A DNA stretch of 64,000 nucleotides from an uncultured Anaerolineae bacterium (GTDB lineage Bacteria; Chloroflexota; Anaerolineae; JAADDB01): the NCBI GenBank assembly GCA_964402285.1, contig CAYOAZ010000071.1, positions 29,209 to 93,208 on the forward strand. The letters are read 5' to 3'. The notes under the pieces are model-generated. The model ran no database searches. It saw only the letters and a program-made list of their open reading frames with translations, and was not told the origin of the DNA. Below are positions 1-64,000 of the stretch, piece by piece; within the stretch, counting starts at the first letter, position 1; every line of letters starts with the position of its first letter. A program made the translations under genes and the position numbers.

Positions 1-555
1 GTAGTAGGAGACGGGGACAAAGTAGTCGATTTTGGAGACGTGGATGAAGGAATCTCCCAGCGCGCGAGGCATTTTGTCGTTTACTTCAGCAATGACGATG
101 CGCGCGGATTCTGCCGCGGGCTTGGTGATGCCCACTTCAACGCCAAAGGAGCAGAATCCGTGCTCGTCCGGCGGGGAGACGTGAATGAGGGCCACGTCCA
201 GGGGCAGTTCCCCGGAGCGGAAAAGGCCGGGGATTTCGCTCAGGAACACGGGGGTGAAGTCGGCACGCCCTTCGTGTACGGCCTTCCGCACGTTTGCGCT
301 GATGAACAGGGTGTTGACGCGCAGTTTGCCCGCCAGATCTGGGCTTACGTAGTCCGCGTCGCCCACGGTCAGCACTTGGACGATTTCCACATTTTCCACT
401 TCTCCTGCCCGGGCGCGGTCCACCAGCGCGCGCAGCAGTTCTTGAGGCACAGAGCAGTTCCCCGTGAGAAACACGCGCTGCCCGGATTGGATGACGCGGA
501 CCGCTTCTTCAGCCGTTGTCATACGTTCGTGGTAGATACGTTCCCAGTGCGCCAT
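1..555 (-). CDS. Acetyl-CoA hydrolase/transferase family protein (4-hydroxybutyrate/succinyl-CoA:acetate CoA-transferase-like). N-terminal part only; the gene continues beyond the window start.
   Basis: The reverse complement of 496-555 translates to MAHWERIYHERMTTAEEAVRVIQSGQRVFLTGNCSVPQELLRALV..., typical of the N-terminus of this CoA-transferase family. Its ATG overlaps the ald stop (ATGA). It is absent from the ORF track because it has no in-window stop. Confidence 0.55.
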   Translation of the reverse strand, partial: MAHWERIYHERMTTAEEAVRVIQSGQRVFLTGNCSVPQELLRALVDRARAGEVENVEIVQVLTVGDADYVSPDLAGKLRVNTLFISANVRKAVHEGRADFTPVFLSEIPGLFRSGELPLDVALIHVSPPDEHGFCSFGVEVGITKPAAESARIVIAEVNDKMPRALGDSFIHVSKIDYFVPVSYY

Positions 556-558
556 GGG

Positions 559-1671
559 TCATCCTCGTTCGTCGGTAGCGTGAGTGTGGCCGTACAGTTC
601 TTTCAAGGCCGGGTGTACGATTTCCCCGTGTTGGACGTTGATGCCTCGGGCGAGGGCCGGGTGTTGTTTCAACGCGTTCTCCAGCCCTTCGTTGGCAATG
701 GCACAGACAAAGGGGAGTACCGCGTTGCTGATGGCATGTGTGGCCGTGCGGCCTACCACTCCGGTGATGTTGGGGACACAGTAGTGAATGATGCCGTCAA
801 CAACATAGGTGGGCATGTCGTGACTGGTGGGCCGACTGGTTTCTGTGGCTCCGCCCTGGTCAATGGAATAATCCATGATTACTGTGCGTGGACGCATCAG
901 AGCGAGCATGTCGCGGGTGATGATGATCGGGGCCCGGTATCCAGGCTTGTACACGGCTAGCATGACAACATCAGCAAACTGAATCACTTTGCGTATGTTG
1001 TGCCGCGTGGCGCTCAGGGTGACGACTCGCCGGTCGCTGTAATGTTCCAGGCGCTCCAGCGCGCGGGGGTTCACGTCCAGCGCGTACACGGATGCGCCTG
1101 CGTACGCGAAGGCCAGCGCGGCTTCGGATCCCACTGTGCCTGTTCCTATGATGACGACTTCAGCAGGGGCGACGCCGGGTACTCCCCCCAGGAGAATGCC
1201 CTTTCCCCCCGCGTCGTTGCGCAGTAGACGGCTGGCAATGTGGGGGGCCATGCGTCCGGCCATCATGCTGATGGGGTGGAGCACAGGCAAGTACCCATCG
1301 TCTTCCTGGATGGTCTCGAAGCCGATGACGGTGACCTCGCGTTCCAGGAGGGCCTGGACTTTGTTGGGGTGTGCGGAGGCCAGGTGCATGAAGGCCATCA
1401 GGATTTGCCCTTCAGTCAGGAGGTCGATTTCCTGCTGGAGGGGACGGGCGACCTTTACGACCAGATCGCCTCGGCGAAAGGCCTCTTCGTGGGAATAGAC
1501 CACCGTCGCACCGGCATCCAGGTAATGTTGGTCTAGAAACCCTGATCCTTCCCCCGCGCCACGCTCCACAAACACGCGGTGCCCCCGGTCCACCAATTGT
1601 CGAACTGCAGCCGGTGTCAGGGCCACCCGGTACTCAGCAGGACGTCGTTCTTTAGGTATGCAGATGTCCAT
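559..1671 (-). CDS. ald: Alanine dehydrogenase
   Basis: 370 aa with an AlaDH/PNT N-terminal domain and an NAD-binding Rossmann motif (VVIIGTGTVGSEAA); full-length similarity to Ald. Confidence 0.9.
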   Translation of the reverse strand: MDICIPKERRPAEYRVALTPAAVRQLVDRGHRVFVERGAGEGSGFLDQHYLDAGATVVYSHEEAFRRGDLVVKVARPLQQEIDLLTEGQILMAFMHLASAHPNKVQALLEREVTVIGFETIQEDDGYLPVLHPISMMAGRMAPHIASRLLRNDAGGKGILLGGVPGVAPAEVVIIGTGTVGSEAALAFAYAGASVYALDVNPRALERLEHYSDRRVVTLSATRHNIRKVIQFADVVMLAVYKPGYRAPIIITRDMLALMRPRTVIMDYSIDQGGATETSRPTSHDMPTYVVDGIIHYCVPNITGVVGRTATHAISNAVLPFVCAIANEGLENALKQHPALARGINVQHGEIVHPALKELYGHTHATDERG

Positions 1672-1853
1672 TTACGGCCTCCCCTTAGAGTCCACCTCTT
1701 GTGGACTTTCCCTTGCCGATGTTTACTATAGTCCTCCCCGCCCAATTCCGTCCATGATCTGGGACATAATGGACGAGGGGAGCAATTTAGCCTCTTCGCT
1801 TAGGGTAGCGCATCTTCCACGCTATTCCTCTGGGCTATTTTGGGTTTGCCGGG

Positions 1854-3026
1854 TTATCTAAGTAGGAATTCGGGTGCTAACTGCTCTTCGGGTAAGGATT
1901 TTTCCAGTGGGAGGTGAATGTGCACCTCGATATCCAGTTGCGAGAGATACCGACACATAAGCGGTCCAACTTCTGCCCAATCCAATCCCCCCAGCCCACA
2001 CCCTAACGCTGGCAACGCCAAGGATTCGATTCCCTCTTGTTTGTAGTTATCCACAATCCATTGCAGGCCTTTCTCGATGTCTTCGATACGTGAACGTTCC
2101 CGCCAATGTCGTTTTGTGGGGAAAAAGAGGAACCAGGTTCGACGATTCAAAGTAATGGGGTTGGGTACGTCATCTGCCAGAAGCGCATCTAATGAGCCTT
2201 CTCGTTTGTAGAGATAGGGTTTGCCTGGCCGAATGTCACCTCGGCGACAAGCATCTTGGTAAACAACATAGGCATCAGGGAATTGATACTTTGCTCGCGA
2301 GGCCAAACCTTTCCCCATTACACCTACTGTGTTAACGCTGATGGTTAATGTTTGCATACGGGAGAAGAACATATCGCCTTCGATTAACTTAAGTCGCGGC
2401 GTCAATATTCGTTCACGTTTAGGCTCGAAGAACATTTCGGGTTCGGGAACGACCGAAATGTTCCGAGCGATTTGTTTCACAAGGGCGCGAACTCGTTGTG
2501 CTACTGTGTTGTTGGCCACGTAAATACTGTGAATGTATTCAGGGGGAATATGGCCGGGGACCAATACTTCAGCCATAATGCGTCGCTTACTTCCGTCAAC
2601 TTCGCTCCACCAAGTGACGTCGACACCCTCAAGGATTTCCTTTTCGTACTGTTTCCAATACCTCGCTGTCAGGATTTTGGTTTCCGAACGGGCTGCATTT
2701 CCTGTGGTGAAACAAACTCCCGGTAATTTCAACACGGTCTTGGAGATGCCGAGCACTACAATTTCTTCCTTATCCCTTTCAATTAGTACTCGGTACAACA
2801 TGGGATTCCGTGCTCGGAAGTAGACATTCGCATATTGCCACAGGGAGAGCCCATGAGGGGTCGTAATCTCGCGACGCCAGGAGACAATGCCTTCATCATA
2901 AATGGAAGTTGTAGGAATGCCTCTGCTCTCGATGAGCGCGTGAGATAAAATGCCGTGTTGTAGAATGGACACCAGATTGTCCACATGAGTAATGTAATAG
3001 AATTCCCGAAAACGCCTTCGGCCCAT
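1854..3026 (-). CDS. Fusion protein: DarT-like DNA ADP-ribosyltransferase domain (DUF4433) at the N-terminus, DarG-type macrodomain at the C-terminus.
   Basis: N-terminal DarT hallmarks: YYITHVDNL, YANVYFRARNPMLY, CFTTGNAA, and AEVLVPG carrying the ARTT glutamate. C-terminal DarG macrodomain hallmarks: VNTVGVMGKGLA, FFPTKRHWRERSR, ALPALGCGLGGLDW. The ORF-track start is a TTG at 3050; an ATG at 3026 (MGRRRF...) preceded by GGGTGA is preferred. Confidence 0.75.
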   Translation of the reverse strand: MGRRRFREFYYITHVDNLVSILQHGILSHALIESRGIPTTSIYDEGIVSWRREITTPHGLSLWQYANVYFRARNPMLYRVLIERDKEEIVVLGISKTVLKLPGVCFTTGNAARSETKILTARYWKQYEKEILEGVDVTWWSEVDGSKRRIMAEVLVPGHIPPEYIHSIYVANNTVAQRVRALVKQIARNISVVPEPEMFFEPKRERILTPRLKLIEGDMFFSRMQTLTISVNTVGVMGKGLASRAKYQFPDAYVVYQDACRRGDIRPGKPYLYKREGSLDALLADDVPNPITLNRRTWFLFFPTKRHWRERSRIEDIEKGLQWIVDNYKQEGIESLALPALGCGLGGLDWAEVGPLMCRYLSQLDIEVHIHLPLEKSLPEEQLAPEFLLR

Positions 3027-3116
3027 GAAAATCACCCTGGTTAAATTCAAACACTTTTTGCCCTTATTTTACCATGGCCTCTCCCGGGCCCCAATCCGGC
3101 ATGTCGTGGCCCATTC

Positions 3117-3980
3117 TCACATCACATATGTTTCCACGATCTTCCTTTCCACATCTGTGACCACGCGGGCAATTACCCGCACGTAAGGGGCTATGGTCGA
3201 ATTGTGCAACTTGCGCCGTAGCAGGTTATCCACCTGAAAGATGCCCGCGGAGTTCGCCATTACGATTTCCACTTCCACGGGGATATCGCCTCCCGCGCGA
3301 ATGTGGACCGCGTCAATGGCCTGCGCGGACACGGAATGGATGTTCACATCCCCCGATTCAAACGCAATGCGAGAACGACCATGGGTCATGTCCAGCGCGT
3401 CCGCGACCTTGACCACGCTGGCTTCGGTGGTGTAACAGCGCACATCCCAATGATGGGCAATAATGGCATGGAGCACTTCGGCCATGATGATGGTGCGTTC
3501 CCGTACGGGGTAAATACCTGTCAGGAGTTCCCGAGCCTTGGATTGGGCCAAGATGAGGCTGAATTCCTCGTGATTCTCCCGGTGGATGGCAATGCCCACG
3601 TCGTGAAGAGCCGCGGCCAGCACGGTCACCACTTCCGCGTCCTCGGGGTCCAACCCGTGATCCTTGACCACGCCCAGGGGCACTTCCGCGTCCGCCAGCA
3701 GGCGCAGGAGTTTGAGGGCCAGGTTCGCCACGATCTTAATGTGCACCGGACCGTGGTCACTCATCCGGTTTCGGTCCACCGCGTTGACGTTCGCACAGCG
3801 CCAGAGTTGGTAGAGTTCCTCGTCCCGGTTAATTGCATCCACCAGGGCCTGCAAGCGTTCATTGTGCCGGGCTGGAACGGTGAAGTACACCCGTTCCCCG
3901 GCTGCGATCTTCTGCTCGTCCTCCGCGATCGTCTGCGGCGAGAGTTCCTTTTCCGCTTCTGCGTTCTGTCGTTTGCCCAT
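3117..3980 (-). CDS. HD-domain metal-dependent phosphohydrolase (YfbR/5'-nucleotidase-like HD fold)
   Basis: H..HD..H..H..D motif series: SDHGPVHIKIV, LHDVGIAIHRENHEEF, LHAIIAHHWD, KVADALD. GGGAGG RBS 7 nt upstream of the ATG. It lies immediately upstream of and co-directional with the DarT-macro gene. Confidence 0.7.
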   Translation of the reverse strand: MGKRQNAEAEKELSPQTIAEDEQKIAAGERVYFTVPARHNERLQALVDAINRDEELYQLWRCANVNAVDRNRMSDHGPVHIKIVANLALKLLRLLADAEVPLGVVKDHGLDPEDAEVVTVLAAALHDVGIAIHRENHEEFSLILAQSKARELLTGIYPVRERTIIMAEVLHAIIAHHWDVRCYTTEASVVKVADALDMTHGRSRIAFESGDVNIHSVSAQAIDAVHIRAGGDIPVEVEIVMANSAGIFQVDNLLRRKLHNSTIAPYVRVIARVVTDVERKIVETYVM

Positions 3981-4268
3981 TCACAGCCTCCCATGTGATG
4001 GTCTTGCAGGCGGGCGAAGCCCGCCTGCAAGACGCGGCGTTCCTGTTCTTCCCAGTGTACCCTGTAATGGGCCCGGGGAAAACCTGGGGCGTCCTACGAC
4101 TCCCGTTGCCCTTGCCCAATTCGTGCCTGGGGTTGTTTCCCGCGGCCAGTCATCACCCGAAAGGGGGACAATCGCTTCCCCCCACGGGCCACGGGGTATC
4201 CCTCCTCGAACGTTCAAACCAAGGCCGAGAGGAGGTGTTCCGCCCTCGGCCTTGGCGTCTGTTCTTGG

Positions 4269-5861
4269 TTATCCGTGAACGCGTTTTTCGTACCCGCGCC
4301 AGTAAGGTTCCCGTAATTCTCGCTTGAGGATTTTGCCCGTGCCGCCCTTGGGCAATTCGCTGCGGAATTCGATGCGCTTGGGCACTTTGTAATGGGCAAT
4401 GCGGTCCCGCAGGAATTGGATGAGTTCCTCCTCGGTCGCGGACATGCCGGGCTTGAGGACTACCAGCGCCAACGGCACTTCGCCCCACTTCTCGTCGGGT
4501 ACACCGATAACCGCGCACTCGTACACCGCGGGGTGGGCGTAGAGGGCGTTCTCCACCTCCACGGAGGAGATGTTCTCGCCACCGGAAATGATAATGTCCT
4601 TCTTGCGGTCCACGATGAGGACGTAGCCTTCCTCGTCCACCACGGCCATGTCCCCGGTGTGGAACCAGCCGTCCTTGATGGCCTCCGCGGTCGCGTCCGG
4701 ATCCTTGAGATACCCTTCCATGACCACATTGCTGCGCACGATGATCTCGCCGATGTCCTGGTTGTTCCAGGCCACATCCCTCCCCTCGTTGTCCACCACC
4801 CGCAGGCGGACGCCCACCACAGGAATGCCTGTGCGGGCCTCGTAGTAGCGTCGCGTCTCCACATCCGTGTCCAGGTAATCCTTGACATAGGCCAGGGTGA
4901 GGATGGGGCTGGTTTCGGTAAGGCCGTAACCGCTGAAGGCCTTCACACCGAACAGGTCTTCCAATTTGGCCAGGAGTGCGGCCGGCGCGGGCGCTCCTCC
5001 GATGATGATTTCCTTCAGGTGGCTCAAATCGTACTTCTTCACATCCGGATGGTTCACCATGGCGTTGAAAACGGTGGGGACACCGAAGAGGCGGGTCACC
5101 TTCTCATCCTGGGCCAGTTGCAGAATCAAGGTGGGGTCCACCTTGCGCAACATGACGTGTTTGCCACCCACCGCGGTGAGGAACTGAGGCGTCCCCCACC
5201 CGTTGACGTGGAACAGGGGTACGATGTGCAGGAGTGTGTCCGTGTCCCGCAGGCTGAGCGCGCCAATCGCGTTCAGCGCGTGCAAGTACAGGGTGCGGTG
5301 GGTCAAGGTCACGCCCTTGGGCGGCCCTGTGGTGCCAGAGGTGTAGAAGAGTTCGCACACCGTGTTCTCGTCAATGGCGTCCAGGTCCACGTCGTAATCC
5401 GGGGATGCCTCGCTCAGGAGCGCTTCAAACTCGTGGGCCCATTCCGGCCACTCGCCGTTGGGCTCGATGATGATGTAGTGTTGCACTCCAGGAACCTGTT
5501 CGCGCAGTTTCTCCACCAGGGGGAGAAACATGCTGTGGAAGACGAGAACCTTTGTGCCCGCGTGATTGAGAATGTACGCGATTTCAGCGGGTGCCAGGCG
5601 AATGTTGATCGGGTTGAGAATCGCCCCAATCTGTGGAACCGCGTAGTAAGCTTCTAGCAGGTGATGGGTGTTCAGGTTCACGTAGGAGACCACATCACCG
5701 GGGCGGACGCCGAGCAGTTTAAGCGCGTTGGCCTGGCGGTTGATGCGTTCGTCGAACTCCAAGTACGTGAACCGCTTGGGGACATCCACGACCCCGACTT
5801 TCTTGCCGTAATACTTGACCGCTCGCTCGCGGAACTCCAGTGGCGTCAGGGGTACGAACAT
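4269..5861 (-). CDS. AMP-dependent synthetase/ligase (long-chain/medium-chain fatty-acid CoA ligase family)
   Basis: AMP-binding motif YTSGTTGPPKGV plus GYGLTET and GWFHTGD. The start was moved to the internal ATG (MFVPLTP...) preceded by AAGGAGGTG; the upstream 21 codons have no RBS. Confidence 0.85.
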   Translation of the reverse strand: MFVPLTPLEFRERAVKYYGKKVGVVDVPKRFTYLEFDERINRQANALKLLGVRPGDVVSYVNLNTHHLLEAYYAVPQIGAILNPINIRLAPAEIAYILNHAGTKVLVFHSMFLPLVEKLREQVPGVQHYIIIEPNGEWPEWAHEFEALLSEASPDYDVDLDAIDENTVCELFYTSGTTGPPKGVTLTHRTLYLHALNAIGALSLRDTDTLLHIVPLFHVNGWGTPQFLTAVGGKHVMLRKVDPTLILQLAQDEKVTRLFGVPTVFNAMVNHPDVKKYDLSHLKEIIIGGAPAPAALLAKLEDLFGVKAFSGYGLTETSPILTLAYVKDYLDTDVETRRYYEARTGIPVVGVRLRVVDNEGRDVAWNNQDIGEIIVRSNVVMEGYLKDPDATAEAIKDGWFHTGDMAVVDEEGYVLIVDRKKDIIISGGENISSVEVENALYAHPAVYECAVIGVPDEKWGEVPLALVVLKPGMSATEEELIQFLRDRIAHYKVPKRIEFRSELPKGGTGKILKRELREPYWRGYEKRVHG

Positions 5862-6067
5862 CGTTGCACCTCCTTGTGCGTGTGCCGTGTGGGGGATGAA
5901 TGGTTCATTACATTGCGGGAACACGTTTACGCTGGTATTGTATGCGGATGGGCAGAGAAGAGCAACTTAGGGTAGCCCCACCTGCAACAGGCAAGCCGCT
6001 CAGGGCCAACGGGTCCCACAGGCCTGGGAACCACCCCCGGGTATTCCTTCACCCCAACGCGCTTCTC

Positions 6068-8257
6068 CTACTCAATCCGCACAACGCGTTTCCCCCATTC
6101 CACCAACTCCCGGGCTTTTTCAGGCGTGTCCGCTTCTGCAAAGATGCGCAGGACCGGCTCTGTGCCGGAAAAGCGGAGCAGAAGCCAGTTGTCGTTGTCC
6201 AGCAGGAATTTGACGCCGTCTAAGTGGGAGATGTGCCGTACCGGGTAGGGGCCAATGTGGTCCACTGGCTGCTCGCGCAGGCGGCGGGGCACGTAGACCT
6301 TCATGGCCGGCGTCGCGGGCACGTTCTCCTCCACCGTGTACAGCCGGCCGGTGATCGCGTAAATATCTTCCAGCATCTCCGAGATGTGCCGGCCCGTGCG
6401 CGCGATCATTTCCACCACCAGCACCGCGGCTAAAATGCCGTCCTTGCCCAGAATGTGTCCTCGCACCGTGAGACCACCACTGCTCTCGCCGCCCAGAAGC
6501 GCGTTGTGCTCCTTCATGGCCTTGGCAATGTACTTGAAACCGACGGGCGTTTCATAACACTGTTCTCCAAGATGTTTCGCCAGTCGGTCCAGCAGGTGTG
6601 TGGTGGCCAGGTTGCGCACCACCGGACCGCGCTCGCCCCGCACTTCGTGAAGGTAGTAGTAAAGGAGCAGGAGCAAGTCGTTGATGTGCACGTATTCGCC
6701 CCGCTCATCCACAATCGCGATCCGGTCCGCGTCGCCGTCCGTGGCCATGCCCAGATCGTAGCGCCCTTCCTTAACGGTGTTGATGAGAAGCCCCAGCGCG
6801 TGCAGGTCCGGCGCGGGCGAACGCCCTCCGAACAGGGGATCATGCCGGCCGTGGAGCGTGGTCACCCGGCAACGGGCCTCCGTCAGGATGATCTCCAATG
6901 TCACTTGCCCAGTCCCGTACATGGGGTCAATAACCACCCGCAAGCCCGCGTCCCGGATGGCTTTCATGTCCACAAAGGACTCCACCGCGTCCACGTACGC
7001 GTTGGTGAAATCCTTGTCCACCACCATACCCGCGTCCCGGGCCACATCCAGGTCCACATGCACCACATCTTCGATGGACAATGCGTTGGCTTCGTCTTCG
7101 ATGCGGTTCGTCTCCTCCACCAGTAAGAGCGATCCATCCGTGTGGAAGACTTTCAACCCATTCCACTCGGGCGGGTTGTGACTGGCCGTGAAGGCCAGAC
7201 CGTACGCCGCGCCTTCGACCTCCGTGGCATACGTGATGAGGGGCGTCGGCGCGTCCTCGGGCAACAGGACAACAGGCACATTGTTGCCAGCGAAGACTTC
7301 GGCCGCGGCTCGGGCTGCCATGTCCGAGAGAAAACGCCGGTCATACCCGATGAGGACCCCTTGCTCCTCGTTCCCGTCCCGGATGACCTGGTTGGCCAGG
7401 GCCTGACACAGGCGGCGCACGTTGTTCATGGTAAATCCCTCACCAATGACGGCGCGCCATCCCCCTGTGCCAAAGCGGATGCGTTCTTCGCCCAGGGTGC
7501 GGACCGGGCGAAAATAACGTTTTTGGAGGATGAACTCGGCCTCCTCCAGGTCTTCCGGTGTGTTGATGCCCAGCACTTCGTCCGGATCGTAGATCTGGTA
7601 CGCGTCTACGCGTTTGCCTTCTCGCACCAGGACATGGACCACGTCGGTAAAAGGCCAGGATTCTCCCTGGCGGATGAGCCGTTCCAGCGCAGGGAAGAGG
7701 GTGGTGGCTCGAGCCGCGTACGCGCCTACGTTGACTTCCCGCCTACCCTGGGCATCCTTCACATCCGCGACTTCGATGACGTCAATAATATGTCCCCCCG
7801 CGTCCCGGATTACCCGCCCATAGGGGTAGGGGCGATCAATCCAGGCGGTGAGCAGGGTTAAGTCCGCTTGTTTTAGGCGGTGACGGTTGAGTAGTCCCTT
7901 TAGGGAGGCGGATCGCAGCAGGGGGGTGTCCCCGTAGAGGATGAGCAGGTCGCCCTGAAAGTGGTTCAGGTGTTCGGCCACCTGCCAAACCGCGTGCCCT
8001 GTGCCTAACTGTTCCTCCTGGACAATGTACGTGTACTCGTTCCCCAGGTGCGAGCGCAGCGCGTTATCCTCGCGACGGACGACGAGAAGGATGTCCTGGG
8101 GTGGGACCAGGGCACGCGCGTTGGCTATGACGTAGTCAATCACGCGACGTTCGCCTAGAGGACGTAGCAGGGAGGGGGCGTTGACTCGCGCGGTGGGCCC
8201 GGCAGCGAGGATGAGGACCTTCAGGCGGGATTTATGATGCCTTTCTGATGAGGACAT
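6068..8257 (-). CDS. Bifunctional sugar-1-phosphate nucleotidyltransferase / phosphoglucomutase-phosphomannomutase
   Basis: N-terminal NTP-transferase fold (KVLILAAGPTAR...GTGHAV) fused to an alpha-D-phosphohexomutase domain (TASHNPPEWNGLK active-site serine loop, GGESSGG). Start taken as MSSSER with an AGGAGG RBS. Confidence 0.8.
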   Translation of the reverse strand: MSSSERHHKSRLKVLILAAGPTARVNAPSLLRPLGERRVIDYVIANARALVPPQDILLVVRREDNALRSHLGNEYTYIVQEEQLGTGHAVWQVAEHLNHFQGDLLILYGDTPLLRSASLKGLLNRHRLKQADLTLLTAWIDRPYPYGRVIRDAGGHIIDVIEVADVKDAQGRREVNVGAYAARATTLFPALERLIRQGESWPFTDVVHVLVREGKRVDAYQIYDPDEVLGINTPEDLEEAEFILQKRYFRPVRTLGEERIRFGTGGWRAVIGEGFTMNNVRRLCQALANQVIRDGNEEQGVLIGYDRRFLSDMAARAAAEVFAGNNVPVVLLPEDAPTPLITYATEVEGAAYGLAFTASHNPPEWNGLKVFHTDGSLLLVEETNRIEDEANALSIEDVVHVDLDVARDAGMVVDKDFTNAYVDAVESFVDMKAIRDAGLRVVIDPMYGTGQVTLEIILTEARCRVTTLHGRHDPLFGGRSPAPDLHALGLLINTVKEGRYDLGMATDGDADRIAIVDERGEYVHINDLLLLLYYYLHEVRGERGPVVRNLATTHLLDRLAKHLGEQCYETPVGFKYIAKAMKEHNALLGGESSGGLTVRGHILGKDGILAAVLVVEMIARTGRHISEMLEDIYAITGRLYTVEENVPATPAMKVYVPRRLREQPVDHIGPYPVRHISHLDGVKFLLDNDNWLLLRFSGTEPVLRIFAEADTPEKARELVEWGKRVVRIE

Positions 8258-8342
8258 GGCAGCCTCCTGGGCCAAGAGACGACGGTGTTCTGGGATGGGT
8301 ACGCTGGGGGGAAGCCGCTGGCGACTTCCCCCCAGGGGGGGA

Positions 8343-9497
8343 TTATCCCCGTTCTTCCATGGGCACGTAAGGTCGCGGGTCCGGACCCACGTACAAAGCG
8401 CGCGGCCGGATCAGGCGGTTGTCCGCGTGTTGCTCGATGACGTGCGCGGTCCAGCCAGTGACACGGCTCAGCGCGAACATGATGGTGTCCAGTTCGGGCG
8501 GGATGCCCAGATAGTACGCGACCAGCGCGCCGTAATAGTCCACGTTCGGGTACAGTCGCCGTTCCTGGAAGTAGGGGTGATTGGCCGCTTTTTGCGCCAA
8601 GCGGTCCGCAATTTCGTACCAATGGGGTTCTGCGGATTTCTCGGCAAGCGCGCGAGCCCGTTCCTTTAGAATGCGGGCACGAGGATCCATGGTTTTGTAC
8701 ACTCGATGCCCGATGCCCATAATACGTCGCTTTTCCTTCATGGCTTTCTCAAACCACGCGTCCACGTTTTCCGGGCTTCCGATTTCCATGAACTGGCGCA
8801 TCGCGGCTTCCATAGCGCCTCCGTGTAAGGGGCCCTTGAGCGCGCCCAGCGCGGCGGTTACCGCGGAGTACATATCACTCAATGTCGAGGCGGTTACCCG
8901 CGCGGTGAAGGTGGATGCGTTGAAACCGTGATCCGCGTACAGGATGAGAAAGGCGTCCATGGCCTGGGTTGCTTCTGGGGACGGTTCCTCCCCGTTGAAC
9001 ATGTACAAGAAGTTTGCTGCGTGATTCAAGTCCAGGCGGGGTTCGACAATGGGCTTCCCGATGCTCACCCGGTACACTTTGGCCAGCAAACTGGCAATGC
9101 CAGAAGTTAGGCGCATTGCGTTCTCCAATTCCGCCTCACGGGAGTTGTCTTCGGCCCAGGGATCCCAGGCCGCCAGCGCGGAGATAAACGTGCGGATGGC
9201 CGTAATCGGCACGGTACCCTTGGGGAGCAGAGGAAGCATCTTCAGCAGGTTATCGGGCAAAAATCGGTAGTTGACCAGGTGCTTGCGTAGTGTCTCGTAC
9301 TCCTTGCGGTTGGGAAGTTCCCCATACCAGAGGAGATGTGCGGTTTCCTCAAAGTTGCCGTTGTTAACCAGGTCCGCGATGTCGTACCCACGGTAATACA
9401 GACGGCCTTGCTCACCGTCCACTCGGGAAATTTCTGTCGTCGCTACGTAGATGCCTTCTAACCCTCGAACCACTTGGACGTCTTTCTTTTCACTCAT
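8343..9497 (-). CDS. gltA: Citrate synthase
   Basis: 384 aa with full-length citrate synthase similarity (GYDIADL, HGGA, GHRVYK motifs); AAAGGAG RBS. Confidence 0.9.
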   Translation of the reverse strand: MSEKKDVQVVRGLEGIYVATTEISRVDGEQGRLYYRGYDIADLVNNGNFEETAHLLWYGELPNRKEYETLRKHLVNYRFLPDNLLKMLPLLPKGTVPITAIRTFISALAAWDPWAEDNSREAELENAMRLTSGIASLLAKVYRVSIGKPIVEPRLDLNHAANFLYMFNGEEPSPEATQAMDAFLILYADHGFNASTFTARVTASTLSDMYSAVTAALGALKGPLHGGAMEAAMRQFMEIGSPENVDAWFEKAMKEKRRIMGIGHRVYKTMDPRARILKERARALAEKSAEPHWYEIADRLAQKAANHPYFQERRLYPNVDYYGALVAYYLGIPPELDTIMFALSRVTGWTAHVIEQHADNRLIRPRALYVGPDPRPYVPMEERG

Positions 9498-9717
9498 GTG
9501 TTGCTCCTTTACTCTGAATTTGCTGGGGGTTTTTGCAATGCCTGCCCTGGAGGGAACTTACACATCTCCAGGCTAGCGTGATTATAGCGAGAACGTCCAG
9601 GTTTGCCAAGCCCCTTCTTTCCTCCATAATACAGGACGCGCCCTCTCCAGTAGGGAGAATGGCGCAGGAGGGTATCCGTTCCCTACAGAGCATTGCCACG
9701 GGTGAAAGGAGCGAGCC

Positions 9718-10608
9718 ATGACGACCATCCGGATTATCGGAGTGCCCATGGATCTGGGCCAAACACGACGTGGAGTGGATATGGGACCGTACGCGCTGCG
9801 TTACGCGGGGCTGGGTGAATCCCTGACCGCGTTGGGGTACACGGTGATTGACGGGGGGAATATCCCGGTTCCTGGACCGGAGGAGGGGGAGGAGGAGAAC
9901 CCCAGGGCCCGCCACTTGCACGCGGTCGCGGCCACATGCGAGGAGGTGTATCGTCGGGCACGGGCCGGACGGGAGCGAGGGGAATTCATCCTGTTCCTGG
10001 GCGGTGATCACTCTATCAGCATAGGCACCATTGCCGCGGTTTCAGAAGGCCGGGACATTGGCCTCATTTGGATCGACGCACACGGTGACTTCAACACCCC
10101 TGAGACTACGCCCAGCGGTAACATCCATGGGATGCCCGTTGCTGTAGTGACGGGACGTGGCGCGCCAGAGTTGGTCCACGTGGGTTTTCCAGGCCCTAAA
10201 GTATCTCCAGCGCACATTGTGATGGTGGGGGTGCGCGATCTGGACCCCGCCGAGCGGGAGGCTTTGCTCCACAGTGGGATAACTGTGTTTACCATGCGCG
10301 ACATTGATGAGTTCGGCATGGCCGCGATTGCTCGCCGCATTGTGGCCCAGATGCACAACCTGGATTACGTTCACGTCAGCCTGGACATGGACAGTTTGGA
10401 TCCGGAGATCGCTCCCGGTGTGGGGACACCTGTCCCCGGCGGGTTAACCTATCGCGAGGCCCATCTCCTTATGGAGATTTTGGCAGAATGGGGTAAAATA
10501 GGCTCACTGGACATCGTGGAAGTGAACCCAATTCTGGATCGACGTAATCAGACCGCGGAGATGGCCGTGGAGTTGACCGCGTCTCTGCTGGGCAAGCGCA
10601 TCTTATAG
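9718..10608 (+). CDS. rocF: Arginase/agmatinase (ureohydrolase) family protein
   Basis: Ureohydrolase motifs [25 protein letters not shown]. The arginase versus agmatinase assignment is by family resemblance only. Confidence 0.8.
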
Positions 10609-10619
10609 CCAAAGAGGGG

Positions 10620-11267
10620 ATGAGCATGGCGCCTCAAACGGATTACCGTCAGCAACTTATCGACGCGCTGATTCGTCGCTTGTACGATTTGTCCGAGGAG
10701 AGTTTGGCCCAACTGAGCACTTACATTTCCTTCCTCAAGTGGCAGGAGGAGCAATGGCGCTCCATTGTCGGCGACGCGGAGCGGCCAGATTTGGCTGTGG
10801 TGTGGCAATACGATTTCATCGAGCACTTCGATGAGGCCTCTAAAGCGGGCACCCTCACTGAACAGGGCATGGAGATTAAAATCGGTCCGGCCCAGTGTGG
10901 CATGGTGCAGAAGATGGCCCTTTGGCAACACCCTCCGTTAAAAGGCGAGGCCGTGGTCGAATATCAGCCCACCATCCCCGCGGACATCGAGATCCTCCAG
11001 TTGCGCTTTGCTATTGGAGTGCGCGATGGGGCCATTCTCAGTGAGGATAATCCCGTGGGATTCCGCATTCGCTTGAATGGACGCCGCATCTGGAGTCGGG
11101 TCAAGCACACTAACGCGTGGGAATACTTCACCGTGGATTTGCCCACCCTGGCCGGGACTACCCCCACCATCCAGTTCATAACCGACGCGTTGGGTGTTCA
11201 CCACTGGAAGTGGGCCGTGTGGGGGGAACCCCAATTGCTGGGTCTGGTCGAGAAGGAAGAAGCCTAA
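10620..11267 (+). CDS. Hypothetical protein
   Basis: 215-aa ORF with good coding statistics, tightly spaced between the arginase gene and the PLD gene; no recognisable motif. Confidence 0.45.
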   Translation: MSMAPQTDYRQQLIDALIRRLYDLSEESLAQLSTYISFLKWQEEQWRSIVGDAERPDLAVVWQYDFIEHFDEASKAGTLTEQGMEIKIGPAQCGMVQKMALWQHPPLKGEAVVEYQPTIPADIEILQLRFAIGVRDGAILSEDNPVGFRIRLNGRRIWSRVKHTNAWEYFTVDLPTLAGTTPTIQFITDALGVHHWKWAVWGEPQLLGLVEKEEA

Positions 11268-11288
11268 TTTCCACCCGAACCTAAGGAG

Positions 11289-12635
11289 TTGATAATGCGA
11301 CGCTATACGTGGTTATACGTCCTCGCGCTTATTGTCATCATCCTGGCGGCCGTTGTCCTCTGGGCTCGGCCTCAGGTAAGTCATCCTGCCGGCGTTGCCA
11401 GGGATGTTACTCTGTGGATTCAGCCCACCGCGGGCAAAGAACCCATCCTTCAGGCCCTGGATAGTGCCCAACATGATGTGCGCATGGTCTTCTACTCCAT
11501 CACCGACCCCGACATTATCCAGAAGATTAAGGACACGGTGGCGCGTGGGGTTACTGTGCGCTTCATGCTGGAGAACAACCCCTATGGTGGCAGTTCCACA
11601 AACATTGATGTGGGTCTGGACTTACAAAAATCGGGGGTGCAATTGAAATGGGCGCCGCGCGCGTTTCGCTACTTGCACGAGAAGGCTATTGTGGTCGACG
11701 GCCGGGTGGCTTATATTATGACTCACAACCTCACGACCAGTTCCTTTACGGCGAACCGGGAGTACGGCGTTCGGATCACGGATCCCCTCCTGGTCAAAGA
11801 AGTGGCCGCGGTGTTCGACGCGGATTGGAACCGAGAGCCCATTGACCTCCGTCACGCCCTTCTTATTTGGGCACCGGACAATAGCCGTGAGCGGTTTGCC
11901 CAACTGTTCAACGCCGCGAAGAAGAGCATCTGGCTTGAGGAACAGAACTCCCAGGATCCTCAAATCGTCCGCCTGTTGAGCGATGCGGCCCGCCGTGGGG
12001 TGGATGTGCGGTTGATCAGCACGCCTCGGTGGCCTATTGAGAGCGATTATGACGAACCAGGGCGGGAACAGTTGCGGCAATCGGGCGCTCAGGTGCGTTA
12101 CATCCTCGACCCGTACATTCACGCTAAAGTATTTGTCATTGACGGCCGTTTGGGGTTTGTCGGCTCCCAGAATTTCACCACCAACTCCCTGGATAACAAC
12201 CGGGAACTGGGAGTCCTCTTTGATGATCCCGAGGCTGTCCGGCAGATGATGGCCCAATTCCAGGCGGATTGGGAGAAGGGGACTGTGGAGCCCTTCCCCA
12301 AGGAGAAGTTGCCCATCCCGCCGGAAGGGTACATTGACCATACAAAAGCCAAGTTCTACCTGTTTCGGGATGATGTGCCTGTGCAGTTGACTGTCACCCA
12401 CACTTACAACAGCGGGCGAGTTATTTGGCTCATGGGGAACGCGGATCAGGATCGGAACTTTAAAGTGGTTATCTTCCCCAGCGCGTACAGTCGGTTCCCC
12501 GGTTATCCCGATCAGTTGCCCGATGAGTACTACAAGGGCAAGACCATTCGGGTGCACGGGTTGATTAAGTTGTACCGGGGCTGGCCAGAGATTATCGTGA
12601 ACAGTCCCTCGCAAATTGAAGTTGTGGAGAAGTGA
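11289..12635 (+). CDS. Membrane-anchored phospholipase D-family (Nuc-like) phosphodiesterase with two HKD motifs and a C-terminal OB-fold-like domain
   Basis: N-terminal hydrophobic anchor LYVLALIVIILAAVVLW. Two HxK(x4)D motifs: HEKAIVVDG and HAKVFVIDG...SQNFT. C-terminal approx 100 aa (KTIRVHGLIKLYRGWPEIIV) resembles an OB-fold nucleic-acid-binding domain. Confidence 0.7.
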   Translation: MIMRRYTWLYVLALIVIILAAVVLWARPQVSHPAGVARDVTLWIQPTAGKEPILQALDSAQHDVRMVFYSITDPDIIQKIKDTVARGVTVRFMLENNPYGGSSTNIDVGLDLQKSGVQLKWAPRAFRYLHEKAIVVDGRVAYIMTHNLTTSSFTANREYGVRITDPLLVKEVAAVFDADWNREPIDLRHALLIWAPDNSRERFAQLFNAAKKSIWLEEQNSQDPQIVRLLSDAARRGVDVRLISTPRWPIESDYDEPGREQLRQSGAQVRYILDPYIHAKVFVIDGRLGFVGSQNFTTNSLDNNRELGVLFDDPEAVRQMMAQFQADWEKGTVEPFPKEKLPIPPEGYIDHTKAKFYLFRDDVPVQLTVTHTYNSGRVIWLMGNADQDRNFKVVIFPSAYSRFPGYPDQLPDEYYKGKTIRVHGLIKLYRGWPEIIVNSPSQIEVVEK

Positions 12636-12988
12636 GCGCCATGCCCCAACGACCGTTGAACCTGAACACGCTGGCGGATATTCTACAGGGGGAAGGGTGG
12701 GATGTGTTCGTTGCCGAAGATGTCATCGCGCGCCGCGAGGATCGAGGGGGCGTTTGGAATGTGTACGCGGATCGGGCCGGACGAGTGCGGTTGGAGGTCA
12801 CTCGGGAGGCAGGGATGCCACAGGGACGACGGTTGCAAGTGGCCGGCCGTGAGTACCGGGTGTTGCGGGAGGTGAACGAAATCATCAATGTGATGACGAC
12901 TATCGACGAAGAGGATGACTTGCTTTATGTTCTGCGGGTGTTTGAGGACATTGTCTGGCGTAAGTTGTGGGAAGGGGAACGGGCGTGA
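12632..12988 (+). CDS. Hypothetical protein
   Basis: 118-aa ORF whose ATG overlaps the PLD stop (ATGA), suggesting translational coupling; no recognisable motif. Confidence 0.4.
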   Translation: MSAMPQRPLNLNTLADILQGEGWDVFVAEDVIARREDRGGVWNVYADRAGRVRLEVTREAGMPQGRRLQVAGREYRVLREVNEIINVMTTIDEEDDLLYVLRVFEDIVWRKLWEGERA

Positions 12989-13030
12989 GGTGATCATCTT
13001 CCCTAAGGATGGGCGGGGGTGAGGAAAGCG

Positions 13031-14635
13031 ATGACATCGGCGTTGCACGTTCAGCATTTAACGTACCGTTACCGAACACGTCAGGAGTACGCGCTGCGCG
13101 ACATCACCTTTGAAATCCAGCGGGGGGAACTGGTCCTCATTGCCGGGGCTTCCGGTTGCGGAAAAACCACGCTTATGCGAACCATCAACGGTCTTATCCC
13201 CCGTTCCTACAAGGGCGGTGAGTTGGCGGGCTCTCTCCGCATTTTGGGGAAGGATCCCGCCCCCATGAAGTTGGCTGAGATCAGCCAGATGGTGGGCACG
13301 GTGCTCCAGGATCCGGAACGGCAAATTGTAGGCGCGTATGTGTACAACGATGTGGCCTTTGGGCTGGAGAACCTGGCTGTCCCCCGACCCGAGATGATCG
13401 AACGGGTGGAGCGGGTCCTGAATGACCTGGAGATCGCTCACCTTCGCGACCGGGAGACGTACGCGCTGAGCGGCGGCGAGAAACAGAAGGTCGCGGTGGC
13501 GGGTACGCTGGTCATGGAGCCGGATATCCTGGTGCTGGACGAACCCCTGGCGAATTTGGACCCGGCCAGCGTGGATGAGGCCCTGCGCCTTATTCGCCAT
13601 CTGGTGGACATGGGAAAAACTGTGCTTCTCATTGAGCACCGCGTTGAGGATGTGCTCTCCATCCACCCGGACAAGGCGCTCTTTTTGGAGCGGGGCCAAC
13701 AGGTGTATTACGGGAATGTGGATGGATTTTTCAGCGTGGTGAATCCCCTGGACGTTAAACTTCCGGCCCACGTGGCTGTGGATCGCATGAAGAGCATGGA
13801 CCTCCCCCCACCTCCCCCGCGGCGGGAGCGTCAGCCCGGTGCTGATCCCCTGGTGGTGATGGATGGGGTGTCCTTTGGGTATGTGCCCGAGCGGGAGGTT
13901 CTACACGACATTCACTTTGCGGTGTACCCTGGGGATGTTATCGCCATCCTGGGGCCCAACGGCGCGGGGAAGACTACGTTAGTGCGTCACCTCATTGGTC
14001 TGGAGAAGCCCAACCGTGGCCGGGTGCTGGTCGAAGGGCGGGATACCCGCGATCTGTCGGTGGCTCAGATCGCGCGCACGGTAGGTTTTGTATTTCAGAA
14101 TCCGTCCCACATGTTGTTTGCCCCCACTGTGTGGGAAGAACTCGCGTTTGGTCCGCGCAACCTGGGATACGATGAGGATCGGGTCGCGCGTAATGTGGAG
14201 CGGAGTCTGGAAATTGTGGATCTGAAGGAGTACGCGGGGGTTTCTCCCCTGTCTCTGAGTTATGGGCAGCAACGCCGTGTGGGGATTGGCGCGATTCTGG
14301 CCATGGAGTCGAAGATCCTGGTTATGGATGAGCCCACTGCCGGGCAGGATTATCGCCATTACACGCAATTCATGGATGCTATTGTGCAGTTACCCTTTAA
14401 GGCGGTTCTGTTCATTACCCACGATTTGGATTTGGCCGTGCGGTACGCGAATCGGGTTATTTTGCTTGCGGATGGCCGCATTGTTGCGGATGGCGCGCCG
14501 GAGGAGGTGTTGGCCGATGAGGAGCGCTTGCGAGCGTGTCGTCTGCGGCCGACCAGTCTGTTGCGCATGAATCTGGAGGTGTTGCCCAGGGTGGGGCAGT
14601 TCTTGCCTCTGGAGCGTTTGGTGGATGTGGTATAA
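13031..14635 (+). CDS. ecfA: ECF transporter ATPase, duplicated (EcfA1-EcfA2 fusion; CbiO-like)
   Basis: Two ABC cassettes, each with a Walker A motif (GASGCGKTT and GPNGAGKTT), an LSGGE/LSYGQ signature, and Walker B motifs. The ATG at 13031 is preceded by GGGGTGAGG. Confidence 0.85.
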   Translation: MTSALHVQHLTYRYRTRQEYALRDITFEIQRGELVLIAGASGCGKTTLMRTINGLIPRSYKGGELAGSLRILGKDPAPMKLAEISQMVGTVLQDPERQIVGAYVYNDVAFGLENLAVPRPEMIERVERVLNDLEIAHLRDRETYALSGGEKQKVAVAGTLVMEPDILVLDEPLANLDPASVDEALRLIRHLVDMGKTVLLIEHRVEDVLSIHPDKALFLERGQQVYYGNVDGFFSVVNPLDVKLPAHVAVDRMKSMDLPPPPPRRERQPGADPLVVMDGVSFGYVPEREVLHDIHFAVYPGDVIAILGPNGAGKTTLVRHLIGLEKPNRGRVLVEGRDTRDLSVAQIARTVGFVFQNPSHMLFAPTVWEELAFGPRNLGYDEDRVARNVERSLEIVDLKEYAGVSPLSLSYGQQRRVGIGAILAMESKILVMDEPTAGQDYRHYTQFMDAIVQLPFKAVLFITHDLDLAVRYANRVILLADGRIVADGAPEEVLADEERLRACRLRPTSLLRMNLEVLPRVGQFLPLERLVDVV

Positions 14636-14801
14636 TGAGGTCGGCATCCCCCACGGTGAAAGGACCGTCCTTTCACCTGATATGGTGCGTGGTCTTATAG
14701 GCCACTGTGTTGGACGACGGTTGTGTTCATTATTCAACGTCATTTGTCCGATTTATCGTTGAACCCGTCGTCGGCAGTTATTCCACAGAGGAGGTGGCAT
14801 T

Positions 14802-15698
14802 ATGGGCGGTCAATCCACATTAACCAAGGTCATCGGCGCGATCATTACGACCCTTGTTGTGCTCTTTCTGGTGAACCTGGTAACCGGCGGTGCGAAGGCA
14901 TCCACCGTCGGCTGGATTCTGTATCTCGTGGGGGCCGTCATCGTGCTGGTCATCTATTTCTTCTTCGCGAATAAGCCCATTTGGGAGGTGGGCACTCGCG
15001 AAGTGGTGATGATGGCGATTGGGGCAGTGTTGTACGGTATTTTCTCCTGGGCAACCAATGTCATCCAGTTGCCCTCGGTGAGTTTTGTGTCCTTACGGCC
15101 GGCTGTGGCCATTCCCATCTTTATGGGGTTGGCTTTTGGCCCGGTTGTGGGGTTCTTCAGCGGCGCGGTGGGGAACATTATTGGGGACGCGTTGACCGGC
15201 TGGGGCGTGTTCCCTGTGTGGGATTTGGGTAACGGACTCATGGGAATGATTCCGGGACTCATCCTCGCCTGGGAGACTCAGAGGGAACGGCGCCGGGTGA
15301 CCGAGCGGGTGCTCGTTATTGTGGGCGCTATCATGCTCCTGTTCGTCATTTTGACCGTCCTCTTCCCCAATGTGGAGCATCCCTGGATGGAAGGGATGCG
15401 GGCTGGTCAGTGGACCCTGGGACTGTTGATTATTACTATTGTGTTGGTCGCTGTTGGGTGGTTCTTCTTGCGCAAGAGCCCGGATATTGCTGTGTCCGTC
15501 ATTTGGGGCTCTTTGGGGGTCATTGTTGGTATGGGGTTCGCGTCCCTGGCCGATATCTGGGTGAATGGGTACAGCCTCGCGACCGCGATTATTGGTGAGT
15601 TCTTGCCGGCCGCTGCTTCGGACCTGGTGTTCGCTATTATCTTGGTTCCCATCCTGTACGGGGCCTATGAGGCGGCTCGGGCGCAAACCGGTCGTTAG
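14802..15698 (+). CDS. Polytopic membrane protein, candidate ECF transporter S (substrate-capture) component
   Basis: Approx 6-7 predicted transmembrane helices with glycine-rich helices. Sits between ecfA and ecfT; GGAGGTGG RBS. The substrate family could not be assigned. Confidence 0.5.
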   Translation: MGGQSTLTKVIGAIITTLVVLFLVNLVTGGAKASTVGWILYLVGAVIVLVIYFFFANKPIWEVGTREVVMMAIGAVLYGIFSWATNVIQLPSVSFVSLRPAVAIPIFMGLAFGPVVGFFSGAVGNIIGDALTGWGVFPVWDLGNGLMGMIPGLILAWETQRERRRVTERVLVIVGAIMLLFVILTVLFPNVEHPWMEGMRAGQWTLGLLIITIVLVAVGWFFLRKSPDIAVSVIWGSLGVIVGMGFASLADIWVNGYSLATAIIGEFLPAAASDLVFAIILVPILYGAYEAARAQTGR

Positions 15699-15764
15699 GG
15701 TGTGTTCTACGGTGGCCGTCGGCCCTGTCCGGCGGCCACCGTTCACCTGAAGGAGGCGTAGGCG

Positions 15765-16616
15765 GTGATTGTTACCTGGTCGTACAAGGAACGAGATACG
15801 ATTATCCAGCGCCTGGACCCGCGGGCCCGCATTATTTTCATGTTCCTTTCCATTATTTCGGTCATCGAGACCTGGGATTTGCGGGTGCTGTTGGGGTGGC
15901 TTCTTCTCGTCGCGCTGGCTTATCGCCTGTCCAAGTTGACGTGGCAGGAGACGCGGCGCTTTTGGATGATTGTGATACCCATTATTACTCTTTTGGTGAC
16001 GATCACCGCGCTGACCGGTCGTGGCGGTGAGGAGGCGTACCAGGTCACCCATCCGTTGTTCAGTGTTCCCCTGTGGGGAACCCATCGCTTCACCATCAGT
16101 GCGGAACAGTTGTTCTTTGCGATGAGTCAGTTTGTGCGCATGTTGGTCATGGCGACCTTTGGGTTGTTGATTCCGTTCACGATTCACCCCGCGTACTACG
16201 GGGTGACTTTCAAGGGGTTGGGGCTGAGCGATAAGTTCGCGGTGGCTACGGATCTGGCTTTCCGCCTGGTGCCCACTGTGGCCAAGGATTTTCAAACCAC
16301 TCTGGATGCTCAACGGGCTCGGGGCTATGAGTTGGAGCGCAAAGGGGCCGGGCTTTTCCAGCAGGTGAAGAACCTGGCGCCTTTGGTGGTGCCGGTGACA
16401 ATCGGTACAATCCTGGGCGGAGAGGATATCATCGACGCGATGGACTTGCGAGCCTTTGGCGCGAAGCCCAAACGCACGTGGATTGTGGAACTCCACTATG
16501 AGCGACGGGATTATGTGCTTATCGCGTTCGGCGTGCTGTTGTTTGTGGTGACCACTGTTGCCCGCGTGAGTGGATACCTTCACTTCTGGGTACCTTCCTG
16601 GATTATTCCATCCTAA
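15765..16616 (+). CDS. ecfT: ECF transporter transmembrane component EcfT (CbiQ family)
   Basis: CbiQ-like topology and conserved C-terminal region (RARGYE, AMDLRAFG). Confidence 0.8.
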   Translation: MIVTWSYKERDTIIQRLDPRARIIFMFLSIISVIETWDLRVLLGWLLLVALAYRLSKLTWQETRRFWMIVIPIITLLVTITALTGRGGEEAYQVTHPLFSVPLWGTHRFTISAEQLFFAMSQFVRMLVMATFGLLIPFTIHPAYYGVTFKGLGLSDKFAVATDLAFRLVPTVAKDFQTTLDAQRARGYELERKGAGLFQQVKNLAPLVVPVTIGTILGGEDIIDAMDLRAFGAKPKRTWIVELHYERRDYVLIAFGVLLFVVTTVARVSGYLHFWVPSWIIPS

Positions 16617-16618
16617 GG

Positions 16619-17263
16619 GTGTATGTCAGTACGGTCCTCAACATGGGTGGTCGGGTTCAAAGGGTTTCCATTCACTGGTTTTCCCTGATCCTGGGCGGCC
16701 TGGGAGGAATGGTGTTGGGGGTGTTGCTTGGATATGTGTGGGTGTTCCGCGCTCCATCCCTTGTGCTGGAGGTTCCTACCCCGCTGCCGTTACCCCCAAC
16801 AGCAACGCCCGCGCCGGTGACTGTGTATGTGAGCGGCGCGGTGAATAACCCTGGTGTGTATACATTGCCCGCGTTTTCCCGGGTGGCGGATGCTGTGCGC
16901 GCGGCCGGGGGGGTGACAGAGCACGCGGACAAGGACGCGGTGAATCTGGCGTTGCCCCTGGAAGATGGGACCCACGTCCACGTTCCACGGGTGGGCGAAG
17001 TCCCGGGAAAGGGGGAAAAGGCTCACCAACGAGAGGGCGCGTCAGGGGCGGTCACTTTCCCTGTGGATGTGAACACCGCGCCGCCTGCCGCGCTGGAGGC
17101 TATTCCCGGCATTGGGCGGGTGATGGCGCAACGCATTGTGGCCCACCGTCCCTACGGGACGGTGGAGGACTTGTTGCGCGTGCCCGGTATTGGACCAGCC
17201 ACGTTGGAAAAATTACGCCCCTATGTTAAAGTGGGTACAGTACCCCAAAACGGCCGGGAGTGA
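16619..17263 (+). CDS. comEA: ComEA-family DNA-binding protein (SLBB domain plus tandem helix-hairpin-helix)
   Basis: N-terminal membrane anchor and SLBB-like segment (VTVYVSGAVNNPGVYTLP). C-terminal HhH repeats (VNTAPPAALEAIPGIGRVMAQRIV ... LLRVPGIGPATLEKL). The exact start is uncertain. Confidence 0.7.
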   Translation: MYVSTVLNMGGRVQRVSIHWFSLILGGLGGMVLGVLLGYVWVFRAPSLVLEVPTPLPLPPTATPAPVTVYVSGAVNNPGVYTLPAFSRVADAVRAAGGVTEHADKDAVNLALPLEDGTHVHVPRVGEVPGKGEKAHQREGASGAVTFPVDVNTAPPAALEAIPGIGRVMAQRIVAHRPYGTVEDLLRVPGIGPATLEKLRPYVKVGTVPQNGRE

Positions 17264-17264
17264 G

Positions 17265-18113
17265 GTGAATTTGGCAACGGTTAAACGCAGAATGTTCCTG
17301 TATCTCAGGCGAATGAGATGGTGGCTTCTCCCCGCGGTCACCTGGCTCATGTTGGGTCTTCCCACTTTGCGCTGGTTGTGGGTCCAGTGGTGGACGAATG
17401 ATTTTTACTCCCACGGGCTGCTGGTTATGCCGTTGGCCCTTTACCTGGGATGGCGCTCGCGTTCCCCGCAGGGGGAAGGTTCGAACCTGGCGCTGGTGGG
17501 ATTGGTCGGGGGCACGGGGGGGTATGTGGTCGCGCTGGCCTCGCACGCTATGTATGTCGCGGCCTTTTTGTGGGTTGGTATGGCCGCTTTTCTCGTGGCC
17601 GCACTGGGTGGGTGGCAGATGTTGCGGCGTTTGTGGTTTCCCCTGGTGTTTGTTTTGTTGGCTGTGCCGCTGCCTTTTGTGGAAGCAGCGAGTTTGCCGT
17701 TGAGCCAGTGGGCCGGTACGGTGGCAGCGTCGGTGGTGCGTTTGCTGGGCATTCCCGTGCTGGCTAATGGTAGCCAGATTACGTTGCCCAACACGCATTT
17801 GGTGGTGGGAGCGCAGTGCAGTGGGTTGCGTTCTCTCATCGCGCTGATAACTTTAGGCGCGCTGTTTGCTTATGCAGCCGCTGGTCCTTTGTGGTGCCGG
17901 TGGGTGGTGTTCCTCAGTGCTGTACCCCTGGCTCTGGTGGGGAATTTGGGGCGGGTTGTGAGCCTTGTGGTGGTCGCTTATCTGTGGGGAGCAGAGCGGG
18001 CGTTTGCCTTTTACCACAATTATTCGGGGTTCGTTTTCTTTTTCCTGGTGTTCGTTGGACTTGTTGGGATAGCACGGGGGATGGGATGTCGCAACGTTCG
18101 CGATCTTTTTTAG
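17265..18113 (+). CDS. Exosortase (EpsH/Xrt family)
   Basis: Exosortase signature region WTNDFYSHGLLVMPLALYL with multiple TM helices. GTG at 17265 lies immediately after the comEA stop; the ORF-track N-terminus overlapping comEA was discarded. Confidence 0.7.
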   Translation: MNLATVKRRMFLYLRRMRWWLLPAVTWLMLGLPTLRWLWVQWWTNDFYSHGLLVMPLALYLGWRSRSPQGEGSNLALVGLVGGTGGYVVALASHAMYVAAFLWVGMAAFLVAALGGWQMLRRLWFPLVFVLLAVPLPFVEAASLPLSQWAGTVAASVVRLLGIPVLANGSQITLPNTHLVVGAQCSGLRSLIALITLGALFAYAAAGPLWCRWVVFLSAVPLALVGNLGRVVSLVVVAYLWGAERAFAFYHNYSGFVFFFLVFVGLVGIARGMGCRNVRDLF

Positions 18114-18745
18114 CCACGTTGATCTTGCTGGTAGGGGTTGGGGCGGTCCTGTGGACACGGCCGGATTTGCTTCAGCCCCGCGCGCGTCACCTGGCTCACA
18201 CGTGGGTGGTGGATGTGGATACCTGGCGTCGCACTCCATATCAGCGGGTGGTGCGGTCACCGTTCGATTTTGACGTTCGTCACGATTTGCACCGCATCCC
18301 CCTGGATGTGGGGCCATGGCACGGGGTGGATGTGCCGCAAACGAACATTGAGGTGTTTATCCTGCTGGAGCCGGAACAGTACTTACAACGGCGCTACACG
18401 TACACTGACGGCCGTTTTCTGTGGTTGAGTGTTATCGGTAGTCGCAAGGAGCGCAGTTTTCATCCCCCGGAGATCTGTTATATGTCCGATGGGTGGCAGG
18501 CGCGTGTGTCTGATGTGGACGTTCCCCTGAGGAAGGGAAGCATTCGCGCTTTAAAGGTGTCGGCTCGCAAGGGGGAGTGGCAGCATGTGGTTTTGTACTT
18601 TTTTGTGTGGCCGGATCAGGCGCGCGATCTTTCCCGCGGGGTGGTTATGTTCAAGGTGACCGTGCCGGTGACTCGGGAGGAGGCGGACGCGTTGGCGCTG
18701 GCACGGCAGTTTATCCGGGAGTTTTTCTGGGACGTGGTGGAGTGA
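18086..18745 (+). CDS. Exosortase-associated EpsI-family protein
   Basis: Signal/anchor sequence (FLATLILLVGVGAVLW) followed by an approx 190-aa periplasmic domain. Overlaps the exosortase 3' end, typical of the xrt-epsI arrangement. Start taken at the in-frame ATG at 18086. Confidence 0.55.
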   Translation: MSQRSRSFLATLILLVGVGAVLWTRPDLLQPRARHLAHTWVVDVDTWRRTPYQRVVRSPFDFDVRHDLHRIPLDVGPWHGVDVPQTNIEVFILLEPEQYLQRRYTYTDGRFLWLSVIGSRKERSFHPPEICYMSDGWQARVSDVDVPLRKGSIRALKVSARKGEWQHVVLYFFVWPDQARDLSRGVVMFKVTVPVTREEADALALARQFIREFFWDVVE

Positions 18746-18797
18746 GGGGGTGTCCTAGTATTTTGTTATGAAAACTGCGCAAAACTTTCTCGTGGAT

Positions 18798-18826
18798 TTG
18801 GTTGTCTTCAACGAGTCCGTTATAAT
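18798..18826 (+). promoter_or_regulatory. Sigma70-like promoter candidate for the ATP synthase operon (TTGGTT, 17-nt spacer, TATAAT)
   Basis: A perfect TATAAT at 18821-18826 with a TTGGTT -35 element at 17-nt spacing, about 50 nt upstream of atpZ. Confidence 0.35.
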
Positions 18827-18876
18827 CCGCCCGGACTGTCTATCTCTCCGCGGGTGATTGGTGAAGGGGATAATGG

Positions 18877-19127
18877 GTGCGTTGGCTGTTCGAACTGGAA
18901 TTAGCGTGGGAACTGGCTTGGGCTATTGTCCTGCTCACGTTCGGACCGATTGGCTTGGGGTTATGGCTGGACCGCCGCGCGCACATTACCCCCCTGGGTA
19001 CATTGGCGGGAGTTATCGTAGGCCTGGTGGCGTCGGTCGGATATGTGCGCCACCGGTGGAGGGCTCTCGCCAACGTGGAATCGCCGCGGGGCCATGATTT
19101 TCACAGGGACGTGAAGGAGGAACGCTC

Positions 19128-19143
<16 letters not shown>
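18877..19143 (+). CDS. atpZ: AtpZ/AtpI-like small membrane protein at the head of the ATP synthase operon
   Basis: 88 aa with two hydrophobic helices (LAWAIVLLTFGPIGLGLWL, LAGVIVGLVASVGYV), immediately upstream of and overlapping atpB. GTG start. Confidence 0.5.
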
Positions 19144-20361
<1,218 letters not shown>

Positions 20362-20392
20362 CCACCCCTGAAGCGTGTAAGGAGGGCGACCT

Positions 20393-20887
20393 GTGGAAGC
20401 ATTAGCAGCCCTGGGTATCAACTTAAATTTCTTGATCACTCAGATCATTCATTTTCTGTTGCTCCTCTGGTTGTTGCAGAAGTTCGTGTACAAGCCCATC
20501 CTCAACATTATGGCGGAGCGACGCCAGCGCATTGAGGAGGGGCTTAAGGCCGCGGAGTTGGCCCGGGAGGAGGCGGCTCGCCAGCGTGCCGAACTTGAGA
20601 AACAACTGGAAGAGGAGCGACGCCGCGCGCAGGAGCGCATTGCCGAGGCTACCCGCCAAACAGAGCGCCTGCGGGAGCAGATCCTTGCGGAGGCCAAGGC
20701 TGAAGCCGAGCGCATCGTGGCCGAGGCGCGTGAACAGGCTGAGCAGGAGCGCGAGCGTATCCTCCAGGATGCGCGACGCCAGATCGCGGAGTTGAGTCTC
20801 CTGCTGGCGCAGAAGATTGTCGGTGAGAGCCTGGACGAGCAAAAGCAACATCAACTCATTGAAAAGTTCCTGGTGGGTGAACTGTGA
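20393..20887 (+). CDS. atpF: F0F1 ATP synthase subunit b
   Basis: N-terminal TM helix followed by a long charged coiled coil (AELAREEAARQRAELEKQLEEERRRAQERI). Confidence 0.85.
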   Translation: MEALAALGINLNFLITQIIHFLLLLWLLQKFVYKPILNIMAERRQRIEEGLKAAELAREEAARQRAELEKQLEEERRRAQERIAEATRQTERLREQILAEAKAEAERIVAEAREQAEQERERILQDARRQIAELSLLLAQKIVGESLDEQKQHQLIEKFLVGEL

Positions 20888-21417
20888 ACCGGCGAGAAAA
20901 GGAAATTCAGGCATACGCGACGGCATTGTTCGAGGCCGTAATTGAGGAGGCGATCCAGGCCTTGCAAGCCGTCCAGCAGCGTGTTGCCGAAGATGAGGCC
21001 TTAAGGACGCTCCTCGACGATCCGGCCAAGGATGTCCAGGAGAAGTTCGAGGCCCTTAAGCGGGTCGTGCCCCCGGGAACCGGAGAGGCGGTCGTCAAGT
21101 TCCTGGGTCTCCTGGTCTCCAAGCAGGACCTGGGATACCTGGATGAGATCGTGGGGGCCGTTCGGGATCAGGTGCTGGCTCGCGGGGAGGCTCCCATGGA
21201 GGCCGTGGTGGTGTCCGCGGTGGAACTCACGGGTGAGGAAAAGGCCAAGTTGGAGGCGAAACTCAAGGATCGGTTCGGCCCCAACCTCGTTTTTACCTAC
21301 CGAGTTAACCCGGACATCCTGGGCGGCATGATCATTCGGGTCGGGGATACGCTGTTGGATTATAGCCTGCGCAGTCGCCTGGAAGAATTACGTGGACGTA
21401 TCGAGACCATCGTGTAA
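20884..21417 (+). CDS. atpH: F0F1 ATP synthase subunit delta (OSCP)
   Basis: 177 aa, with the OSCP-like C-terminal motif (VNPDILGGMIIRVGDTLLDYSLRSRL). Its start overlaps the atpF stop. Confidence 0.85.
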   Translation: MNRREKEIQAYATALFEAVIEEAIQALQAVQQRVAEDEALRTLLDDPAKDVQEKFEALKRVVPPGTGEAVVKFLGLLVSKQDLGYLDEIVGAVRDQVLARGEAPMEAVVVSAVELTGEEKAKLEAKLKDRFGPNLVFTYRVNPDILGGMIIRVGDTLLDYSLRSRLEELRGRIETIV

Positions 21418-21549
21418 GTTTTGCGTTTGACGTCATGCGCTGAGCGCCTTGGAGGCGAGGGACGCAAGGTGGCATCCTTTGCGCATGACCGATAGCGCGT
21501 CACGCATCATGTCTTGTAGCGAGGGATTACACAGAGCGGAGGACATTCG

Positions 21550-23193
21550 ATGGCAATTCGTGTGGAACAAATTGCCGAGGAGTTGAAACGGCAGATTTTG
21601 GAATTCGAGCCCACCGTGCGCACAGTGGATGTGGGTACGGTGACTTACGTGGGTGATGGTATCGCCCGTGTGTCAGGGCTCACCAACGCGATGGCAAGTG
21701 AGTTGGTTGAGTTTGAGGATGGCACCCTGGGTATTGTTTTTAACCTGGAAGAGGACAGCGTGGGTGTCATCATCATGGGTGAGTACACCGGCATTGAAGA
21801 AGGGCAGATTGTGCGGGCCACAGGACGCATCGCGTCGGTGCCCGTTGGCGATGCCCTGATCGGCCGCGTGGTCAACGCGGTGGGTCAGCCCATTGACGGC
21901 AAAGGCCCTATTGAGACCGATAAGTACCGCCCGGTGGAGCGAATTGCTCCGGGTGTGGTCTACCGTGAGCCGGTGAACACCCCTGTGCAGACGGGCATTA
22001 TCGCCATCGACTCCATGATTCCCATTGGTCGCGGCCAGCGAGAGTTGATCATCGGCGACCGCCAAACGGGAAAGACGGCCATCGCCATTGACACCATCAT
22101 CAATCAAAAGGGCAAGGATCTCATCTGCATCTACGTCGCCATTGGCCAGAAGCGCGCTCAGGTCGCGCAGGTGGTGGCCACCTTGGAGAAGTACGGAGCC
22201 ATGGATTACACCGTGGTGGTGGCTGCGACCGCGTCCGAACCCGCCGCGCTGCAGTACCTCGCTCCGTACGCGGGCTGTGCCATTGGTGAGGAGTTCATGG
22301 AGCAGGGCAAGGACGCGCTTGTGGTGTACGATGACTTGAGCAAGCACGCCTGGGCATACCGTCAGGTCTCCTTGCTGCTGCGCCGTCCGCCAGGACGTGA
22401 GGCATACCCTGGTGACGTGTTCTACCTGCACTCCCGCCTGTTGGAGCGCGCGGCCAAGTTGGCCACCGAGTACGTCATTGTCAAGAAGGGTGACGATCCC
22501 AAACGGCCGGGTGTGAACGGGAAGATTTACCGCGGGAAGTTGGGTCTCGAGGAAGCCGAAGAGGATTTGAAAGAGATGGGCGATGAGTACACCATCGTTC
22601 GCCTGCCCGACTCCGGCGGTTCCTTGACCGCGTTGCCCATCATTGAAACCCAGTTGGGCGACGTGTCCGCGTACATTCCCACCAACGTGATCTCCATCAC
22701 CGATGGGCAGATTTACCTGGAGCCCGAACTCTTCTACGCGGGTTTCCGCCCCGCGTTGAACGTGGGTATCTCCGTGTCCCGTGTAGGTGGTGCAGCCCAG
22801 CGTCCGGTGATGAAGCAGGTCGCGGGGCGATTGCGCCTGGAACTGGCCCAGTACCGAGAGTTGGCCGCTTTCGCCCAGTTCGGATCCGACCTGGATCCCG
22901 CGACTCAGCGCCAGTTGGACCGGGGCCGGCGGGCCATGGAGGTGTTGAAGCAGCCTCAGTACTCGCCGTTGCCCCTGGAGCACCAGGTGATGCTCATCTT
23001 CGCGGTGACCAATGGCTACCTGGATGGCATTCCGGTGGATCGCATCCAGGAGTGGAAGGACGCGTTCCTGCGGTGGGTGGATGCCACGTATCCGGACCTG
23101 GTCCGCACCATCGCGACAGGGGAGAAGATGAAGCCGGAGACCATCGAGGCGCTGAAATCCGCTTTGGAAGAGTTCAACCGCACGTTTGAATAA
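21550..23193 (+). CDS. atpA: F0F1 ATP synthase subunit alpha
   Basis: Walker A GDRQTGKT, plus DDLSKHA and [12 protein letters not shown] motifs. It is 547 aa, with an approx 35-aa insertion relative to canonical alpha. Confidence 0.95.
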
Positions 23194-23208
23194 GAGAAGG
23201 TTGGGACC

Positions 23209-24090
23209 GTGGCTACAGATAGGGAAATTAAGCGACGCATTCGGAGCGTCAAAAACATATCGCAAGTGACCAAGGCGATGGAGGCTGTTTCGGCCTCCAA
23301 GATGCGGCGTGCCCAGCAGCAGGTGCTGTCAACTCGTCCTTACGCGCAGAAGGCCCAGGAAGTGTTGAACTTCCTGGCCTACATGCCGCACAGTGGGTTG
23401 CCCATGTTCCACCCGCTGCTGGAGGCCCGTCCCGTGGAGAAGGTGCTCATGGTCCTAATCACGGCGGACCGGGGCTTGGCGGGCGGGTTCAACAGCCACA
23501 TGATCAACACGGCCCTGAAGTTCGCGGAGCAACTGGGCAAACCCACCTCCTGGGTGACGGTGGGCCGTAAGGGACGGGATTACATGGCCCGCTACGGGTA
23601 CAACATCATCGCCGAATTCACCAAATTGGGTGACCGTCCAACATCCTTGGATGTGGCCCCCATCTCCCGAGTTGTCACCGATGAGTTCGTGGCTCAGCGG
23701 GTAGACGCGGTGTACCTGTGTTATACCGACTTTGTCAACGTCTTGCGTCAGGTACCCACCATCAAGCAACTCCTGCCCATTGAGCCCATTAAGCCGGAAA
23801 TGAAGTGGTCGCCGGACTACATTTTCGAGCCCGATCCGGAGACCATTTTAGACTTGGTGCTGTACCGCTTTGTCGAACTGCAGATCCTGCAGGCATTGTA
23901 TGAATCCATTGCCAGTGAGCACGCGGCGCGCATGGTCGCTATGCGGAACGCTACGGACGCGGCCCTGGAGTTGATCGACGTGCTCACGCTAAGTTACAAC
24001 AAGGCTCGTCAGGAGCGCATTACGCGCGAGATCCTGGACATTGCTGGTGGCGCAGAGGCGTTGCGTCGCGCGCGCGAAATGGAATCGTAA
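23209..24090 (+). CDS. atpG: F0F1 ATP synthase subunit gamma
   Basis: Conserved N-terminal (IKRRIRSVKNISQVTKAMEAVSASKMRRAQ) and C-terminal helices. Confidence 0.9.
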   Translation: MATDREIKRRIRSVKNISQVTKAMEAVSASKMRRAQQQVLSTRPYAQKAQEVLNFLAYMPHSGLPMFHPLLEARPVEKVLMVLITADRGLAGGFNSHMINTALKFAEQLGKPTSWVTVGRKGRDYMARYGYNIIAEFTKLGDRPTSLDVAPISRVVTDEFVAQRVDAVYLCYTDFVNVLRQVPTIKQLLPIEPIKPEMKWSPDYIFEPDPETILDLVLYRFVELQILQALYESIASEHAARMVAMRNATDAALELIDVLTLSYNKARQERITREILDIAGGAEALRRAREMES

Positions 24091-24111
24091 AAACACAAGT
24101 TCCAGGTTTGG

Positions 24112-24172
24112 GGTTGCAAGTTTCAGTCCGCGGCTTCAACCTGCGACTTGCAACCTGTAACTTGCAACCTGA
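24112..24172. repeat. Short direct and inverted repeat cluster (cttgcaacctg x2, cttcaacctg, inverted ggttgcaag) in the atpG-atpD intergenic region
   Basis: Seen directly: GGTTGCAAG at 24112-24120, then CTTCAACCTG, CTTGCAACCTG, CTTGCAACCTG within 60 nt, just upstream of the atpD RBS (GGGAGG). Confidence 0.5.
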
Positions 24173-24180
24173 TCAGGTAG

Positions 24181-25599
<1,419 letters not shown>

Positions 25600-25611
25600 A
25601 GGGTAGGTCAC

Positions 25612-26076
25612 ATGGAAACAGTACGTTTAGAAATCGTCACACCTGAACGTCTGGCTTTTTCTGAGGATGTGCGTTCGGTGACGTTGCCGGGCGTCAGTGG
25701 TGAGATGACCATATTGCCCCGCCACGCGCCGTTGATGACCATCTTGCAGCCTGGAGAGTTGGTCATTCGGCCCGCGCATGGCGAAGAGATCTCCTACGCG
25801 GTCGGCGGCGGCATTGCCGAAGTCCGTCCGGACAAGGTGGTCGTGTTGGCGGATGCGGCTGAGCGGGAGGACGAGATTGATATTGCTCGGGCCGAAGCAG
25901 CACGTCAGCGTGCAGAGCGCTTGTTGAAAGAAGGCGTCCCACCCGAACGCCGTCGCGAGTTGGAACTCAGCCTCCGCAAAGCGTACGTGCGTTTACGCGT
26001 TGCCAGACGACGACGCCGTCGTCCAGGTATTCAGCCTTCCACCACCGCGGAGCGTGAAGGAAGCGAAACCGAGTAG
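25612..26076 (+). CDS. atpC: F0F1 ATP synthase subunit epsilon
   Basis: N-terminal beta-sandwich (LEIVTPERLAFSEDVRSVTLPGVSGEMTILPRHAPL) and a C-terminal helical region with an Arg-rich tail. Confidence 0.9.
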   Translation: METVRLEIVTPERLAFSEDVRSVTLPGVSGEMTILPRHAPLMTILQPGELVIRPAHGEEISYAVGGGIAEVRPDKVVVLADAAEREDEIDIARAEAARQRAERLLKEGVPPERRRELELSLRKAYVRLRVARRRRRRPGIQPSTTAEREGSETE

Positions 26077-26103
26077 GTTGGTGAGTCCTTGGTTGACCGT
26101 GTA

Positions 26104-26137
26104 CCCCTCGCAGGTTACCTCCTGCGAGGGGTTTTTT
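26104..26137 (+). terminator. Rho-independent terminator of the atp operon
   Basis: CCCCTCGCAGG-ttacct-CCTGCGAGGGG hairpin followed by TTTTTT, 28 nt after the atpC stop. Confidence 0.8.
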
Positions 26138-26164
26138 GTGGAACCCCTCCTCTTTCCGTATATT
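26136..26164 (+). promoter_or_regulatory. Promoter candidate upstream of mreB (TTGTGG, 17-nt spacer, TATATT)
   Basis: Hexamers read directly from sequence; located in an AT-richer stretch about 110 nt upstream of the mreB ATG. Confidence 0.3.
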
Positions 26165-26275
26165 AAAGTGAATGTCTTGAGAGCGAACGTAAGTAACGTA
26201 TCGACGCCTTCTGTCCGGTGATCGCACAACTTGGAAGTAACTCTCAACGGAATTTTGTCAGCGGAGAAGAACACC

Positions 26276-27280
26276 ATGTTTGAACGGTATATTGGCATTG
26301 ATTTAGGCACAGTGAACGTTCTTGTGTACATGAAAGGCAAGGGCATCGTCCTGCAGGAGCCATCGGTTGTGGCCATTTCCCGTCGGGACAGCAAAATCGT
26401 TGCCATTGGCACAGAGGCCCGAGAAATGGTGGGCCGCAATCCCGAGAGTATCGAGGTCGCCCACCCGTTGAAGGATGGTGTCATTGCGGATTACGAAGTG
26501 ACGGAGAAGATGCTGGCGTACTTTATCCGCAAGTTGTTGGGGCGTTTCCGGTTGGTGAAGCCGGTGTTGATGGTCAGCATTCCCCGAGGGGTGACCAGTG
26601 TGGAAGCCCGCGCGGTCCATGATGCCGCGATGCAAGCGGGCGCGAAGGAAGCGTATCTTATTCCCGAACCTTTGGCCGCGGCCCTGGGCGCGGGGTTGCC
26701 CATTGAAACGCCTACAGGCAACATGGTGGTGGACCTGGGGGGTGGAACAACGGAATCCGCGGTCATCTCCGTGGGGGACATTGTTTCCTGGAGTTCTGTG
26801 CGCGTGGGAGGCGTTCACCTGGACGAGGCCATTATGGCCTATGTGCGCCGCAAGTATAACCTGATTATCGGCGCCCAGACCGCGGAGGAGATAAAGATCG
26901 AAATCGGCAGTGCTATGCCGCTGGATGAGGAATTACAAATGGAGGTGAAGGGGCGCGATCAGGTCTCGGGCCTTCCCAAGACCATTACCATTACCTCAGG
27001 GGAGGTGATGGAGGCCCTGGAGGAACCCCTGGAAATCATTGTGAATTCGGTACGCCAGACCCTGGAAAAGACGCCGCCGGAACTGGCCGCGGATATCATT
27101 GACCGGGGAATGGTGCTCACCGGAGGAACTGCGATGCTGCGTCAATTGGACCGTCTCCTGGTGAAGAAGACAGGGGTTCCCGCGTTTGTGGCGGAGAATC
27201 CCATCGCGTGTGTGGCCATTGGTGCCGGCCGTGCGCTGGACAATCTCGACCTGCTGCGCCGCAGCCTGCCTAAATTCTGA
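26276..27280 (+). CDS. mreB: Rod-shape-determining actin homologue MreB
   Basis: Actin-fold phosphate-binding motifs [10 protein letters not shown] and [10 protein letters not shown]. Start taken at MFERYIG preceded by GGAGAAG; the ORF-track N-terminal extension was discarded. Confidence 0.9.
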
Positions 27281-27283
27281 GCC

Positions 27284-28030
27284 ATGAAACAGGTTCCTGC
27301 TTCTGTTTACTGGGCCGGGTGGCGAGAGGTCCTCGATTACATTCTGGAAGGGTTTGAAGTCCAGGAGAACGTGTCTCCGCCCTGGTTGGTCAATCCTCAC
27401 ACGGGACGACGTTTGAAGTTTGACCTGTTCTATCCCCGCATCCAACTGGCTATTCGATTCCGCGGGGTGGCGCCTACCGCGCGTCGACGCCGCGTGTCCG
27501 ACCAGGAGGTGGAAGCGGACGCGTTGCGGGATGAGGTGCGCCGGGCGCTGGCTCGGGAGCACGACATCGCGTTCGTCGCGTTACGGGTTATCTCCGAGGA
27601 TCCCCGACAGGAGTTGGACCGTCTTCACACCGCGTTAAGTACGGTAACACGGCGCGTTGTGCACTCTTCCCTGCCTCAGGATCAGAAGATCGCCCTGGTT
27701 GATGCGGTGCGCGCGGCCCGTAAGCGGCTGTTAGAAGTCCGTGAGCGGTTGCGGCGCCCGGAGGATTTGGTGGTGTACGCGGACCGCCGCCGGGATCGGG
27801 AAACCGTGGCTTTGCGGGAAGCCCGTCGGGAGGCAACGTCGCGGCCGGTGACCGTCCAACGGGTGTACCAGGTAGGCATGCGGGTGCGCCATATCCGCTA
27901 CGGGGAGGGGATGGTGGTGGCTGTGGCGGCCACGGAGGATGGGGACTATGAGGTGACTGTGGATTTCCCTACAGCAGGAGAACGGAAGTTCCTGGCGAGT
28001 TTGGTGGGTGACAAGTTGGAAGTGATATAA
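27284..28030 (+). CDS. Hypothetical protein with a C-terminal PcrA/UvrD-type Tudor-like domain and a degenerate DUF559/Vsr-like N-terminal region
   Basis: C-terminal approx 55 aa (YQVGMRVRHIRYGEGMVVAV...DYEVTVDFPTAGERKFLASL) matches the G-x-RV-x-H-x-x-G-x-G-x-V pattern of helicase C-terminal Tudor domains. N-terminal RLKFDLFYP...LAIRFRG is reminiscent of the DUF559 core. It starts 4 nt after the mreB stop. Confidence 0.5.
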   Translation: MKQVPASVYWAGWREVLDYILEGFEVQENVSPPWLVNPHTGRRLKFDLFYPRIQLAIRFRGVAPTARRRRVSDQEVEADALRDEVRRALAREHDIAFVALRVISEDPRQELDRLHTALSTVTRRVVHSSLPQDQKIALVDAVRAARKRLLEVRERLRRPEDLVVYADRRRDRETVALREARREATSRPVTVQRVYQVGMRVRHIRYGEGMVVAVAATEDGDYEVTVDFPTAGERKFLASLVGDKLEVI

Positions 28031-28062
28031 AGAAAGCCGCCCAAGGGGCGGCCTGGGGGAAT

Positions 28063-28434
28063 TTAGCGTCGATGGCGTTGACTCAATTCGCGGGCGCACG
28101 CGGCGCAGAGGGTAGTTTCGGGGAACAACTCCAGGCGTTCCGGTTCAATGGGCTTGCCGCAGTTCTCGCATATTCCGTACTGCCCCTTTTCCAGGCGTTC
28201 GATAGCCTCCTTGATGGACGCGATCTTTTCCTTGAGTTGATCGCGTCGCGCGAGGTTCATTTCCCACTCGTATAGACGTGGACTGCCTACCCCTAAACCG
28301 AATTCAGGCTTATCCTCCAACTCGCGCAGTACATCCGCAAGTTCCTCTTCGGCCTCTTGCAGTTCTTTACGTAATCGTTCCAGTTCGCGTTGTCGTTCTT
28401 GCTCCTGTTCTTTGAGGGCTGCATGTGTCATTGT
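28063..28434 (-). CDS. DksA/TraR-family C4-type zinc-finger protein
   Basis: N-terminal coiled coil plus a C-terminal CENCGKPI...CAAC four-Cys zinc finger. Start taken at MTHAALK with a GGAGAGGAGG RBS; the Gly/Arg-rich ORF-track extension was discarded. Confidence 0.75.
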   Translation of the reverse strand, partial: TMTHAALKEQEQERQRELERLRKELQEAEEELADVLRELEDKPEFGLGVGSPRLYEWEMNLARRDQLKEKIASIKEAIERLEKGQYGICENCGKPIEPERLELFPETTLCAACARELSQRHRR

Positions 28435-29675
28435 TGTGCCTCCTCTCCTTGTTCCTCGCCACCTATCCCCCCGTTCACTGCGTTCTCGGGAGAAGAGGGT
28501 GTAAGTGACTCGTTCTCCTCCGTTGTTTCCTCTGCCACATCCCACTGAGGTACTTGCCGCATGCTCAGGGAAATACGCTGGCGTTGCGTGTCAATGCCAA
28601 TGATACGAACTCGGATTTCGTCTCCGATCTCGAACGCGTCTTGAGGCCGTTGGCCTGAAGCCAATGGCAATTCCGATACGTGAATAAGACCCTCCAGGCC
28701 TTCCTCTATCCGAGCGAACACACCAAAATCGGTTACGTTGATCACTACGGCATCGACAATATCCCCTTCCTTGTACTTCTCCACCCGTTCTAGCCACGGG
28801 TTGGGCTGCATACGTTTTAGACTCAGACCAATGCGTCGCGCCTTGCGGTCGACTTTGACCACCACTGTCTCAACTTCCTGTCCAATTTGGAGCACCTCCT
28901 GGGGGTTCACCGTCCTGTCCCAGGAAATTTCGGACCGGTGAATAAGCCCGTCCACGCCGTCCAAATCCACGAAAACACCAAAACTGGCGAAACTGCGCAC
29001 CCGTCCCTTAATAATGTCCCCTTCCTTCAGGGTGGCCAGCAATTCATCCCGACGTTGCTCACGCAGTTGATGTTGTGCTTCCCGTTCGGAAAGGATGAGA
29101 CGCCGACGAGACCGATCCACCTCAATGACGCAGACGGGAATTTTCTTCCCCACCAGGGCCGCCATCCGTTGTGACCTTTCCTCGGCAGAGATGTTGCGTG
29201 GGATGTCGGCCATTTGGGATAGGGGAACAAAGCCCCGGATTTGTCCAAAGCGAACAATAAGTCCGCCTCGGTTGTACGCTATCACTTCCGTTTCAATAAT
29301 GGCCTTTTGTTCCATTAACTCTGCGGCCCGGATCCAGTCCCTGGCCTGCAGCGCTTTAGATAGACTCACCTCAATGTCACCCGTGTCCTCGTACACTCGG
29401 GTGACGATCACATTGACTTCCTGGCCTTCGTACAACTGCTCGCGCACTTCGGGCGGAAGGCGGGCCAGGTCATCGGGGGGGACATAGGCATCTCGCTTGG
29501 CGTTGATGTCCACCAGCACCTCATTCGGACCGATTTGGACAATCGTCCCTTTCAGTAGATCCCCCCGTTCCGGCTGCACTAGAATGAGGTGATCTTCCTG
29601 GAGCCACTCCTCGAACAAGTGGCCGTTCTCTACATCTCCGTCATCCGTCCACTGCGTTCTCTCCTGATCGAACAC
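28428..29675 (-). CDS. rpsA: 30S ribosomal protein S1 (four S1 RNA-binding domains)
   Basis: Repeated S1-domain motifs (GTIVQIGPNEVLVD, GKKIPVCVIEVD, GDIIKGRVRSFASFGVFVD, GDIVDAVVINVTDFGVFA) and an acidic C-terminal tail. Start placed at the in-frame GTG (VFDQERTQ...), downstream of a hairpin plus U-tract that lies inside the ORF-track extension. Confidence 0.7.
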   Translation of the reverse strand: MFDQERTQWTDDGDVENGHLFEEWLQEDHLILVQPERGDLLKGTIVQIGPNEVLVDINAKRDAYVPPDDLARLPPEVREQLYEGQEVNVIVTRVYEDTGDIEVSLSKALQARDWIRAAELMEQKAIIETEVIAYNRGGLIVRFGQIRGFVPLSQMADIPRNISAEERSQRMAALVGKKIPVCVIEVDRSRRRLILSEREAQHQLREQRRDELLATLKEGDIIKGRVRSFASFGVFVDLDGVDGLIHRSEISWDRTVNPQEVLQIGQEVETVVVKVDRKARRIGLSLKRMQPNPWLERVEKYKEGDIVDAVVINVTDFGVFARIEEGLEGLIHVSELPLASGQRPQDAFEIGDEIRVRIIGIDTQRQRISLSMRQVPQWDVAEETTEENESLTPSSPENAVNGGIGGEEQGEEAQQ

Positions 29676-29728
29676 TGTGCAACTCCGTTGGGAGTAGTAT
29701 GAATTCCAGGGTGACTCCCCCTTTCCCT

Positions 29729-29766
29729 GGAAATAAAAAACTCGGATGTCCCAGGGAGACATCCGA
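29729..29766 (-). promoter_or_regulatory. Hairpin plus U-tract (terminator/attenuator-like) in the rpsA 5' region
   Basis: Minus-strand reading: CTCGGATGTC-tccctgg-GACATCCGAG followed by TTTTTTATTT, about 60 nt upstream of the proposed rpsA GTG. Positions are approximate, +/-2 nt. Confidence 0.35.
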
Positions 29767-30090
29767 GTAAGGGCCAACGGACCGACTTTCTCCACGAGAA
29801 AGTCGGATCATTTATACAAACTACGTTCTCCCTGGGGGTTTCCAAACGTTTCTTTCCAGAAGGCGCAACCTTATCCTCCCTTTCCTCGCCCGTGTTCAGT
29901 ATAGCATTGAACGAAAGCCATGTCAAGGGATTTTTTGAAACCTCTGGAATTATACGGGACGCGAGGGGAATTCTGCCCCCCGGACAGGGGTGGCGACGCT
30001 TGGTTTTCCCCCTGGTTGATGGTACAATACAGGCGTACACGTATGGGATGCGCGAGACTGTGCACAGATTTAACTCATGGGCGAGGATCT

Positions 30091-32661
30091 ATGAGACCGG
30101 TACAATTACAGTTGCGGAATTTCCTCTCCTACGGTGAGAACGTTCCCCCCTTGCGCTTTGATGGGTTACACCTGGTGTGCCTTTCCGGTCCTAACGGGCA
30201 TGGAAAGAGCGCACTGTTGGACGCGATAACGTGGGCCCTGTGGGGTAAGGCGCGCTCACGCAGTGACGATGACCTGGTGCGGCACGGCCAGACAGAGATG
30301 CTGGTGGATTTTGAGTTCCTGTTGGACAACCAGCGTTATCGGGTGCGTCGGGAGCGCATTCTCAAGGGAAAACGGGGCCAGAGTGTGTTGGAATTCTTCG
30401 TCTGGGATGAGGAGAACCAACGATGGCGCTCGTTGACCGAGCCCAGCAAGCGGGACACTCAACGTCGGATTATTGAAACGTTGCGGCTGGACTATGATAC
30501 GTTTATCAACTCCGCGTACTTAAAGCAGGGACGGGCCGATGAGTTCACCACCCGCACCCCCGCGGAGCGCAAGCAGGTCCTGGCGGAGATTCTGCACCTG
30601 AACCAGTACGAAGTGCTGGAACAGCGGGCTAAGGAGCGGGCTCGTCGAGCCGAGCAGGAGATCCAAATTCTTCAGAATCAGATCCTCAACCTGGTGGAGG
30701 AAATCGGGAAAGAGACCCAGTTACGCGAGGAATTAAATCAAGCGGAACAAGTGCTGGCCGAGTTGGAGAAGGAGGTGGAATCCGCCGAAACCCTGGAAAG
30801 GGCGTTGCGGGGACAGGTAGAGGCATTGCAGCGCCTTCAGAAGGATGTGCAACGCCAACGGGCCCGCGTGGAGGACCTGCGGCAGGAAATTGCTCGCGTT
30901 GACGCAGAGATCGCCAGCATCCAAACGCGCATCGGGGCCTTGCGCGAGCAACTGGAACGTCGAGAGGAAATCACCTCCCTGTACGGAGAACTCATCCGGC
31001 TCCGTGAGGAGAATCAGAAATGGGATACTCTGCTGCGCGAGCAGGTTCACTTACAGCAAGAACTTCGCCTGGCCCAGGAGAACCTGCACGCGGCGAGAGT
31101 GGAAGTGGAGCGCAAGGCTGCGGAGTTGCAGGCGCGCGTGGCTGATCTGCAACAGCAGAGTCAACTCCTCCCCTCCCTGCAGGAACGGCTGCGCCAGGTG
31201 GAGGAGCACCTCTCCGCATTGGAACACCTGGACAGCGAGGTCCAGGCCCTGCGGGATCGTATGGCCTCCTTGCAAGAGGAATATGCGACGTTGCGGGAGC
31301 AACTTCGACGCCTTAAGTTGGACATGAACGATATCAAGGAGCGCATCGATCAGTTGGAGAGTGCCCGAGGACAACCCAACTGTCCCCTGTGCGGTCAACC
31401 CCTTACTGAAGAGCACATTGCCCGCATGGTCGATGCGTTGCGGCGTCAGGGGCAGGAGATGGCGGCCGCGTACCGAGCGGGTCGGGATCGGTTAAAAGAG
31501 TTGGAGGAGAAACAGAAGGAAACCCAGCGGACACTCGCTACCAAGGAAGCAGCACTTAAGGAGCGGGTCCGCTGGCAGCGTGAACACGCTCAGTTGGAGG
31601 ACAAAGTTCGGCAGGCAGAGCAGGCTGCGGAGGAGTTGCAGCGCGTCCGGGCACGGTTGGCGGAGATCCAGCAGGCCCTTGAAACCCGGACCTTTGCTCC
31701 TGATCTGGCACGGGCTGTGGATGAGATTCAAACGCAGTTGCTCGCCCTGGGATACGATGCTCAAGCGCATGAGGAGGTGCGCCAGCGTTTGGACGCGCTG
31801 GCCGAGGTGGAGAGTTTGTACCACAGTCTCTCCTCTCTGGAGGACCAGGTTCGCGACCTGGAGCAACGCTTGGAGGAATCCCAACAGCGGCGAAGGCGAT
31901 GGCAAATGACGTTGGAACAAGAGGTGAAAGTCCTGGCAGAGATGGAGGAACGGTTAAGCCAGTTGCCGGACATTCAGCAGAAGTGGCGTGCCCAGGTAGC
32001 CCAGGTGGACCGTCTGGTCGAAAAGGAACGGGAGGCTCGCACGCGAGTGGTGTCGCTACGCCAACTGCTTTCCACCATTGAGCACCAGAAGGAGCGGATT
32101 CGAGAACTGCAGGAGCAACTCCGGAAGCACCAGGAGGAACTCAGCATTTACCAGGATCTGGCCAAGGCTTTTGGCAAGAACGGTTTACAAGCCATGATTA
32201 TCGAGGCGGTTCTGCCGGAAATCGAAAACGAGGCGAATCGCATTCTCTCCCGCATGACCGATGGTCGCATGAGCGTTCGCCTGCGAACCCAGCGGGCACG
32301 TCGTTCCGGGGAAGGGGCCATAGAGACGCTGGACATTGAGATCGCGGATAATATGGGGGTCCGTCCCTATGAGTTGTTTTCAGGAGGGGAGGCGTTTCGC
32401 ATTAATTTCGCTCTGCGTGTGGCTTTAAGCAAACTCCTGGCCCGACGCGCGGGGGCCAGTTTGCGCACGTTGTTCATTGATGAGGGATTTGGCAGTCAGG
32501 ACAGTGAAGGGCGCCTCCGGCTGGTGGAGGCCATCAACACAATTCAAGAGGATTTTGACTTGATTGTGGTTATCACTCACATTGAGGAGTTGAAAGAGGC
32601 GTTTCCTGTCCGCATTGAGGTGTTCAAAGGACCCCAAGGATCCACTTATACCATCACTTGA
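30091..32661 (+). CDS. sbcC: SbcC/Rad50-family DNA repair ATPase (exonuclease SbcCD C subunit)
   Basis: N-terminal Walker A (LSGPNGHGKSALLDAI), long coiled coils, a central CPLCGQ zinc hook, and a C-terminal signature/D-loop (LFSGGEAFRINFALRVAL ... LFIDEGFGSQD). Start at MRPVQLQL with a GAGG RBS. Confidence 0.8.
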   Translation: MRPVQLQLRNFLSYGENVPPLRFDGLHLVCLSGPNGHGKSALLDAITWALWGKARSRSDDDLVRHGQTEMLVDFEFLLDNQRYRVRRERILKGKRGQSVLEFFVWDEENQRWRSLTEPSKRDTQRRIIETLRLDYDTFINSAYLKQGRADEFTTRTPAERKQVLAEILHLNQYEVLEQRAKERARRAEQEIQILQNQILNLVEEIGKETQLREELNQAEQVLAELEKEVESAETLERALRGQVEALQRLQKDVQRQRARVEDLRQEIARVDAEIASIQTRIGALREQLERREEITSLYGELIRLREENQKWDTLLREQVHLQQELRLAQENLHAARVEVERKAAELQARVADLQQQSQLLPSLQERLRQVEEHLSALEHLDSEVQALRDRMASLQEEYATLREQLRRLKLDMNDIKERIDQLESARGQPNCPLCGQPLTEEHIARMVDALRRQGQEMAAAYRAGRDRLKELEEKQKETQRTLATKEAALKERVRWQREHAQLEDKVRQAEQAAEELQRVRARLAEIQQALETRTFAPDLARAVDEIQTQLLALGYDAQAHEEVRQRLDALAEVESLYHSLSSLEDQVRDLEQRLEESQQRRRRWQMTLEQEVKVLAEMEERLSQLPDIQQKWRAQVAQVDRLVEKEREARTRVVSLRQLLSTIEHQKERIRELQEQLRKHQEELSIYQDLAKAFGKNGLQAMIIEAVLPEIENEANRILSRMTDGRMSVRLRTQRARRSGEGAIETLDIEIADNMGVRPYELFSGGEAFRINFALRVALSKLLARRAGASLRTLFIDEGFGSQDSEGRLRLVEAINTIQEDFDLIVVITHIEELKEAFPVRIEVFKGPQGSTYTIT

Positions 32662-32681
32662 GGTGCTCCGCGGATTCTCCC

Positions 32682-34118
32682 ATGGATGATGCCCTGGCTT
32701 CTTTATCCCGATATCGTCCCATAGTTGATGACTGGGCCTCCTTTGTTCACGTGATTGTTCGTCCCTTGCCCACGGTTATCTGGACGAACACGCGACGGGT
32801 GTCGCCGGATCACCTGCGCGATCTCCTGGGGGAGTTGGGAGTGGAGGCCACACCTGTGCCCTGGTATCCAGGTGCTTTTCGGCTTCCTCCAGAGGTGAAG
32901 CCCGGCCACCTGTGGCCTTACAAGGTGGGGTTGTTCCACGTACAGGAGGAGGTCTCCCTGTTGCCCCCTGTCTTGCTGGATCCCCAGCCAGGGGAGCGGG
33001 TGCTGGATATGGCGGCCGCTCCTGGGGGCAAAACCGCGCAGATGGCCATGCTCATGGAGAATCGCGGCACGGTAATCGCCAATGATGTGGGCGTTCACCG
33101 GATGCGGGCGCTGCGCCATGTGTTGGAACGGTTGGGGATTCTCAACACGAGCACGTTAGTTCACGATGGCAGCAACATTCCCGCGTCTGTGGGGGTGTTC
33201 GACAGGGTGCTGGTGGATGCCCCCTGTTCGTGCGAGGGAACCGCGCGCAAGAATCCGGAAGTGTTGCGCCTGTGTGGGGTGGATGTGTCCTTGGAGTATC
33301 AGGGGGTGCAGAAGGCACTTTTGCGCAAGGCAGTGCAGTTGTGTCGACCTGGGGGGCGTATTGTGTACTCTACGTGTACCTTTGCCCCGGAGGAGAATGA
33401 GGCGGTCGTGGATGCGATCTTGCGTGAGTTCGGCACATCCCGTTTGCGGGTGGTGCCCGTCCGTGTGGGCGCGTTTCGCACTTCCCCGGGTCTTACTGAG
33501 TGGTCGGGACAACGTTTTCATGCCTCGCTGAGCCACGCGATCCGCATTTGGCCCCATCACAATGATACGGGTGGTTTCTTCATCGCCGTGCTGGAGAAGT
33601 CCCCGGAGGGGTGGACTCGGGTGCCCCCTGAAGCCCCCTTGCTCTCTCAGGTTCATCCGGATTGGGTGGTGGATCCTGGGCCGTGGTTGGAGACGCTCGA
33701 CGCGCGGTTTGGCATTCCGCGCGAGGTGTTTGATGCGTACCTGTTTTTCCGGACCGGGAGTAAGGGGGTGCGCGTTGTGTGTCAGGATCACCGGCCGCCG
33801 TTGCGCCCTGCTCCGGACGCGATTGGCATGTTGTTCATGCACACGAAGGGCCGCTTTCCAAAGTGGACTACGGCCGCGGTGCTGGCGTTTGGACATCTGG
33901 CCACTCGCAATGTGGTGGAGGTGACGGCCTCCCAGGTGGAGGCTTATGTGCGCCGGGAGGAGATTTCCCTAACACGCGAACAGGCGTATGCCTGTTCGGG
34001 AGGAGGGTATGTGATCCTGCGTTATCGGGATGTCACTGTAGGAATGGGGTTGTTCCGCCCCACACCGGGGGGCGGTACCGTGGCTAGCCTCTTCCCTAAA
34101 GGGTGGATGCGGGGTTGA
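32682..34118 (+). CDS. NOL1/NOP2/Sun-family RNA (rRNA) cytosine-C5 methyltransferase (RsmB/RsmF-like)
   Basis: SAM-binding VLDMAAAPGGKT, catalytic DAPCSCEG and RIVYSTCT motifs, and an RsmF-like C-terminal extension. Confidence 0.8.
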   Translation: MDDALASLSRYRPIVDDWASFVHVIVRPLPTVIWTNTRRVSPDHLRDLLGELGVEATPVPWYPGAFRLPPEVKPGHLWPYKVGLFHVQEEVSLLPPVLLDPQPGERVLDMAAAPGGKTAQMAMLMENRGTVIANDVGVHRMRALRHVLERLGILNTSTLVHDGSNIPASVGVFDRVLVDAPCSCEGTARKNPEVLRLCGVDVSLEYQGVQKALLRKAVQLCRPGGRIVYSTCTFAPEENEAVVDAILREFGTSRLRVVPVRVGAFRTSPGLTEWSGQRFHASLSHAIRIWPHHNDTGGFFIAVLEKSPEGWTRVPPEAPLLSQVHPDWVVDPGPWLETLDARFGIPREVFDAYLFFRTGSKGVRVVCQDHRPPLRPAPDAIGMLFMHTKGRFPKWTTAAVLAFGHLATRNVVEVTASQVEAYVRREEISLTREQAYACSGGGYVILRYRDVTVGMGLFRPTPGGGTVASLFPKGWMRG

Positions 34119-34121
34119 GGC

Positions 34122-34595
34122 TTATCGCCACGGTAACACGTAATGACGTCGCCAGTCCACTTGCGCTTCTTTAAGGATTTTGCGCAATGTTTCGTGGCTG
34201 ATCTGGTCTACAATCCCCTGGTTGATGAGGTACTGGCGCAGGTTGTGCAGTGTCCACGTGGAGAACAGTAAACCTAATTGTCGAGGAGGTGTCTGCGCGA
34301 TTTCGATGATGCGCTGTTTGGTGGCTCCTTGGAACTTGGGTGGGGGGCCTGGCTTAAAAGGGCGCGAGCGTAACCCGTTCACTCCGTGTTGGTTAAAGCG
34401 GTGGATCCACTTGCGCACTTTGTCCGGCCCTAATCCCACCATGGTAGCAATTTCCGGCACGCGGTATTGTTCGTCCGCGGAGAGTAGGATGACGCGGGCT
34501 CGTTGCGCGAGTTTTGCGTTCCCACCTTGTACCATTCGCATGAGTTCTCGCCGTTCCCCCGGTAGTAGTGGCCGTGCGTAGATGAGTTTCGGCAT
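34122..34595 (-). mobile_element. IS630/Tc1-like transposase N-terminal helix-turn-helix fragment (no DDE catalytic domain follows): remnant or domesticated element
   Basis: 158 aa with two winged HTH modules typical of the ORF-A region of IS630-family transposases (LAQRARVILLSADEQYRVPEIATMVG ... TWTLHNLRQYL). AGGAGG RBS 6 nt before ATG. It ends 4 nt from the rsm gene with no downstream transposase ORF. Confidence 0.55.
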
Positions 34596-34830
34596 GTCCA
34601 TCCTCCTCTTATTGGTGACGTGTATCCCACCCATGTGTTCACCACGTATCATAGAACAAAGAAGAGGGGCGCGCTATAGGACAACCGTCCTACTTATTTT
34701 CACATGCACCTAGTACTATCGTATGGCTTGTGTAGAATAAAGGGGGAGATTTGACCGTGTTTGCCTTTGGGATGTCCCGGTGGTGAGCCCTGGGGTTCGT
34801 TCTGGCGGCAGGAAGAGGAGGAGACTTGGC

Positions 34831-35781
34831 ATGACAACGTCACCGTATTTTATTCCGTCGGCAACTTTTGAGCCCGCTTATCTGGCTTTGCACCGTCGGG
34901 GGGAGTTGGCTCGTCGTGCGCGCGAAGCAGTGGATAAGTTGTCCGCCTGCCGTCTTTGCCCTCGGGATTGCAAGGTGAATCGTTTGGCCGATCAGATAGG
35001 TGTATGCCGCACCGGGCGTTACGCGATTGTGTCCAGTTATTTTCCCCACCACGGTGAGGAGGATTGTCTGCGCGGGTGGCGGGGCTCAGGCACGATTTTC
35101 TTTTCCATGTGTAATCTGCGTTGTGTGTTCTGCCAGAATTACGAGATCAGTCAGTTGGGGGAAGGACGGCCTGTTACTCCGGAGCAGTTGGCTTCTATGA
35201 TGTTGGATCTTCAGGCCCGGGGGGTTCATAACATTAATCTGGTCACTCCCGAACATGTGGTTCCCCAAATCCTGGAGGCTCTGGTCATTGCCGTGGAGGC
35301 CGGGTTGCAACTTCCTCTGGTGTATAACACGTCGGCCTATGATTCGCTGGAGAGTTTGCGCCTGATGGATGGGGTGGTTGACATTTACATGCCAGATTTT
35401 AAGTTGTGGACGCCGGAACGGGCTAGGCGTTATTTGAAGGCACGGGGGTATCCGGAGGCGGCACGCCGGGCTATTAAGGAGATGCACCGTCAGGTGGGAC
35501 CGTTGAAGTTTGATGAGCACGGGCTGGCAAAGCGGGGGGTGCTTGTGCGTCATCTGGTGATGCCTGGGATGTTGGATGAAACCCGAGCGATTTTGCGCTG
35601 GCTGGCTGAGGAGGTGTCCCCTGATACGTACGTGAATGTGATGGCTCAATACTATCCGGCATGGAAGGTGGGGCCGAATTCATATCCGGAGATTAACCGT
35701 CGCATTACGTGGGAGGAGTACCGTCAGGCGCTGGCTATTGCCCGGGAGGTGGGGTTGTGGCGGTTGGAAGGGGTCCGTTAG
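34831..35781 (+). CDS. Radical SAM protein, PflX-like (COG1313 family, putative pyruvate-formate-lyase-activating-enzyme homologue)
   Basis: CxxxCxxC cluster in SMCNLRCVFCQN plus an upstream Cys-rich segment (CRLCPRDCKVNR). Start at MTTSPYF with a GGAAGAGGAGG RBS. Confidence 0.8.
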   Translation: MTTSPYFIPSATFEPAYLALHRRGELARRAREAVDKLSACRLCPRDCKVNRLADQIGVCRTGRYAIVSSYFPHHGEEDCLRGWRGSGTIFFSMCNLRCVFCQNYEISQLGEGRPVTPEQLASMMLDLQARGVHNINLVTPEHVVPQILEALVIAVEAGLQLPLVYNTSAYDSLESLRLMDGVVDIYMPDFKLWTPERARRYLKARGYPEAARRAIKEMHRQVGPLKFDEHGLAKRGVLVRHLVMPGMLDETRAILRWLAEEVSPDTYVNVMAQYYPAWKVGPNSYPEINRRITWEEYRQALAIAREVGLWRLEGVR

Positions 35782-36980
35782 GCCAGGGCGTCCAACGCGT
35801 ATGCGATTTCTTCACGCACGTACGGGTCTGTTTCCCGTTGCCAGGCTGCATCTAGCGCGCGTTGTGCCGCACGGGTGCCGATGCGTCCCAGGGCCCAGGC
35901 CGCATGGCCTCGGATGAGCGGCTCGGGATCCTGGCTCAGGCGTTCTGTTAATGGAGGAATGCTTTCCGGGGAACCCCAGTTTCCCATGGCTACACACACG
36001 TTTCGCAGGAGCCCTCGCCGTTTGGCCCGGTAGATGGGGGTCTTACGGTATCTCCGACGGAATTCTTCTTCGTCCAGGCGGATGAGGTCTAATAGCCGCG
36101 GGGCTACTTGTTCCGGGCGTGGCTGGAACGCGGGTTCGTCAGTGGGGCGGGCGAAGCGGGTGTTCCAGGGACAGATGTCCTGACATTCATCACAGCCGAA
36201 GATCCAGTTTTTCATGTGGGGACGCAGGTCGCGCGGGATGGGGCCTCGCAGTTCAATGGTTAGGTAGGAGATGCACCGTCGCGCGTCCAGGATGTAGGGT
36301 TCGACAAAGGCGCGCGTGGGACATGCTTTCAGGCAACGCGTGCACGCGCCGCAGGTCCCCACAGTGCCGTCGGCGAATTCCCAGCGAGGAGGTGTGCCGA
36401 GCCTCAGGGGCAGGGGATCCGGTTCCAGGGGTTCGGGCACGAGGAGGACGCCCAGGAACAGGTAGGATCCCAGGTGGGGGTGAATGAGGCAGGTGTTCTT
36501 GCCGATGAACCCTAATCCGGCCCGCGCGGCCCACGCTCGTTCCAACACGGGACCAGTGTCTACGTAGGCTTTGGCGTATTCGGTGCGGCCGCTAAGTTCT
36601 CGCAGGTGCGCGTCCAGTTGGAAGAGTCGAGGCCGCAGGATGTCGTGGTAATCCAGTCCCCATGCGTAACGGGAGATGCGTCCCCGAGAGGGGTCGGTGA
36701 GGAGGGTGGGGTCGGGCGGGTGGACGTAGTAGTTTCGGGCTACGACGATGATGCGTTGGGCCGTGGGGTAGATGGTACGGGGGTCCAGGCGCGCTTGGGG
36801 ATTTCGGACCATGTAGTGCATGGTTCCGGCAAAGCCCCGGTGTATCCATTCCAGAAATGCCTGGCTTTCGGGCAGGTGGGAGAGGGTCGCGATGCCCACC
36901 GCGTCGAATCCCAACGCGCGGGCTTTTTCTTTGATGCTTCGGGTCCATTCACGGTAGCGGGCCCGCTGTGGTCCGGTCAT
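35778..36980 (-). CDS. queG: tRNA epoxyqueuosine reductase
   Basis: Two 4Fe-4S ferredoxin motifs (CGACTRCLKACP and CDECQDICP) and C-terminal HEAT-like repeats. Start at MTGPQRARY, overlapping the upstream gene stop (ATGA). The approx 210-codon Pro/Arg/His-rich ORF-track extension was rejected. Confidence 0.85.
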   Translation of the reverse strand: MTGPQRARYREWTRSIKEKARALGFDAVGIATLSHLPESQAFLEWIHRGFAGTMHYMVRNPQARLDPRTIYPTAQRIIVVARNYYVHPPDPTLLTDPSRGRISRYAWGLDYHDILRPRLFQLDAHLRELSGRTEYAKAYVDTGPVLERAWAARAGLGFIGKNTCLIHPHLGSYLFLGVLLVPEPLEPDPLPLRLGTPPRWEFADGTVGTCGACTRCLKACPTRAFVEPYILDARRCISYLTIELRGPIPRDLRPHMKNWIFGCDECQDICPWNTRFARPTDEPAFQPRPEQVAPRLLDLIRLDEEEFRRRYRKTPIYRAKRRGLLRNVCVAMGNWGSPESIPPLTERLSQDPEPLIRGHAAWALGRIGTRAAQRALDAAWQRETDPYVREEIAYALDALA

Positions 36981-38977
36981 GGTAGCCAGTAGATGAGCAG
37001 TCGCGGTTCCCCGGCCGGTGCCCGCACTTCTTCCAGGCGGCCTCCGGGGTACATGTGGACGATGATGTTTACTCGGGCTTGTTGTGTTACGGGTGCGACG
37101 ATGACTCCGTGGTGTTGGACACAGCGCTGGAGGTCTTCTGTCCATGTGTCGGGGGCAATTTCCATGTCCTGCCGTCCGTGGAGGAGGAATTGGAATTCTC
37201 GTTCCTGGAGGGTGTGTTCTCCTCGGAGGTAGCAGGCGGGTCGGTCTTTTAAGGTGAGGATGAAGCGAGCCGTGAAGTCGTTTTCCCCCACGTGGGTAAG
37301 GGCTTCTCGGGTGTAGGTGTGCCAGTTTAACCACCCTGCCCAGAGGATGAGGAGGATGAGAAGGAGCGCGATGAGGGCTCGTGTGCGGGGATGGTCTTTG
37401 AGTACGCTCAAGGTCCAGCGCATACCGATGCTTATGGTCAGGGCGTTGGCTGGCAGGATGATGACGAGACGTGGCCAGAAGGGCGCGTCCACGGTCAGGA
37501 TGGAGCCCAGGAGGAGGCTGAGAAGGATCCAGGTGGTGAGTAAGAAGTTGCCCGGGTGGCGTAGTCGTCCGGTGATAATGCCGACGCCCAGGAGGAAGAA
37601 GGGGGCTAGCCATGGGTTGAGCATGGGGTGAGGATAGCCAAATTGGGTGGATGTGTCGCCGTAGTATTGGAAGGTGAGTAGGGTACGTTGGACCTGGGCG
37701 AAGAAGATCTCGCGCAGGGTGGAAGCCTGGTACTTGTTCAGGAGGTGGGTGTACACGCCTGGATCGGTAATCATAACGTGGTTGGCCCGAGAGATGTAGG
37801 CGGGAAAGTCCCGGAGCGCTACAATGATCATGGGGCCGAAGGTGACGAAGAAGGCGATGAGGTACGCGATGATGCCCTCTTTATTCTCCGCGAGTTGTTT
37901 TCGGTGGAAGATGAGCAGGTAGATGGCCCACAGGGCAACGATGGGGATGAGGACACGGCCCGAGAAGTACATGTTGGTGGCTATGGCCGTGGTGATACCC
38001 GCGGCGACCCATGCCATAGGGGTTCGGCGGCGGTAGCCACGGAGCAGGAAGTAGAAACTCCAAACTGCCCAGGGGACTGGGTCTATGTAGGAGGGGATGC
38101 GGCTAAAGTGGATGTGGACAGCGTCGATTGCGCCCACGGCCAGAGCCAACCAGCCTACCTGTTCGTCCCACGCTTCTTTGCCCAGCATGTACACGCCTAA
38201 CAGGCTGAAGGTCCCCGCAAGGACCGCGCTCATCCGCAGGCCGAAGAGGGTGTCGCCCCACAATTTCATGGTGAGGACTTCGTGGATGTATCCCCACATG
38301 GGAATGGTGGCCCATCCCAGGGAGAACCAGCCGTCGAATTCGTGGTGGAGAATTTGTCGCGCCTGGAGCCCTACAGAGGCCATGTCCCCGTGGACTTGAA
38401 GGGGGAGTGTGGTGAGGTGATACACGCGCAGGGCAAATGCGATGCCCAGCAGGGAAAGTAGGGTGAGGACTTTGCGCCACGCGATGTGGCGAGGGGCCGC
38501 GGGGCGGGAAGTGTACGCGGCGAACACGGAGAGGACGCCTACTCCCCATGTGAGATAGGTCCAGGCATTGTTGCCCTGGCGCCAGAAGATCGCCAGCGCG
38601 GCGAGGTAGGCAATGAGTCCGAGGGCGAGAAGGGCGCGGCGGCGCCTGGTTCCGCCAAAGATGACGGTGACCTGTGGGGTGTGAAATCGTCTAATGCGGA
38701 TGACAACGGTGGTGGCCGCTTGTTCGTTGTGTACGATGCGGACGATTTCCAGGGGGGAAACTCCCTGGAGCCAGGGGGGGATGTAGGTGGCCACGGCTTT
38801 CCACATGAGAAAGATGCTGATCAGGTCCAGGGCGACGGCCAAACTGAAGTACACATCCCGTAAGGGGTCCACAGGACCAACTGTGGCGAAGAATGCGGTC
38901 GCGCTGGCACCTGCGATAAGGGACACGGCGGTGAGTGCCCATATTTTGCGTGGTACGGATGTGGTACGTTCAGGCAT
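36977..38977 (-). CDS. Polytopic membrane glycosyltransferase, GT39/GT83 (ArnT/PMT-like) family
   Basis: 666 aa with more than 10 TM helices. N-terminal region has the loop pattern of dolichyl/undecaprenyl-phosphate-sugar-dependent GT-C enzymes (YHLTTLPLQVHGDMAS). It sits with a GT2 polyprenyl-phosphate sugar synthase. Confidence 0.55.
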   Translation of the reverse strand: MPERTTSVPRKIWALTAVSLIAGASATAFFATVGPVDPLRDVYFSLAVALDLISIFLMWKAVATYIPPWLQGVSPLEIVRIVHNEQAATTVVIRIRRFHTPQVTVIFGGTRRRRALLALGLIAYLAALAIFWRQGNNAWTYLTWGVGVLSVFAAYTSRPAAPRHIAWRKVLTLLSLLGIAFALRVYHLTTLPLQVHGDMASVGLQARQILHHEFDGWFSLGWATIPMWGYIHEVLTMKLWGDTLFGLRMSAVLAGTFSLLGVYMLGKEAWDEQVGWLALAVGAIDAVHIHFSRIPSYIDPVPWAVWSFYFLLRGYRRRTPMAWVAAGITTAIATNMYFSGRVLIPIVALWAIYLLIFHRKQLAENKEGIIAYLIAFFVTFGPMIIVALRDFPAYISRANHVMITDPGVYTHLLNKYQASTLREIFFAQVQRTLLTFQYYGDTSTQFGYPHPMLNPWLAPFFLLGVGIITGRLRHPGNFLLTTWILLSLLLGSILTVDAPFWPRLVIILPANALTISIGMRWTLSVLKDHPRTRALIALLLILLILWAGWLNWHTYTREALTHVGENDFTARFILTLKDRPACYLRGEHTLQEREFQFLLHGRQDMEIAPDTWTEDLQRCVQHHGVIVAPVTQQARVNIIVHMYPGGRLEEVRAPAGEPRLLIYWLP

Positions 38978-39761
38978 GGGCAGATCTCCCTTTGTTTCCC
39001 TCTGCCCCTCTGTGGGGTGAAGGATGAGTTGCGTGTGTGGCGGGCGTGGCTACACAGACCAGGGATAGGCCTGGCATGTGCGGCCACACTCGACGCACCA
39101 GGCGTTCTGCAGGGCGTAGGAACGGTACGAGTTTGTCGAACAGGCGAATTTGCCAATTCGGAATGGCTGGATACTGTCTGATCTTTCCGTCAAACCACCA
39201 TCCCCACGCGCCTAACAGGTTGACGTCATGGATGAAAATGGGGGTAAACCCCGTTTGGTTCAGTATGTGTTGTAGGTGTTGACGAGTGTATCTCCGTTGA
39301 TGTCCCAGTGATTGGTCCAGTGTATTATACAACCAAGGGTGGGCGGGGACGTATAACAGTAAGTGCCCTGTGGGGGTGAGGATTTCACGCGCGTGCATCA
39401 GGGCTTTCTGTTCTTCTTCAATGTGTTCAAGAACGTTGATGAATACGACGGTGTCTATGTTCAAGGTTCTCAGGTGTTCGACGATTTTTCTGTGCGTGAT
39501 GTCCCCGTGAATGACCTGAACGTGCTCTAAGTGCCCCCAGCGGGCTTGTACGGAACGTACGGCATCTTCCAAGACGTCCAAAGCGACCAGGAGTTGCGCG
39601 TGCAGGAAGTAAGGGGTGAGATTGCCGATGCCGCAGCCCACTTCGAGTACTCGTTGTCCGATGTACGGCTGGAAGTGACCGGCAATCCAACGGTTGTAAC
39701 GGGGGGCTTGGGATAGGCTTTGTAGTGTGTGCCAGAGTGTCTGGCGGGCTTTCTCGTCCAT
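38970..39761 (-). CDS. Class I SAM-dependent methyltransferase
   Basis: Motif I VLEVGCGIGNL and motif post-I/II (VALDV, VVFINVLEHI). Confidence 0.8.
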   Translation of the reverse strand: MDEKARQTLWHTLQSLSQAPRYNRWIAGHFQPYIGQRVLEVGCGIGNLTPYFLHAQLLVALDVLEDAVRSVQARWGHLEHVQVIHGDITHRKIVEHLRTLNIDTVVFINVLEHIEEEQKALMHAREILTPTGHLLLYVPAHPWLYNTLDQSLGHQRRYTRQHLQHILNQTGFTPIFIHDVNLLGAWGWWFDGKIRQYPAIPNWQIRLFDKLVPFLRPAERLVRRVWPHMPGLSLVCVATPATHATHPSPHRGAEGNKGRSAHA

Positions 39762-39860
39762 TCCCGGTCAGGATAAGACGTGTTGCAGGTTGGATGTGGC
39801 GCGCAATGTGGGCGATGCTCCACGTGCGTTTGCCGATGTTCAATGTTCAAGTTGTTGTTC

Positions 39861-40568
39861 TCAATCCACAAATCGGTACTTGATCAGGGTCCACAGCGCG
39901 CGCAGGCCGTCCTTCCAGGGGTGAATTTTCTTTCCTTCCTCGAAATCACGCCCGCTGTAGGAGATGGGAACTTCAAAGACTCGATATCCTCGTTTAAGGA
40001 CTTTTGCAGTGACTTCGGGTTCAAATTCGAACCCGCGAGCATGGAGAGGGATGTTCTTGATCACATCTGCTCGGAACATTTTGTAGCAGGTTTCCATGTC
40101 TGTGAGGATGGTGTCGTACAGGATGTTGGTAACCAGGTTGAGGAATTTGTTGCCCAGGTAGTGGAGGAACAGGAAGGCCCGGTGGGGGCCCAGAAAACGG
40201 GATCCGTATACCACGTCTGCTTTTCCTTCCACGAGAGGCCGCAACAGTACACTGAATTCGCGGGGGTCATATTCCAGGTCCGCGTCTTGGATGACGATGT
40301 AATCGCCGCTCGCGTGCTCTAATGCTGTGCGGATGGCTGCGCCTTTCCCCTGATTTCGTGGGTGAAGGATAACCTTGATGTCCGGTTGGGTTTCGGCAAT
40401 GTGTTGCAGGATTTCTCTCGTCCCATCTGTGGACCCGTCGTCCACCACGATGATCTCTTTTTCCATGTGTAAGTCTGGGTCCAAGGGTGCTTCGCGGACG
40501 CGACGGATGATTTCCTCAATGGTCTCCCGTTCGTTGTACGCGGGAATGATAACGGTCAACTTTGGCAT
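39861..40568 (-). CDS. GT2 polyprenyl-phosphate sugar synthase (Dpm1/ArnC-like)
   Basis: VIIPAYNE...VVDDGSTDGT...DADL motifs and a C-terminal amphipathic tail; typical approx 235-aa Dpm1-like enzyme. Confidence 0.85.
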   Translation of the reverse strand: MPKLTVIIPAYNERETIEEIIRRVREAPLDPDLHMEKEIIVVDDGSTDGTREILQHIAETQPDIKVILHPRNQGKGAAIRTALEHASGDYIVIQDADLEYDPREFSVLLRPLVEGKADVVYGSRFLGPHRAFLFLHYLGNKFLNLVTNILYDTILTDMETCYKMFRADVIKNIPLHARGFEFEPEVTAKVLKRGYRVFEVPISYSGRDFEEGKKIHPWKDGLRALWTLIKYRFVD

Positions 40569-40760
40569 CGGCCCTCTATCCTCTAATACACGTTGTGATG
40601 TTGAACGGCATCAGTATATCCAAAAGCAGGAGAAGAGGGAAACGCAGGCAAGGGGTGTGGGATGCAGGGGATCCCCTTTGCGCCCCCGCTGTTAGTGCTT
40701 ACCCGACTGCGTGTCCTATCAGGTCAGGTTGTGCCGCGGTTCAACGGGCGGATAGGGCGC

Positions 40761-41312
40761 TCACAACACCGGGAACGCGCTAACAACCAGGGGGACACGT
40801 TGGTTCGCGCGCTTGGGTGCGGATGTCTGGGCCTGTTCCTGGGCCTCTTCCTGCAAGTTCATAACCACGGCAATTTCATCGCAGTGGTGGAATTTGGGAC
40901 AGTACACGCACTCACTCCATATTTTAGGCGACAACTCCCATCGGTCCACCACGTGGAATCCCTGCCGTTCAAAGAATCCTTGTTGCAGCGTGAGCGCGGC
41001 GACCTGCGCGATGCCCTCCTGTCGAGCCACCTCGACCAGGGTGTGCACCAGACGCGCTCCAATCCCTTGTCCCGCGTACTCCCGGGCCACAGCCAGGGAG
41101 CGAATCTCCGCCAGGTCGGGAGAGAGCCGGGCCAAGGCCGCACATCCCACAACCCGACCGTCGGCCTCTGCCACCACCCACGTTTTTAGGGTGCGAAGTA
41201 CTTCCTCAGGGCGCCGCGGAAGCATTAGATTTTCCGCGGCGTACCCGTTGACAATCTCCACAATTGTCGGTATGTCCTCTTCCCGCGCCGGGCGGATGAT
41301 TACCTCTGCCAT
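40761..41312 (-). CDS. GNAT acetyltransferase, short-form N-acetylglutamate synthase-like (ArgA-like)
   Basis: Acetyl-CoA-binding motif AVAREYAGQGIGARLV; located directly downstream of argD. The C-terminal CVYCPKFHHC segment is unusual. Start at MAEVIIRP with a GGGGGG RBS. Confidence 0.6.
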   Translation of the reverse strand: MAEVIIRPAREEDIPTIVEIVNGYAAENLMLPRRPEEVLRTLKTWVVAEADGRVVGCAALARLSPDLAEIRSLAVAREYAGQGIGARLVHTLVEVARQEGIAQVAALTLQQGFFERQGFHVVDRWELSPKIWSECVYCPKFHHCDEIAVVMNLQEEAQEQAQTSAPKRANQRVPLVVSAFPVL

Positions 41313-41417
41313 TGTTGTGCCCCCCAAGAAGTTGAAAGTTACCAAGGGATTGTGGGAAGGAAAGCGCACACAAAGTCGCGTTAGCGCTTAGCCACGCCCT
41401 CCTCCGACATTTAATAC

Positions 41418-42608
41418 TCAGCCCGCCGATGCCTTCAGTGTTTGGACAAAGCGATCCACGGCTTCATCCACCTCTTCCTTCGAGATGATGAGGGGTGGAA
41501 CCATGCGGATAACGTTTGGTCCCGCGTTGACCAGCACCAATCCGTGGTCCAGGGAAGCCTGTACCACGGGCCGAACATCCACGCTCATCTCGATCCCCAC
41601 CATGAGGCCTCGACCTCGAATGTCCACAATGCGTGGGTCCTCAATGTCGCGCAAGCGAGCCATCAAGTGCTCCCCCACCTCGCGCACGTGATCCAGGAAG
41701 TCCTTATCGCTTAGTCGCGAGACCACATACTCGCCCACAGCGCTCACGACCGCGCCCCCGCCGAAGGTCGTCGCGTGGTCACCGGGCTCCATGACCTGAG
41801 CCACTTTGTCCGTGACCAGCACCGCGCCCATGGGGAGTCCTCCGGCCAGTGGCTTTGCCACGGTTAGAATGTCCGGGGTGACACCGTATTGTTCGTGGGC
41901 CCACAATGTGCCGGTGCGGGCCAGGCCACACTGGACTTCATCGAATACCAGCAGCGCGTCCACTTCCTGGGTGATCTCGCGCAGCGCGTGCAGGAAGGCT
42001 TCCTCCGCGGGTCGGATTCCCCCCTCGCCCTGGATGGGTTCCACAAACACCGCGGCCACATCCTCAGTAATCCCCTCCCGCGCGGCAGCAATGTCATTGA
42101 AGGGAAGAATGCGCACATGGGGCATTAGAGGACGGTAAGGATCCTGGTAGTGGGGGCGTGGGGTGATCGCCAGAGCCCCAAAGGTGCGGCCGTGGAATGC
42201 TCCCTCAAAGGCGACAATCGTGGTCTTTCCCTCACCGTGGTGGGTGCGGGCGTACTTGCGGGAGAATTTAATGGCTGCCTCATTGGCCTCTGCCCCTGAG
42301 TTGCAGAAAAACACCTTGTCCGCGAAGGAATGTTCGCAGAGCAGCCGGGCCAGGCGCACGTGGGGCTCCGTGTGGTACAGGTTGGAAACGTGAATCAACT
42401 TCCGGGCCTGATCGGCCATGATACGGGGTATATCCTCATTGCCGTAGCCCAGGGCATTTACTGCAATGCCCGCGACCAGGTCCAGGTACGCGTTCCCCTC
42501 GGAATCGTAAAGCCACACTCCTTTCCCGTGGGTGAATACCACAGGCGGTCGGACGTAGGTGCCCAGCACGTAGGCGTGTTCCCACTGAATCACAGTTTGC
42601 GCGTCCAT
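41418..42608 (-). CDS. argD: Acetylornithine aminotransferase
   Basis: Class III aminotransferase; PLP-lysine region (DEVQCGLARTG) and LCEHSFADKVFFCNSGAEANEAA. Confidence 0.9.
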   Translation of the reverse strand: MDAQTVIQWEHAYVLGTYVRPPVVFTHGKGVWLYDSEGNAYLDLVAGIAVNALGYGNEDIPRIMADQARKLIHVSNLYHTEPHVRLARLLCEHSFADKVFFCNSGAEANEAAIKFSRKYARTHHGEGKTTIVAFEGAFHGRTFGALAITPRPHYQDPYRPLMPHVRILPFNDIAAAREGITEDVAAVFVEPIQGEGGIRPAEEAFLHALREITQEVDALLVFDEVQCGLARTGTLWAHEQYGVTPDILTVAKPLAGGLPMGAVLVTDKVAQVMEPGDHATTFGGGAVVSAVGEYVVSRLSDKDFLDHVREVGEHLMARLRDIEDPRIVDIRGRGLMVGIEMSVDVRPVVQASLDHGLVLVNAGPNVIRMVPPLIISKEEVDEAVDRFVQTLKASAG

Positions 42609-42623
42609 TGTAACGGCCTCTCC

Positions 42624-43376
42624 TCAATGGGTTTTCAAAATGGTCGTGCCACCCCCGGTGGCCAGACCGTCCAAATTCGTGATAACCGCGGCGCGAACCC
42701 CGGTTTCTACCGCGGTGATAGCGGATCGAACCTTGGGTATCATTCCCCCGTGAATGTGACCTTCCCTGATCCACGTTTCAGCCTGGTGAACGCTCAGGGT
42801 GGCAACAGGTTGCCCGTCGATGACCACTCCCGGCACATCGCTGATAAAGTACAAGCGATCCGCGTGTAGGGCCGCGGCCACGGCACGGGCCACATGGTCC
42901 GCGTTCACGTTATATGTGAGAAAGTCCTGTCCCAGGGAAACCGGCGCGATCACCGGCGTGAACCCCGCGTCCAGCAACGCGAGCAGCAGCGCGACGTGCA
43001 CTTCCTGCACTTCGCCCACCCGACCCAGATCACCGTGGGGGTGCTGCATCTTTGTCACTCGAACCAATCCCCCGTCCACACCACTAAGTCCTACCGCGTT
43101 CACACCGGCCTGTAACAGTAATGCCACCAAACGCTTGTTCACCAACCCCGCGAGTACGGCTTCGACCACTTCCAGGGACGCTTCATCTGTAACTCGCAGT
43201 CCCTCCACGTAGTGGGGTACCAGACCCAGGCGTTCCTGCCACGCCTGGATGGTCTTCCCACCGCCGTGGATTATGACCACCGGCTGTTCCTGGCGTATTC
43301 GGGCCACAGTTTGGGCCAGCGCGTCCAGGAACATGGCATCGTCCAACTGTCGTCCGCCGATTTTCAGTACGTACAT
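42624..43376 (-). CDS. argB: Acetylglutamate kinase
   Basis: Amino-acid kinase family, VVIHGGG and GQDFLTYNVNADHVA motifs. Confidence 0.85.
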   Translation of the reverse strand: MYVLKIGGRQLDDAMFLDALAQTVARIRQEQPVVIIHGGGKTIQAWQERLGLVPHYVEGLRVTDEASLEVVEAVLAGLVNKRLVALLLQAGVNAVGLSGVDGGLVRVTKMQHPHGDLGRVGEVQEVHVALLLALLDAGFTPVIAPVSLGQDFLTYNVNADHVARAVAAALHADRLYFISDVPGVVIDGQPVATLSVHQAETWIREGHIHGGMIPKVRSAITAVETGVRAAVITNLDGLATGGGTTILKTH

Positions 43377-43455
43377 GGTTGCAACCCGCTTTCAAAGGTG
43401 ATAATGAACGTCTGGTTGTCTTTTCCGTTCTGGGTGTAAATGGGCCGTTGGGGAC

Positions 43456-44484
43456 CTAAACCAGTCCCTCTGTTTCCTCAAAGCCCAGCATGATGTTCAT
43501 GTTCTGGACGGCCTGGCCGGACGCGCCCTTGAGTAAGTTATCAATACTGCTGGTGATGATCCAGCGGCGTCCTCGGTCCGGTACCAGGCCGATGGTGCAC
43601 AGATTTGTGTACTGGGTGTGACGCAGGGTGGCTACTTCTCCCAGTGGCAGCAAGTGAATAAAAGGCTCGTCCTGATAGGTCTCCGCGTACAGGGTGTGTA
43701 CGGTGTCGGGACTTATTTCCTGCTTCAATGTCACATAAATTGTGGAAAGGATTCCCCGGTTTACGGGGAGTAGGTGGGGGGAGAAGGTGATGTCCGGCGC
43801 TCCCGGTCCGGTCCACGCGTCCCCCAGCACTAATTCCATCTCTGCAATGTGACGGTGTGTGTAACCGATGCTGTACGGACTCATGTTCTCGTTCGCTTCC
43901 ACGAAATGGGTGGTGAGTTTGAGTTTGCGCCCCGCGCCCGACACTCCGGACTTGCTGTCCACAATGATGTGGGGTTCCAGCAAGCCGGCCTGGGCCAGGG
44001 GGTACAAGGCTAAATTCACTGAGGTGGGATAGCATCCCGGATTCGCGACCAACCGCGCGCTTCGAATACGTTCCCGGTAGATCTCCGGCAGGCCGTACAC
44101 TGCCTGAGGCAGTAAGTCCGTGGCCTGGTGTGGCGTGTGGTACCACTGTTCGTACACTGTGGGATCGGGCAGACGGAAATCCGCGCTCAGGTCAATCACG
44201 TAACTTCCCGCTTCATAGGCACGGCGAACCGCGGGCATAGAAGCCGCGTGCGGAAGGCAGAGGAAAACTACTTCATCCCCGTGCAAGGTGATTTCCTCCC
44301 ACGATTGGAGCACGTCGTCGTAGGGGCAGGGGTGTACTTGCGAGAGTCGCTGTCCTGTATATGTTTCCGATGTGACCCAGGCAATTTCCGTGTGGGGATG
44401 GTGTTTGAGCAAGCGCACCAGTTCCATGCCGGTGTACCCGGTCGCGCCCACAATGCCTACCCGCACCGTGTTGTGATTGTTCAT
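43456..44484 (-). CDS. argC: N-acetyl-gamma-glutamyl-phosphate reductase
   Basis: VGIVGATGYTG NAD-binding motif and a catalytic Cys region (NPGCYPTS). Start at MNNHNTVRV with a GGAGGG RBS. Confidence 0.9.
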   Translation of the reverse strand: MNNHNTVRVGIVGATGYTGMELVRLLKHHPHTEIAWVTSETYTGQRLSQVHPCPYDDVLQSWEEITLHGDEVVFLCLPHAASMPAVRRAYEAGSYVIDLSADFRLPDPTVYEQWYHTPHQATDLLPQAVYGLPEIYRERIRSARLVANPGCYPTSVNLALYPLAQAGLLEPHIIVDSKSGVSGAGRKLKLTTHFVEANENMSPYSIGYTHRHIAEMELVLGDAWTGPGAPDITFSPHLLPVNRGILSTIYVTLKQEISPDTVHTLYAETYQDEPFIHLLPLGEVATLRHTQYTNLCTIGLVPDRGRRWIITSSIDNLLKGASGQAVQNMNIMLGFEETEGLV

Positions 44485-44560
44485 CCGTTCCCTCCGGTCA
44501 TCCACGAACTCAGCAACCGGGTGGGCGGTTGCTGGTTTTTCTGGGAGGTCTTTGGGTATT

Positions 44561-44589
44561 AATAAAAAAGCCCCTCCGTCTGGAGGGGC
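44561..44589 (-). terminator. Intrinsic terminator-like hairpin plus U-tract in the leader about 75 nt upstream of argC (candidate attenuator or expression platform)
   Basis: Minus-strand reading: GCCCCTCC-agac-GGAGGGGC followed by TTTTTTATT. It lies between a structured approx 250-nt untranslated region and the argC start. Confidence 0.45.
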
Positions 44590-44855
44590 TTGCGTTCACT
44601 TTCGCCTTTGAAAGGTACCACGCGCGTGCCGCCCAGACGGGCTAACCGTCCGTCTTCCCCTGAGGGCTCCTAGGGCTAGGGCGAAACGCGCGCACGAAAT
44701 GCATCATTCACTGCCTCATCATACGTTGAGTTGGCACACAGTATATCCAGTTGGCCCAGGTTTGTCAAAAATCGCTTCAGAGGAATGTATTCTTCGCAAT
44801 CTCCGATTCCTTTGTTATACTTCAGTGCTCATATTGAGTCACAGGGGAGGAAGAC

Positions 44856-46349
44856 GTGCCTCTTATAGCGTTTGTGTACACGATTGCCGCACTGGCTTTG
44901 GCCGTTTATGGGAGCAATTCCCTTTTCCTGGCGATCGTGCACGTGTTCACCCGCCCCCGTGATCCCGACCTTCCCCCCGCGCCGACAGAGTGGCCCCGGG
45001 TGACTGTGCAGATTCCCATATACAATGAAGTGCACGTGGCTCCACGCGTTATTCAGGCCGTGGCTGCTTTGGACTATCCTGCGGACCGGCTGGAAATACA
45101 GGTTCTCGATGACTCGGATGATGAAACATCCCGCGTGGTGGACCGCCTTGTGCGGCGTCTGCGCGCGCAAGGTGTCCGTATTTATCACCTGCGTCGTGAG
45201 GACCGCGTAGGGTATAAAGCGGGCGCGTTGGCCTATGGCCTGAGCCACGCGCGCGGGGAGTATATTGCCATCTTTGACGCGGACTTTGTTCCCCCGCGAG
45301 ATTGGCTGCGCCGTACAGTGCCGTACCTGGCCGTGAACCCTCGGTTGGGTTTTGTGCAGACTCGTTGGGAGCACTTGAACGCGCGCGCGTCGTCTGTAAC
45401 CCTGGCCCAGAGTTTAGCCCTGGACGGCCACTTTGGCGTGGAACAACCTGCTCGCTCACGGCTGGGATGGCCGGTGGTGTTCAACGGCAGCGCGGGTTTG
45501 TGGCGACGGTCGTGTATTGTGGACAGTGGGGGGTGGCACGCGGACACTGTGTGTGAGGATCTGGATCTTTCCTATCGGGCTGCCATGCGGGGGTGGAAGG
45601 GCATGATTCTGACTCAGGTAACCGCGGCCGGGGAAGTTCCCCCTTCTGTGGAAGCGTTTCGGAGGCAGCAATCTCGCTGGGCCACTGGATCCATTCAGAC
45701 GTTGCGCAAACACGTGGGGGCGTGGTTTCGTGCTCCTTTGCCCTGGCCGGCACGGCTGGAAGGTTTCGTTCACATGAGCAATTACCTGGTTCACCCGTTC
45801 ATGCTCATTCTCTTCCTGTTGACTTTGCCCATGATGTTTATCCGGGAGCACGTGCTGTGGCCTTTGACCTATTTGAGTTTGGCCAGTTTAGGCCCTCCTC
45901 TGGTGTACACGTGGGCTCAGTGGCAACTGCGCGGTCATGGGCGTCGGTTGCGGGCATTGCCTTTGTTGGCGTTTCTGGGATTGGGGATAGCGTGGACAGG
46001 GTCCAAGGCTGTGTGGCAGGGTCTGCGCGGCCACTCAACACCGTTTGTACGCACTCCCAAGTTCCGCCTGGTGGGAAGGGACAATCACTGGCGGGGAAAA
46101 CGTTATGACCGGGAGCACGAGGATACACCCTTGGGGGAGTTCTTGTTGGGAGTTTATGCCCTGTTCACACTGGGGGTTGCAGTTCACATGAGGAATTGGT
46201 GGGCTGTACCTTTTATTTTCCTGTACGCGGCAGGGTTCATTACGGTGGGAGGACGTATTTTGTGGGAGCGCGGGGGGCGGAAGTCGGGAGGAGTACGGGT
46301 GTTGCCCAAGTCCCCGCTGCTTCACCCATCACCGGGGCAAAGGGAATAG
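44856..46349 (+). CDS. GT2 processive beta-glycosyltransferase (cellulose synthase/NodC/HasA-like) with multiple C-terminal TM helices
   Basis: DDSDD, DAD(F) and Q(Q)xRW (QQSRWA) motifs of processive GT2 enzymes; N- and C-terminal TM segments. Confidence 0.8.
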   Translation: MPLIAFVYTIAALALAVYGSNSLFLAIVHVFTRPRDPDLPPAPTEWPRVTVQIPIYNEVHVAPRVIQAVAALDYPADRLEIQVLDDSDDETSRVVDRLVRRLRAQGVRIYHLRREDRVGYKAGALAYGLSHARGEYIAIFDADFVPPRDWLRRTVPYLAVNPRLGFVQTRWEHLNARASSVTLAQSLALDGHFGVEQPARSRLGWPVVFNGSAGLWRRSCIVDSGGWHADTVCEDLDLSYRAAMRGWKGMILTQVTAAGEVPPSVEAFRRQQSRWATGSIQTLRKHVGAWFRAPLPWPARLEGFVHMSNYLVHPFMLILFLLTLPMMFIREHVLWPLTYLSLASLGPPLVYTWAQWQLRGHGRRLRALPLLAFLGLGIAWTGSKAVWQGLRGHSTPFVRTPKFRLVGRDNHWRGKRYDREHEDTPLGEFLLGVYALFTLGVAVHMRNWWAVPFIFLYAAGFITVGGRILWERGGRKSGGVRVLPKSPLLHPSPGQRE

Positions 46350-46533
46350 CGCGGCGCGCTCTTCTGAAGTTTTCCACATGTTCTCCGGGAAGTATAATGC
46401 CGGTATACATGGGTGCACTTCAGGGGCGCACATCATAAGTGGACCAAAGCGCGCGATGTCTTGACATGGCGAAAGGGTGTGCTGCATTCACGGTCGGGCG
46501 AACACGCCAAGGTCCTGCACGAGGGGGAGGAGC

Positions 46534-47517
46534 ATGGCAAGGCCGGAGGACAAAATTCGGGTCAGTGTGGGGGTGACCGCCCACAACGAGGAAGCCAACA
46601 TCGGACGGCTGTTGGACGCTCTCATCAATCAACACCTGCACGAGGTGGAGATCACGGAGATCATTGTGGTGGCCAGCGGGTGCACGGACCGCACCGAGGA
46701 CATTGTGCGGGAGTACATGAAGAAAGACCCGCGCATTAAATTGCTGGTCCAGGAGCGTCGCGAGGGGAAGACATCGGCCATTAACCTCTTCCTGAAGCAC
46801 GCGAAAGAGGACATATGTGTGTTGGAAAGTGGGGATACCCTTCCTCACGAGAGTGCCATTGAGCATCTGGTGCGCATGTTTCGGGATCCCAAGGTGGGAA
46901 TGACTGGCGCGCATAAAGTCCCGGTGAACACGCCCGACCACATTGCCGGGCTCCTCACTCACTTGCGATTGCGATTAGAACACCAATTGTGTCTGGAGAT
47001 CCCCCGCCTGGGGGAGTTAATCGCGTTCCGCAAGGTGTTTGATCAGATTCCACCGGATGTGTCCATGGATGAGGCGTTCGTGGAGGCGTTGGTGGTGCAG
47101 CGAGGGTTACAGGTGCGTTACGCGCCCGATGCCATTGTGTACAACACCGGTCCCACCAGTTTGCGGGATTTTGTGAAACAGCGCCGGCGCAATCATGCGG
47201 GTCATCTGTACCTGAAGCACAAATACGGGTACAAGGTATCCAGTTTGCAGAACACTCGGGTGCTGAAAATCGCGCTCAAGGAGATCTGGGGCGCGCTGCG
47301 CTTCATTTATATGCTGTTTCTGCTGGGCGCTCTGGAGGCTTGGGCTCGGTTTTTGGGTTGGTACGATTTTGTCATTCGCAAGGAGCGATATGAGGTGTGG
47401 GATATGGCCTGGTCCCAGAAGGCGGATGTGGCCGAGGAAAAGAAGCGTTTAGAGAAGGCGCTCCTCTCTACCCCGTTGGTTGACCCCACTGTTGTGCCGC
47501 CCAATGAAAGGCAGTGA
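46534..47517 (+). CDS. Glycosyltransferase family 2 protein
   Basis: GT-A fold motifs (VSVGVTAHNEEANI, VVASGCTD). Start at MARPEDK with a GGGGAGGAG RBS. Confidence 0.75.
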   Translation: MARPEDKIRVSVGVTAHNEEANIGRLLDALINQHLHEVEITEIIVVASGCTDRTEDIVREYMKKDPRIKLLVQERREGKTSAINLFLKHAKEDICVLESGDTLPHESAIEHLVRMFRDPKVGMTGAHKVPVNTPDHIAGLLTHLRLRLEHQLCLEIPRLGELIAFRKVFDQIPPDVSMDEAFVEALVVQRGLQVRYAPDAIVYNTGPTSLRDFVKQRRRNHAGHLYLKHKYGYKVSSLQNTRVLKIALKEIWGALRFIYMLFLLGALEAWARFLGWYDFVIRKERYEVWDMAWSQKADVAEEKKRLEKALLSTPLVDPTVVPPNERQ

Positions 47518-48496
47518 CGTGAAAGATCGGCTGTTCTTTCTTCTGAAGGTGCTGGTAAGCGTTGGCTTGCTTATCTACCTGATTCACCGCATCGGTGGAG
47601 GGACTCACCTCCTGGACTTGCTCCAGAACGCTCATGGTCTGTATGTGGGGATGGCGCTGGTTTTCTACCTGGCCGCGGTTTCGCTGAGCAGTGGGAAGTG
47701 GGCTGTCCTTCTCCGGGCGCAGGGAATTGTGGTACCCTTCCACCGTCTGGTGGCATATACGTTTATGGGCGCGTTTTTCAACAACTTCCTGCCGGCCAAT
47801 GTTGGCGGGGACGTGATGCGGGGCTATGGGCTCGCCCGCCACACGGATCACACCACAGATGCCGCGGTTTCTGTGATCATGGATCGGTTGGTCGGCTTAC
47901 TCGCGTTTTTGACGGCAGCAGTTGTCGCGGGCACGGTGATCGTGGCGGGACGCCGTGGCCCGGTGGGCATGGATGAACAGGCCCTGGCCAATGTGCGCGC
48001 GTTGACGATCCTGGCCTGGGGAGGTGAGATCGTTCTTGGAGTGGGGTTGGCCCTTCTTTTAAGCCGACGCACAAAGCGATGGGTGGGGGCTTACTTACAG
48101 TACATCCCCTTTCTCAAGCGGGGTGTCCCCCTGTTGCAACGGGTTGCTCAGGCGGTTAACGCGTATCGCCACGCGTACGTCAGCATTTTGGTGGGGATGA
48201 TGATTTCCTGGACGGTTTTGCTTTTGACGGCTGTTGAGAATTGGTTGCTCGTGCAGTCTCTGGCCCCTGGCCAGGTGCCTTTTATTTACCTGGTTCTCTT
48301 CAACCCGTTAATCGCGTTTGCCCTGCTTATTCCTCTGTCCGTGGGGGGGCTTGGCATCGGCCAGAGTGCTTATGTGTTTTTCTTTGGCCTGATCGGTGTT
48401 CCCCCCGCGCTGTCCCTGGCAATCTCCCTCCTGCACCAGGCGATTGTGTACCTGGCGAGTGTCCCCGGTGCGTTGTTGTGGCTTCAGCAACGATAG
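47504..48496 (+). CDS. UPF0104/flippase-like membrane protein (lysylphosphatidylglycerol-synthase TM-region-like)
   Basis: 8 TM helices with the conserved FFNNFLPANVGGDVMRGY segment. Start overlaps the upstream GT2 stop. Confidence 0.65.
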   Translation: MKGSDVKDRLFFLLKVLVSVGLLIYLIHRIGGGTHLLDLLQNAHGLYVGMALVFYLAAVSLSSGKWAVLLRAQGIVVPFHRLVAYTFMGAFFNNFLPANVGGDVMRGYGLARHTDHTTDAAVSVIMDRLVGLLAFLTAAVVAGTVIVAGRRGPVGMDEQALANVRALTILAWGGEIVLGVGLALLLSRRTKRWVGAYLQYIPFLKRGVPLLQRVAQAVNAYRHAYVSILVGMMISWTVLLLTAVENWLLVQSLAPGQVPFIYLVLFNPLIAFALLIPLSVGGLGIGQSAYVFFFGLIGVPPALSLAISLLHQAIVYLASVPGALLWLQQR

Positions 48497-48553
48497 GGGG
48501 ACGTGGGGCGGGGAGAAAGGGCGGGCCCAGGAATAGCCCGGGTTTTCCCTGAC

Positions 48554-49249
48554 TTAATTGCGGGAGAGATATCCGGTGGGCCCCAGGCGCAGTTCGTTCT
48601 CCCTGTCCTGTGTGCGTTCGATAAAGCGCAGTAGGCTCATTTCCCGTTGGAGAATGCGGATTTCTGCCTTGAGCATGTCCGCGATGTCCCACCGCGTCAA
48701 CAGGTGTTGTCGATCCTGCACGCTGGTGCGGAGTGAGGAAGCGACGTAGAACGCGATGTCCGGCGCGTGGGTGGGCATATCTTGGGTGGAAATGTTCAAG
48801 CCGACGACTTCCTTCAAACGAGTTACATAGTGGTCCCACAGTTCCCGCACCTTCATGGACAGTGCGTACGTGCGAGGGGTTTCCTCCCAGTGTTCGGCGA
48901 TAACTTCCACATGGGCTTGCAGGTAGGGTTGTTGGCGGTTGAGTTCCCGCACGCGAAAACGTCGCGTTCCCTGGGCCATGATGTGGAGTGTTCCATCCTC
49001 CACGCGTTCCATGCGGACCACCCGGGCTAATGTGCCCGCGTCGTGGGGAACAGCCCCGCCGCCGACCTCTGAACCCCGGGCTATGAGGACAACGCCGAAT
49101 TCCTCGCGGGTGTTCAGCACACGGTCGAACATGCGCAGGTATCGGGGTTCAAACACTCGCAAGGGTAACATCATGCCCGGGAACAGGACTGTGTGTAAGG
49201 GGAACAGTGGTACATTGCGTCGAATTTCCACCGAAGCCTTCTCCGTCAT
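48554..49249 (-). CDS. LON N-terminal (substrate-binding) domain protein, stand-alone
   Basis: 231 aa matching the Lon N-domain (VPLFPLHTVLFPGMMLPLRVFEPRYLRM) with no AAA+ or protease domains. Confidence 0.75.
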   Translation of the reverse strand: MTEKASVEIRRNVPLFPLHTVLFPGMMLPLRVFEPRYLRMFDRVLNTREEFGVVLIARGSEVGGGAVPHDAGTLARVVRMERVEDGTLHIMAQGTRRFRVRELNRQQPYLQAHVEVIAEHWEETPRTYALSMKVRELWDHYVTRLKEVVGLNISTQDMPTHAPDIAFYVASSLRTSVQDRQHLLTRWDIADMLKAEIRILQREMSLLRFIERTQDRENELRLGPTGYLSRN

Positions 49250-49737
49250 CGTGCAACCTCTAGCAATCCTCGGGTATATCTCCTTCGGGTAACGTGAAAC
49301 CGTACGAATTTAAGCGTCTTGGCCCTGCAACTGAAAGGATCCTGTTGGCAAATTCTAGCGGCCTGGGCCCTCACCCCTCACCCCTCGTCCCTTGCTTAAC
49401 GTTGCGGGCTTCGTTTGCCAAGCCCCCTGGCGGGGGCTACGCCCAACCGCCCCGGCGGTTTCGCTCCACCGAAGGCCGCAGTTTTCAACTGCCGGCCGTC
49501 CCGGAGCCCCATCGACACGGGGCACGTTAAAATGGGAATGTTCCTGTATTACAAAGGTGAGCGACAGCATAGCACAGGACCCTCTGGAAGACAAATCAAT
49601 TTTCGCCCCATTGATGCGATGGTGTGAATGACAGAGCACGTACTTTTTGCCCCATATGCCGGATTTAAGTATCATAGTACCCGCATTCTCGAAGGTAGCA
49701 ATGCCTTTTTATCATATCTGGCTGTGGAGGCAAGGAA

Positions 49738-50283
49738 ATGCGTGTTATTTTGTTAGAGGACGTGGAAAAGTTAGGACGCGCCGGTGATGTTGTTGAAGTG
49801 AAAGACGGTTTCGCGCGCAATTACCTCATTCCCCAAGGTCTGGTCAAGCCCGCTACCAAGGGCGCGCTTAAGCAAGTAGACCAGATACGTCAGGCCGCGG
49901 AAAAACGCCGCGCACGTGAACGCAAAGTGGCCGAGGACATGGCCGCGGTCCTGAGTCGAACCACCATAGAGTTCCGTGCCCGAGCCGGATCTCGCAATCG
50001 GTTGTACGGATCTGTAACCAGCCACGATATCGCGGAGAAAATCTACGAAGTCACGGGCATTGAAATCGACCGCCGCTCCATCCAGTTGGAACGCCCCATC
50101 CGCCAACTGGGCGAGTACAAGGTGCCGGTGCGTTTGAGCGCTGGCGTGGTGGGCGAGGTGTTCGTCCGCGTGTTGAACGAACAGGGCGAGTTGCCCGAGA
50201 TTGTGGAGTGGGAAGAAGCAGAAGAGGGCGAAGTCCCTTCGGCAGAAGGTGAACCCACCCCAGAAACCGCGACCGAAGCATAA
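49738..50283 (+). CDS. rplI: 50S ribosomal protein L9
   Basis: MRVILLEDVEKLGRAGDVVEVKDGFARNYLIPQGLV N-domain; an acidic C-terminal extension. Confidence 0.9.
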   Translation: MRVILLEDVEKLGRAGDVVEVKDGFARNYLIPQGLVKPATKGALKQVDQIRQAAEKRRARERKVAEDMAAVLSRTTIEFRARAGSRNRLYGSVTSHDIAEKIYEVTGIEIDRRSIQLERPIRQLGEYKVPVRLSAGVVGEVFVRVLNEQGELPEIVEWEEAEEGEVPSAEGEPTPETATEA

Positions 50284-50406
50284 CCGTAGTTCACAGTATT
50301 CGACCGTTTTGCAGGCGAGGGCCCGGGGCCGTGGATCTTTTTGCCATCCCCGGCCCTCTTCCCCTACTCCAATAACATACATGTGGAAAACAGAGAAAGG
50401 CCAAAC

Positions 50407-50961
50407 ATGACCCGACGATTCGTGTTCATCGTCGTCCTGATCATCACCGTCTTCGTCATTGGTGCATGTGGTGGCAAACACGAGCCCACCCCTATTCCGA
50501 CTCTGTCCAACGTAACGGTCATCCCGCTTTCTCCCACCCCTGGTCAGCCGCACGTGCCCAAGTACCTTCCCACCCGTCCCCCCGCCACACCGCGCCCTAC
50601 ACCGGTGCAGCCTGCTCCTACCTCTACCCCTGAGGTAGCAACTGCCATCGTGACCATTGGGGCGACGCCGACATCTCCCATCCCCAAAGCAGAGGTGGTA
50701 ATTAACCAGGCGGTGGGGTACAACGGACCAGGAGAGGAATTTGTCCCGGTAGGCGTGTTAACCGCGGGGGATCAGGTGGTGGTGGAGGAGCGTTCTCCGG
50801 ACGGCCAGTGGTTGCACGTGTGTTGTTTTGCCGGGCGGCCAGGCTGGATTGCGTTAAAGGCGGTGCGTCCACTGACTGATCTGAGCGCGGTACCGGTTGC
50901 CACATCCATACCGCCCAAACCCGGCACGTCGCCTCTGGCGACACCCACACCTGGCCCATGA
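50407..50961 (+). CDS. Lipoprotein with a Pro/Thr-rich linker and a bacterial SH3-like domain
   Basis: Signal peptide with lipobox-like VIGAC; PT-rich linker; C-terminal SH3b-like segment (AVGYNGPGEEFVPVGVLTAGDQVVVEERSPDGQWLHV). Confidence 0.5.
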   Translation: MTRRFVFIVVLIITVFVIGACGGKHEPTPIPTLSNVTVIPLSPTPGQPHVPKYLPTRPPATPRPTPVQPAPTSTPEVATAIVTIGATPTSPIPKAEVVINQAVGYNGPGEEFVPVGVLTAGDQVVVEERSPDGQWLHVCCFAGRPGWIALKAVRPLTDLSAVPVATSIPPKPGTSPLATPTPGP

Positions 50962-50980
50962 ACAAACCGGGAGGTGCCTC

Positions 50981-52006
50981 ATGGCTAGCAAGATAAACGT
51001 CGGCGTGATCGGCGTTGGGCGCATCGGACGCATGCACGTGCGCAATTTGACCACGCAAGTGCCGGATGCGCGTGTGGTTGCTGTGGCCGACATCATCGAG
51101 GAAGCTGCTCACCAGGTTGCAGCCACGTACAACGTGCCTGAAGCCTACGGAGATCCCCGTTACATTATCGAACACAAGGACATCGACGCAGTCGTCATTT
51201 GTTCCAGCACAGACACCCACGCGATGCTCATCGAGCAGGCCGCGGAAGCAGGAAAACACATCTTTTGCGAAAAGCCCCTGGACCTGGACCTGGCCCGCAT
51301 TGACCAGGTGCTGGCCAAAGTAGATGCCGCGGGCGTGAAGTTACAGGTCGGCTTTCAACGTCGCTTCGATCCCAGTTTCCGACGGGCGCGGGATCTCATC
51401 GCGGAGGGTAAAATTGGTGAGCCGCACATCGTGCGCATTACCAGCCGAGACCCAGGACCACCTCCCCTTGCTTACATCAAAGTCTCCGGAGGCATCTTCC
51501 TGGACATGACCATTCACGACTTTGATATGAGCCGCTTTTTAACCGGAGACGAGGCAGAGGAGGTCTTCGCAGTCGGAAACGTGCTGGTCGACCCGCAAAT
51601 CGGCGAGGTCGGGGATATTGACACAGCCATCGTGACCATGCGCTTCCGGCAAGGGAGTTTGGTGACCATTGACAACAGCCGCAAGGCTGTGTACGGGTAC
51701 GACCAACGCATAGAGGTGCTGGGGTCCAAAGGCATGGTGGCCGTGGGCAACAAAGTACCGGACCATGTACTGTACGCGGATGATGCCGGCATCCACACAG
51801 CAAAGCCCGTGTACTTCTTCATTGAACGGTATACCGAGGCGTACGTGGCCGAAATGCAAGCCTTTATCCAGGCCATTGTCGAGGACACCGAGCCACTGGT
51901 AACGGGTGTAGATGGGCGCATGCCCGTGGTCATGGGCTACGCGGCCAAGAAGTCCCTGGCAGAAGGTCGGCCGGTTCGCCTGGAAGAAGTGGACACACGA
52001 AAGTAA
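50981..52006 (+). CDS. Gfo/Idh/MocA-family oxidoreductase (myo-inositol 2-dehydrogenase-like)
   Basis: Rossmann motif [12 protein letters not shown] and the EKP catalytic region (IFCEKPLDL). Start at MASKINVG. Confidence 0.85.
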
Positions 52007-52040
52007 CTCACAGGATCGGGCAGAGGATAGGGGGCTGCTC

Positions 52041-53324
52041 ATGCGAACATTAGCGATGATTCTGGCGGGCGGCGCGGGGACTCGCCTCACCGTGCTCTCC
52101 GAGCACCGAGCCAAACCCGCGGTCCCCTTCGCGGGACGGTATCGCATCATTGACTTTACACTGTCCAACTGTGTGAACTCGGGCATCTACGATGTGGGCG
52201 TGTTGACCCAGTATCTGCCTCGGTCCTTAATCGAGCACATCGGCATTGGTCGTCCCTGGGATCTGGACCGGACCCGGGGAGGGGTTCACATCCTCCAACC
52301 GTACCAGGGGCGGGGCGGGCAATTCTGGTATAAGGGTACCGCGGACGCGATCCTCCAGAACCTGGACTTCATCCGGGACCGTCGCGCCGATGCTGTGCTC
52401 ATCCTTTCGGGCGATCACATTTACAAGATGGACTATCGCCCTCTACTGGAACGACACCGGGAGCGGGGCGCGGATTTGACCGTTGCCGTGATGAATGTGC
52501 CCGAGGAGGAAACCCACCGCTTTGGGATTCTGACCACCAACAAGCAGGGGCGTGTGGTTGAATTTCACGAAAAGCCCAAGACCCGGGATAAGGGCACACT
52601 GGCGAACATGGGCATATACGTCTTCCGCACCGCTGTGTTGGAAGAGCGCCTCATCGAACTGGCCCAGCAGCACGAAGACCTGGATTTTGGCAAACACGTC
52701 ATCCCCGCGATGGTAGAGCGAGGGGACAAGGTATACACCTACCAATTTGACGGCTATTGGGTAGATGTGGGCACTATAGAGGCCTACTGGAAGACAAGCA
52801 TGGAATTGCTTTCTCCGGACGCGCCCCTTGAACTCTACGACCGTTCCTGGGTAATTCACACGCGCAGTTACGAACGTCCTGCCGCGAAGTTCGGTCCTCA
52901 GGCGCGAGTGCAGCAGAGCATGATCTGCAACGGATCCATGATCCGCGGGGAAGTGATCCGCTCTGTGCTGAGCCCAGGAGTTTACGTGTCCCCTGGAGCA
53001 GTGGTTCGCGAATCCGTTGTGATGAACGACACGTGGATCGGACCCGGCGCTGTGCTGGACCGAGTCATCGTGGACAAGCATGTGGTCATTGGCGCGGGGG
53101 CTCACGTGGGGTGGGGTGACGATATGCGGGAGAACATCCTGTTGCCGGATAAACTCTACGCGGGGATTACTGTGGTGGGCAAAGGCGCCCACATTCCTGC
53201 CCACATCCGTGTGGGGCGCAATGTGCTCATCCGTCCGAACGTGGATGAAGACGCGTTTGTTCCCTTCGGTGATGAGGTGCCTTCGGGAGAGACGGTAGGA
53301 GGTGAACGCCATGAATCCCAATGA
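52041..53324 (+). CDS. glgC: Glucose-1-phosphate adenylyltransferase
   Basis: [24 protein letters not shown] and C-terminal left-handed beta-helix repeats. Start at MRTLAMIL. Confidence 0.9.
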
Positions 53325-54585
53325 CGCGGTAGCCCTTATCCTGGCTGGCGGCGCCAGTCCTGCTTTGAGCGTGCTCACAGCCGTCCGCACAGAAGCAGCG
53401 ATTCCCTTTGGGGGAAAATATCGCATCATTGACTTTCCCCTATCCAACTGCGTGAACTCCGAAATCTACAACGTGGCCGTTCTCACCCAGTACCGTCCTC
53501 GTTCCCTCAACGAACACATTGGCACCGGTCGTCCCTGGGACCTGGACCGCACCACCGGGGGCGTGCACCTCCTCCAACCGTACCTGAAAGAGCCGGGCGA
53601 AAGTGTGCGCTGGCAGGAAGGCACCGCGGACGCTGTGCGCTTTCACATTGATTTCCTGGAAGAACAACGGGAGGATCTTGTCCTCATCCTGGCTGGAGAC
53701 CACGTGTACAAGATGGATTATCGCCCCCTGATCGCGTATCACCTGGAAAAGGGAGCCGACGTCACCATTGCAGTGCGTTCAGTGCCCCGCTACGAAGCGC
53801 ACCGTTACGGCATTCTGGTCGTCGACGCGGAGGGACAAGTCATCCAGCACGTGGAAAAACCCAAGCGCCCTCCCAGCACACTGGCGAGCATGGGCATTTA
53901 CGTGTTCAACCGACGGTTGCTGGTGAACTGGCTTACTGGCCCTGGTAAGCACCAGAAGGATTTCGGCCGCGAAGTGCTCCCATCAATGGTCGAATCTGGC
54001 AAGCGCTTATTTGCTTACCCCTTCTTCGGTTACTGGACGGATATCGGAACAGTCCAGGCGTATTGGGAAGCGAACATGGCCCTTCTGGCCGAGACGCCCG
54101 CACTGGACCTGGACGACCCCGAGTGGGTGATTCACACGCGCAGTGAAGAACGTCCGCCCATCCTCCTGGGAAGCGACGCGGTCATGGAAGGCTCCCTGGC
54201 CTCGGACGGCGCGATCATCGAGGGCAAGGTGGTTCGCTCCGTGATCTCGCCGGGCGTGCGCATTGAACCGGGGGCAGAAGTGCGGGATTCCATCCTGTTG
54301 ACAGATGTCTACGTAAAAGCAGGTGCTGTATTGGACAAAGTAATTGTGGACAAGAACGTGGTCATCGGTGAGAACGCGCGTGTGGGCGTGGACGATGAAG
54401 CGAACGCGGCCAATCGGGACCTCCCAGACGTGTTGAACACCGGTCTCACCCTTATTGGAAAGGGAGCCGAGGTGCCTGACAACGCGGTAATTGGTCGGAA
54501 CTGTGTTGTGCGTCCTTACACACCGGCCAAACGTTTTCCCAAAGAAGCAGTGCCCAGTGGCACAACGATTCCTATCGCGCAATGA
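53311..54585 (+). CDS. GlgC paralogue lacking the canonical GGxGxRL motif (GlgD-like regulatory or divergent subunit)
   Basis: Same fold and length as GlgC, but the nucleotide-binding loop reads LAGGASPAL. Immediately follows and overlaps glgC. Confidence 0.7.
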
Positions 54586-54598
54586 GGCCCGATAGAAC

Positions 54599-56755
54599 AT
54601 GACCTACCCTCTTCACGTCGCGTTTATTTGGCATCATCACCAGCCGTATTACCGACAGCCCGACCGGGACATGTACATCCTGCCCTGGGTACGGGTCCAC
54701 GCGGCGAAGGATTACCTTCACATGGCGGATATCTTACGCCGTCACCCCCAGGTGCACGCCACCTTCAACCTGGTGCCCGCGCTCCTGGAACAACTTCTGG
54801 CGTACGCCAACGGCCAAGCCGAAGACCCCATGACCCTATTGGGAAAAAAGGACACGTGGACCGAAGAGGAGAAACGTCTCATCCTCAACCTGGGCTTCAG
54901 CATCAACTGGCAGCACATCGCGTTTCAGTATCCCCGCTATCGTGAACTGATCCAGCGCCGCGACACGGCATTGCGCGATCCCAACACCTTCTCCCGACAG
55001 GATTACCTGGACCTGATAGCCTGGTTCAACCTGGCCTGGACCCACCGTACCTACATTGAAGAGGATGAGCGTTTGCGATCCCTGGTGGAGAAGGGCCGAG
55101 ACTTCACAGTGGAAGACGTGGAGACCATCGTCTCCGTGCACCGGGAACTGTGTGCGCGGGCAATTCACGCGTACAAAGAACTGGCTGAAAACGGACAAAT
55201 CGAGATCACCTTCAGCCCCTACCACCACCCAATTCTTCCCCTCCTGATAAACACCGACCACGCCCGGCGGGCCACCCCCCAAATCGAAACCCCGCAACCG
55301 CCGTTTAAAGCCCCAGAGGACGCGTGGGCTCAGATTGTGGAGGGAAAACGCTTTGCTGAGAACGTGTTTCAGCGCACGTTGCATGGCATCTGGCCTTCGG
55401 AACAGGCCGTTTCTCCTGAGACAGTGGCCCAGTTCGCCCGGGCAGGGGTGCGCTGGTTCGTGAGCGACGAAGCCATTCTCGGGCGTTCACTGGGAATCTA
55501 CTTTCACCGGGACGAACAAGAGCAAGTCATTGAATCTCAACGCTTGTACCAACCTTATCGAGTGACCACACCTCAAGGGGATGTGATAGCCGTCTTTCGG
55601 GATCACACCCTATCGGACAAAATCGGGTTTGTGTACATGCATTACCCGCCGTATCAAGCAGCCGAGGATTTAATTGTGCGGCTTCAGACAATATACTACC
55701 GAGTCCACGCTGCCGACACTCCCTACCTCGTGGTGATTGCTCTGGACGGAGAGAACGCGTGGGAGCATTATGAGGACAACGGCGAGCCCTTCCTGGAAGA
55801 TTTGTACCGACGTTTAGAGGACCATCCCTACCTGCAAACTGTGACCGTCTCCGAGTACCTGGATCAGTTCCCCGTGCGAGAGCAGTTGAACACCCTGGCA
55901 ACAGGATCGTGGATTAACGGGGACTTGACCACCTGGATCGGGGATCCCGCCCACACTGCCGCGTGGAGTTTGCTGCGGGATGCTCGTCAGGCGTTGGAAG
56001 AACAGAGCGAATCCTGGCAGCATAACCACAATCGCAGCGAGACCCTGGAGCGGGCGCGGCACCACATCTACATTGCTGAGGCCAGCGACTGGTTCTGGTG
56101 GTATTCCCAGCGCAACGTCTCGGACCAGGACGCGCTCTTTGACGCGCTGTTTCGGGACAATTTGGCCAACGTGTACCGCATTCTCGGGCGGCCGGTACCC
56201 CGTGAAGTGGAGACGCCCATTGTAGGTCGCCCCTTGCCCTTGCCCGAAGCCTTGCCCGCGCCCTTCTTTACCCCACCCCTGGACGCCAATCCAGATCCCT
56301 CCCTGCACTGGAACAAAGCGCACGTGTTGCGTCCCCACCTCTCCCTGGGCACCATGCAGATGGCTCAGCCGCCCATAAAGACCGTGCGTTTAGGCTACGA
56401 TCGCACATACCTGTACATCCGTCTTGAACTGGGGGCCCCCACTGTGGAAGACATTGTCGTTTCCTTCACCGGCCCTGTAGGCGCGGTAGGAGATATTATT
56501 GTGCCACGTTGTGGCGTTGGCCTTCCCATGATGTGGCGTTACGGCCACCCGGTCAAAGTGGACATGCGGTTTCAGTGCCGGGAGGACGTTATCGAACTGG
56601 CTGTGCCATTGCAGGCCCTGGACATTTATCCGGGGGACACGTTGGGCGTGCGCGTGGGGTTATTCCGGGATGGTCGTTTAGAATACGCACTCCCTGCGGA
56701 CACCCCTTACCCGCTTCCCATTGTCGTCTCGCCCTCTGGGGATACCGACGCGTGA
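54599..56755 (+). CDS. Glycoside hydrolase family 57 protein (alpha-glucan branching / amylase-type)
   Basis: GH57 N-terminal signature HVAFIWHHHQPYY and catalytic-region motifs (WVSDEA, DGENAWE). Confidence 0.85.
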   Translation: MTYPLHVAFIWHHHQPYYRQPDRDMYILPWVRVHAAKDYLHMADILRRHPQVHATFNLVPALLEQLLAYANGQAEDPMTLLGKKDTWTEEEKRLILNLGFSINWQHIAFQYPRYRELIQRRDTALRDPNTFSRQDYLDLIAWFNLAWTHRTYIEEDERLRSLVEKGRDFTVEDVETIVSVHRELCARAIHAYKELAENGQIEITFSPYHHPILPLLINTDHARRATPQIETPQPPFKAPEDAWAQIVEGKRFAENVFQRTLHGIWPSEQAVSPETVAQFARAGVRWFVSDEAILGRSLGIYFHRDEQEQVIESQRLYQPYRVTTPQGDVIAVFRDHTLSDKIGFVYMHYPPYQAAEDLIVRLQTIYYRVHAADTPYLVVIALDGENAWEHYEDNGEPFLEDLYRRLEDHPYLQTVTVSEYLDQFPVREQLNTLATGSWINGDLTTWIGDPAHTAAWSLLRDARQALEEQSESWQHNHNRSETLERARHHIYIAEASDWFWWYSQRNVSDQDALFDALFRDNLANVYRILGRPVPREVETPIVGRPLPLPEALPAPFFTPPLDANPDPSLHWNKAHVLRPHLSLGTMQMAQPPIKTVRLGYDRTYLYIRLELGAPTVEDIVVSFTGPVGAVGDIIVPRCGVGLPMMWRYGHPVKVDMRFQCREDVIELAVPLQALDIYPGDTLGVRVGLFRDGRLEYALPADTPYPLPIVVSPSGDTDA

Positions 56756-56993
56756 GCCATGAGGAACTCCGCACCTGTGGGTCCATCTTCTTGGTTTGAA
56801 CACGAAATCCTTTGGCAATTGGAAAAACCTTCCTCGTTATGTTATGATCCCCGCTAGTCAAAAAACGGGCTACAAAAGCCTGTAATCTCGCGGTTGTGTA
56901 AGGGCTTACTAACGCCCTACCTGTGTACATTTGCAATGACAAGGTGTTCCCCGCGTTGGGGAGATACCGAGATGTGGGGGAAAGGGGACAACG

Positions 56994-58655
56994 TTGACCG
57001 CCCAACGGCAGGTTCTGGTCATTGGCTTGGACGGCGCTACATATCGCATTATTGATCCATTGCTAGAAGCGGGTGAACTGCCCACGCTAGCACGCATTAT
57101 CCGGGAAGGTGCGCGAGGGACCCTTCGGTCCACGATTCCACCCAATTCCGCGCCCGCGTGGACCACCTTCCTCACCGGCGTGAATCCCGGAAAGCACGGC
57201 ATTCTCGACTTCCGCGAAGTGGACCTCCGACAGTACACCCTGTACACAGGACGGTTTGTGAACTCCACGGCCTTTGCCGGCCATACCATCCTGGACCTCA
57301 TTGGCCAGCAGACGCGTGGGGTAGTCTCCTTCCGCGTGCCGATGACCTACCCGGTTTGGCCGGTGAACGGCATCCTGGTGGCAGGGTATCCCACACCTGA
57401 CCGCAAAAAGGCATACACATACCCGCCGGAACTGTCCGACGCGTTGACGCCCATCGCACTGCACAGTCACGAGGAAATTGCCCGGGCCACCCCCGAGGAC
57501 GAACGGGCCAACGCGGACTACGAAATTGAGGTGCTCCTCAAATTTATGAGCGCGTGGTTGCGCGAGAACCAGCAGGACTTCTACGTCGCGGTTACGGGCA
57601 TTACTGACGGTTTTCACCACAAGTTTTGGAAGTACCATGACCCCTCTCATCCACTGCACAATCCCGACTGGCCTGACGAGTTAAAGGACATTATCCGTGA
57701 GTACTATCGCCGTCTGGACCGGATGGTGGGGGAATTGATCCGGTTGGTGGACGAACGGTGGTTGGTTGTGGTGATGAGCGACCACGGTGGAGGTCCCCGA
57801 CCGCATCGCCTGTTCAACACCAACGCGTGGTTAGCCCAACAGGGGTGGCTTCACGTCAGCGCGAAAGGCGGCTCGCGCACACTCTATCGTTGGGCTCGGT
57901 ATGGTGCAGAATGGCTACGGAATCACTTACCGCGACGCAACTGGTTGTATGATCATATGCCTCAGTTCCTCCGGCGGAAGGCTGTGGAAGTCCGACAGGG
58001 CCAGGGTTTAATCGATTGGGCGCGCACGCAGGCCTATCGGGTGCCCTTGCAATTTCCCGCGGAGGGCATCGAGATCAACCTGAAAGGCCGCCAACCTCAG
58101 GGCATTGTGTCCGCAGAAGCCTATGAACCCCTGCGCGAGGCCATTATTCACGCCCTTCGACAGGTGCGTGATCCAGAGACCGGTCAGCCCGTCGTAGTGG
58201 ATGTATGGAAGCGAGAGGACGTGTACTCAGGGCCTTATCTCGACCAGATGCCTGACATCGTGTTCCTGACCGCGGATCACCTGGCGTGTGGGACGGACCT
58301 GGACGCGGTGTTCACCGAACTCCCCCTCTCCTTCCTGGAGCGCTTGAGTGGTGATCACACCATGACAGGAATTACCCTCTTCTGGGGAGAAGGAGTTCAG
58401 CCAGGAGTCGAATTTAACCTGGACATCGTGGATTTGCCACCCACACTCGTTTGGGCATTGGGGTTGGACGTCCCGGAGGACATGGACGGTCGGGTGCTCA
58501 CCGAAGCGTTTACCCCTGAGTACGTGCGCGCACACCCGGTCTCCTTTGGCCCCCCGTACTGGCATCAGAATGCAGATGACGAGGATGTGTTAACAGCCGA
58601 GGAGGAAGCAGAGATCCGCAAGGCCCTGGCGGGGTTAGGATATGTGGAGGAATGA
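56994..58655 (+). CDS. Alkaline-phosphatase-superfamily protein (type I phosphodiesterase / nucleotide pyrophosphatase family)
   Basis: N-terminal VLVIGLDGATY...NSAPAWTTFLTG metal-site region; alternative (TTG) start as in the ORF track. Confidence 0.7.
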   Translation: MTAQRQVLVIGLDGATYRIIDPLLEAGELPTLARIIREGARGTLRSTIPPNSAPAWTTFLTGVNPGKHGILDFREVDLRQYTLYTGRFVNSTAFAGHTILDLIGQQTRGVVSFRVPMTYPVWPVNGILVAGYPTPDRKKAYTYPPELSDALTPIALHSHEEIARATPEDERANADYEIEVLLKFMSAWLRENQQDFYVAVTGITDGFHHKFWKYHDPSHPLHNPDWPDELKDIIREYYRRLDRMVGELIRLVDERWLVVVMSDHGGGPRPHRLFNTNAWLAQQGWLHVSAKGGSRTLYRWARYGAEWLRNHLPRRNWLYDHMPQFLRRKAVEVRQGQGLIDWARTQAYRVPLQFPAEGIEINLKGRQPQGIVSAEAYEPLREAIIHALRQVRDPETGQPVVVDVWKREDVYSGPYLDQMPDIVFLTADHLACGTDLDAVFTELPLSFLERLSGDHTMTGITLFWGEGVQPGVEFNLDIVDLPPTLVWALGLDVPEDMDGRVLTEAFTPEYVRAHPVSFGPPYWHQNADDEDVLTAEEEAEIRKALAGLGYVEE

Positions 58656-58760
58656 CCCTGTAGATGAACGATTTGTCATCTAGAATCGGGATTCCGTTCA
58701 TCCCGATTTCATATAACCCGGGTAGGATAAAAAGGGTCCGATAAGCCCGTGTTTTAAGGC

Positions 58761-59930
58761 ATGGCAGAGATCTCGGGAGGACAAAGGAACATAAAGCCGA
58801 TCACCGTACTGCACGTGATTGACACGTTAGGTTTTGGGGGGGCGGAACGATTCCTGGTGGGATTGGTGCAGCACATGGATAGGAATCGGTTTCGCCCTTT
58901 AGTTGCCTGGCTAAGCGAGGGGGGAGCGTTCGCGGATGATTTGCAGCAACAGGGCATTCCGGTGATCGGACTTCGCGCTCGTGGGCACCGGGACATGCGA
59001 GCGCTCGCGCGTTTAGCGCGGTTGATGAGGGAACAACGGGTATGCGTTTTGAACACCCACTTGTTTGTGGACGGATTTTACGGGCGTTTATCCGCCCTGT
59101 GGACGGGTGTACCCGTGCGGGTGGTCACCCAGCAGAACGCGTACGATGACCCGAGACTCAGGTTGCCCACGTGGCAGATATGGGCCAATCGCCTGTTGGT
59201 CCCAGTAACACACAAGTTCATTGCAGTGTCTCAAGCAGCACGGGACTACCTGCACCGGGTGGAGTGGGTACCGGAACAGAAGATCACGGTGATACCCAAC
59301 GCCATTACTCCGCCCGCCCCTCCGGATCCGGCGCAGGTGTACGAACTGCGCAACCAGTGGTTGGGGCATCGGGTGGGCCCGCTTATCGGCACGGTTGCTC
59401 GTTTGCAGCCGCAAAAAGGGTTGGATGTCCTGTTGCAGGCAGTGCACCTTTTACAACCTGAATTGCCGGACCTGCGAGCAGTTCTTGTGGGGGAAGGTCC
59501 CCTGCGCAGCACCCTGGAGCGTCAGGCCCGAGATCTGGGGATTGCCGACCGGGTGATCTTCGCGGGGACACGGCGGGACATTCCGACGGTTTTGGCCGCG
59601 CTGGACGTGTTCGTGCTACCCTCCCGCTTTGAGGGCCTTTCCCTGGCCTTGCTGGAGGCCATGAGCATGGCCCGTCCTGTGGTGGCGACCGCGGTCTCGG
59701 GCACTGTGGAAGTCATTCGGGACGGTGAGACAGGAGTGCTGGTTCCCCCAGAGGACGCGAGCGCGCTGGCCGCGGGCATTCGTGTCATGTGGGAACAACG
59801 GGATAGGGCGCAACGCATGGGCGAGAACGCTCGACGCCTTGTCCTTGAACGTTATACTATTCGGGCCGTTGCCAAGGCCTACGAAGAAGTCTACGAAACA
59901 CTGCTTAGAGGGGGATGTGCAAATGCGTAA
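58761..59930 (+). CDS. Glycosyltransferase family 4 protein
   Basis: GT-B fold with the C-terminal E-x7-E region (FVLPSRFEGLSLALLEAM). Confidence 0.85.
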   Translation: MAEISGGQRNIKPITVLHVIDTLGFGGAERFLVGLVQHMDRNRFRPLVAWLSEGGAFADDLQQQGIPVIGLRARGHRDMRALARLARLMREQRVCVLNTHLFVDGFYGRLSALWTGVPVRVVTQQNAYDDPRLRLPTWQIWANRLLVPVTHKFIAVSQAARDYLHRVEWVPEQKITVIPNAITPPAPPDPAQVYELRNQWLGHRVGPLIGTVARLQPQKGLDVLLQAVHLLQPELPDLRAVLVGEGPLRSTLERQARDLGIADRVIFAGTRRDIPTVLAALDVFVLPSRFEGLSLALLEAMSMARPVVATAVSGTVEVIRDGETGVLVPPEDASALAAGIRVMWEQRDRAQRMGENARRLVLERYTIRAVAKAYEEVYETLLRGGCANA

Positions 59931-62733
59931 AACGTACGTGGTTTGGTCTTTTGCTATAGTGATATTCCTGGTCGCTATTTGGGGTGCCTTTTGGGGACAA
60001 ACGTACGCGGGACCATCCGGTCCCCAGCCAGAGTCGTTGGTGAATCCCAAGTACGATGCCCGGAGTCCGATGAAACCGGGCATCTACGTGTGGGGGATGT
60101 CCGATACCCGTTACCTGCTGCCTGAGAGCGATCCGCGCAACGCCCAACTTGGGGACACACTCCCCATCCAGGGGCACATCATTGCCTTCGGGTGGGATGA
60201 GTTAATAGATGTGGACAGTAACGGCAACTACATCGATAACACCAGCATTGTTGAACGGCGCTTGCAGGAGATATGCTACCGCCATGAGAACAGCAACCAG
60301 GTGCCAGTGTACGACCGTTGGGCCGCGTTCTACGTGATGCCTTACACCGGCACACCCATTGGCGGTCGGAAAATTCGCATCCCAGAGTACATGTACGACC
60401 CGTCCCATCCGGGATATGCCGCGCGCGGCAACCGGGACGATGCGATTGTGGTCGCGTCCAACGGCACCTATGTGCCCAAGTACTGGACCGATTACTTCAT
60501 CCACGAGTACGAGAAGTTGATTATCCGATTAGGGCGCCGGTTAACCCGGCCTGACGCGTATGAGAAATGGCGCAATTGCATCGCGTTCATCGCCATTGGT
60601 ACGGGCCGCGATGGTGAGACATGGCCTGTAGGCCTCGCGGAAGGCCCGGAGCGCACCGCGTTGGTGAACGCGGGTTTGGACAGCGGCCTGTGGATCAACT
60701 ACGTGCGCCGGGTAACCGACGCGTACGTGGACCAGTTCCGCAAGTGCAATGACAACGAGCAACTGTGCTATCCCCTCATGCTTCAGGCCGCGCCCACCTT
60801 CAAGAACTCTTACGAGCGCAAAGCGTTCATTGATTACGGGTCCCAGTTCGGCGTGGGGGATTCTGTGAACGGCCTCTACCCCCAACAGGTGGGTTCTTAC
60901 TACGGAGACGGCACGGGCATGTATGAGCCCATGCTGGACCACCCGGACGTTCCCCTGGCTTTTGAGGGCTATGAATACCACGTGTCCAACCCACCCATCG
61001 GGTGTAAGGAGGACAAGAACCTCTACTGGGCCCTTATCAACAGTTTGGACAAGCATGTGGACTTCCTGCGCCTTCAGGTGGACCTTTTCTTCAACGAGGA
61101 TCCCCAGGCGGCCTCCATTGGTCCCTGGTATCGTCCTCCGGCCAAACCGTGGCCTTGCCCCTACGGGTTCTGCCAGTTCCGCGAGGGCGAGGTGAAAGAA
61201 GAGAACATGCAGATGATGCGCTGGGTGAACAGGTACCTGGGTGCGACTGTGGACACCACCCCCAGCGTGTGGTCAGTCATGCGGGATTACCGGGTGCCCT
61301 GGTCCACCTGCTGGAAGATCAACACATCCAACGTGGGCTTTGAGCCGGGGAACTTCGATTTCTGGCTCTACCAGCGGGATGACCTGCCGGGCGGTCGTAC
61401 AGTGCCCGAGACCAATGAGGAATACAACTTTGGCGGTTTGCGCATCATCCAGATTGGCGAGAACTTCTCGCCTTATAACCCGGATCTCCCTCCGGACCTC
61501 AAGGAGGCCTGGTACATTCGTCGTACAGACCAATCCACCGGCAATCCGTACATGTTCTTTGATGTGGAAGACGAATACCTCTTTGGTCGGTCCACGACGA
61601 TTACAGTGACCATCACCTACGTGGACATGTTCACCGACACCTTCAGCCTTCACTACGAGGACATAAACGGTGAGGACAAAGCCGCGGTGGTCCACGCGGT
61701 GTACCAGATCCCGAACATCTACGCGCCGGCTGACGAGCGCACAGAGATCGCCATTCCGGCCGGTGCCACCGCGATCACCAAAGAGGGGACCAAGACCTTG
61801 CGGCAGGCGGTCTTTGTCCTCACTGATGCTCGGTTCCGCAACAACCTGCCCTTGGGTACAGGCGGCGCGGACTTCTACATCGATTCCAACGGGGACGGAG
61901 ACGAGTGGATCCACATGGCCGAAGTGCAGGTGGACCGCGCGCACATCATCCCAGAACCGTCTCCCACTCCCACACCAACGTGGACACCCACCCCCTCTCC
62001 CACACCGACAGCCACGCCCACACCGACCACGGCTCGGATTGAGGGCACCGTGTGGGAAGACCAGAACCGGAACTACATCAAAGATGCGGGTGAACCGGGC
62101 GTGCCCGATGCAGTGCTGGAACTGCACGATCCGGTGTCCATGTCCCTGCTCTACACGACCACGACCAACACAGAGGGGCAGTACGCCTTTGCGGCTGTGG
62201 AACCGGGGAGTTACAAACTGGTGATTGTCCCACCGCCTTATTACAGCGCGCCCGAGCCCTTTAACCAGCCCGTGGACATCGGTCCTTTGCAGGCGGGTCA
62301 GACCTATTCAGACATCAACTTCCCACTGGTGCGGGAACCTACTCCCACACCAACGCCGTCGCCTACCCCAACGGTGACACCGACGCCCACGCCCGCGGTC
62401 ATTGAGGGCCGGGTCTTTGTCGACGCGAACAGCAACGGGCAGTACGACCAGGGTGAGGTGGGTATTGCCAACATCGAAATCTCCCTGGTGCCCTTGGAGG
62501 GGAACACGTTAACCAATGTGACCATTACAGCGACAACAGACGCGCAGGGGATGTTCACGTTCGTGAACGTGGAAGACGGCACATATCACGTCATCCAATC
62601 CCGTATCCAGGGGTATATCCCGCGGGATGGATATGTGCGGACCTTGACTGTGCAGCGAGGTGAGACGTACAACGTCACCTTCCCCAATCGGGGGATTGTT
62701 CAGTACATCTACATTCCCTACGCTGTACGTTAA
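59923..62733 (+). CDS. Large secreted protein: N-terminal approx 640-aa domain of unknown function followed by two PT-linker-separated Cna-B/SdrD-B-like beta-sandwich repeats
   Basis: Signal/anchor VVWSFAIVIFLVAIWGAF; PTPTPSPTPT linkers; two repeats of IEG(T/R)V(W/F)xDxNxNG...G(V/I)...L...TDxxGxYxF (SdrD-B/Cna-B-like). The N-domain is paralogous to the next gene. Start at MRKTYVV overlapping the GT4 stop. Confidence 0.6.
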   Translation: MRKTYVVWSFAIVIFLVAIWGAFWGQTYAGPSGPQPESLVNPKYDARSPMKPGIYVWGMSDTRYLLPESDPRNAQLGDTLPIQGHIIAFGWDELIDVDSNGNYIDNTSIVERRLQEICYRHENSNQVPVYDRWAAFYVMPYTGTPIGGRKIRIPEYMYDPSHPGYAARGNRDDAIVVASNGTYVPKYWTDYFIHEYEKLIIRLGRRLTRPDAYEKWRNCIAFIAIGTGRDGETWPVGLAEGPERTALVNAGLDSGLWINYVRRVTDAYVDQFRKCNDNEQLCYPLMLQAAPTFKNSYERKAFIDYGSQFGVGDSVNGLYPQQVGSYYGDGTGMYEPMLDHPDVPLAFEGYEYHVSNPPIGCKEDKNLYWALINSLDKHVDFLRLQVDLFFNEDPQAASIGPWYRPPAKPWPCPYGFCQFREGEVKEENMQMMRWVNRYLGATVDTTPSVWSVMRDYRVPWSTCWKINTSNVGFEPGNFDFWLYQRDDLPGGRTVPETNEEYNFGGLRIIQIGENFSPYNPDLPPDLKEAWYIRRTDQSTGNPYMFFDVEDEYLFGRSTTITVTITYVDMFTDTFSLHYEDINGEDKAAVVHAVYQIPNIYAPADERTEIAIPAGATAITKEGTKTLRQAVFVLTDARFRNNLPLGTGGADFYIDSNGDGDEWIHMAEVQVDRAHIIPEPSPTPTPTWTPTPSPTPTATPTPTTARIEGTVWEDQNRNYIKDAGEPGVPDAVLELHDPVSMSLLYTTTTNTEGQYAFAAVEPGSYKLVIVPPPYYSAPEPFNQPVDIGPLQAGQTYSDINFPLVREPTPTPTPSPTPTVTPTPTPAVIEGRVFVDANSNGQYDQGEVGIANIEISLVPLEGNTLTNVTITATTDAQGMFTFVNVEDGTYHVIQSRIQGYIPRDGYVRTLTVQRGETYNVTFPNRGIVQYIYIPYAVR

Positions 62734-62802
62734 GCAGAACGTAGAACGCCAATCCGGGGAGGAGGTCACCTCCTCCCCCCACACTCCTGGAGGTGGCAAC
62801 TG

Positions 62803-64000
62803 ATGACATCGAGGAAGCGAATCCTACTTCTTACACTCTTGCTGGCCGTATCACTCATCAGCGCGTCCTTCGCACTCGCGGGGTCGGAACCTCCTGCTCC
62901 GCAGGCGGTTCAAGTACCCCTGACACCGCAAGTGCGCTACCCCGGCATTTACCTGACGGGCATTTACGCCACGTCCGGTGGCATGGCGGACTTTGTAGCC
63001 AACCTGACCCAGGAACGGTTAGACGAATTTGGCGTTGAAGGGGTTCTCCTGACCACAAACTGGGCGTACATCGAGGACCAGGAGCCTCTGCTCGAAGGCG
63101 GGGCGAACGGCCACTGGGCGAACATGGACACCGCGTTCGCCTGGACCGGCGCGCGCAGCCGGGTGTTAGGGTTCCTCATCAACACGTACAGCAGCGCCAA
63201 GGGCATTGTTGGGGCCATGCCCACCTATTTGTGGGATCCGACAAACCCCAATTACGTGCCCGGCGCAATTGTGAAGACCGACCTGGACGGGTGTGAGGAC
63301 GACACCGGCTACCATTACGATAGCCCGAATTGCGCGTTCCCCCGCTACTGGAGCGATGAGTACCTCACCGCGTACCATCGTTTTGTGCGGGAACTGGGCC
63401 GACGGTACGGGAACGATCCCCGCCTGGAGTTCATTGCCATTGGCATTGGGCGGGACGGCGAGAACTACCCGGTGGACTACAGCAACACCGACGTCAAACA
63501 GAAGTTCTTCGAGGAAATTCGTCACGACCTGGCGACAAAAGACCTCTTCTGCGAGGATGATCCCACGCCGTGTACTGATCCGCTGACCGTGTGGATCGCC
63601 TATGTGAACGACCTTGTTGACGTGTACCACGAGGCGTTCCCCAACAAGACCATTCTCGTTCAGTTGGCCGGGTCCATCTTCGTCACCCTGGACGACAAAT
63701 CCACGGAAAAACAGCGTATTTTGGACCACGCGAACGAGAAAGGGGTAGGCCAGTCGGTGAACAACATGTACCCCAACTGGCTTTGGGCCTACATGCCCAA
63801 GCGCACAGGGTTCTTCGACCACCTGCCCTTCCACGGGTATGACTTTGCCCACACCGCGACCAAGGGTAACCCCGCCCACAATTATCCGGTGGCCATGGAG
63901 GGGTATTACAAGTGGGTGGGGTGTGAGAAGGAAACTGACCACCCCTACGGCAATATCCAGGTATACTGGTCCCTGTTGAGCGCGTTGAGCAAACACGCGG
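62803..64000 (+). CDS. Secreted protein paralogous to the N-terminal domain of the upstream gene (partial, continues past the window end)
   Basis: Signal peptide MTSRKRILLLTLLLAVSLISASFALA; shared blocks IAIGIGRDGENYPV and VYWSLLSALSKH, versus IAIGTGRDGETWPV and LYWALINSLDKH upstream. AGGTGG RBS. Absent from the ORF track because it has no in-window stop. Confidence 0.55.
   Translation, partial: MTSRKRILLLTLLLAVSLISASFALAGSEPPAPQAVQVPLTPQVRYPGIYLTGIYATSGGMADFVANLTQERLDEFGVEGVLLTTNWAYIEDQEPLLEGGANGHWANMDTAFAWTGARSRVLGFLINTYSSAKGIVGAMPTYLWDPTNPNYVPGAIVKTDLDGCEDDTGYHYDSPNCAFPRYWSDEYLTAYHRFVRELGRRYGNDPRLEFIAIGIGRDGENYPVDYSNTDVKQKFFEEIRHDLATKDLFCEDDPTPCTDPLTVWIAYVNDLVDVYHEAFPNKTILVQLAGSIFVTLDDKSTEKQRILDHANEKGVGQSVNNMYPNWLWAYMPKRTGFFDHLPFHGYDFAHTATKGNPAHNYPVAMEGYYKWVGCEKETDHPYGNIQVYWSLLSALSKHA

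Follow-up and report, generated by a model that had tools for sequence, protein, structure and literature searches.

Among the closest known systems to the gene examined here are the two-gene DarTG2 toxin-antitoxin and phage-defence systems of Thermus aquaticus, M. tuberculosis and EPEC (Jankevicius 2016, PMC5179494), in which the DarT toxin and the DarG antitoxin are separate polypeptides and DarG carries a C-terminal DarT-binding domain. Residues listed for Thermus aquaticus DarG include T79, K80 (the catalytic lysine), H82 and W83, and the Thermus DarG macrodomain on its own suffices as antitoxin (PMC5179494); that paper makes no mention of a fused or single-polypeptide form. In DarTG1, DarT1 is paired with a NADAR antitoxin, and this system is guanine-specific (PMC11543638). 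A single-chain form is represented by PDB entry 7OMU, released in 2021 under the deposited title "Thermosipho africanus DarTG in complex with ADP-ribose", and the Thermus sp. 2.9 DarT structures 7OMV-7ON0 were deposited alongside it in the same year. The paper behind 7OMU is reportedly Schuller et al. 2021 (Nature 596:597). That a natural fusion was already known is evident from this PDB entry and the title under which it was deposited; in the accessible full-text literature, a scope outside which the 7OMU paper falls, we found no description of a natural DarT-DarG fusion, and the accessible literature likewise yielded no report of activity, toxicity or phage defence for any single-chain DarTG.

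The locus analysed here lies in a 64-kb window, meaning the whole stretch of DNA under study, and its features are collected in Table 1. The DarT-macro open reading frame runs unbroken on the minus strand from an ATG at 3026 to a TAA at 1854-1856 and encodes 390 aa plus stop; the motifs AEVLVPG, FFPTKRHWRERSR and ALPALGCGLGGLDW are each found in its product. Whereas canonical two-gene DarTG consists of separate, adjacent darT and darG genes, this is one continuous frame, and no second DarT- or DarG-like ORF was found within the 64-kb window, in agreement with an earlier note on this DNA that had reported no separate antitoxin gene nearby. The same note had assigned both a DarT and a DarG-type macrodomain to a single polypeptide, and Pfam, PADLOC and structure matches show that both assignments are correct. 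A sequencing frameshift or chimera was considered and ruled out, since an identical protein occurs in assemblies from separate sources (three contigs carry the same 390-aa sequence, the two given here being from an ENA metagenome assembly and from a Logan assembly of run SRR8542060) and hundreds of homologs have equal length, with the ~390-aa architecture common to the best 120 database matches. As read from its sequence, the gene genuinely fuses DarT to a macrodomain eraser and is unbroken, both catalytic centres being intact.

Table 1. Coordinates of the single-chain DarTG gene, its parts and its neighbours, in positions of the 64-kb window.
Feature	Positions	Strand	Basis or remark
Single-chain DarTG gene	1854..3026	(-)	ORF, Pfam, PADLOC, end-to-end PDB 7OMU match, AF2 model
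DarT domain, residues 10-200	2427..2999	(-)	Pfam PF14487 and structural match
E153 codon, ARTT catalytic glutamate (AEVLVPG)	2568..2570	(-)	Alignment to Thermus DarT and 7OMU
Inter-domain linker, residues 201-212	2391..2426	(-)	Alignment A1 and pLDDT
DarG-type (TARG1-like) macrodomain, residues 213-377	1896..2390	(-)	PADLOC DarG, 5M31, structure match
K305 codon (T-K-x-H-W motif), counterpart of the catalytic Lys80 in Thermus aquaticus DarG	2112..2114	(-)	5M31 alignment and PMC5179494
Lineage-specific low-GC segment, ~1.34 kb	1771..3112	(-)	blastn vs L083, 49% GC
HD gene	3117-3980	(-)	287 aa, Pfam HD E = 8.6e-7
ald	559-1671		Downstream of DarT-macro gene

The protein matches 7OMU end to end (residues 5-389 to 22-404, 56% identity, E = 1e-143), and its AF2 model superposes on that structure over both domains (386 columns, TMq 0.87, TMt 0.90). 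The two proteins are alike in domain order, length, linker, position of the catalytic Glu (mutated to Ala in the 7OMU crystal construct) and macrodomain Lys. They differ in host (Thermotogota versus a Chloroflexota-like metagenome genome) and in genomic context, but are the same in kind. This end-to-end homology, with an identical two-domain arrangement, places the gene among single-chain DarTGs of the 7OMU type, and we conclude that it is a further member of a known family, one that is widespread and for which a crystal structure has been solved. The earlier note had called the fusion undescribed, which does not hold, since a 56%-identical ortholog had already been crystallised and the architecture is widespread.

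Profile searches and structure prediction, which the earlier note had proposed as checks, bore out its domain assignments, placing the N-terminal domain in Pfam DarT and the C-terminal domain in DarG-type macro. For the DarT half, PF14487 (DarT/DUF4433) matched over its whole profile (positions 1-201 of 201; 164.4 bits, cut-off 22.5; E = 3.7e-48). In the AF2 model this half has a DarT/PARP-like fold that superposes on Thermus sp. 2.9 DarT with TMt 0.81 and an rmsd of 2.9 A, and on E. coli C7 DarT1 with TMt 0.61, so that on the predicted structure it is nearer DarT2 than DarT1. The residue that the note had picked out as the ARTT glutamate, E153, aligns with the E160A site of Thermus DarT 7OMV and with the Glu-to-Ala site of 7OMU, the catalytic position of crystallised DarTs, and is Glu in 119 of 120 homologs. 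Two-gene DarTG2 likewise has a DarT fold with an ARTT Glu, but the DarT sequence here is very divergent from it (E = 1e-5 to 1e-7, ~25% identity; 2e-7 and 6e-6 against the characterised DarT2 proteins, to which the half is also ~25% identical), and its score of 100.2 bits misses the NCBIfam toxin_DarT equivalog cut-off of 150. Homology to the DarT1 of DarTG1 is also distant (E = 9e-5), with a poorer fold match than to DarT2, and the antitoxin half here is a macrodomain, not NADAR. Because the DarT half is distant in sequence from characterised DarT1 and DarT2 proteins, base specificity is uncertain.

The C-terminal half is matched by Pfam Macro and by two DarG models, each over its N-terminal part only: PADLOC DarG at model positions 3-149 of 329 (E = 5e-50) and NCBIfam DarG (NF048014) at positions 2-152 of 338, with 160.7 bits against an equivalog cut-off of 250. 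Because these models match solely in their macrodomain half, the DarG C-terminal DarT-binding domain is absent, as had been proposed, and the protein stops 13 residues past the macrodomain. As in two-gene DarTG2, the macrodomain is TARG1-like, with catalytic Lys and ADP-ribose-binding loops, and it matches the Thermus aquaticus DarG macrodomain both in sequence (5M31, E = 5e-27) and in the AF2 model (5M3E/5M31, TMt 0.88-0.90). T304, K305, H307, W308, N232, K239 and G342-G346 map onto T79, K80, H82, W83, N22, K29 and G117-G121 of that protein. Of 120 homologs, all have Lys at the K305 position and all keep N232, and 119 keep G342, G344 and G346 of the G342-G346 loop. Judged by this conservation, both catalytic centres are under purifying selection. 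Unlike Thermus DarG, the macrodomain contains a conserved insertion of ~14 residues (about residues 278-292). Between the two halves, E195, P196, F199, F200 and P202 are invariant or nearly so in alignment A1, and pLDDT is 85-92 over residues 181-210 of the AF2 model. The linker, together with the PEPxMFFxP motif before it, is conserved and, as modelled, apparently rigid, not floppy.

The most likely candidate function is that of a single-chain enzyme of the DarTG2 type that stands alone, moves horizontally and serves as a toxin-antitoxin or in defence. We are fairly confident that the protein is a stand-alone single-chain DarTG of the macrodomain-linked "DarTG2-like" branch, in the Thermosipho africanus subfamily, with a cis-antitoxin mechanism and with no relation to the HD gene. 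With NAD+ as its substrate, the N-terminal DarT domain would attach ADP-ribose to a base in single-stranded DNA. The likeliest target would be thymidine, given that the eraser is a macrodomain of the DarG type and that the fold resembles DarT2 more closely than DarT1. The tethered macrodomain would strip the same adduct through its TARG1-like K305 and so act as antitoxin in cis, with no need for the C-terminal DarT-binding domain that two-gene DarG has. DNA would then become modified on balance solely when the balance of writer and eraser tips, for instance during infection, and this would be predicted to block replication of phage or host DNA.

A different proposal, built on the earlier note, was that the HD phosphohydrolase and the DarT-macro protein form a new three-activity operon, in which the writer/eraser works with a nucleotidase partner under control of a palindrome. 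The arrangement at this locus is as the note described it: the HD gene ends exactly 90 nt upstream of the fusion gene on the same strand, and ald is the next gene downstream. No intrinsic terminator was detected between HD and the fusion. However, the adjacency is confined to this lineage. Among the best 80 other DarT-macro loci, a survey that the note had also suggested, none carries a homolog of HD within 6 kb to either side of the fusion gene, and for neither flank does the list of the top 25 Pfam families include HD. In the closest relative genome (L083), HD and Ald are 95% identical to those here and the gene order is the same, but HD adjoins ald without a DarT-macro gene, and a second genome (L084) likewise has HD directly beside ald and lacks the fusion there. 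Locus L091 carries the fusion upstream of ald, but the gene end upstream of the fusion is not that of HD. HD orthologs elsewhere occupy varied housekeeping contexts, beside coaBC, PolX or ald, and the HD gene has a GC content of 59%, close to that of ald (59-60% for the pair), versus 48.5% for the fusion gene. No solved-structure relative of the HD protein was detectable by sequence. The palindrome exists and is unique in the window, but its stem is not the 13 bp given earlier: it has perfect 15-nt arms (4001-4015 and 4019-4033) around a 3-nt loop. It sits next to the HD ribosome-binding site, and because the HD start codon follows it by ~20 nt it belongs to the HD leader and not to the DarT-macro gene. 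We conclude that HD is a resident gene, functionally unlinked to the fusion, and we regard a joint operon as extremely improbable. Had the locus been an undescribed DNA-modification module of HD, DarT and macrodomain, as first put forward, it would have represented a new system; the evidence rules this out.

Comparison with L083 also delimits what is specific to this lineage. The low-GC segment contains the DarTG gene alone, bordered by 86 nt on its 5′ side and 83 nt on its 3′ side, and stands in place of the ~126 bp HD-ald spacer of that genome; the blastn breakpoints against L083 fall at 3113 and 1713, and the right edge was set by eye at ~1770. Direct or inverted terminal repeats of at least 10 nt are absent from the segment edges, where there is only an AAT microhomology, and no integrase or transposase was found near the DarT-macro gene. 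Sensitive blastn and tblastn searches of the L083 spacer for a fusion-gene remnant gave chance-level matches only, a result compatible with gain here as well as with loss from L083. Across 71 loci the fusion gene is poorer in GC than the DNA flanking it, with a median difference of 7.9 points, and the neighbours of the 80 loci include no recurrent partner gene. We conclude that the DarTG gene moves horizontally as an autonomous unit and has no functional link to HD or ald.

Such mobility could also mark a passenger in decay or a selfish addiction module, in which a mobile single-chain DarTG persists and stabilises itself or the DNA around it but confers no host benefit such as phage defence. 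Its sporadic distribution, low GC, movement as a single gene, absence from the closest relative and insertion amid housekeeping genes all fit this explanation. Most of the 80 loci are surrounded by housekeeping genes and not by obvious defence islands, which counts against the defence reading. However, post-segregational killing is not easy for a cis-fused toxin-antitoxin, because both halves share one half-life. Moreover, strong conservation of both active sites across phyla, with fusions from Chloroflexi and Thermotogae 55-58% identical, argues for selection on function, and a minority of the 80 loci (~10%) have restriction-modification or Abi-type neighbours (Eco57I-type methylases, ResIII-type helicases or AbiEii-like ATPases). 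We therefore consider a purely selfish element unlikely, and favor a mobile DarTG2-type toxin-antitoxin or defence enzyme.

The distribution of the family bears on whether the enzyme might instead be a physiological regulator outside defence, marking host ssDNA (or RNA or protein) reversibly to control replication or repair, its two domains forming a tuned writer/eraser pair. A single polypeptide houses both activities and has an apparently rigid, conserved linker, as such a regulator might have, and growth control has been proposed for two-gene DarTG (PMC11543638). However, relatives occur in only 301 of 185,579 species-level genomes, and a core regulator would not typically be so patchily spread, carry a signature of horizontal transfer or be missing from the nearest relative; nor is there a conserved regulatory partner. 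A regulatory role thus seems very unlikely compared with the toxin-antitoxin or defence role. The fused architecture itself forms ~25-30 separate clusters at 50% identity, and the best 80 loci are all near-full-length fusions, spread over many phyla of bacteria and also present in three archaeal MAGs.

What the survey yields, then, is a fused form that is common, travels as a lone low-GC gene, has highly conserved active sites and brings no accessory gene. It is possible, if doubtful, that the single-chain DarT-macro clade is a functionally distinct class of DarTG, a suggestion based on its ~25% DarT identity to characterised DarT2, rigid conserved linker, clade-specific conserved macrodomain insertion and lack of both a DarT-binding domain and a partner. 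Members of the clade might have a base or substrate specificity unlike that of DarT1 and DarT2. By analogy with CapRel, they might also be autonomous one-protein immune sensors and effectors in which a direct trigger switches the eraser off. CapRel too joins a toxin and a neutralising domain in one chain and is a single-gene mobile defence candidate, and its antitoxin domain combines steric inhibition with phage-protein sensing (PMC9712102). The likeness goes no further than analogy; folds and chemistry are unrelated, and the cis domain here is predicted to be a modification-reversing enzyme. The family makes a clean one-gene setting in which to ask how activation overcomes an eraser that is covalently tethered, a question that bears on fused toxin-antitoxin immunity generally.

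Searches for other elements returned nothing from Rfam at gathering thresholds over the whole window, and a promoter and terminator scan gave a site count no higher than in shuffled sequence. The sole promoter-like site lies on the minus strand at 1754-1725, in ald-proximal DNA that is common to L083.

The fusion gene encodes its DarT and macrodomain halves in a single frame. Its product matches the entire Pfam DarT profile (1-201/201) over residues 10-200, scoring 164 bits where the cut-off is 22.5, and Pfam also found a Macro domain; residues 213-377 are matched by DarG models over positions 3-149 of 329 (PADLOC) and 2-152 of 338 (NCBIfam). Because the DarG models match by their N-terminal macrodomain halves only, the protein lacks the C-terminal domain by which canonical DarG binds DarT, and the earlier note was right in describing a 390-aa ORF that joins a DarT to a macrodomain without this domain. 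There is no second DarT- or DarG-like ORF within the 64-kb window. An alternative TTG start at 3050 would add 8 residues; homologs align from the ATG instead. The frame is continuous in an identical 390-aa protein on three contigs, and the two places shown differ in source (ENA and Logan). An assembly artefact was rejected on the strength of this identity between sources and of database relatives with the same architecture, the best 120 of which are mostly 385-421 aa long and 54-83% identical to the fusion.

Features of the fusion locus
Feature	Window position	Strand	Size	Remark
ald	559-1671			downstream of fusion gene
Fusion gene	ATG 3026 to TAA 1854-1856	minus	390 aa	unbroken ORF
Window-specific segment			~1.34 kb	carries fusion gene; break in homology to closest relative, L083
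HD gene	3117-3980	minus	287 aa	ends 90 nt upstream of fusion gene
Palindrome	4001-4015 / 4019-4033		15-nt perfect arms	~20 nt upstream of HD start
Second hairpin	4219-4255		11-bp stem	directly past synthetase stop codon

Catalytic residues are conserved in both halves. E153 is the ARTT glutamate, aligns with the Glu-to-Ala position of crystallised constructs and is kept in 119 of 120 homologs. The Thermus aquaticus DarG residues N22, K29, T79, K80 (catalytic), H82, W83 and G117-G121 (Jankevicius et al. 2016, PMC5179494) have aligned counterparts in N232, K239, T304, K305, H307, W308 and G342-G346, with K305 present in all 120 homologs. Mean identity among these homologs is 70% for the macrodomain half versus 52% for the DarT half. 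The Thermus DarG macrodomain on its own rescues DarT toxicity (PMC5179494), which is a direct precedent for a fusion lacking the C-terminal domain.

The novelty claimed for this architecture did not survive comparison with solved structures. A PDB sequence search matched residues 5-389 to 7OMU (406 aa, E = 1e-143), deposited as "Thermosipho africanus DarTG in complex with ADP-ribose" and released on 2021-06-23 alongside Thermus sp. 2.9 DarT structures. The same entry was the best structural match, over both domains, for an AlphaFold2 model built with 25 homologs as input (mean pLDDT 85.5, pTM 0.80; TMq 0.87, TMt 0.90, 56% identity). The DarT-macro fusion is thus an already known kind of protein, an ortholog having been deposited under the name DarTG. 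The macrodomain is closely related to the DarG/TARG1 type (Thermus aquaticus DarG macrodomain, E = 5e-27, TMt 0.88-0.90). The sequence of the DarT half is remote from those of characterised enzymes, namely Thermus DarT2 (E = 2e-7), M. tuberculosis DarT (E = 6e-6) and E. coli DarT1 (E = 9e-5), and its fold is closer to DarT2 (TMt 0.81) than to DarT1 (TMt 0.61). Relative to Thermus aquaticus DarG, the macrodomain carries an insertion of ∼14 residues (window 2151-2204, residues ∼275-292), whose pattern SLDxxLADxxxxL...N is kept across the fused family and whose region was modelled at very low confidence (pLDDT <50, residues 278-295); the insertion may form a functional, flexible loop particular to the single-chain clade. 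The linker motif PEPxMFFxP is conserved across the aligned homologs and, together with the confident model, suggests a fixed geometry between the two domains, which could be compatible with either autoinhibition or coupled catalysis.

The HD gene, proposed earlier as a possible partner, is not a partner of the fusion. A phmmer search with the HD protein against all ORFs of 82 loci returned the window's own contig only. No partner gene recurred when neighbours up to 3 kb away at 80 fusion loci were clustered all against all; the largest cluster, an Eco57I-type DNA methyltransferase at 7 of the 80, echoes the frequent placement of two-gene DarTG within restriction-modification operons (PMC5179494). 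At these seven loci (L016, L019, L045, L049, L050, L051 and L066) a ∼530-aa Eco57I-type N6-adenine methyltransferase lies ∼7-30 nt from the fusion on the same strand, as at L050:7180-8778. When the closest long ORFs flanking the fusion (69 upstream, 74 downstream) were assigned to Pfam families, HD did not figure in either side's list of the 25 commonest; the most frequent were Eco57I (6), Helicase_C (4), ResIII (3), MmeI_Mtase (3) and AAA_21 (2), and the rest were assorted housekeeping genes. The HD protein is a member of a large, well conserved Chloroflexi family; its orthologs adjoin coaBC, PolX or ald in other genomes, and no relative of solved structure was detectable by sequence. In L083 and, independently, L084, HD and Ald are each 95% identical to those of the window, and all three share the order citrate synthase, NTP-transferase/PGM, acyl-CoA synthetase, HD, ald, acetyl-CoA hydrolase; in both relatives the HD-ald gap is 228 bp and holds no DarT-macro gene. 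What remains of the earlier interpretation is the domain content, and the HD-DarT-macro locus reduces to another single-chain DarTG of a sort already known.

Nucleotide homology to L083 breaks off with the stop codon of HD (window 3113); blastn picks it up again at 1713, inspection by eye at ∼1770. The intervening segment is 49% GC, versus 59% for HD and 60% for ald. The closest homolog of the fusion (83% identity, locus L091) likewise has ald immediately downstream, so two lineages whose Ald proteins are 82% identical have this slot filled, and a 95%-identical relative has it empty. The gene before it (L091:1-209, ending ...RIMARVAERLGKNNDRG at the stop) does not match the C-terminus of the HD family, and no remnant of the fusion gene was detectable in the L083 HD-ald spacer. 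The pattern fits acquisition upstream of ald before the lineages split, with later loss in the L083 lineage; it also fits more than one gain at the same site. Under either history, HD was not co-inherited with the fusion.

The palindrome reported upstream of HD exists, but with 15-nt arms rather than a 13-bp stem. It occurs once in the window, adjoins the HD ribosome-binding site GGGAGG and belongs to the HD leader. The acyl-CoA synthetase-HD intergenic region (window 3981-4268) spans 288 nt versus 61 nt in L083. Neither the palindrome nor the second hairpin is followed by a T-run; the pair could comprise an operator or attenuator, and a terminator. A single sigma-70-like site (1754-1725, minus strand) lies upstream of ald in DNA shared with L083, and no Rfam family matched across the whole window.

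Single-chain DarTG is autonomous and mobile. Relatives occur in 301 genomes among 185,579 species (one genome each), with a near-full-length fusion in every one of the best 80, which comprise members of Chloroflexota, Thermotogota, Acidobacteriota, Planctomycetota, Bacteroidota, Ignavibacteria, Aquificota, Cyanobacteria, Nitrospirota, Sumerlaeota, WOR-3, KSB1 and three archaeal MAGs. When representatives at 50% identity were searched exhaustively, full-length fusions matching in a single stretch fell into ∼25-30 separate clusters, and longer, more divergent fused forms also turned up. A frequently transferred gene typically has lower GC than its flanks, and the family fits: at 71 loci across phyla with >3 kb of flank, the median shortfall of the fusion gene is 7.9 points, with up to about 20 points at L037 and L036. 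Such a deficit throughout the family points to frequent horizontal transfer or to a constraint on composition. The archaeal copies (L063, L068 and L070; MAGs labelled Bathyarchaeota/Bathyarchaeia and Halobacteria) are full-length and 54-56% identical, which suggests inter-domain transfer provided that MAG binning is correct. At L057:6382-7185 (Terriglobia) the longest fusion-matching ORF is just 268 aa, while the tblastn match covers residues 1-389; this copy may be frameshifted or pseudogenised.

What the data show is architecture, fold, conservation of catalytic residues, autonomy and mobility. For activity, target base, a role in defence and its trigger, we infer that the fusion would act as a one-protein DarTG2-type module, in which the DarT domain would write ADP-ribose on a base of ssDNA, probably thymidine, and the tethered macrodomain would erase the adduct through K305. 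The cell would be protected in cis until the balance of writer and eraser tipped, probably in phage infection, whereupon modified DNA would block replication.

Among the best 80 IMG/VR relatives, ∼75 match the macrodomain only (residues ∼200-385): these phage-encoded DarG-like macrodomains stand alone, in agreement with published phage counter-defence against DarT. The only same-clade full-length fusion in this set (L092, 56% identity) lies at a contig end, and in four other viral contigs (L096, L121, L125 and L129) the fused forms are divergent, at 34-37% identity.
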